64,000 bases of DNA from the human T2T-CHM13v2.0 reference genome, Homo sapiens. The stretch lies in NCBI RefSeq assembly GCF_009914755.1, contig NC_060928.1. One strand, 5' to 3'. This document shows, in pieces, positions 1-64,000 of this stretch. Under the pieces are notes generated by a model. That model worked only from the letters and a program-made list of their open reading frames with translations. It did no database searches and was not told where the DNA came from. The stretch's first letter is position 1. The number at the start of each line of letters is the position of its first letter. Position numbers and translations under genes: made by a program.

Positions 1-1900
<1,900 letters not shown>

Positions 1901-1929
1901 AAAAATTGTGTTTTCCGGAAGGATTCAGA

Positions 1930-3417
<1,488 letters not shown>

Positions 3418-4040
3418 TAAAATAAAGTTTATATATTAAAAAATTGTGCTTTCATACTCAAAGCAAGTATAGGTCTAACCCTATAGAACCTGACTGAACT
3501 CATCCCTAAATGCAGTTTGAGTTCTTACTTATTTCCAAATAGACTCCAAGTTTTGCAAGGTTGATAAGCAGATCGGAACTATGACAAAGTCCTTAGTTCA
3601 TTCACTATAAGTCAAGTTATAAAAACATATGATGAAACTCTTAAAGGACATTTAACCATTCTGTGAAAGGAGGTTCTCCATTACAGCCTCATTTCAGCTT
3701 TGTTCACCAAAAAATGGGGGCGGTTTTTAAATAATTATATTTCAGTAGTTTAGTGGTCCTGTTTTGATTTACAGTAAAACTTCCTTCAAATTAACTTAGC
3801 CTAATATATTACCCAAAAAGTTATCCCAAGTCAAATCTTAATAATTCTTAGACAATAGCTGGTTTGGGAACTGTCATCGATGACAGGTCTCCCATGCTGG
3901 GAACAGATTAATTTTGATGTTAACACACTACTTTGGTATAAAGATTCTTGTAAGCATGCCAGTCAATATACCAAATCAGAAACCACGTATCTGACAAGCA
4001 CAATTTCTACACCTAGAATAAGTGGCACAAACTTTAGTCA

Positions 4041-4355
<315 letters not shown>

Positions 4356-5949
4356 CTATATTTAAAAAAAAACAAAATCCAGCAAGCGGTTGTAAGCATC
4401 ACTGAGGATATCAGATCCCTAAGACTTAATTAAGCATGGAAAAGAAGAGGTAACTCAGGCTTCCAAAGGGCAAGGGCAAGTACAGTGAAAAAGCTGTACA
4501 AGTCTCCAGAAAGCAGTAATGACTTAGCATTCTGGATGCTGCTTTATGGCACAAAAGTATCATTCATGGAGTGAGCTGGTGGAAGGTAAAGTTAAGAAAA
4601 AATAAAGTATCATTCATATTCAATTACAACATCTATCACAAATACTATGTTCTTCTAGCATAACATTGCTCGTATTCCGCAATTTATTTTTGTCTTGCTG
4701 TTACCCAGGCTGGAGTGCAGTGGTGTAACCTGTGTGATCTCAGCTTCCACTTCCCAGGCTCCAGTGATACTCCCACCTCAGCCTCCTGAGTAGCTGGAAC
4801 TACAGGCGTGAGCCACCATGGCTAGCTAGTTTTTGTATTTTTGGTAGAGATGGGTTTCACCATGTTGCCCAGGCTGGTCTCAAACTTCTAAGCTCAGGTG
4901 ATCCACCTGCCCCGGCCTCCCAAAGTGCTAGAATTACAGGTGTGAGCCACCATGCTCAGCCCCATCTTGCTTTCTTGAGGAGGCAAGAAATGAATGAATC
5001 AACAGCCAGCCCATCAGAAACTGTTAATAACTTGTCTCCCTAGCTCTTGGTCTTTATTCCCAAATGTCTGCCATCTTCTGTCAAGCAGCAGCAGCAAAGG
5101 TTCAGAACCTCTTTATTTCCATCATAACCAGGTATTTTTGTTTGTTTTTGTTTTTGAGACGGAGTCTCACTCTGTTGCCCAGGATGGAGTGCAGTGGCGT
5201 GATCCCGGCTCACTGCAACCTCTGCCTCCCTGGTTCAAGCAATTCTCCTCAGCCTCCCAAGTAGCTGGGATTATAGGCATGCACTATCACACCCGGCTAA
5301 CTTTTATATTTTTAGTACAGACAGGGTTTCACCATGTTGGCCAGGCTAGTCTCGAACTCCTGGCCTCAGGTGATTCGCCCACCTCGGCCTCCCAAAGTGC
5401 TGGGATTACAGGAATGAGCCACCAAGCCAGGCCATAACCAGGTATGTTTTCAAATCACAAGTCTTTGAATAAACTTGTTAAATTTTGCCTGTGGGCTTCA
5501 AATTAAGATTCTTAAACATATCTTGGTGATCCTTGTGACCTTCAATGAATCCATCCATATTCTAGAGTCTACTTTGGTTATACACCTTCATGCTTTATCC
5601 CCAAGTGCTTTCAGAACCATTTCACTAAGATGTTCTAATGCTGACATAAAACCTTGAAACTATAAAAGGGGAGATTTAAGAATTCAGCGATGTAAAAATA
5701 GTTTCTACCATCATGAGCAAACAAAGAGGACAAACTGGGGGGAAAAGGTATTTAAAGCTCACTATAGGAACAAAGTACTCCTGCAGATTAGTTAAAAGAC
5801 CAAAGCCAATAGAAAAGCGGTTAATAAACATCACACAAAGGCAATCAGCCAAACTCAGATTATGGAAACCTACAGGTTAATCTTATTTCTTCAGCAAATA
5901 AGAAAAAAATAAATGGATGGCAAAACATCCTGAATAAGAGAAGAAACAG

Positions 5950-6866
<917 letters not shown>

Positions 6867-8471
6867 TTATTCACCTTACTGCAAATCTCCCTCAAAAAAA
6901 CTCCAATGACGGCTGGGTGTGGTGGCTGATGCCTGTAATCCCAGCACTTTGGGAGGCCGAGGCAGGCAAATGACTGGAGGCCAGGAGTTCCAGACCAGCC
7001 TGGCCAACATGATGAAACCCCATCTCTACTAAAAATACAAAAATTAGTCAGGCGTGGTGGTGCACATCTGTAATCCCAGCTACTCGGGAATCTGAGGCAT
7101 GAGAATTGCTTGAAACTGGGAGGTGGAGGCTGTAATGAGCTGGGATCACGTCACTGTAACTCCAGCCTGGGTGACAGAGCGACTGTCTCAAACACAAAAA
7201 ACAAAAACAAAAACAAATTCCCATGACATGTATGCTGAAAGGATTAAAAGTGAAAAATGTCTACAACTTACTTGGACACGCATATAGAAAAAAAGATGAG
7301 ACTGCAGGAGGCAGGCTATGGGATAAAGCATGGCAAAATGCTGCTTGTACAATCTAAGGGATGGGTATTGGCATCACCAAGATTTTATATACTGACAGAA
7401 AATGATCTTTAGGGTGTTTAGGTGGGAGAAAAGCCAAAATACAAAATAGCATGTACAGTATAATTTATATTTTTAAAAGAAATGACAACACCCACTAACA
7501 CTTGCTTATAAATAAAGTAAAAGTCACTGCAAGCTTACACTAGAAACTGATAACAGGGCTGTGCGAGAATAGAAACTAAACAGCTGAATTACAGGAGGGG
7601 AAGGAGAATCTTCACTACCCTTTGTATCTCTTCAACTTTATTTCCTTCAAAAAATAAAATATAAACAACTTTAAAATGAGCCTGCTTTTTTTTTTTCTGA
7701 GACAGGGTCTCACTCTGTCACTCAGGCTGGAGTGCAGCAACAGTCATGGCTCACTGCAGGCTTGACTTCCCAGGCTCAAGCAGTCCTCCCACTTCAGCCT
7801 CACAAAGTGCGGGGATTACAGATGTCAGCCACCACACCTAGCCTATTCTTGATTTTCATATAATCAGGCTTAAGACAGATTAAACCTTCCTTCCTATACT
7901 TCCTTTCTAAAAATAAGAAAACCACTAGAACTAAAATTCTGGACAGAAAATCCAGACACCTCACCAATGATGATATAAGGATGGCAGATTAAGTATATGA
8001 AAAGGTGCTCCACATCACTATGGGATTGGGAATTAAAACGATGAGACCACTATTCACCCATTAGCTAAAATGCAAGAGTGACATCACCAAATACTAATGA
8101 GGGTGAGGAGCTACAGGAACTCTTATTCATTGTCAATGGGAATTCAAAATAGTCATGTTGGAACAGTTTGGCAGTTTCTTCCAAAACTAAACATACTCTT
8201 AACTTACAATCCAGCAACCTGGTTCCTTGGTATTTACCCAAAGGAGCTGAAAACGAGTCTACACAAAAACCTGCACATAAATGTTTATAGCAGCTTTATT
8301 CCCTTCCTACAAACTTCAGATTCTCTTCTAATTTGCTGAACTTGGGGAGTGGGAGGGTAATGTATTTCTAATGCGATAGCGCAATTTGGATTGGAACTCT
8401 ACTGCTGACATACATACCATTCTCCTCTATACTATAGGTCCTACCAATTCAATGTGAGTGTCTTCCGATAA

Positions 8472-8717
<246 letters not shown>

Positions 8718-9060
8718 TAATCTTGAACTCCTGACCTCAAGTGACCCACCATGGAGGGTTTTAAATTCTGAAACAAACAGGATGTAACCCCAAAAAATAA
8801 CTTTCCAAATGAGAACTGAGTAAGGGCTGTTCAGGGCAGAGGACATTAACAAGGCATGTTGATTAATAAGCAGATTCATGGCACACAATGTTGCCTTCAA
8901 ACTGGGTTCCTTATGCTTCCCCCTTCAAGTAACACAGAAGTAGTGAGAATTTGGAGCCTTCCTCCCAGGGAAGATTCGGTCCCCCTTCCCACATGACAGA
9001 AGCTTAAGTTACCCACGCATAAAGGGACACATACTCTATTTCTGCTTCATTGCCTGGTGT

Positions 9061-9108
9061 CAATATTTAGATGAGACCACAATATTCAGATGAGACCACA
9101 ATATTCAG
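9061..9108. repeat. 19-bp tandem duplication, about 2.5 copies of CAATATT(C/T)AGATGAGACCA
   Basis: Read directly from the sequence. Confidence 0.9.
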
Positions 9109-10239
9109 CAATCAGCTCCCTGGTATTTACATACTGCTTCTCAGAGTTCTCCCTTGCACTCCGTAAGAAGCAGCTAGGCTAAAGCAGGATATGAGCACCC
9201 TGACCATATACCCCACTCCCACTATTCTTCCTGATGGCTTTACCACAAAGGAAGTTATAGACACAAGGAACCCAAACAGAAGGAAATTCACCATCACTGC
9301 TTCCTTCAATAGCAAAGAGTGATGCAAAACAGTCTTCTCAAATGTGGGGAGACGGTACCGTCTTCCACTTGCATGGAAATAAGATTACTTTTACTGTATT
9401 ATGTGCTTCTCTTCCTTTCCCATAACTACATCCACCTTAGCAATCACTTACGTACTAGCCTAGATCATGAACAAAAACAAAAGGGAGCATTCAAATACAT
9501 AAAATGATTTCCCAATAATGGCCACATTTTGTACAGAAAACTCAGCCTGTAGCGTGCCAAGAAGATATATCCTTTCAACCTTACCCATCCATCATATAGC
9601 ATTTTAATGCTTTGCTTGCATTCTTTTTCCAGAGATGTGCAAATAAAACTCATTAGCTTAAATCAATTGCAGATGAATTCCTCACAGTAGGCCCCACAGA
9701 TCTTTTCCACAGCAAATCAGATACCAAATGTGAAAGAGCAACAAAGATCACATTCTAATAGTTCGTACAACTACAGATACCAGTTCTCATAGCTTGGCAT
9801 ATTCAACCATATATGAAAACGCATTTCCATCTAGGCAGTACTAATGATGATGTTAAGCTGGTTAAGTCATGTTCACAGGATTTTAGAGAACACACACACG
9901 AAAATTAACCCTTACTACTTATATTAATATAGCAGGACTTGAGGTAATAATATATTCAGTTGACTCACAGACTCCAATAATAAATACTCTTAGGTAATCT
10001 TCAGCCTGAAACAAGTCTTCATTTATTGACTACAGTACAGTGATTTCGCATCTTAGCTGGTAATCAAAGATGGTTATGTATTAAGTAAGAGAAGACATAG
10101 TCTCTCTTCCAGGTATCACCTGTCAGAAACCTGGGCAAATTTAATTTTAAGAACTAGAACTGCATCTCCTGGTGGCAGTCGTCACCCTGAGAACAGGAAC
10201 AAGGCAAAGAAAGCATACAGGATTTTGATTCTCCTACAC

Positions 10240-11330
10240 AGGTGCACATAAAGTTAGTTTATTAATGACTATATTTTGAAGCCAGCCATTTTGTCCAATA
10301 TTTAAATAACAAGCTGTTTAATATTAAAGCAGAAAGTACTGCCACATTGTGACAGAAGTACAGCTTTATCCATAAACCCTTCACACAATTATACATTAAA
10401 TGCTATTTTTATTTAAGCAAGGCACCCCTACTTGTTCTAAAATATGGGATGTACTACTCCATTTAAAAAGCAAATGAGGAGACTGATTTTTTTCCTATCT
10501 AGAGCTGGTTTAAATTCAAGTGAAGCCATTAATTTTCTTACCAGTCTGGACTGTTCTGACATGTCACTTCACAGTTTTGAGACTAACAAACACCCTTAGG
10601 TCTACCCCAAACCAAAAAAAGCCAGGGAGGGACAGTTTAGACAACTTTTAAGTTAAGACTAGAATGCCCCCTTAAGTAGATAGGCACCACCGTTATACGC
10701 CTTTAGCACAAGGCTTAGAAAGGCAAAACATTTCTAAAGACATAAAACCGCCAAATTGTCATTTACACTAAGCTGTGGTATTTTTTGTTTTGATTTTTAA
10801 AAATTCCTATCTCTAAGTAATCAAATACAGCAAAATTTAAAACTATTCTGCCAAACCATACCAGTTCAAAGGTCTGAAACCGTTCTTTGCTTTGGTGAAT
10901 GTTTGGTTAAAATAAATCACTGTTTCACTCCATGAGAAGTTTTACATCAGAGCACTCAATTCACAGGCAAAAAAAAAAAGTTACTTTTTAAATGAAAGCG
11001 TTTAAAGAACACTGCTGAATAAAAATATGTGGTCTTTACAATGAGTAACATATCATCTATGAAAACAAACCATTTAATCATATAAAACAAAGACCATATT
11101 TTTAAATCAGATCCTGGACAGTTTAAACAAAAATTTTAATTTGTGGTTTATTTCATAATCCCAAACTGGATCTTTCATTTCTTCTTCTAAACAGTCCACT
11201 ATGAAACTTTTCTTAGAAGCAATTAACCCAAAACACCAAAATCATTTCCCTAGCAGTTGCTGCTAATAAACTGGAACTGTATATCCCAAGTCCAAGAAAG
11301 ATGTGCAAATGAAATGCTTCTTGCTTCACC
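10240..11330 (-). other. GRSF1: GRSF1 terminal non-coding exon, proximal 3' UTR (may extend to about 6250)
   Basis: Polypyrimidine tract plus TTTTAG|GGTGAAG acceptor at 11331; AU-rich, repeat-free sequence; minus-strand AATAAA at 10413-10408, 10263-10258 and 10027-10022. The 3' end is inferred. Confidence 0.8.
10258..10263 (-). terminator. candidate proximal polyadenylation signal AATAAA
   Basis: Plus-strand TTTATT about 1.07 kb into the last exon. Confidence 0.6.
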
Positions 11331-11676
11331 CTAAAAATAAAACAAAAAATATTGTACATTTACTCAAGATGAAAAAGGATGGCACACATTCCCATACCAT
11401 TTAAAATTGCAAATTCAAATTTTTCTCCTTTCTAATTTAGTGCAAGCTATCTGATAAACCGAGTTAAAGTGAGGAAAACTAGTCAGGCATTAGTGTTTAC
11501 AGGCTGGTACAAAAAACTGAGTTTCAGAATATATTTTAAATAGATTTTAGCTATTATAAATATTTAACACCAAAGAATTGTGGGACTTCATATCCAAAAA
11601 TAGCAACAGAAGAGGCCAGGCACGGTGGCTCACGCCTGTAATCCCAGCACTTTGGGAGGTTGAGGCGGGCAGATCA

Positions 11677-12218
<542 letters not shown>

Positions 12219-12749
12219 TCACTGCAACCTCCGCCTCCCAGATTCATGTGATTCTCCTGCCTCAGCCTTCCCAGTAGCTGGAACTACAGACATGCACCAC
12301 CACACCCAGCTAATTTTTGTATTTTTAGGAGAGACAGGGTTTCGCCATTTTGGCCAGGCTGGTCTCAAACTCCTGACCTCAGGTGATCTGCCTGCCTCAG
12401 CCTCCTGAAGTAATGGGATTACTGGAGTAACCCACCATGCCTGGCCCCATGTGTTTTCAAGAAATCATTACAGGTAAGTGTCTCAAAAGAATGAGCCATT
12501 ACCTGTAGAAAAGTGACTGCAATACAACAGTAATACTTACAATACCTTATGGGAAAAAAAAAAGACACCATATATTTAATCGAGGCAAGGAACATCAAGA
12601 TGTATTAAGCAAATCTCACGGGTAGGTTAACACTATAAAATTATGTACTTCCTAAGGCAAAAAAAAAATGCCATTTTAGGAAAAGGAAACAGTGGCACAT
12701 TAACTGTGTTTATGGATGATACACTCTGGTTTCACATGGTATCCTTTTA

Positions 12750-13052
<303 letters not shown>

Positions 13053-13391
13053 TCAAAAAAAAAAAAAAGTAACCTGAGAAAATGGAAAACGTGTTTAAAT
13101 TTAAGTGGGGAAAAAAAGCTAATGCAAGTCACATATCCAGTCTATTACGATTTATAGCTACTAAAGGTGGCTATTTTTTGGCAAACAGCATGATGTTGGA
13201 AATTATGCATAAAAATTCTATATGGAGATAATGCTCAAAGCTACCATATAAATCATAAGGAATTATGGCTGGGAGCAGTGGCTCACTCCTGTAATCCCAG
13301 CACTTTGGGAAGCCAAGGCAGGTAAATCACTTGAGGCCAGGAGTTAGTTCAAGATGAGCCTGGCCAACATGGTGAAACCTCATCTCTACTA

Positions 13392-13631
<240 letters not shown>

Positions 13632-13644
13632 TCACCTGAGGTCA

Positions 13645-13992
<348 letters not shown>

Positions 13993-14411
13993 TTATATTG
14001 ACACTTCAATTATCATTAGTTTGATCTTTATTAAAAAGGAATGGTGCCAGGCGGGGTGGCTCACTCTTGTAATTCCAACACTTTGGGAGGCAAAGGCAGC
14101 AGGATCACTTAAGGCCAGAAGTTCAAGGCCAGCCTGGGCAACATAGTGAGACCCCATCTCTACAAAAAATTAAAAAATTAGGTAGGCATGGTAGTACACA
14201 CCTGTAGTCCCAGCTACTTGGGAGGCTGAAGTGAGAGAATCACCTGAGCCCAGAAGGTTGAAGCTGCAGTGAGCTATGATCGCACCACTGCTAGCCTGGG
14301 CAACAGAGCAAGACCTAGTCCCTAAAAAAATTTGAAAAATAAAAAGAGAATGGTTTCTACCATATTACAAATTAGTGAGTGAATGATTATTAGTTTATCA
14401 ATAGCAAATAA

Positions 14412-14555
<144 letters not shown>

Positions 14556-14779
14556 TGAGTAGCTGGAATTACAGGCACCCACCATCATGCTCGGTTAATT
14601 TTTGTATTTTTAGTAGAGACAGGGTTTCACCATGTTGGCCAGGCTGGCTTGAACTCCTGACCTCAGGTGGTCCGCCCACCTTGGCCTCCCAAAGTACTGG
14701 GATTACAGGTGTGAGCCACTGCACCCAGCCCACAGTATTACCTCTTAAATTTACCTTATTATCTGGAGCCCCTAGAGTC

Positions 14780-14829
14780 TTATTTTCCTTTTGGACATGA
14801 ATTCAGGAACAGTTCAATATACCTATGAT
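14780..14829 (-). CDS. GRSF1: GRSF1 exon 9 coding part (exon continues to 14755)
   Basis: [16 protein letters not shown] then TAA at 14782-14780. Coding exon lengths sum to 1443 nt = 480 aa plus stop. Donor AAG|GTAAA at 14754. Confidence 0.96.
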
Positions 14830-15098
14830 CTGAGGATAATGAGAAAGATTAGTTTTAAAAAGTTGAAAAGGTAGAAAAATATTACAGCCATTTTTCTCAC
14901 AGTTCAGACAGCAACTCAAACCCTTTGCCCTTTCCTTTCCCTAATTAAAAACAAAATTTAGGCCGGACACGGTGGCTCACGCCTATTGTAATCCCAGTAC
15001 TTTGGGAAGCCGAAGTGGGAGGATCACCTGAGGTAAGGAGTTCAAGCCAGCCTGGCCAATGTAGCGAAACCCCATCTCTACTAAAAATACAAAAATTA

Positions 15099-15209
<111 letters not shown>

Positions 15210-15756
15210 CTACAGACTGGGCAACAGACAAGACTCCGTCTCAAACAACCACAAACAAACAAAATGTAAAATGGACAAACAGGCTGGATGCGGTGGCTCA
15301 TGCCTGTAATCCCGGCACTTTGGGAGGTCGAGGCAGGTGGACCATTTGAACCCAGGAGTTCGAGACCAGCCTGGCCAACATGGCGAAACCTGTGTCTACT
15401 AAAAATAGAAAAATTAGTCAGGCACGGTGCCAGGCACCTGTAATCCCAGCTACTCAGGTGGCTGAGGCAGGAGAATTGCTTGAACACAGGAGGCTGAGAC
15501 TGCGGTGAGCCGAGATGGCACCGCTGCACTCCAGCGTGGGTGACAAAAAAAAAAGAAAGAAAGAGATTTGCGGGATAATTAGCAGACAAAATTTTTTAAA
15601 TTATAATATAGTGTTTTATCTGTTACGTTTAATTTACTAGTACTAAAAGAATACAAATTTCTCAAGGAAAAATTCTACAATCCCAAAACAGAAAAAGATA
15701 TTTGTAAGCAAAGACAAGCATCAAAAATGACAACAAAAGCCAAAGGCAGGACTTAC

Positions 15757-15892
15757 GAACGTGGGACCGATCCTTGAGCATCGCTGCAACAGCATCCTCA
15801 TGGGTCTCAAAGTGCACATCAGCTTCTCCAGTGGCCTTCCCACTGGAGCTGTATTCCATGGTGATTCTAACAGGCTTGAGTGGAGCAAAAAA
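15757..15892 (-). CDS. GRSF1: GRSF1 exon 8 (136 nt), qRRM3
   Basis: FFAPLKPVRITMEYSSSGKATGEADVHFETHEDAVAAMLKDRSHV; TTTAG| acceptor and C|GTAAG donor. Confidence 0.97.
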
Positions 15893-16191
15893 CTAAACGA
15901 CAAACAAAGGCAGTCAAGAGGAACATGATGGATGTAAACCTACCTAGAAGTCTGGTGGCTCTTCATCTTTCTTTCAGACTTTGATTCATACACTTGATAC
16001 ATTTCTTTTTAGGAAATCTTTTTAAGCAGTAATATATTTATATATCTAGTATGTCTTCTGGCTTTTTACTTTTTCTCAGAACTCAAAGTGACATTTCAAA
16101 TATCTGCTCTCAGCGAGCATGGTGGCTCACACCTGTAATCTCAACACTTTGGGAGGCCGAGGACAGTGGATCGCTTGAGGTCAGGAGATCA

Positions 16192-16467
<276 letters not shown>

Positions 16468-16584
16468 TTACTATCCAACGCAGAAATACTATATTTTCTT
16501 CTCTACCTTCCCCAAATTAATACAAGTTCAATTTTAGAACTTTTGTTCAAATCTATTGAGATTGGATATCTTACTGCCACACAC

Positions 16585-16706
16585 GTTTATAATGTCTTGG
16601 GCATTGGCTTGGAAAGGTAATCCTCTCATGTGGACAAAATGCAGAGAAGACGTAGTTCCAAAATCAGCAGCCTCTGGAAGCTTTTCTGGCACCTCCTTAG
16701 GCAATT
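16585..16706 (-). CDS. GRSF1: GRSF1 exon 7 (122 nt), start of qRRM3
   Basis: ELPKEVPEKLPEAADFGTTSSLHFVHMRGLPFQANAQDIIN; the donor AAC|GTGTGT is the one that keeps the frame with exon 8. Confidence 0.95.
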
Positions 16707-17462
16707 CTGAGAGGTGGAACAGAAAGCACTGTTAAAACATAACAGCTTCAAGGGTTATTAACAGATTCTAATTAGGTATGACTTTTATGTCCAAATCCTC
16801 AATTCCTCTTAAGAGCATTAAAAGCCAAAATGATCTGAAATTTCTGCCACTCAACAAATATCACCTGAACACCCATAAGCACTGAATGCCTCAGACCATT
16901 ACCAGTTTAAGAACTTACCCCTTTTTGTAACATCAGAGAGCAGGTAAAATGATTATGAATTAAACCCTAAAAGAGACTTTCTAGATTACAGGCACTGAAA
17001 AAAAAAAAAAAGAACAAAGGCTGGGCGTGGTAGCTCACACTTGTAATCCCAACACTTTGGAAGGCTGAAGCAGGAGAATCACTTGAGCCCAGGAGTTCGA
17101 GACCAGCCTGGGCAACACAGCCAGACACTGTCTCTACAAAAAATAAAAATAAAAATAAGTTAGCTGGGCATGGTGATGCATGCCTATAGTTCCAGCTACT
17201 CAGGAGGCTGGGGTGGAAGAACTGCCTGAGCCCAGGAGTTCAAGGTTGCAGTGAGCCATGATTGTGCCACTGCACTCCAGAATGGGCCACAGAACAAGAC
17301 TTTGTCTCAAAAAACAAAAATATATATACACATATATATAGTGACAAGATAATCCCAGGGTACCAGTTTAAAAAGTATTTATGAAACTTAAAAGATTCCA
17401 AATGTTGCCCTGGGTTAGGAATCAAAGAAATAATTAAATCCAGAAGCAAACAAAAATCCTTA

Positions 17463-17787
<325 letters not shown>

Positions 17788-18020
17788 TCATTATCCAAAT
17801 CTTCCCCCATCTTAATTTAAATGTTGACATCTTACTTCCTTTTATCACATTTTTACTACCCAGCTTTTGATATAGTTAATAAAAATGATTAAATTAAAAA
17901 CCTAGCAAAATAATTAAGCCTTTCTGCATATACTCAAAGTATGTAAAGTCCTATTAAATCTTTAGGCCGGGTGTGTTGGCTCACACCTGTAATCCCAGCA
18001 CTTTAGGAGGCTGCGGCTCA

Positions 18021-18503
<483 letters not shown>

Positions 18504-19161
18504 TCAAAGCAAAAGTAAACAGGCACAAATGGTGCAAAGTAACTTTATACTGAACTCATTTAAAATAAACATGTATACATTATATTTCCAACAGCTTATG
18601 AAACACAGGTGTCAAAAGATAACAGGTAGGGAAAACTAATAATGCATACAGATAGTAGCCCATGAAAATATACAACAGAGTAGGTCACTGATTTAAGTTT
18701 TTGCATCAAGGTAACACTTTTTCTTCACATACATTTTAATAATATTTTCTACTCTGTTTTGCTTCATGAGAACAACTATGCTTAAGTTAATTGTGTATAC
18801 AGAAAAAATTAATCTCATAAGGGTTTTTTAAATTGCTGGTTAACAATCTCTTGAAGCTCTGAAATTCAATTCTGTGCAAATTAATCATATCTGTATAAGA
18901 TATTAAAAGTCACAGTAAAAGAAGAGCTAACTTCCCCAGAACTTCACTAAAAGGCTGAGAATTCAAGAACTAAGTATCAATTATGACTTGCTATCACAGG
19001 AGGGGACTGACTATCTATTAAACCCAAGCTTCTGGAACAATTTTTTTTTTTGAAACTTGGGTTTCTTGCTGTCACCCAAGATGGTGTGCAGTGGTGTGAA
19101 CATGGCTCACTGCAGCCTCAACCTCCTAGGCTCAAGTGATCCTCCTGCCTCAGCCTCCTGA

Positions 19162-19515
<354 letters not shown>

Positions 19516-19832
19516 TAATTTTTTTATTTTTTATTTTTGTAGACATGGGTTCTTGCCATGTTGCCCAAGTTGCTCTTGAACTCCTGGGCTCAAGTGATCC
19601 TCCCACTTCGGCCTCCCAAAGTGCTGGGATTATAGGCATGGGCCACCGCGCCCAGCACAGTTTCCTTTTTCTTAACATGGCCTTCTAAACTAAGAGTTAT
19701 AAAACTAGCTTGTGTTTACAAATCTATAAAGATTAGATGAGCACTACTTCTTTAAAAAAAAAACCTTTGAGCCTGGACAACAAAGTGAGACACCATCTCT
19801 ACAAAAGTTTTTTTTTGTTTTTTTTTTAATTA

Positions 19833-19970
<138 letters not shown>

Positions 19971-20910
19971 TTAGCTGGGTGTGGTGGCATGTATCTGTAG
20001 TCCCAGCTACTTGGGAGGCTGAAGTGGGAGGATTGCTTGAGCCCAGGAGGCCACAACTGCAGTGAGCTGTATCACACAACTGCACTCCAGCGAGGGTAAC
20101 AGAATAAGACTCTGTCTAAAATTAGCCAGGCATGGTGATGCATGCCTGTGGTACCAGCTACAAGGAAAGCTGAGATGGCAGGACTGCTTGAGCCCAGAAG
20201 GTCAAGGCTGAAATGAGCAGTGTTTGTGGCACTGCACTTCAGCCTGGGTGACAGAGCAAGATCCTGTCTCAAAAAACCAAAAAACCTTTCAACCACTTCT
20301 ATCAGTAGATCCTGAAACACTGGCTTTGGAATGGCTGTTTTGTTTACTTCAAAGGAGCTGATTTAAAAGGCCAGAAAACAGTAAAAAAAAAAATTAACGA
20401 AACAGTGATTTAACATTTGACATTTTAAACTGTACCTCCAAAGTTAAAGTTAAAACACAAATGAACCCACTTATCATCATGTGCATCCTGAGGTGATGTC
20501 AACATGAGATACTGTACAAGACAACTGATCTAATTTCTTCAAAAGTCAATTGCTTTTAAAAAGGGGGGAAGAATAAGTAAGGGGGATTTGCTCTAGTTCA
20601 AGAGAATCAGTGGTCAGGTGCAGTGGCTCACACCTGTAATCCTAGCGTTTTGGGAAGCCAAAGCGGGCGATCACTTGAGCCCATGAGTTTGAGGCCAGCC
20701 AGGGCAACACAGCAAGACCCCACCTACAAACACACACGCACGCACGCACACACACATACACACAGCCAGGTGTGGCGGCACATGCCTATTGTTCTAGCTA
20801 GTTGGGAGGATGAGGCGAGACGATTGCTTGAGCCCAGGAATTCAAGGCTGTAGTGAGCTATCATCATGCCACTGCACTCCAGCCTGGGTGACAGAATAAG
20901 ACCCTGTGTC

Positions 20911-20943
<33 letters not shown>

Positions 20944-21488
20944 GAGAATTATGGACATAACAATCAAATGCAGTGTGTAGACCTTATCTGGATTCTGTAT
21001 TTTTGTCCGGTGTGCTGGCTCACACCTGTAATCCCAGCACTTTTGGAGGCCGAGGTGGGTGAATGACTTGAGTCCGGGAGTTCTAGACCAGCCTGGCCAA
21101 CATGGTAAAACCTTGTCTCTACTAAAAATACAAAACTTAGCTGGGCATGGTGGCGCATGCCTCTAGTTCCAGCTACTCAGGAGGCTGAGGCAGGAGGATC
21201 ACATGAAACTGGGAGGCAGAGAGAGGATGCAGTGAGCCAAGATCACGCCACCGCACTCCAGCCTAGGCGGCAGAGTGAAACTCCGTTGCCAAAAAAAAAA
21301 AGGCTATTTTTGGTATAATTGGGAAAATGCTATTATGAACTGTTATTAGATAATATACTATTGCTAACAGTGTTAGATATAACATTGAAATTATGTAAAA
21401 AAATTTTTTTAAAAGATGCATACTAAAAAAAACCCAGATGAAGCAAATATAACAGATGTTACATTCTATATATAAATGTGTTAATCTA

Positions 21489-21854
<366 letters not shown>

Positions 21855-22005
21855 TTGTTAATCTAAATTATGGGCATTTGATGGCTCACTACACTACTCT
21901 CTCTACTTTTCTATGTTTGGATAACTTTTCAGTCATATTACAGCACATTCATCAAAATGACTTAATGTGTAACACTTCTGCATCATTAGTATCTGCTTTA
22001 CTCAC

Positions 22006-22141
22006 CGATTACCAATTTCTTCCCTGTGTTTCAACAGGGCTTGGTTGGCCATTTCTGGTTCTTCAAATTGCACATAGGCTTCCCCTGTTTTTCGCCTCCC
22101 TCTATAGTCCATCACAAAAGTAATGTCAACTATATTCAGTC
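22006..22141 (-). CDS. GRSF1: GRSF1 exon 5 (136 nt), qRRM2
   Basis: CCTAG|GA acceptor; [46 protein letters not shown]; CG|GTGAGT donor. Confidence 0.97.
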
Positions 22142-22772
22142 CTAGGACACCAAGAGATTTTAATGCTACTAGCAGGCTTTTTTATCCTTAGAATTAACAC
22201 CATCATTCACATACTAATAAAATTTTTATTCTGTTTTGCCAGTCCCAAAACTGAATACACGCTTGACAGGAAGAAAATTATTATGCAGTCAAAAGTCAGT
22301 CAACACCTACATACTTGTATTTCCAGAATAGGTAAGGTCCAAGAAGCCCACCCAAAACATACAATTCTCCCCACCAGTTTTTTTTTTTTTTTTGCTGTTA
22401 ATTATATACTAGGAAACAATAGAAATCACAGACTTCACTGCTAATGGTTCTAGGAATTAGAAAATACTTTTAAATTATATAAATTGTTATTGTCTTACAC
22501 AAATACAGCAACTATTATGAGAAGTTATTTCCTTCAATAGTAAAACCCTCATGAAATTATTCTGAAATCTGACTTCCCTCCTAAAATCTGCCTGATAGAA
22601 CAAAAACACATACAAAATCTATAAATATTAGAAATTTAAGTGAAGAGCTCTCCCCTAAAGAACCTAATATAACTGCATGCCTTTGCCCAGAAACAGGCTC
22701 ATCTAAGATATAGAAGGAGATACCAAGGGAAAAAAGATATGAGCTCCCAAGCATAATACAACTGCAAAGTAC

Positions 22773-22916
22773 CTGCAAAGAAGTCTACAATGTCTTTCTC
22801 ATTGCAACTATAAGGAAGTCCTCTCAAACGAACCACACCATCATTTACCACAGGCGAAGATTTGACCTGCAAGCTCTTCATTAAGGCATCCACATCTTCA
22901 TTGTTTATCTCATATA
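22773..22916 (-). CDS. GRSF1: GRSF1 exon 4 (144 nt), start of qRRM2
   Basis: VYEINNEDVDALMKSLQVKSSPVVNDGVVRLRGLPYSCNEKDIVDFFA; AG/GT boundaries. Confidence 0.97.
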
Positions 22917-23103
22917 CTACGAAGAAAAAACACAACAGGGATGAAAAATTTACATAACAAAGGAACAAACCCATTAAAAAAAATCATTACAACTTGCTGG
23001 GTTATCTGAGAATTCAATAACTATTTTAATCTTTATGCGCTTCTCTAGAGAAAATAACAAATGACATTTATTGCATATTTACCATGCGGGCATAACTTCT
23101 TTA

Positions 23104-23461
<358 letters not shown>

Positions 23462-23583
23462 CTATAAAAGAATGCATTCATACAATCTAAATACTTCATT
23501 ATTAAGGATCAAATAAAAACTACCTTGAAAAGTATAAAACCTAATGCAATGATCCCAAAAAGCCATAATCTGACTTCACATAC

Positions 23584-23739
23584 CTTCCACATACCGCTGG
23601 CCCATGTACATGCGGTGCTTCTCTAAGGCTTTCTGCACATCCTGCTCTGACTCCATTTCAATTAAGGCATCACCCCTTCGTTTCCCATCTCTGTTTAGGA
23701 GAAAATGTATTCCATTCTCACCGTTGCGGATTCTGCAGT
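23584..23739 (-). CDS. GRSF1: GRSF1 exon 3 (156 nt), qRRM1
   Basis: TTTTAG|AC acceptor; DCRIRNGENGIHFLLNRDGKRRGDALIEMESEQDVQKALEKHRMYMGQRYVE; G|GTATG donor; phase matches exons 2 and 4. Confidence 0.97.
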
Positions 23740-24372
23740 CTAAAAGTGTATGAGCAAAATCAATTGAAAACAGAAATCAAACTTTTAGCTCAATTATGTA
23801 AGTCACAAGAATGCAGTTTTCCAACAACAAAGCAGGAAACAAGTGTCATATTCCTTACACAAATCCCCATCACTGAAGTCATCCAAACACCAATAAGGAT
23901 TTAGTCTCTAAAACCTTCCAAGTAGAAAAGATAAGCAAACCTTAGCACAGAAGCTTATGATCTCCTTCCTGATCATTAAATAGCAAATCAGGATAGGCCC
24001 AACACAAAATTCATTATTTCTATTGCAATGTTTCTACAATCACTTAAGGAAATACAATATAGTTAAATTTATACATAAGTGTCTTCCTTTAAAATCATCT
24101 CCATAGGTCTCTAAAATATTTCCTGTATGAGTAATTTTATTACCATAGTTTAACTTTTTGTTTTTGTAGAGAGGCGGTCTCATTTTGTTGCACAGGCTGG
24201 TCTTGAACTCTTGGGCTTAAGTAATCCTCCCACCTTAGTCTCCCAAAGTGCTGGGATTACAGGCATCAGCCACCACACCCAGCCTTTTTCCCCTTTTCAT
24301 ACTGCATACTTTTTATAATGGGAGTAGTCCAAGATGTAAGTGGCCAAGTGGCTTTAAAAAAAAGTTTGACCA

Positions 24373-24433
24373 GGCTCACTCTGGGCATACTGCCTAGGAT
24401 TTACTCCTGCTCCACAAGGAGCAGCTAAAAAAA
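24373..24433 (+). mobile_element. ~55-nt A-tailed retroposed element (copy 2)
   Basis: GGCTCACTCTGGGCATACTGCCTAGGATTTACTCCTGCTCCACAAGGAGCAG plus A tail; clearly homologous to 21489-21541. Confidence 0.65.
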
Positions 24434-24618
24434 TTAATGAAATAGCCAGGCATGGTGGTTCATGCCTGTAATCCCAGCCCTTTGGGAGGCCAAGGTGGTG
24501 GATCACCTGAGGTCAGGAGTTTGAGACCAACCTGGCCAACACGGCAAAACCCTGTCTCTACTAAAAATACAAAAATTAGCCGGGCATGGTGATAGGTGCC
24601 TGCAGTCCCACCAACTCA

Positions 24619-24807
<189 letters not shown>

Positions 24808-24969
24808 TTATTAAGGGAACTTTATTCCTTGATACTAAGTGACCTTCTATTGTAAATGTCTGTATTACATAAAGAGTCACCCTTAATTCCATATTTCCAC
24901 TGACAGGCTTGACTTTTTGATATGTATATATTAATACCACAGAGAAAAATAATTTCAAACCATGTAATT

Positions 24970-25625
<656 letters not shown>

Positions 25626-25627
25626 CC

Positions 25628-26206
<579 letters not shown>

Positions 26207-26623
26207 CATACTATGCAGTCTTAACGTTAAAATACTTTTGTTGCATTCAAAGTCTTTATACATATGTAAATTGAGACAGTCTCACAGTGTTGCCCAGTGT
26301 GGTATGGAACTACTGGCCTCAAGCCATCCTTCCACCTTGGCCTCCCAAACTGCTGATTACAGGCCTGAGCCACTGCCCCTGGCCCAAAGTCTTTCAATTC
26401 GTTACATACCGCAAACAGCACACATGGTATCATTTGGTATATGCAACCAACCAGAATGAGACAGTTCCCAACCATCAAAAAGGAAGGTGACAGCGTAGTC
26501 TGACATGGATTTGTAGCACTACCTTTTACTCAGACAAAATTACATACTTAAAACATACATACCTGCTTGTGAGAAACAATATAAGGAAAAAAAATAAATA
26601 AATAAAACATACATAAAATATAC

Positions 26624-26780
26624 CTGAAAAAAAGTTAAGCACATCTTCCATAGTGCATGACCAGGGCAGTCCTTGAGCTCGAATGAGAAAGACATCATCC
26701 ACTTCCTCTTCTAACTTGGACGGGGCCAATTCATACTCAGGGGGTGGTGGAAGGTCTTCCAGGTAAGTAGTTTTGGACTC
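26624..26780 (-). CDS. GRSF1: GRSF1 exon 2 (157 nt), start of qRRM1
   Basis: AAG|GAGTCC acceptor; ESKTTYLEDLPPPPEYELAPSKLEEEVDDVFLIRAQGLPWSCTMEDVLNFFS; G|GTAT donor. Confidence 0.97.
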
Positions 26781-28435
26781 CTTCCAAAGGAAATGAAGAA
26801 TTGTAAAAAGAGTTGCATTTACAGGTAAAAAATGTAAAAAAATTCTTAGAAAATGTTTATTCTACAAACTAACATTCTAGATGTTATTTCAGAAGCAAAA
26901 AGTAAACTTCACCAATGTAACCCATCCTGTTTTGGCTTAAATTGTACATCCAAAAGCCATAAGCAGGTATATCCTAAAGGTTTGGCAGGACACAAATTTC
27001 ATTCAGGGTTTGTTTTAAAATTCATCAACCCCAAATTATAGCTAACAATGGTGTAGTTAAGGCAACACAAGAAAGGTCCTGACAATTTGACAAATATTTG
27101 ATTGCCCCTACACACAGTGTTTGCCGCCCTCATCTGAAATAGCTATCTAGAATACGATAAGCATACAAGATGAGATACTGAGTGCTATAATTAAGATACA
27201 AAATACTACAGGAATTCAAATCAGAGCACTAACAGATGAATCAGGATGTGACATGAGATGGGCCTTGAAGGAAGGATAGAATTTTTATGAGGATATAAAA
27301 GATAGGGTATTCCAGTTTGAAGGCGAGAGAAAGAAGCAGTACGACCAAATGCCCATTTGAAAAACAGCAATTAATTCCAACTGTTTAAATTAGGAGCGAA
27401 AGAAGGTGACCTGGCAAAAGAGGTTGGTACCACAGAGCAGAGGGCCTTGAGTGTGGAGCTCAATGTGTGTCCTTCACTTGGTAGGCAAAGATAAGTTAAT
27501 ACAAGACACTGAGGACTGGGTAAATCAACAAGACAGCAGGACGCCTTGGGAATATTCCTCTGTCAGCTGGTATGCCAGACCAAGTGATTAAGGGAAAGAT
27601 CTTAAAGACAACGGCAGCAGTGTGAGGCTACAGACTTGTAAAGTCTCTTTTATCGGATTAAGTAAAACTGGAATTTAGTAAGAATCCACGAAGCACTACA
27701 ACCATAACCTAAGAAGACAACTCAGGCTTTAAGACTTGCACTCTACTGGGCCAGGTGCGGTGGCTCACGCCTGTAATCCCAGCACCTTGGGAGGCCGAGG
27801 TGGGCGAATCACGAGGTCAGGAGTTCAAGACCAGCCTGGCCAACATGGCAAAACCCCATCTCTACTAAAAATACAAAAAATGAGCCGGGTGTGGTGGCGT
27901 GTGCCCGTAATCCCAGCTACTCGGGAGGCTGAGGCAGGATAATCGCCTGAACCCGGGAGGTAGAGGTTTCAGTGAGCTGAGATCTCGGCATTTCACTCCA
28001 GCATGGGCAACAGAGCAAGACTCCGTCTCAAAAAAAAAAAAAAAAAAAAGACTTGCACTCTACCGGACTAAGGACAGAGATATCTTTCTACTATCTGTCA
28101 TTTTCTTTTCTTTTCTTTTTTCTTGAGACGGAGTTTCGCTCTTGTCGCCCAGACTAGAGTACAATGGCACAATCTCGGCTCACTGCAACCTCCCCGGGTT
28201 CAAAGGATTCTCCTGCCTCAGCCTCCCGGGTAGCTGGGATTACAGGCGCCCGCCACCCTGCCCGGCTAATTTTTTTGCATTTTTTTAGTAGACACGGAGT
28301 TTCACCATGTTGGTTAGCCTGCTATCGAACTCCTGACCTCAGGTGATCCACCCGCCGCAGCCTCCCAAAGTGCCGCGCCCAGCCCTATCTATAATTTTCA
28401 TTAAGGCTTAATGTTAGGCCGGGCGCGGTGGCTCA

Positions 28436-28717
<282 letters not shown>

Positions 28718-29399
28718 TTAGTTTTAAGGAATAAATGTAAGCAGTGTCTAACACATAGTAGATGCTCTACAGATATCACTGCAGTCAATTTCATAGAAAA
28801 AAAAAGAGAGAAGCTAGCTCACAAAGGTTTACTGGAGATGGTTTTGTTGTGGTTTTTGTAGACAACTTTCCCCATTTTTCCATAATTCCATAAGCATCAC
28901 AAGCTTTTACAGAAAAAGGCAGCGTAAAGTATTGGGCCAGGATTCAAATCAATTAGCTCAGCCACTGGCAGACAGCAGCCATGCTGATTAGCCTCCCAGT
29001 CTCCCTAAGTTAAAGGAGAAGCACAAATTGAATTAAGATAAATATGACCTAAGGAATCAGGGGCTGGGTAGTTAAAAAGTGTGCAGACACTTCCCAGATG
29101 CCACGTACCAAGAAGAGAAAGGTTCATCTACAAAGCACAAAATATTTGCAATCTAACTACACACCGACTTTTCTAAAAAAATAAAGAAAAAATGGAAAGG
29201 AAAACATTGCAAATTCATTCCTGGGACCCCAAGTTGTGTCCTCAACCCTCAACGCTCCCTCCCATTCACCCCCTCCCCCCAACAGCTAAATCTCCAAACT
29301 GCTTTCCCAGACGAGGCGACACACAGTCCTTAAAGACCTTCTGTATGAGTGGAGTTGCAGAGGTGACCTTCAGTAAACCGGGACAGCTCGTCTTTCCCT

Positions 29400-30480
29400 G
29401 GGGACAGGAGAGGGAACGGCGCGATGGGGACAGGCTCCTTCCCTACAAGCCAGCCCACGCAACTGTGTGCGCGCACCTTCCCAGCAGCGGCCGACCGAGA
29501 GGCGCCGAGGGCCGCCCAGGCCTAGCGCTCGGGCTGCACGGAAACTCCCAACCCTCCGGCGGGCTCGGGCCTCGCAACTTCACAACCAGCCGGCGGAAAG
29601 CAAGAAGATGCGAGGTGGGGGCGTCAGCAGCCTCACGAAACCTACCATGGGCCAGGCGGGGAACAAGGCCTCAACATTCACCCCAGCCACACTTACACTG
29701 CCCAACCGACCAGAGATTCGAGGCGAGAACAAAACAAGCAGAAGACCCGACGCCTGGGAGAGCTTCCCTTGTTCCAGGGCCCAATAGGAGCACAGGGTGG
29801 ACGGGGGCGGGTGTGCGGCGAGTGTCGCGGATCCCCGGGCGTGCCCGCGAGGCGCACACGGAGGGACGGAGGGGCGCGGGGGCGCGTGCACGCGGCCCGG
29901 GAGGGATCTCGCGCCAGGTCCCTCACGGCGCCCACGTACCTGGCTGTAGCTGCGCGTCGGGACGGCGGCCGCCGCCGCCAGCGACTGCGGCAGCAGAGAG
30001 GCACGGAGGGCAGGGTAGGACGCGGCGGCCGCGGCCGCGGCAGAGGTGGCCACAGCGGGAGGCCCCGCCAGCCTCCCGGGAGGCACAGGCCCGGTCTGGA
30101 GGCCACGCGTCTGGGAGGCAGCGGCCGCGGCGGCCCCGAGCAGCAGCAGCAGGCGGCGGCGGCCCGAGACGCCCGACGGGATAGAGCCAGCGGCGGAGTA
30201 GAAGGGCAGGCAGGCGGCGCCGGTGCGCCGGCAGCTGCTGCAGTTACAGCCGCAGCCCCGGAGCAGCGCCCCGAGTACCCAGCGCGTGCCGGCCATGGAC
30301 TCCGGAGGCGGCGCAGGGCCTGAAGGCAGCTGCTCCAGCAGCGATGGTGGAACGGAAGTGGAATCCAGGGCCGGTTGGGGGTGGGGTGTGCCTGGCACAT
30401 GCGCCGCGGGCACTGGGTGGGGGGCCTCCGAGAGTCGGAAGGAGGTGGAGGAGAGCGCGACGCTCCGCCCAGTCTCCGCC
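29400..30480. promoter_or_regulatory. CpG island / GRSF1 promoter and exon 1
   Basis: Abrupt GC- and CpG-dense block in otherwise CpG-depleted DNA. ETS/GABP-like CGGAAGTG at 30353-30360; NRF-1-like GCACATGCGC at 30395-30404 (one mismatch to the GCGCATGCGC core). No TATA box seen. Confidence 0.9.
29940..30296 (-). CDS. GRSF1: GRSF1 exon 1 coding part (357 nt): mitochondrial targeting presequence plus Ala-rich region
   Basis: ATG at 30296 gives MAGTRWVLGALLRGCGCNCSSCRR...PTRSYSQ: Arg/Ala-rich, no acidic residues, ends in an R-S-Y-S R-3 cleavage-like motif. Donor CAG|GTACGT at 29939. Confidence 0.97.
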
Positions 30481-30483
30481 CTT

Positions 30484-30723
30484 GGGCGGGGCTGCCCATG
30501 GTTTGGGCGGGGCTGCCCATGGTTTGGGCGGGGCTGCCCATGGTTTGGGCGGGGCTGCCCATGGTTTGGGCGGGGCTGCCCATGGTTTGGGCGGGGCTGC
30601 CCATGGTTTGGGCGGGGCTGCCCATGGTTTGGGCGGGGCTGCCCATGGTTTGGGCGGGGCTGCCCATGGTTTGGGCGGGGCTGCCCATGGTTTGGGCGGG
30701 GCTGCCCATGGTTTGGGCGGGGC
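30484..30723. repeat. perfect 21-bp minisatellite (GGGCGGGGCTGCCCATGGTTT)x11 plus GGGCGGGGC
   Basis: Direct count: 11 identical units (30484-30714) plus 9 nt, giving 12 GC boxes and 11 CCATGG sites. Confidence 0.99.
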
Positions 30724-31388
30724 CCGGGGAAGTGGGTGCAATCGAACTGCTCTTTTTTCAGGCGGTGGAAACTGAGGCCCAAAGTAAGTGAGGCTAGGGG
30801 CCTGGCGCAGTGACTCATTCGTAGTGACTCATTCTTGTAATCCTAGCACTTTGGCAGGCAGAGGCGGGTGGACTGCCTGAGGTCAGGAGTTCGAGACCAA
30901 CCTAGGCAACACGGTGAAATCCCGTCTCTACTAAAATACAAAAAATTAGGTCGGACGCGGTGGCTCCCGCCTGTAATCCCAGCACTTTAGTAGGCCGAGG
31001 TAGGGCGGATCACCTGAGGTCAGCAGTTCAAGACCAGCCTGGCCAACATGGTGAAACTGTGTCTCTACTAAAAACACAAAAATTAGCCGGGTGTGGTGAC
31101 GGGTGCCCGTAATCCCAGCTACTCAGGAGGCTGAGGCAGGAGAATCGCTTGAACCCAGGAGGCGGAGGTTGCAGTGAGCCAAGATCGTGCCACCGCACTG
31201 CAGCCTGGGCGACAGAGTGAGACGCCATCTCCAAACAAACAAACAAAAAAATTAGGTTAGGGCCATCCTGCTCTGGGTAGGGCCGAGAGCTGTAGCACAA
31301 GTCTGTGCTGCCCCGCGCTGTGCCACCGAAACCCGTGGTGTGAGTGGCTAAAGAACCCTTTCTGAAAGGAATTGTGATACCTTGGTTA

Positions 31389-31595
<207 letters not shown>

Positions 31596-33943
31596 CTATA
31601 CAAAAAATAAAAAAAGCTGGGTGTGATGGCGTGGGCCTGTAGTCCCAGCTACTTGGGAGGCCGATTGCTTCAGCCCAGAAGGTAGAGGCTGTGGTAAGCT
31701 ATGATTGCCACCACTGAACTCCAGCCTGGGTGACAGAGTGAAACCCTGTCTCTAAAAAAATAAAAGAAAACATATATATTTATTATGTACTGATAATACA
31801 TAACAAAGGTGAACCCTCCCCTAATGAAACTGTATTCACAAGTGAACACACAGAGATTTGCACACACATACACAAAGACTGGTTGTGCAGCTTTCCTCCT
31901 CCTGAGCCAGGACTTGTCAAAGACAAGCAAAAGGAAGTTGTTAGAGTAAAAAATAAGAGAAAGCTAGTATTTTTAAAAACTCCTTACTGTGGAAAATGTC
32001 AAACAGAAGAGCAGAATGAATTTCCAGAACTTCATAAATTGTCAACACTTTTCAGTCTTGTTTCATCTATCCCCTACCACCATCTTCCAGACCTTATTTT
32101 CTTTGCTAGAATATTTTAAAGCAATGGGTATTACATTTAAAGTTTGACTTGTTTAACCTGGACTACTTTTAGGTAAGGAAAATTCAGTATTTCTTAGAAA
32201 ACCCTTTCCCCAACCAAAAAACAAAGAACAAGAAAAAAATTGATAGGCTTGGCTCTATGAACCTGGAGTATCAAAGAAAAAGGGGTTTAGTTTTGTTTTT
32301 TGGGCTAAAATACAGTCCGACGGAGAGTATTGTCATTTTTATACAAAAACAGGGACAAAAGAAAAGGCAACAGTGCAAATACTCCATCTTCCAGGAAGGG
32401 AGGCTGGGATGCCTCAGTGTTAAAATGACAAAAGAAAACCCCAGAGCAAGAACCATGATCCCTCAGAGGAGTCCCAGAAATGTCCAAGACAGCCTGGCTG
32501 GGAGAGGGGGTGTGGGAAGGGCAGGCCCCCAAGAGAGGTCCCCACATCCTCTGGCTAGAGGCTAGGCCCAGGACCCACCAATGCCAGCAGCCCTCACCTC
32601 CCTTTGGGGTGAGAGCAGGTGCTGAGGTCAGGCTGGTTTTTGTTTCCCACTGCTTGTTCGTGATTTGTTCTTGGATACCTGGAAAGGGGCCAGTTGAGGC
32701 CTCAGGGGTTGAGGCCCCTCTGGAAATGTGGTTCCTGGGAATGGGCCTGGACATAGAAGCCACTGGATGTCTCTTCCCTGAACAGTAATTTTGTTCATCA
32801 GTAATACTGTAACTTCCCAAGGAAAACAAAGAACAGGCTAGTCTTCCCCACCCCAGCCAAAAAAGAGAAGGGGGTTTCTTCATCTGCAAGATTTGGGAAT
32901 CCTAGAGTTACTTATTTATATAGAGACAGGGTTTTGCTCTTTTGCCCGAGCTGGGGTGCAGTGGTGGGAATATGACTCACACTAGCCTTGACCTCCCGGG
33001 TTCAAGTAATCCTCCTGCCTCAGCCTCCCAAAGTGCTTGGGATTACAAGCATGAACCACCACACCTGACCTATTTTTCTTTTCGTAAGCCTCCCTTTCAA
33101 GAAGGAAAATGGGTTAGCCCTTCCTAACAGATCATCACTACAAATAACAGGTTGCTGATGTATTGGAGACTCTGCCTATATTTACTCTTGCCCTCATTTT
33201 CTTAATAGCAGCAGTCATCATCTATAACATAAAAATCTGAATGGATTGGAAACCTAAATAGACAGAAATCCTGTACTTTATAATCAGGAGTATAAATAAT
33301 AAGAGGCAGCCTGGGCAACCTGGCGACATCCCGTATCTACTAAAAATACAAAAAATTAGCTGGGCGTGGTGACACCTGCCTGTAGTCCCAAAAGGTCACA
33401 CGCTCTCTCACAGCACAAACTGACCCTAAAACCGGAGCCCACAAGGTTGAGGCTTCAGTGAGCTGAGACCGCACCACTGCACTCCAGCACTCCAAAGTAG
33501 CACCTGCCATCCTCATGACAGAGTGAGACCCTGTCTCAAAAGTAAATAAATAAATAAAATTAAATTATAAGAGGCCATTGGTTTGGACTGAGCTCTTCTA
33601 CTATGCCCAAAAGACCAAACCAAAATGCAGTTACTCACCTTCCACAAGACCAAGCTGAAACTAAGTTTATTTGACCTTCTGAGTAATCAGGAGAGACAGA
33701 TAATGGCCAAATCCTCAAACAGACTGGTGTTAGCTGGCAGGATAAGGAAGTCCCCTCTGCTTTGACCTTTATAGGGAAAATACCTGAAACAACCAATCTG
33801 CTTTGTATTCTCTGTTTCTACTTTCCTTGGCCCTTTTCTATCTACAAACCCAACCTCCTTTGCTCAGCTCATCAAAACACTCACTCTATAGAATGAGATG
33901 TTGCCTGATTCTAGAATAGAAAATAAAAGCCAATTAAGATTTA

Positions 33944-34624
<681 letters not shown>

Positions 34625-36113
34625 CTAAAGGACACTGCTGATGACTTCTGAGACTCCCGGAGGAATATCAGAGAGGTGCCACAGAGCCACAGATGCCTTT
34701 TGAGGTCCTCGGTCTTCCTCATGGAGCCTCAAGGGTTATAGGTAAGTTCCGCTCGGGTGGACTCCTTTTTTTTTTTTTGGCTTTTGAATTTAGGATTAGT
34801 TTATGCTGTGAGACAGTGCATGACCTTTTGTGGTTTGCAGTGGCTGACAAGTCATTGGCAAGAGCTGCAGTTTTGTCTTGGCTGGGTGCGGTGGCGCATG
34901 CCTGTAACCCCAGCACTTTGAGAGGCAGGTGGATTGCTTGAGATCAGCCTGGCCAACATAGCAAAACCCCGTCTACTAAAAATACAAAAATTAGCCAAGT
35001 GTGGTGGTGCGCCCCTATAATCCCAGCTACTCGGGAGGCTGAGGCATAGGAATCATTTGTCTCAAACAAACAAAGAAAGAAACAAGCAGAAAACAAAAAG
35101 AAAAAACAAACAAAAAGAAGAGACAGGGGTCTGATGCTATTTTCCGGGCTGGAGTGCAGTGGTTATTCACAAGCACAATCACAGGACATTACTGCCTCAA
35201 ACTACTGGGCTCAAGCGATCCTTCTGCCTTTGCTCTGAGTGCCTGGGATTATAGGATTACAGGTCTGTGCCATTAAGTCTGGTTTAAGAGCTGCAGTTTT
35301 TTTTCTTTTTTGGGGGGGGGGGGGGTTTGTTTGTTTTTTAGTTGTTTACCTTACTCATGGACTCAGGTAACAAGGAGCTGCATTTTAAGACAGTGTTGCT
35401 CTAAGTGGTTATTACTGCAGGAGGCATGAACTCTGGCTTTTGGAATCTGCTGGAATTTGAATTCTATCCTTTTTGTTAGGTTTTCTTGCATGCTTAGGTA
35501 GGAAAAAAATCACTGGGTAAGTTGGTCAAGGGGATCTCAGAGCCAAAGCCACCATTTAACTAGTGGGCACAGTTCAGGTACTTTAGAGCTATTAAAGTGC
35601 TGGCCACTAAAAAATGAGACTACCTGTTAGAATAAACTAGACATGAAACAAGGTAGCACTTGCCATCCTCAATAAAATGTTTATGCAGTGAGGTACACTA
35701 TGAAAGAATTATACCACCCAACCCCATGATGTTTCCCTCTTAGGCTGTTTTTTTTTTTTTTTCCTTGAGATGGAGTCTCACTCTGTAGCCCAAGCTGGAG
35801 TGCAGTGGTGCAATCTCGGCTCACTGCAACCTCCGCCTCCAGGATTCTAGTGATTCTTGCCTCAGCCTCCTGAGTAGCTGGGACTACAGGCGGTGCCATC
35901 ATGCCTGGCTAATTTTTTTTTGTATTTTTAGTAGATACGGGGTTTCACCATGTTGTCCTGGGTGTTCTCGAACTCCTGAGCTCAGACAATCAATCTGCCT
36001 TGGCCTCCCAAAGTGCTGGGATTACAGGTGTGAGCCACCACGCCTGGCCCCCTCTTAGGCTTTTGTCTTGACTTTGAGAGACCCAAGAGTCAATGTAAAA
36101 ATGAGATCTTTAA

Positions 36114-36299
<186 letters not shown>

Positions 36300-36496
36300 T
36301 GACCAGGCTGGTCTTGAACTCCTGACTCAGGTGATCTGCCCACCTCGGCCTCCCAAAGTGCTGGGATTACAGGTGTGAGCCATCGCACCCGGCCAGATCC
36401 TTAATTTCTAAAGAACTGAATATTCCACCTTCCAGCTACACCTGCCTTTTACTTGTATTAGGCCCCAGCAGCTGAAAATACTTATAAAGGTGGTGA

Positions 36497-36904
<408 letters not shown>

Positions 36905-37341
36905 TAGGCCAGGTATGGTGGGTGGCTCATGCCTGTAATCCTAGCACTTTGGGAGGCTCAGGCGGGTGGATTGCTTGAGCTCAGGAGTTCGAGACCAGTC
37001 TCAGCAACACAGTGAAACCCTGGTTCTACAAAAATTTCAAAAATTAGCCAGGTGTGGTGGTTTGTGCCTGTAGTCCCAGCTACTCAGGAGTCCCAGCTAC
37101 CAGCTGAGGTGGGAGGATTGCTTGAACTCAGGAGGCGGAGGTTGCAGTGAGCTGAGATTACGCCACTGCACTCCAGCCTGGGCTACAGAAGGAGAGCCTG
37201 TCTCAAATAAAAAAAAAAAGGAAGTGCATTTAAAAATGAGGGTTCCTGGCCGGGCGCAGTGGCTCACGCCTATAATCCCAGCACTTTGGGAGGCTGAGGC
37301 AGGTGGATCACGAGGTCAGGAAATGGAGAACATCCTGGCTA

Positions 37342-37728
<387 letters not shown>

Positions 37729-38425
37729 CTACTTGGGAAGCTGTGATGGGAGGATCTCTTGAGTCCAGGAGTTTGAGGCTGCAGTGAGTTCTGATCGCAC
37801 ACCACTGTACTCTAGACTGGGCTACAGAGCAAGACCTTGTCTCCAAAAGAGAGAGAGAGAGAGAGTTCCTGAATTAGACCCACCCAGGGATGCCTATGGA
37901 TATGCAGAAACTTCTAAAAAGATTTCAAAATTTTTTCTTGCCTCTTTTAAAAGACTTATTACAAAAGGCAAATGAAAAGCTTAAGTAACCAATCGATAAG
38001 AAAAATGGAAACTGCCAACCTTTTTGCTTAGTTACTATCACACCCCAAAGACAAAAAGAAAGTGGGAAAAGTGGTTTTTATAAAACTTAGTCCCTCAGGT
38101 CAAGCAGTTTTGCTTCTTTTTTCAGAGTTATCAGTGCTAGAGTCCAGACATAGAAAATGATGTGTCTGACCTATTTGTTAATGGACTCCACCCTAAACTC
38201 AGTAATCCAGTTAAGAAACAGAAGCAAAATTGAAAAGCCACCAGTCTGACTAAATTATTTTCCAGAATATGGCATTCTGGCATTCATCTAGTTTTTTTGT
38301 TTGTTTGTTTCTTTGTTTGTTTTTGAGACAGAGTCTCCCTCTGTTGCCCAGGCTAAAGAACTCAGCTCACTGCAACCTCCGCCTCCTGGGTTCAAGTGAT
38401 TCTCCTGCCCCAGCCTCCTGAGTAA

Positions 38426-38693
<268 letters not shown>

Positions 38694-38839
38694 CAGATTT
38701 TTTTAATTTTTAATTTTTTTTAGAACCAAGTTCTTGTTTTGTCACCCAGGTTGGAGTGCAGTAGTACAATCATAGCTCACTGCAGCCTCAAATTCCTAAG
38801 CTTAAGAGATCCTCTTGCGTCAGCCTCCCAAGTAGCTAG

Positions 38840-39004
<165 letters not shown>

Positions 39005-39532
39005 TGACCTCGTATCAGACTTTCAACCATAGCCATTTTAAGTCCATAGTTAATTCTTTTATTCTTATGCTCTTCTGAAACCTTTTTTTTTTCTTTTTCT
39101 TTTTTGAGGCAGAGTCTCACTCTGTTGCCCAGGCTGGAGTGCAGTATCATGATCTTGGCTCACTGCAACCTCCACCTCCCTGACTCAAGGGATCCTCTGA
39201 GTAGCTAGGACTACAGGTGTGCACCACTACACCCGTCTAATTTTTTTTTTTTTTTTTTTTTTTGTAGAGATGAGGTTTCACCATGTTGCCCAGGCTGGTC
39301 TCGAACTCCTGGGCTCAAGCGGTCTGCCTGCCTTGGCCTCCCAAAGTGCTGGGATTGCAGGCGTGAGCCACCTGCCCAGCCCTTCTGAGAGCTTTTTGCA
39401 AACAACTGTAATCCTAAAGTGTTGTGTCTTCAAGAAGATTTATGGAAGTGTGGCCTGGGGCAGTGGCTCATGCCTGTAATCTCAACACTTTGGGAGGCCG
39501 AGGCAGGTAGATCACCTGAGGTCACGAGTTCA

Positions 39533-40176
<644 letters not shown>

Positions 40177-40351
40177 GAAGGATAGAGAGGACTCTGACAA
40201 ATAAATGTAGGTTTCTGATAACTTTAAGATCATACCACTGGACTAGGTAGAAATTTCCAGAAATCTAATGAAGAAACTGCTGGGTTCGTGAGCTGCTAAC
40301 CAAGATCAAGCAGAACAAAAATTAATTACATGGGATTAAATAAACTGATGA

Positions 40352-40570
<219 letters not shown>

Positions 40571-41275
40571 TAATTTTTTTGTATTTTAGTAGAGATGGGG
40601 TTTCACCATATTGGCCAGGATGGTCTCGATCTCTTGACCTCGTGATCCGCCCGCCTCGGCCTCCCAAAATGCTGTGATTACAGACGTGAGCCACTGCGCC
40701 CGGCCATATTGCAGGTTTTTTAATATTTTGTTTTTCAGATTTAAGACAACTCTTTCTTTTAAGGTATCTGCAACTTACAGCAATTTGGCAAAGTATACTT
40801 GTGTGAACAAAAATTGAAACGTTTACTTTCAGTACCTACCTGATCCCTCCAGAATTTAGAAATATTCATGAAAATTTTTATTTTCGTGGCAATATAGTTA
40901 TTTTCATAGTTTAGTTCAATAAGAATCTGCTCAGTTTTCTCAGAATAAAATTGGAAATATCAGTTATATTTTTTCACTGGGATACCATATTTGACAAGTG
41001 CATAGAATTAATCTACAGGTACTGTAGACAAAGTCTGAGGTATGCTTTGGTTTGGCTTCATAGCCTCAAGAGGTTGTTAATAATCCAATCTGTTGGATTT
41101 GATTTCCTATCAAAAGTTCCAGCAAAGCAAAGTTTAATAGCGCCTATGTGGTCAATTGTTATTCTTGCTGTACTTGTATAAATAAACAGCCTAAGTTTGA
41201 TGAGACTAAACTTATTTTGCAAACAAATTAGTTTTACCCCGATTATCTTTGGTAGAAATGGGGGTGACTGTAGAG

Positions 41276-41904
41276 CAGGAGTCCCCAACCCCTGGCTCAC
41301 CTGTTAAAAACCAGGCCACCCAGCAGGAGATGAGCAACCAGGCCACAAAGCAGGAGGTGAGCTGCAGACAAGCGAGCATTACCGCCTAAGCTCCACCTCC
41401 ATCAGATCAGCAGCAGCATTAAATTCTCACAGGAGGCCAGGCGTGGTGGCTCACACCTGTAATCCCAGCACTTTGGGAGGCCAAGGTGGGAGGATTGAGG
41501 TCAGGAGTTCAAGACCAGCCTCGCCAACATGGTGAAACCCCATCTCTACTAAAAATACAAAAATTAGCTGGGTATGGCGGTGCACCCTTATAATCCCAGA
41601 TACTTAGGAGGCTGAGGCAGGAGAATCCCTTGAACCCCAGAGGCAGAAGTTGCAGTGAGCCAAGTTCATATCACTGCACTCCAGCCTAGGTGACAGAGTG
41701 AGACTCCGTCTCAAAAACAAAAAATCCTCATAGAAGTGGGAACCCTATTGTGAACTTCACATGCGAGGCATCTAGGTTTCTTGCTCCTCATGAGAATCTT
41801 ATGCTTGATGATCTGAGGTGGAAGTTTCATCCCGAAACTATCCCCTCCACCCCTACCCTGGTCTGTGGAAAAATTGTCTTCCACGAAAAGATTGGAGACC
41901 ACTG
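41276..41904 (+). mobile_element. MER1B (hAT-Charlie MITE) interrupted by an Alu at about 41434-41725
   Basis: Termini CAGGAGTCCCCAAC... and ...ATTGGAGACCACTG; degenerate 8-bp TSD CTGTAGAG/CTATTGAG; internal agcattaccgcctaagctcc. Confidence 0.85.
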
Positions 41905-42310
41905 CTATTGAGAGAAAAACTATGTTTCTGAGGATAGCTATAGTATACCTGTTAATAGAGTATACCCCTGTTCCTTGTTCTCAAGTTTTTATTATCTACC
42001 TGTAGACTAGACTAGATTCTGAATTCTTCTAGTTTCCTCCAGTATGTGGTTACGACTCTCCAACTAAAAATAAGAACTACTCTGTTCCTGAAGCCCTATA
42101 AGCAGAAGCTGGACAACTCAATGTAAATTTCAAAGGACAAGTCCTATTACTGATGTGTGGGCCAAATAGAGATTTCACCAAAATGCATGATGCCATAACC
42201 AGAGACAATCAAACTGCAAATCAAGATGAGAAGTTGGGCTGGGCCCGGTGGCTTACACCTGTAATCTCAACACTCTGGGAGGCTGAGGTAGGCAAATCAC
42301 TTGAGGTTAG

Positions 42311-42720
<410 letters not shown>

Positions 42721-43571
42721 AAGACTTCTAGATCCACTTGTTCTCACTTCCTGCCTTAATTTATCCCAATCATGGGATGCTAGATTACCTACTAGCTGAA
42801 CAGGAAGTAGTCTGTGTAGTTGCTGATATTTCTTGTTGCATATAGGTAAATATATCAAGTATTGTAGACACTCAGTTATTAAAAATTAATACCTACTTGG
42901 TTAAAACAGGCAGACTCCTCATCTAGCTCATTCTTAGATCTGTTTGATTTTAGTTGCTTTAGTTCATGGAGACCCTGGGTAAGAAACATGCTCCGAATTT
43001 TTGGTATTATCCTCCTGATGGTCACAATATTAGTCTTCCTGGTACACAGTATCCTCTCAAAAAGTCTTAAATATCTACATGCAGCTATCTGCTGTATGCT
43101 AAACGGTCTTTTGGGCTGGAATGAAGAAAACTTAAAGAAACACATGATAAGAAAGACAATGTAACCCATGAATGATGTATGGAGAGCGCACCCCAAAATG
43201 ATGGTGACTGTTAGATTGTACTGATGCCCTAAGTCTTGGTCACACTGTCACCTATGAGAGACCCTGACAAAAAGAGGGGAATTGTTCAATACAATTATAT
43301 CTCTTTAGGCTCAACAGACCAAATCAAAATGGAGTTACTTGTCCTGAAGTTCCATACCACCAAACTGTAACTAAGTTGTTTATGTGACACTTCAAGGTAG
43401 CAGGAGTTAATAGGCAAATCCCCAAATAGTCCAGTTTTATCTGGCTTGATAAAGTCCCTTCTGCTTTAACCTTTACAGGGAAAGTAGCTTCGAAATGACC
43501 AATCTACTTTTTGTTCTGTTTCTGCTTTCCTCGGCCCATTTCTTTCTTTTTTTTTTTTTTTTTTTTTTTGA

Positions 43572-43959
<388 letters not shown>

Positions 43960-44203
43960 TAAATTTATTGTAATTTTGACTTTTGAAAGGAGTAACACCT
44001 AAGCATTAAAACAGAAAGTTTTAATTTTTACTTAGAGGAAGTTGGGGAGAGTATAAAGGAGAAAAGAAACTAACTTTGAACAATTATTCATTTATCTAAC
44101 AAAATTTATTAAGTGCTTTTTGTGTTCCAGGCACTGTGCTATGCCCTGTGAATTCAGGGATATAATATGTTTTCAGATTAGATATCAAAGTATTGTTTAA
44201 ATA

Positions 44204-46414
44204 CAGGCATACCTCATTTTATTGTGTTTCGCTTTATTGCAGTAAAAAGTAGTGTGTGTTCTGACTGCTCCGTTGAGTGGCCGTTTCTCTGTCTGTCTCC
44301 CTTTCCTCGGGCCTCCTTATTTCCTGCAACACAGTGATATTGAAATTAAGCCAATTAATTACCCTACAGTGGCCTCTAAGTGTTCAAATGAAAGGAGGAG
44401 TCATACATCTCTTACTTTAAATTAAAAGCTAGAAACAATTAAGCTTATTGAGGAAGGGGGCATGTCAAAAGCTGAGACAGGCCGAAAGCTAAGCCTCTTG
44501 CATCAGTTAGCCAAGTTGTGAATGCAAAGGAAAAGTTCTTGAAGGAAATTAGAAGTATTACTCCAGTGAACACATGAATGATTAAAAAAAAAAAAAAGCA
44601 AAACAGCTTTATTGTTGATACGGGGAAAGTTTGAGTGGTCCGGATAGAAGATCAAACCAGTCACAACCTTCCCTTAAGCCAAAGCCGAACCCAGAGGAAG
44701 GCCTTAACTCTCTTCAGTTCTATAAAGGCTAAGAGAGGTTGGAAAGCTGCAGAAGAAAAGTTTGAAGCTAGGCAGAGGTGGTTCATGAGGCTTAAGGAAA
44801 GAAGCTGTCTCTGTCATGTAAAAGTGCAAGGTGAAGCAGCAAGTGCTGATGGAGAAGCTGTAGCAAGCTATCCAGAAGATCTAGCATAATAATCAATGAA
44901 GATGAACCCACTAAACAGATTTCCACTGTAGATGAAACAGCCTTATATGGGAAGAAGATGACATGCAGGACTTTCATTGCTAGAAATGAGAAGTCACGGC
45001 CTGGCTTCAAAGCTTCAAGGGACATGCTGACTCTTGTTAGGGGCTAATGCAGCTGGTGATTTTAAGTTGAAGCCAATGTTCATTTACCATTCTGAAAATC
45101 CTCGGGCCCTGTAGAATTATGCTAAATGTGTTCTGCCTGTGCTCTATAAATGAAGCTGCAAAGCTTGAATGACAGCACATCTGTTTACAGCATGGTTTAC
45201 TGAATATTTTAAGCCCACTGTTGAGATCTGTTGCTCAGGAAAAAAGTTTCCTTTCAAAATATTACTGCTCCTTGACAATGCACCTGGTTACCCAACAGCT
45301 CTAATGGAGATGTACAAGGAGATGAATGTTGTTTTCATGCCTACTAACACAATACTCATTCTACAGCTCATGGATCAAGGAGTAACTTAGATTTTCAAGT
45401 CTTAGTAGTTAAGAAATACATTTTGTAAGGCTATAGCTGCCATAAACAGTGATTCCTTTGATAGATCTGTGCAAAGTACATTGAAAACCTTCTGGAAAGG
45501 ATCCACCATTCGAGATGCCTTTAGGAACATTTGTGATTCATGGGAGGAGGTCAAAATATCAATGTTAACAGGAATTTGGAAGAACTTGGTTCCAAACACT
45601 TATGGACAATTTTGAGGGGTTTAAGTCTTTAGTGAAGAAAGTAACTGCAAAGATGGTGGAAACAGAACTAGAATTAGAAGTGGAGCCTGAAGATGTGAAT
45701 GAATTGCTACAACCTCATGATCCAACTTGAATGGATAAGGAGTAGTTTCTTAAACATGAGCAAATAAAGTGTTTTTTTGAGGATTCTATCTCAAGAAACT
45801 GCAGCCTCTGGTGAAGATACTGTGAACATTGTTGAAATGACAATAAAGGATTTAGAATATTACATATAAAATAAATAAATAGGAAAAAACAGAATATTAC
45901 CTAAACTTAGTTGATAAAGCAGTGGTAAGAGTTTGAGAGGATTGACTCCAATTTTGAAAGAAATTCCACTGTGTGTAAAAGGCTATCAAACATCATTGCA
46001 TAAAGGACAGATCTTTCATTTATGAAACAGAATCAGTGTAGCAAACTTAATTGTTGCCCTATCTTAAGAATTTGCGTCAGCCACCCCAACCTTCAGCAAC
46101 CACCATACTGATGAGTCAGCAGCCATCAACATCAAAGATAAGACCCTCTACCAGCAAAAAGATTATGACTCACTGAAGGGTCAGATAATTGTTAGCATTC
46201 ATTAGCAATAAAATATTCTTTAATGAAGGTACTTTTTTATGCATATGCTATTGTACACTTAATAAACAATAGTATAGTAAAAACATAATTTTTATATGCA
46301 CTGGAAACCAAAAAATGTGTGTAACTCACTTTATTGCGATATTCACTTTATTGCAATATTCACTTTATTGCAGTGATCTGGAACCAAACCTGCAATATCT
46401 GCATGGTATGCCTA
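44204..46414 (+). mobile_element. Tigger1 DNA transposon, near full length, transposase broken
   Basis: TA|CAGGCATACCTC ... GGTATGCCTA|TA terminal inverted repeats. Transposase fragments ...[15 protein letters not shown]... (CENP-B HTH-like) and ...[13 protein letters not shown]...[19 protein letters not shown] (DDE region), with stops and frameshifts. Confidence 0.93.
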
Positions 46415-46439
46415 TATATGTATGTCTAGATTTAACTTA

Positions 46440-46781
<342 letters not shown>

Positions 46782-47637
46782 TTATTTATTTATTTTTGAG
46801 ACAGAGTCTCACTCTTTCACCTAGGCTGGAGGGCAGTGGCACAATCTCGGCTCACTGCAACCTCTGCCTTGTGGGTTCAAATGATTCTCATGCCTTAGCC
46901 TCCCTAGTAGCTGGAATTACAAGTGCACAACACCATGCCTGGCTAATTTTTGTATTTTTAGTACAGACGGGGTTTCACCATGTTGGCCAGGCTGGTCTCT
47001 AACTTTTGACCTCAAGTAATCCGCCTGCCTCCGCCTCCCAAAGTGCTGGGATTACAGGCCTAAGCCACTGTGCCCAGCCGGTGTTATTATTGTTTTAAGC
47101 CCAGATAGCCATAATTAACCTTCTTTAGTGCTAGTTATTTAATTCTTTATTATGGAAGTGAAAAGGCTCTCTTGGACAAAAGTCTTACATTGAGAGACAA
47201 TTTTTGACTAGTATGGTAGCAATGGAGATGAAGAGAAGAGGAAAGATTTGTGAAATTTTTTTTTTCAGAGGTAGAATCAACAGGACTTGGGGCTTGTTTG
47301 AGGGGGTAGTGTTTCCTGTTATTTTACTCTTGTTTGGAGTTGGGTGGAGTGGATGGGGATGATTTTCATTTCCAGGAAAGTTTAGAACAAACAGATATAC
47401 TGGAAGCAAACCAACCCCATTTTGTGTTAAATTCAATTTGTGTTAAACCAGAGAAGTCTGCCCTGGAACTATTCATTTGAGAGTTGTCAGTATAAATGAA
47501 GTTGTTGGTTTAGATGAGGTTGCCTAAGACCAAGTTTAGAGTAAGAAGAGAAAAAGGCCTAGAAACCAGACTTGAGGTACTCAAGCATTTAATGCCCTAT
47601 GGAGGGCTGGGCATGGTGGCTCACGCCTGTAATCCTA

Positions 47638-47967
<330 letters not shown>

Positions 47968-49977
47968 TCACCTGAGGCCAGGAGCTCGAGACCAGCCTGG
48001 CTAACATGGTGAAACACCATCTCTACTAAAAATACAAAAAATTAGCCAGGCATGGTGGCAAGCGCCTGTATCCCCAGCTACTCGGGAGGTTGAGGCAGGA
48101 GAATCGGGAGGCAGAGGCTGCAGTGAGCCGAGATCATGCCATTGCACCCCAGCCTGGGCAACAAAAGCAAAACTCTGTCTCAAAAACAAACAAACAAAAA
48201 ACTCCACAAATAATTAATAATGTCCTGTGGAGGACATTATTCTTGGAGTAGTGATAGCAGAAACCAGAATAAAGCAGAGGTGAGGAAATGGAGATGAAAG
48301 TAGAAAAAAATAAAAGTTTGATTTTGTAAATGCAGAAAGGGATAAGGCAGTAAAGGAAATATAGGTCTAATGTGGATTTTGTTTTACTTTGTTTAGATTA
48401 GTTTGTATTAAATTTGGTGAGATGAGAGCATTGTTGAAGTGGTGTTGGGAAGGGTTCAGTTGATGAGGACTAAGTAATGAGGAGAAATAAGCATAATTGA
48501 TGTGTGGTTTCCCAGAAAGGTGGAAAAGGACAGCATCAAAACTCAGTTGGCAGAGGTTGGCTTTAAATAGGAGAGAACTCCTCCACCTTCTCTATAACAA
48601 AGTAATCCTAAAACAGGTCCTTATTATAGTACTGTATACAGAGTACCACTGACAGGTTGTCAGCCTTCTTCTCTGACAGTTTCTGAGGTAGAGCTAGTCT
48701 AAATTGGTAGAAACACTCTAGATTTAGGGGACTGTAAGGAGAAGGAAGGAAAGAAACAATCACCTCCCATCTTTAGGAAAGAATGTTCAGAAGGTGCGCT
48801 CAAAGCTCTAAAGGGCACATTATCATGAGCTAGAAGACGAGCTGGAAGGGGATAATTGTTCTGATTAGTAAGAAATAAGTAGGGGACTCATTTTATTGTC
48901 CATGCCCCTTAATTCTTAGAGGTGAACATACTTTTCTTCTGATATGCAATGAGGCTGAGTTCATCTCAAAGGGTCCCACCCCACAGTCTTCTTTGCATTT
49001 GAAAGAAGCAAAAAATCGTGAACCCATAGACGTCAATAAGCCTAGGGTAGCAAAAGGAAAAGGAATTGAAGTCAAGTACCATAAATAAATGGTGCCCATT
49101 TGTGTAACCTGTGACTAAGGTGCTATTCATCATCCAAGATTAAAGGAAAAAGTTTATTAGGTTGAGTAGATACAACAGAAGTTCAGGAATTGTGGCTACC
49201 AGTTATTTCCAAGGAAAGACAAAGAGGGGCATTTTCTCACCACCATCACTGCCTCATTTTATCTGACAGGAAAACGAATCCACTTAGAGCCACAAATTCA
49301 AAATTTGTCTTTCGCTGCAGTGATGTTTTTCTTAGGTTAGCTTCGTCAGTTGGGCTATATTCATGATTAACAAGTCCATGCCAACCAATTTTTATCTTTC
49401 TCCCATGGACTGTATTTGGAAAACTCTTCTGTGAGAGAATAAAATGTACCTATTTATGATGGACGCATAACAGATGAATATAGCTCTAAATACTGCAACT
49501 TTTTCATTTGTTAAAATTTGCTTGTTAAAACAGGTCTCTGGGAAAGAGTGAGCTGATTAGTTATTGAAATAAAATGTCCTGTCAAGAAATAGTAACTTCA
49601 ATCAAAATGAAAGGATTATTTCATATTAATAGCACATTTTTCCCCATGGCAAATGTTTAAAAATGAACAAGACTGGAAATGTGAACAGCATTCCTGAGAG
49701 AGTTCTCAGAATACAATGTCAACATGATTATGATAAGGAATTGATTTACTCCAGGTAGATGAGGCAGTCACAAAACAGAATTTTCTATGAATGCTAAGTC
49801 GGTACTACTCTGACTAAATGTTCACACTGAGGACATTTAGAAAGTGGAAGCATAGGCTATGGCATCTTCTGGCATACTTACTAAGATAAGGTGGTAGGTT
49901 TTTGTTTTTGTTGTTTACTATCCAGATACTGAGAAGTAGTGGCATCAGCTAGTTTTTCCTAAGATGGCAAAAGATAG

Positions 49978-50280
<303 letters not shown>

Positions 50281-50789
50281 TAGGCTGGTCTTGAACTCCT
50301 GAGCTCAGGCAATCTGCCCTCCTAAGCCTCCCAAAGTGTTAGGATTACAGGCATGAGCCCCGCACCTGGCCTAATCACCTCTTTTAAATAGGTAACACAT
50401 GAACATAGTATAAAAAGAAAAAAGTGAAACTGCAAAATTATATATGCATACATGTACATGCATGTGCATGCATGCACATACACATAGGATATGGCTTGTC
50501 TCTAACAACAGTCCCCTAGTTATCCCATTCTCCTCAAAGATACTGTTACCGGTTTCTTGCATATTCCTTCAGATATGATCTGTGCCATGTTTCATCACTT
50601 TTAAACTTGGTAATTCTGCTGTATTCAGGATTTTGACAAGTTTTCTACTGTGAAAGGATATTCGGAAGCCAGTGTGTTCCTAAATTGAGAGCAAAAGGAA
50701 AAGGAAGCACAATAGACAAAGAGAGACTGTGTCACAGGAAACAAGGACATTAGGAAAAAAGGCATGAAGGGGCCGGGTGCGGTAGCTCA

Positions 50790-51131
<342 letters not shown>

Positions 51132-54100
51132 TTAACACCATGACTTAGGAAAACATAAGACTTCAGAGTCAGACACTTTGATAAAATCCTAGCTATGTCA
51201 CTGTCTAGCTATATGGTGATATTGGTCAAGCTATTTATCTCTCTGAGCTTTGTTTTCCTAACTTATAAAAATGGAGATGATATTAGTTTCTTCCTATGTG
51301 CTAGGTATCTCACCAGCTTGTATTTGGTGGAGCTAGTGAGCTACCTGACACATAGGAAGAACCAAGTAGCTCTATTTGGTAGAGCACATAGGAAGGTGAT
51401 TTTGTAAATGCAGAAAGTGATAAGGCAGTAAAGGCAATATAGGTAAATATAGCACATAGATCTACCAAATAGAGGAATCTAATAAGTGGTGACTATTATT
51501 TTCTTAGATATTGTTTAAAGGAAATGGTATTTGTATTTGTATGTTTTCCCACTCCAATTCTACCTGAATATTTATTTGTTTTAAACTGTCTTGGTTCTGA
51601 AAGGATTTAAGGCAGCTGACTCCCGGGAAAATAAATTTTCTTTGGAAAAAAATTCTGTGAAAAGGCCAGGCATGGTGGCTCACGCCTGTAATCCTAGTGC
51701 TTTGGAAGGCCGAGGTGGGCAGATCACCTGAGGTCAGGAGTTTGAGACCAGCCTGGCCAACGTGGTGAAACTTCATCTCTACCAAAAAATACAAAAATTA
51801 GCTGGGTGTGGTGGCACGTGCCTGTAATCCCAGCTACTTGGGAGGCTGAGGCATGAGAATCGCTTGAACCCAGGAGATGGAAGTTGCAGTGAACCAAGAT
51901 TGAGCCATTGCATTACAGCCTGGATGACAAGAGTGAAACTCTGTCTCAAAAAAAAAAAAAGAAAAAAAATTATGTGGAAAAAGAAAACACTAAGCTGCAA
52001 GTTAAGCTCTGAGAGGCCTCTTGAAGCATATCCTAGGGTCTAGAGCAGAATATACCCTACTGATCTGAAGGATATCAGAGGAATGAGAATTATCACTGTG
52101 AAAAGATCTTGGAGGTGCTTATTTCTTATGTACCACATTTAATAAGTACAGTATTGGTTCCCCACTACATTTGAAACCAGGCTCCATATCGTAATGATTG
52201 GTTCTTGAAAATTGGTTCTTGAAGAAATCAATAAAGAAACAAAATGAAGGAGGGACTCCTGTCCCAGGCAGAGGGAACAGTTTTTGCAAAACCCCAGAGG
52301 CATGAAGACTTGGAGAATTCAAGGAATTGCAGATGGTTTATAGCAGGAATACTAACATAATGAGAATTTTGGAAAGTCTGATGGAAATGAGAGCATTAAA
52401 AAGGTTTGGGTGCACTGGGTGAATGCATCTTAAGGAACTTGAACTGCATCTGGAAGAAGATAGGGTGCCCACTGAAATAGGAAGGTAACATAAACACATT
52501 TAAATTTAGAAATTCAACTCTGTGCTGAACATGGTGGCTCTTGCCTACAATCCCAGCACTTTGCCAGGCCGAGGCAGGAGGATCGTTTGAGCCCAGGAAT
52601 TTGAGACCAGTCTGGGCAACATAGCAAGACCAATCTCTACAAAAAATGAAATAATTAGCCAGGTGTGGTGGCACATGCCTGTAGTTCCAGCTACTAAGGA
52701 GGCTGAGGTGGGAGGATTGATTGAGCCCAGGAGGTCAGGGGTACAGTGAGCTATGATCACACCACTGCACTCCAGCTTGAGTGACAGAGTGAGACCTATC
52801 TCAAGAAAAATAAATAAACAAATAAATTTAACTCTGGCAATAATTTGAAGGAGGGATTGTAGGAAGACAAGAGACCAGAGTTGATTAGGGAACTAATGCA
52901 ATAATTCACAGGACAAAAGAGCAGAGCCTGGGCCAAGAGAGCAATTTCAAGAGCTGTTTGGACTCCTGTGGAAATCCTACTCTCCTGAAAAGGGTCTTTT
53001 CTAAGTCTTATGGTAGCCTTGGGCAGGAACTCCCAGGTACAGGTCAAACTAAAGCAGCTAGCAGACATGTGTCAAAAGTAAAGGCTTTATTCCTACTTGT
53101 CATCAACTGGAGAAATGCCTAATCAAAAAAATAACTTTTGCTATGTCAGAGGACCATAAAGTCTTTGGGACAGAAAAAATATTAAGGATTATTTAAAAAT
53201 TCAAATCCAATGTTTAATCTTCTTTAAAATGTCCCTGCTAAATTAGGATCCAGACTGTGTTGAATAATTCCAGTGAGAGAAATCCTCTATTCTTGAAAAA
53301 AAACTTTCTCACGTATGCTCTAATTTAAAAAGGAAGAAGAAAAAAAGAAAACTAGGAAATTTTGTTTAATAGGGACTTGCAAGTTAAGATTCCAGATGCC
53401 ATCCAGATTTTCCATTGACTTCCTTCGTGCTGTCTTCCTGAAATGCATTTCTGTATAATGATGCATATGTAGGACCGACTTTATGGATAGGTAAAAAGAA
53501 GCTATTCCCTAAGTAATGTCATTTGTGGGACCAGGAAGCAAAGCCTTTCCTCCCTCAACCACCCCCACCCCAAGCTGTCATAGAGTCTCAAATCCCACCA
53601 TTAGCATTTCTGAAGAAATAGCACATTAAATGAAGCCACACTAGGGTGTTAACAACATATCAGATAGATTTTGTCCTGACATTGGGGACTGTGGGAAATA
53701 CAGAACCACTAGCAAAGGAGAAAGCACTAAAAATAGAGAAGAGGGAGGCAACACTAAGGCAGGGTGAACCAGAGATTCCCAGCAGTCCACAGACAGAGAG
53801 CCTTGGTTGATTACATGAGAAGGACCTGGAATTTGTTCAAAATACTGTTTTTAGGATTCCTCCTTGTATTATTTGTCACAAGAGGTCTGGGGTGGATTCC
53901 TGGGTGATTTCGATGTGCAGCTAAGTTCAGAAACTGTTAACTATGAAGCCACATAAAAAGAAACAAACATCAACAACAAAAAAACCCCACATGACTTCCC
54001 CACCTCACGTAAACACAGAGTCAATGTTCCCATCCTGCCTAGGCCCATCACAGTTTGTTCATATGAACGGCTCTTGCCCTAAAGTCTCTAAGGGAAAGGT

Positions 54101-54195
54101 TATGGGAAAAGCCAGTGACACATTAGGTACCTGTTGAAATGTGTCACTGACGTTGTGAAAGTTTTTAAGTCTACTTAAACAACAGTGAGTTTTCA

Positions 54196-54569
<374 letters not shown>

Positions 54570-54934
54570 TTAGATGGTAACTATTTACACAAAATTATTT
54601 TACCTACTATTATAATTGGTTAATTGATCTTTCAAAGTTCCACAGTGACTGATGGTAAGTCACTCTGACGCAAATGCCCAGTGCCCTAAATGTTTAAATT
54701 TATATAAACATTAGGTCATCAGGCCTCGTGATAGCTTTGTGAATTAAGTGGCAAGTTTTAGTTCACTTTAAACTATAGAAAATAGACAAGGGAGCAAAAG
54801 TGCATTAAGGTATAATGCAGTGATTTAAAAAAATATTCTTGGCCGGGCGCAGTGGCTCACATCTGTCATCCCAGCACTTGGGGAGGCTGGGGCAGGCAGA
54901 TCATGAGGTCAGGAGATCGAGACCATCCTGGCTA

Positions 54935-55184
<250 letters not shown>

Positions 55185-56026
55185 TTAGCACTTTACAATT
55201 TACAAAATTCATTTGCATATTTGATTCTTCTAACCGTCCTGTGATATAGACAGGACAGGTATTGAGCTAATAATTTTATAGTTGAGGACTTCTCAAGACT
55301 CAAAGTTTGAGGGACTTGCCCTAGGTTTATAAGAACAGCCTAAGTTTTTAAAAAATCCAGCTATGAACCAGAGTGTCATACATTGCTTTCTGTTTTCTAA
55401 ATAAATTATAATAAACTCAATGAATAGAGAAATTGTCATAATTCATATATAAGGACTTGTTTAGTTGAATTATTCCTGGATACATGTAGTAAATAGTAAT
55501 AGAGCACCTATTCTGAGCTCAGCACTGTGTTGATTGTGTAAATGATCTCTAATCCTCATAACAATACTGCAAGATAAAGCAGGGCGTTGTGGCTCATTCC
55601 TGTAATCCCAGCACTTTGGGAGGCCAAGGCAGGTGGATTGCTTGAGTTCAAGACCAGCTTTGGCAACAAGCGAGACCCCCTGCTCCCCTGTCTCTACAAA
55701 AAATTAAATATTAGTCAGGCATGGTGGCTTGTGCCTGTATTCCCAGCTACTCAGGGAGCTGAGGTGGGAGGATTATGCGAACCCAGGAGATCAAGGCTGC
55801 AGTGAGCCATCATTGTGCCACTGCACTCCAGCTTGGGCAACAAAGTAAGACCCTGTCTCAAAAAAAAAAAAAAAAAATATATATATATGTATATATATTG
55901 CAAAATGAGATATCTTGCAGTGTGTATATATACACACACAGTATATACAAACTATATATATATATATATATGTATATACACTGCAAGGTATTATCTCGTT
56001 TTGCAAAAGAGGAACTTGAGATCTGA

Positions 56027-56360
<334 letters not shown>

Positions 56361-56480
56361 TAATAATAAGTTGCAAGGCCGAGGCGGTCAGATCACCTAT
56401 GGTCAGGAGTTCAAGACCAGCTATTTTGGGAGGCTGAGGCAAGAGGATTGCTTGAACTTGGGAGGTGGAGGTTGCAGTGA

Positions 56481-56855
<375 letters not shown>

Positions 56856-56858
56856 TAG

Positions 56859-57282
<424 letters not shown>

Positions 57283-57397
57283 TAAATGACTCTAAGACTG
57301 TTTACTTACAGTCCTCAGTTTTTAGTAACTTTAGAATTACTCATTTATACACATGCACTGTTCATTCATTTATACAACCACACATAATGAAAACTTA

Positions 57398-57802
<405 letters not shown>

Positions 57803-57860
57803 CTAGCCTGGGAACTATATCAGTGAACAAATGACTATAAGGTGATAAGTATTGTGTTGA

Positions 57861-58184
<324 letters not shown>

Positions 58185-58255
58185 TGATCTCTGCCCCCCT
58201 CAGTCTCCCAAAGTGCTGGGATTACAGGCATGAGCCACCGTGCCTGGCTTTTTTT

Positions 58256-58268
<13 letters not shown>

Positions 58269-58301
<33 letters not shown>
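58269..58301. repeat. (TG)n microsatellite at an Alu tail
   Basis: About 16 uninterrupted TG units. Confidence 0.95.
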
Positions 58302-58545
<244 letters not shown>

Positions 58546-58852
58546 TGAGATTACAGGCATGAGCCACTGTTCCTGACCGATGGGCTAATTTTGAATGTGT
58601 GAAATATTAAATCAAAATCTCTAGTGGGCAACATTTAGTTGGTTCATTTTAATATTATGTAATGTGCTTGAACTAATAAAAAAGTAAACTTTAAAAATTA
58701 TTTTTGTTTTTGTTTGGAAATCATCACAATAAAATAAATTTTTTTTTATTTTGTTTGGAAATGGAAATTCCAGAATAATTTCAGTAATAGGTAAACTCTA
58801 TAAAGCATTCAGAGGTTTGTGTAATTACTAATGTAGCTAGAGCAGTTTCTCA

Positions 58853-59002
<150 letters not shown>

Positions 59003-59249
59003 CTAGCCGAATGTGGTGGCGCAGCTGCTTGGGAGGCTGAGGTGGGAGGATAACTTGAGACTGGGAGGCAGAAGTTCCAGTGAGCTGAGATTACAACACT
59101 GCACTCCAGCCTGGGCAACAGAGAAAGACCCTGTCTCAAAACAAAACAAACAAACAATACTGATAACTATTATGGTCCTCATTTTTACTTATGGTCACCT
59201 AGTCATAGCAGATATTTATAATTACTATCCATACCATAGACCCTTTGCC

Positions 59250-60730
<1,481 letters not shown>

Positions 60731-60759
60731 TCCCCTAGAGAATCATTCTAAATAGGGGG

Positions 60760-61507
60760 CTTAGTTGTGATTTGCTCTAGCAACAAAAAATTGGAATTCA
60801 CAAACACAAGCTGGAATCCACCTGTTGTTCAGTCTCACAACCTCCGACTGTGATGATGTGGGTATCCTGCAGAAGCTGGCACCCCTCGTTATGAGGCTAA
60901 ACATGAACCTGGCCCAGGAGGCAGAGAAGCTGAAGTGGGCAGTGGGGAGCTACAGCAGCTTCTGTCCCACATCAAGGAGATAAGCCAGCAGATAAATAAC
61001 ACATGTGTAATGTGCAACGACACTTGGTGCCTCTGCACTGATCTCTTTTTTTTTTTTTTTTTTGAGTCAGTGTCACTCTGTCGCCAAGGCTGGAGTGCAG
61101 TGGCGCCATCTTGGCTCACTGCAACCTCTGCTTTCCAAGTTCAAGCTATTCTAGGGCCTCTGCCTCCTGAATAGCTGTGATTACTAGGCGTCCACCACCA
61201 TGCCTGGCTAATTTTTGTATTTTAGTAGAGACAGGGTTTCACCGTGTTGGTCAGATTGGTCTCGAACTCCTGACCTCAAGTGATCTGTCCTCCTCGGCCT
61301 CCCAAAGTGCTGGGATTACAGATGTGAGCCACTGTGCCCAGCCTGCACTGACCTTCTGAGAGTGAAGACAATATGTTGCTGCTCCCTTTCTGCTTTCCAC
61401 ATCTCATGCAAAATGTCTCTGTGGCCCACTTTGAGAATGTACAGGGAAGATAATTCTGGGAAATGTAGTTCAGCCTAGCCAAGTAGGCACATTACAAAGC
61501 CACTACA
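60760..61507 (-). mobile_element. MLT2-like ERVL LTR with inserted Alu
   Basis: Minus strand begins TGTAGTGGCTTTGTAATGTGCCTACTTGGCTAGGCTGAACTACATTTCCCAGAATT, adjacent to the ERVL internal sequence. Confidence 0.55.
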
Positions 61508-62142
61508 GAAGGTGATAAGTGCTATAGTGAAAAAAATAATAGAGCGAGGAAAGGCAGATAAGAACTGGGAAAAGGGGTGAATTTCAATTTGTAACAGTAG
61601 GGTAGGCATCAATAAGAAGGTAGTATTGAACAAAACTTTCAAGGAAATGAGGAAATAGCCTTGCAGATATCTGGGAGAAGAGCATTCCTATTACAGAGAA
61701 AAATCTTTGCTCCAAGTTCTGCATTCATAAAAAAGGAAAAGTAACAATACCTATCTCAACATCATAGCGTTGTTATGAAGATAAAATGAATTACTACCTG
61801 CAAAGGACTTAGAATAATGCCTAGAATTTTAAAAATTGAGGATGGACATGGTTGCTCATGCCTGTAATCCCAGCACTTTGGGAGTCCTAGGCAGGAAGAT
61901 CACTTGAGGCCAGGAGTTTGAGATCAGCCTGGGCAACACAGTGAGACCCCCATCTCTACAAAAAAATACAAAAATTAGGCCGGGCGTGGTGGCTCACTGC
62001 ACTCAGCACTTTGGGAGGCCAAGGCGGGTGGATCATGAGGTCAGGAGTTCGAGACCAGCCTGACCAACATGATGAAACCCCGTCTCTACTAAAAATATTA
62101 AAATTAGCTGGGCGTGGTGATATGCACCTGTAATCCCAGCTA

Positions 62143-62443
<301 letters not shown>

Positions 62444-62490
62444 TTATGCCTATAATCCCAGCACTTTAGGAGGCCAAGGCGGGTGGATCA

Positions 62491-62739
<249 letters not shown>

Positions 62740-63419
62740 CTATTATTTTTGGTGTATTGAATACCATATGATTTCTAAAACCCTTACTATAATAGTTCAG
62801 ATATGAATCCAGGAAAATGATTGTGTATCATATTATCATCATCTCATTCCCACCAGATACAAACTAGCCAATGATTCTGCAATATCACTCAATTTTACTG
62901 GGTTAGTGAACCTTAGATTTCCAAAGTGAACTATACATTTCTTTAGCTGTAATTTCTGTTTAATTTAAATGTTTATTTTCATATTTCATAATGATTTAAA
63001 TGTTTATTTTTGTATTATGAGTTAAAACTTAGTTTAATATACTCTTATAGTCAATGTTTATTATTAAGATTACTAGGTATTACCTTGTTCCAGTGGTCAA
63101 TTTTAGCATCACTGTTAGTGGGATGAGATAGTATGTGTTTCCTAATGTGATGCGAGATAAAATGTACACTATCATTCATTGTATTCTAGCCAAAAATCTT
63201 TAACTTGAATCTATGAAAACATTTACACTGAATTTCCAGTTTACAGGAAATACAAAGTTCAAATAATAAGCTAAATGAATTCATGAAGAAAGTATCAGAC
63301 CAATTCAGACTATGGTGTTTTCTACATTGATCTCTTTAGCAAGTCAGTGTCGTGGGAAAAAAGAAGGGGACAAGTCCAGATTTAAAGAGCATATCAATAC
63401 CACTTCTTCACTATTTCAA

Positions 63420-63995
63420 AGTGATCTTTGGCCACTTATTCTTACTCAGAACAAGAGAGCAGCTGTAGAGAGCTACAGAGAGCAGTTCTGTGTGAACACC
63501 TACATCAGCACCATCTCACCTGGGCACCACACTACAGCATTGCACTGTTTGCTAGCACTTCTCAACTCTTGTGTCCTGCCCAGAGTTTTCCTGAGACAAC
63601 GAGGCTTGAGATGCTTTTGCTTGCTGGGTGCCCTTGCATTTGTAACTCAGAAGTAAGGGGAGAAAGTGCTCCCAAGGAGCAAATCTTTGGCCAAAAGGAA
63701 ACAAGAACTAGCAGATAAATTCTTCCCTGTTTCTTGACTTTCCTGAAAGGCATTTGTTCATCCAACCTCTCAGAAGATGGCCCTAGAGGAACAATCAGTC
63801 ACCCTTGATATAAGTGGTGGTCGGTTTGGAACAGCACCCTCAAATTCACTCTACTAGTTTCCTTTCCTCCACTTCCCTTTTCCTTCACTCCTGCTGTCTT
63901 CGGACTGCGCTCTCTATAAAGTAGCAGCATATAAAATTTTGTTTCAAGCTGTGCTTTCCAGCTGAGGCACACATAGGGACATAACAACCTGATGC
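63420..63995 (+). mobile_element. possible ancient ERVL-type LTR (LTR16/LTR33-like)
   Basis: 3' motifs (pyrimidine tract, ctctctataaa, ttgtttcaagctgtgctttcc) resemble these families; highly diverged. Confidence 0.35.
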
Positions 63996-64000
63996 AAAGT

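What the first reader, a model, noticed from the sequence alone, without database searches (positions are those of the whole stretch)
30484..30723. Perfect 11 x 21-bp GC-box array in the GRSF1 promoter: possible copy-number control of expression
Seen: 11 identical units, each with a consensus Sp/KLF box GGGCGGGGC (12 boxes in total), starting about 190 bp upstream of the ATG and next to ETS- and NRF-1-like motifs. Established: 21 bp is about two helical turns, so the boxes lie on one DNA face; the SV40 early promoter also uses Sp1-binding 21-bp repeats. Inference: zero divergence among units despite a CpG in each implies recent expansion or homogenisation and probable length polymorphism. Copy number could tune the dose of a mitochondrial RNA-processing factor, or trigger methylation silencing if expanded.
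Basis: partly seen in the sequence, partly recalled or inferred. Interest (0 to 1): 0.8.

Follow-up and report, generated by a model that had tools for sequence, protein, structure and literature searches.

The report
GC-box minisatellite in GRSF1 promoter
A perfectly regular 21-base repeat carrying twelve Sp1-type binding boxes sits just upstream of the human GRSF1 gene and varies in length between people, but the one published test found no link between its length and GRSF1 expression.

Summary
Window 30482-30723 holds 11.5 flawless copies of TTGGGCGGGGCTGCCCATGGT. That gives 12 GGGCGGGGC boxes against 0.08 expected, lying 123-364 bp upstream of the RefSeq start site of GRSF1. The repeat is unique in the genome.

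It is already catalogued as a length-variable minisatellite, though only in supplementary tables. VNTRseek lists it as a common VNTR: GRCh38 also has 11.5 copies, 168 of 2504 people carry short alleles, and the commonest call is -9 copies. Lu et al. 2021 give a mean of 260.8 bp (SD 25.8) in 18 long-read assemblies, a variant unit reading GGGAGGGGC, and "eqtl False" in GTEx, with poor length accuracy of 0.23-0.30.

So polymorphism is shown. Dose control of expression is not supported, but it was weakly tested. Genome-wide, 21-bp spacing of this box is no commoner than 22-bp spacing. No G-quadruplex is favoured.

I read it as a young, slippage-prone Sp/KLF-site minisatellite whose common length variation is largely buffered. 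One open lead remains: an islet GRSF1 eQTL that colocalises with type 2 diabetes has no resolved causal variant. It is a new member of a known kind, of moderate-to-low interest.

The parts
30482..30723 (+). Minisatellite: 11 full units of TTGGGCGGGGCTGCCCATGGT plus an 11-bp partial unit. It carries 12 GGGCGGGGC boxes, with the G-rich strand on +, which is antisense to GRSF1.
   Evidence: Same locus as GRCh38 chr4:70840013-70840254.
30462..30481 (-). Two further GC-box cores (CCGCCC at 30465 and 30476) in the opposite orientation, abutting the proximal edge of the array.
30353..30359 (+). ETS-type CGGAAGT at the annotated start site.
   Evidence: consensus recalled. The start site at 30359 comes from the hub's annotation.
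30398..30404 (+). NRF-1 half-site-like CATGCGC. The full consensus is not matched.
30728..30733 (+). GGAAGT ETS core 5 bp beyond the distal edge of the array.
30715..30736 (+). The only canonical G-quadruplex motif (loops of 7 or less) in 30301-30800. It is formed by the last box plus the distal flank.
29940..30359 (-). GRSF1 exon 1 (start site at 30359, ATG at 30296), the promoter target of the array.
   Evidence: Hub annotation. The ATG is seen.

Best explanation
This is a young, unstable GC-rich minisatellite (a VNTR) forming the distal part of the TATA-less CpG-island promoter of GRSF1. A 21-bp segment bounded by the direct repeat TTGGGCGGGGC was multiplied by slipped-strand mispairing or unequal exchange. 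Each strand can fold into a ladder of short hairpins, which would help such slippage. Every unit carries a consensus Sp/KLF decamer, so the array raises the number of GC boxes upstream of the start site from a handful to 14. I infer that Sp-family factors occupy it and help keep the promoter open and unmethylated. I also infer that promoter output is close to saturated, so common length variation (about 11-14 units) changes GRSF1 mRNA little or not at all. Only the short alleles of about 2.5 units, units with a broken box, or a large expansion would be expected to matter. Shown: the structure, its uniqueness, its polymorphism, and the absence of a published length-expression association. Inferred: Sp/KLF occupancy, the slippage mechanism and saturation.
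For: Structure: a perfect 11.5 x 21 bp array with sharp edges. It begins and ends with the same 11-mer.

Uniqueness: the two-unit 42-mer occurs only here in the assembly. The unit core has only 5 other hits at 2 mismatches.

Slippage substrate: both strands fold better than all 200 shuffles, as repeated hairpins (z -3.75 and -4.29).

GC boxes: all 14 GGGCGG cores upstream of the start site are the 12 array boxes plus the 2 adjacent inverted ones. Twelve of 12 boxes match the recalled Sp1 decamer KGGGCGGRRY.

Chromatin: VNTRseek annotates the locus as overlapping a CpG island, ENCODE transcription-factor clusters and DNase clusters.

Polymorphism: 168 of 2504 genomes carry alleles short enough for 150-bp reads, and 87 are called -9/-9. 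Eighteen long-read assemblies average 260.8 bp with SD 25.8.

Buffering: 'eqtl False' at this locus in a 20-tissue GTEx scan of 30,362 VNTRs. GRSF1 is absent from the held supplements of two later VNTR-expression studies.

Ordinary class: other GC-box minisatellites with 20-22 bp periods exist.
Against: No occupancy data naming Sp1, Sp3 or any KLF were available here. The ENCODE cluster flag does not name a factor.

The negative eQTL result is weak. Short-read length accuracy at this locus was 0.23-0.30, the paper's lowest class. Pancreatic islets were not tested. The held VNTRseek supplement was cut when stored, so its LCL expression table could not be checked.

The hub's annotation lists a RefSeq 'silencer' at 30377-30626, covering the first 7 units or so. 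That fits repression better than activation.

A GRSF1 cis-eQTL does exist in islets, and its causal variant is unresolved.

The ancestral state and the age of the array could not be examined, because no other primate sequence was available.
Confidence: 0.6

Rival explanations
1. One reading: unit number sets GRSF1 dose. Each added Sp/KLF box raises transcription, as in reporter work on other promoter VNTRs, so the array acts as a tuning knob for a mitochondrial RNA-processing factor.
For: There are twelve consensus boxes on one helical face within 364 bp of the start site. Alleles range from about 2.5 to more than 12 units. There is a precedent: in the TRIB3 promoter 33-bp VNTR, more copies give more transcription and higher mRNA (abstract). 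GRSF1 expression is under cis-genetic control in islets, and the lead SNP has a posterior of only 34%.
Against: The locus is marked 'eqtl False' in GTEx. GRSF1 does not appear in the held expression-VNTR tables. Estimated length shows low population differentiation (len.vst 0.04), whereas the islet eQTL SNP ranges from 4.5% to 49% between ancestries; this argues against tight linkage, although the length estimates are poor. The hub annotates a 'silencer' over part of the array.
Confidence: 0.2
2. The array is repressive or attracts methylation. Longer arrays, or arrays in ageing cells, would nucleate CpG methylation or bind a repressor and so lower GRSF1.
For: The hub's RefSeq table lists a silencer at 30377-30626, overlapping the array. 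GRSF1 promoter methylation rises about two-fold and expression falls in senescent fibroblasts (PMC6447602, passages). GC-rich promoter repeats can silence genes when expanded, for example the CSTB dodecamer (search listings only).
Against: The array is CpG-poor relative to its surroundings: 12 CpGs, observed/expected 0.44, against 0.87 for 29900-30481. The senescence paper does not mention the repeat, and its assayed amplicon was not located. No expanded allele is reported; SD is 25.8 bp among 18 assemblies. I could not see which assay the 'silencer' label rests on.
Confidence: 0.1
3. The array acts through non-B DNA or RNA structure. One version is G-quadruplexes on the G-rich strand. Another is a G-rich upstream antisense RNA that GRSF1 protein itself recognises.
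For: Each box gives two G-runs. With loops of up to 15 nt there are 34 overlapping quadruplex start positions on the + strand and none on the - strand.
Against: With loops of 12 nt or less there is no quadruplex motif inside the array; the single hit is at its distal edge, 30715-30736. Quadruplex-aware folding chose hairpins only, with no G4 positions. No transcript on the + strand is annotated in the hub's table.
Confidence: 0.04
4. The array is an assembly or collapse artefact of this genome.
For: None found.
Against: GRCh38 carries the same 242-bp, 11.52-copy array. The locus was also annotated in 18 independent long-read assemblies.
Confidence: 0.01

Closest known systems
TRIB3 promoter 33-bp VNTR (PMC7425993; abstract read)
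   Same: A promoter-proximal minisatellite whose unit carries a transcription-factor site. It is length-polymorphic in humans and lies upstream of a housekeeping or stress gene.
   Different: TRIB3 has 1-5 copies with a C/EBP-ATF element, and both reporter and eQTL data show that more copies give more expression. The GRSF1 array has about 2.5 to 12 or more copies of an Sp/KLF box, no reporter data, and a negative (weak) eQTL test. Human specificity is shown for TRIB3 and unknown here.
SV40 early-promoter 21-bp repeats (recalled textbook knowledge; no call)
   Same: A 21-bp period, GC boxes of the GGGCGG type bound by Sp1, and a position just upstream of a start site.
   Different: SV40 has about three repeats with two boxes each, in a viral genome, and they are not length-polymorphic regulatory alleles. 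Here there is one box per unit, 11.5 units, in a cellular gene, and the length varies. Genome-wide, the 21-bp spacing of this box is not favoured, so the shared period is probably coincidence.
ALOX5 promoter Sp1 tandem-repeat polymorphism (PMC13179450; search listing only)
   Same: A variable number of tandem Sp1 boxes in a core promoter, with reported functional and clinical associations.
   Different: ALOX5 is a hexamer microsatellite of a few copies (recalled). The GRSF1 unit is 21 bp with a 12-bp non-box spacer, and no phenotype is known.
CSTB dodecamer promoter repeat, Unverricht-Lundborg disease (PMC9655992 and PMC11006399; search listings only)
   Same: A GC-rich, GC-box-like repeat in a promoter.
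   Different: Disease alleles of CSTB are large expansions. No expanded GRSF1 allele was found in any source I could read.
Other GC-box minisatellites in this genome
   Same: Tandem units of 20-22 bp, each with a GGGCGGGGC box. Examples are chr4:681274-681382, chr5:16875430-16875538 and chr14:98322621-98322717.
   Different: Among the rows listed (the first 100 of 150, 258 and 134 matches), none has more than 5 consecutive pairs at its 20-22 bp period; one 11-bp-period array gives 7 rows. GRSF1 has 11 consecutive pairs. The unlisted rows were not seen.

Membership tests
Minisatellite / VNTR | Head-to-tail tandem copies of a unit of roughly 7-100 bp | tested here: met
   Period 21, 11.5 copies, 100% matches.
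Minisatellite / VNTR | Copy number varies among individuals | tested here: met
   Published tables show it. A non-reference short allele is found in 168 of 2504 genomes, and the major call is -9/-9 in 87. The mean is 260.8 bp with SD 25.8 in 18 assemblies. I did not genotype any genome myself.
Sp/KLF GC-box promoter cluster (SV40 21-bp-repeat type) | Consensus GC box within a few hundred bp upstream of the start site | tested here: met
   Twelve of 12 boxes fit KGGGCGGRRY (recalled consensus), at -123 to -364.
Sp/KLF GC-box promoter cluster (SV40 21-bp-repeat type) | Occupancy by Sp1, Sp3 or a KLF, and box-dependent activation | not testable with these tools
   The only hint is a flag for unnamed ENCODE transcription-factor and DNase clusters.
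Expression-associated VNTR (eVNTR) | Significant association of repeat length with expression of a nearby gene | tested here: not met
   Lu et al. 2021 supplementary table: eqtl False, in a scan of 20 GTEx tissues at 5% FDR. Caveats: length accuracy was 0.23-0.30, and I read the meaning of the column from its name.
Pathogenic GC-rich promoter expansion (CSTB / fragile-site type) | Alleles far beyond the normal range, with hypermethylation and silencing | not tested
   No expanded allele appears. No methylation-by-length data were available.
G-quadruplex-forming minisatellite | Four G-runs with short loops, with the quadruplex favoured over duplex or hairpin | tested here: not met
   There is no motif with loops of 12 or less inside the array. 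Quadruplex-aware folding gave none. Long-loop quadruplexes are not excluded.

The most novel reading that the evidence does not exclude
The promoter minisatellite is the unresolved causal variant behind the human-islet GRSF1 cis-eQTL that colocalises with type 2 diabetes risk. The variation could be its length (alleles of about 2.5 units against 11 or more) or its content of box-broken GGGAGGGGC units. That eQTL has lead SNP rs10433674 with a SNP posterior of only 34%, is annotated 'promoter flanking region', and the protective allele raises GRSF1. The mechanism would be Sp/KLF site dosage at a gene needed for mitochondrial RNA processing in beta cells.
Probability: 0.07. Interest if true: 0.7.

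Novelty: new member of a known kind. Interest (0 to 1): 0.33.

Why it matters
Promoter VNTRs that carry transcription-factor sites are a recognised source of expression variation that SNP-based studies miss (review PMC12776774, sections read). This one is unusually clean. It is the longest run of this exact box at a 20-22 bp period among the genome rows I could see. It supplies nearly all the GC boxes of the promoter of a gene essential for mitochondrial RNA granules. It exists in very short and long forms. GRSF1 has a diabetes-colocalising islet eQTL with no resolved causal variant, so a multiallelic repeat that short reads measure badly is a reasonable suspect. If, as I think more likely, length is buffered, the locus is simply one more polymorphic CpG-island minisatellite.

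Tried and rejected
Literature. Full-text searches for GRSF1 with 'VNTR' (1 paper, unrelated), with 'tandem repeat' (26 papers; none of the 25 listed titles or abstract starts concerns the promoter repeat), for 'GRSF1 promoter' (4 papers), and for the unit string itself (0 papers). Of the four promoter papers, I read passages of three. The YY1 paper, the senescence-methylation paper and the BACH2 paper do not mention the repeat. The fourth, on c-Myb, was not opened.

Supplements. adVNTR-NN lists only a 3'UTR VNTR for GRSF1. Lu 2023 and the 8,222-genome study gave no hit for GRSF1; for Lu 2023 I also found none for nearby coordinates or a recalled, unverified Ensembl id. One Lu 2023 file was not searchable. 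Garg 2021 and Sulovari 2019 are not held, so their read-depth expression/methylation tables and their human-specific expansion lists remain unchecked. The position of rs10433674 was not found: 12 of 20 files were searched and the look-ups were then exhausted. It appears in no other paper.

Other ideas. The G-quadruplex idea is not supported. A dispersed repeat family as the origin is rejected. Selection for 21-bp phasing is not supported. PRDM9, CTCF, NFI, YY1, EGR, MAZ, CCAAT and TATA consensus strings (all recalled) gave no exact match in 29900-30800.

Coding reading. All frames are open across the array, and each unit has an ATG in an ACCATGG context. That ATG is out of phase with the CDS, and the array lies upstream of the annotated start site, so I treat this as a by-product of GC richness.

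No primate or other human assemblies could be reached with these tools.

Full report
WHAT IS THERE. Window 30482-30723 (+) is a tandem array of the 21-bp unit TTGGGCGGGGCTGCCCATGGT: 11 full units plus an 11-bp partial unit. Tandem Repeats Finder scores it at 100% matches and 0% indels. A lag-21 comparison gives 0 mismatches in 221 positions, and periodicity ends abruptly on both sides, with no degenerate copies in the flanks. A search for the unit with up to 3 mismatches finds the 11 perfect copies and nothing else in 64 kb. The box GGGCGGGGC occurs 12 times, all in the array, against 0.08 expected from shuffles. The array begins and ends with the same 11-mer, TTGGGCGGGGC. It is the only multi-copy minisatellite in the window; the other Tandem Repeats Finder rows are Alu dimers or arrays of 2-3 copies.

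POSITION. GRSF1 lies on the minus strand. Using the hub's annotation (start site 30359, ATG at 30296), the array spans -123 to -364 from the start site and begins 186 bp upstream of the ATG. It forms the distal shoulder of a CpG-rich promoter: G+C is 0.70-0.80 from about 29700 to 30700. The array itself is poorer in CpG (observed/expected 0.44) than the proximal promoter (0.87). An Alu-like sequence follows from about 30800 (my reading of the sequence). Upstream of the start site, every GGGCGG core belongs either to the array (12) or to two inverted boxes abutting it at 30465 and 30476. There is an ETS-type CGGAAGT at 30353 on the start site, and a GGAAGT core at 30728 just past the array. For NRF-1 there is only a half-site-like CATGCGC at 30398. 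No TATA or CCAAT box matches (all consensus strings are recalled).

UNIQUENESS. The two-unit 42-mer matches only this locus in the 3.1-Gb assembly (10 overlapping hits). The spacer-centred 21-mer has 11 exact hits here and only 5 other hits at 2 mismatches, against 1 control hit. The unit is therefore not part of a dispersed repeat family.

IS 21 bp SPECIAL? Pairs of this box occur genome-wide 150 times at a 21-bp period (11 of them here), 258 times at 20 bp (inflated by GGGGC runs) and 134 times at 22 bp. The tool warns that such counts are lower bounds. Outside GRSF1, 21 bp (139) is thus no commoner than 22 bp (134). Other GC-box minisatellites exist, for example chr4:681274-681382 and chr5:16875430-16875538 (20 bp) and chr14:98322621-98322717 (22 bp). 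Among the rows listed (the first 100 of each search), none has more than 5 consecutive pairs at its 20-22 bp period, and one 11-bp-period array gives 7 rows; GRSF1 has 11 consecutive pairs. The helical arithmetic is correct, with 0-76 degrees of drift over 11 units. I see no sign, however, that the period was selected rather than inherited from the first duplication.

IT IS ALREADY CATALOGUED AND IT IS POLYMORPHIC. In the supplement of the VNTRseek study (PMC8096271) the locus is TRid 182937807. It is listed at GRCh38 chr4:70840013-70840254, with pattern 21, array 242 bp and 11.52 copies, so GRCh38 and this assembly have the same length. It sits in the file of common VNTRs and is flagged upstream of a gene, in a CpG island, and in ENCODE transcription-factor and DNase clusters. 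Non-reference alleles were seen in 168 of 2504 genomes, there were 2336 no-calls, and the commonest genotype was -9/-9 in 87. The method needs the array plus 10-bp flanks inside a 150-bp read (passages). The reference allele was therefore invisible, and only alleles of about 6 units or fewer could be called. The -9 allele has about 2.5 units, or 53 bp.

In the danbing-tk study (PMC8275641), supplementary file 1 gives chr4:70840011-70840254 with ref.len 243, asm.len 260.8, asm.len.std 25.8 and asm.n 18. It also gives alignment quality 0.996, length accuracies 0.295 and 0.228, len.vst 0.0415, and a most-informative k-mer in which the box reads GGGAGGGGC. The eqtl column reads False. I read the meaning of these columns from their names and from the text passages. 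That study tested 30,362 VNTRs in 20 GTEx tissues and found 346 expression-associated VNTRs at 5% FDR. Accuracies below 0.8 are its lowest class. The published mean corresponds to 12.4 units and the SD to 1.2 units. The distribution behind that SD is unknown to me. The variant k-mer is absent from this assembly, so the perfection of the array is a property of this haplotype and not of the species.

WHAT IS NOT IN PRINT. No paper's main text links GRSF1 with a VNTR or a promoter tandem repeat, or prints the unit. Of the four papers on the GRSF1 promoter, the three I opened do not mention the repeat: YY1, senescence methylation and BACH2. adVNTR-NN lists only a 3'UTR VNTR for GRSF1. GRSF1 is absent from the held supplements of Lu 2023 and the 8,222-genome study. 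Garg 2021 and Sulovari 2019 could not be opened, and the VNTRseek supplement is truncated, so its LCL expression table was not seen.

MECHANISM OF ORIGIN (inferred). Three things fit replication slippage or unequal exchange: an array bounded by an 11-bp direct repeat, its sharp edges, and the hairpin ladders predicted for both strands. The hairpin folds give -68 and -58.3 kcal/mol, z -3.75 and -4.29, and 0 of 200 shuffles fold as well. With recalled rates of 0.5-1 x 10^-9 per bp per year, 242 bp would stay unchanged for 6 million years with probability 0.23-0.48, and the 95% bound is 12-25 million years. The population data are the real evidence of instability.

FUNCTION. Each unit matches the classical Sp1 decamer (consensus recalled). 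I could not assign the 12-bp spacer (CTGCCCATGGTT) to any factor. I infer Sp/KLF occupancy but could not test it. The one length-expression test I found is negative but underpowered. The hub's table marks 30377-30626 as a RefSeq silencer, and I could not see which assay that rests on. The quadruplex idea fails with standard loop limits, and quadruplex-aware folding finds none. The array is open in all reading frames. Each unit carries an ATG in an ACCATGG context, two bases out of phase with the CDS, but the array lies upstream of the annotated start site.

My best reading, at confidence 0.6, is a young, slippage-prone Sp/KLF-site minisatellite whose common length variation is buffered by a promoter that is already saturated. 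The dose model gets 0.2, a repressive or methylation model 0.1, structure-based models 0.04, and an artefact 0.01.

AN OPEN LEAD. A 2025 study (PMC12648100; passages and Table 1) reports that a human-islet GRSF1 eQTL colocalises with a type 2 diabetes signal. The lead SNP is rs10433674, with PP.H4 97% and a SNP posterior of 34%, annotated 'promoter flanking region, active enhancers'. The protective allele raises GRSF1, and the minor-allele frequency runs from 4.5% in Europeans to 49% in African Americans. I could not obtain the SNP's position. Whether it tags a VNTR allele is therefore unknown. The low len.vst argues mildly against this, with the caveat that the length estimates are poor.

VERDICT. 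The predicted polymorphism is confirmed and is already in public catalogues. The regulatory dose model is untested at the bench and unsupported by the only association test. This is a new, unusually regular member of the known class of promoter VNTRs that carry transcription-factor sites.

Noticed in passing
window 9061-9108: A 19-bp tandem repeat (CAATATTCAGATGAGACCA, 2.5 copies) in the GRSF1 3'UTR. The adVNTR-NN catalogue lists it at GRCh38 chr4:70818591-70818651 with alleles of 57-95 bp, not tested for eQTL.
   Followed up: partly
window 29580-30818, minus strand: All reading frames stay open across the array. The frame continuous with the GRSF1 CDS runs back to an ATG at 30818 and reads (PRPNHGQ)n. 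Each unit also holds an ATG in an ACCATGG context, in a different phase. This matters only if transcripts start upstream of the array.
   Followed up: partly
window 30715-30736: The only canonical G-quadruplex motif in 30301-30800 is formed by the last GC box plus the distal flank (GGGCGGGGCCCGGGGAAGTGGG). It overlaps an ETS-like GGAAGT.
   Followed up: no
G000 chr4:681274-681382; chr5:16875430-16875538; chr14:98322621-98322717; chr8:146230283-146230395: Other tandem arrays elsewhere in the same genome in which each unit carries a GGGCGGGGC box, with periods of 20, 20, 22 and 11 bp. GC-box minisatellites are therefore a recurrent class.
   Followed up: no
GRSF1 locus (position of rs10433674 not obtained): A human-islet GRSF1 cis-eQTL colocalises with type 2 diabetes risk. 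The lead SNP posterior is only 34%, and the minor-allele frequency ranges from 4.5% to 49% across ancestries (PMC12648100).
   Followed up: partly
window 30377-30626 and 29717-30370: The hub's RefSeq table calls the proximal two-thirds of the array region a 'silencer' and the adjoining exon-1 region an 'enhancer'. I could not see the underlying assay.
   Followed up: no
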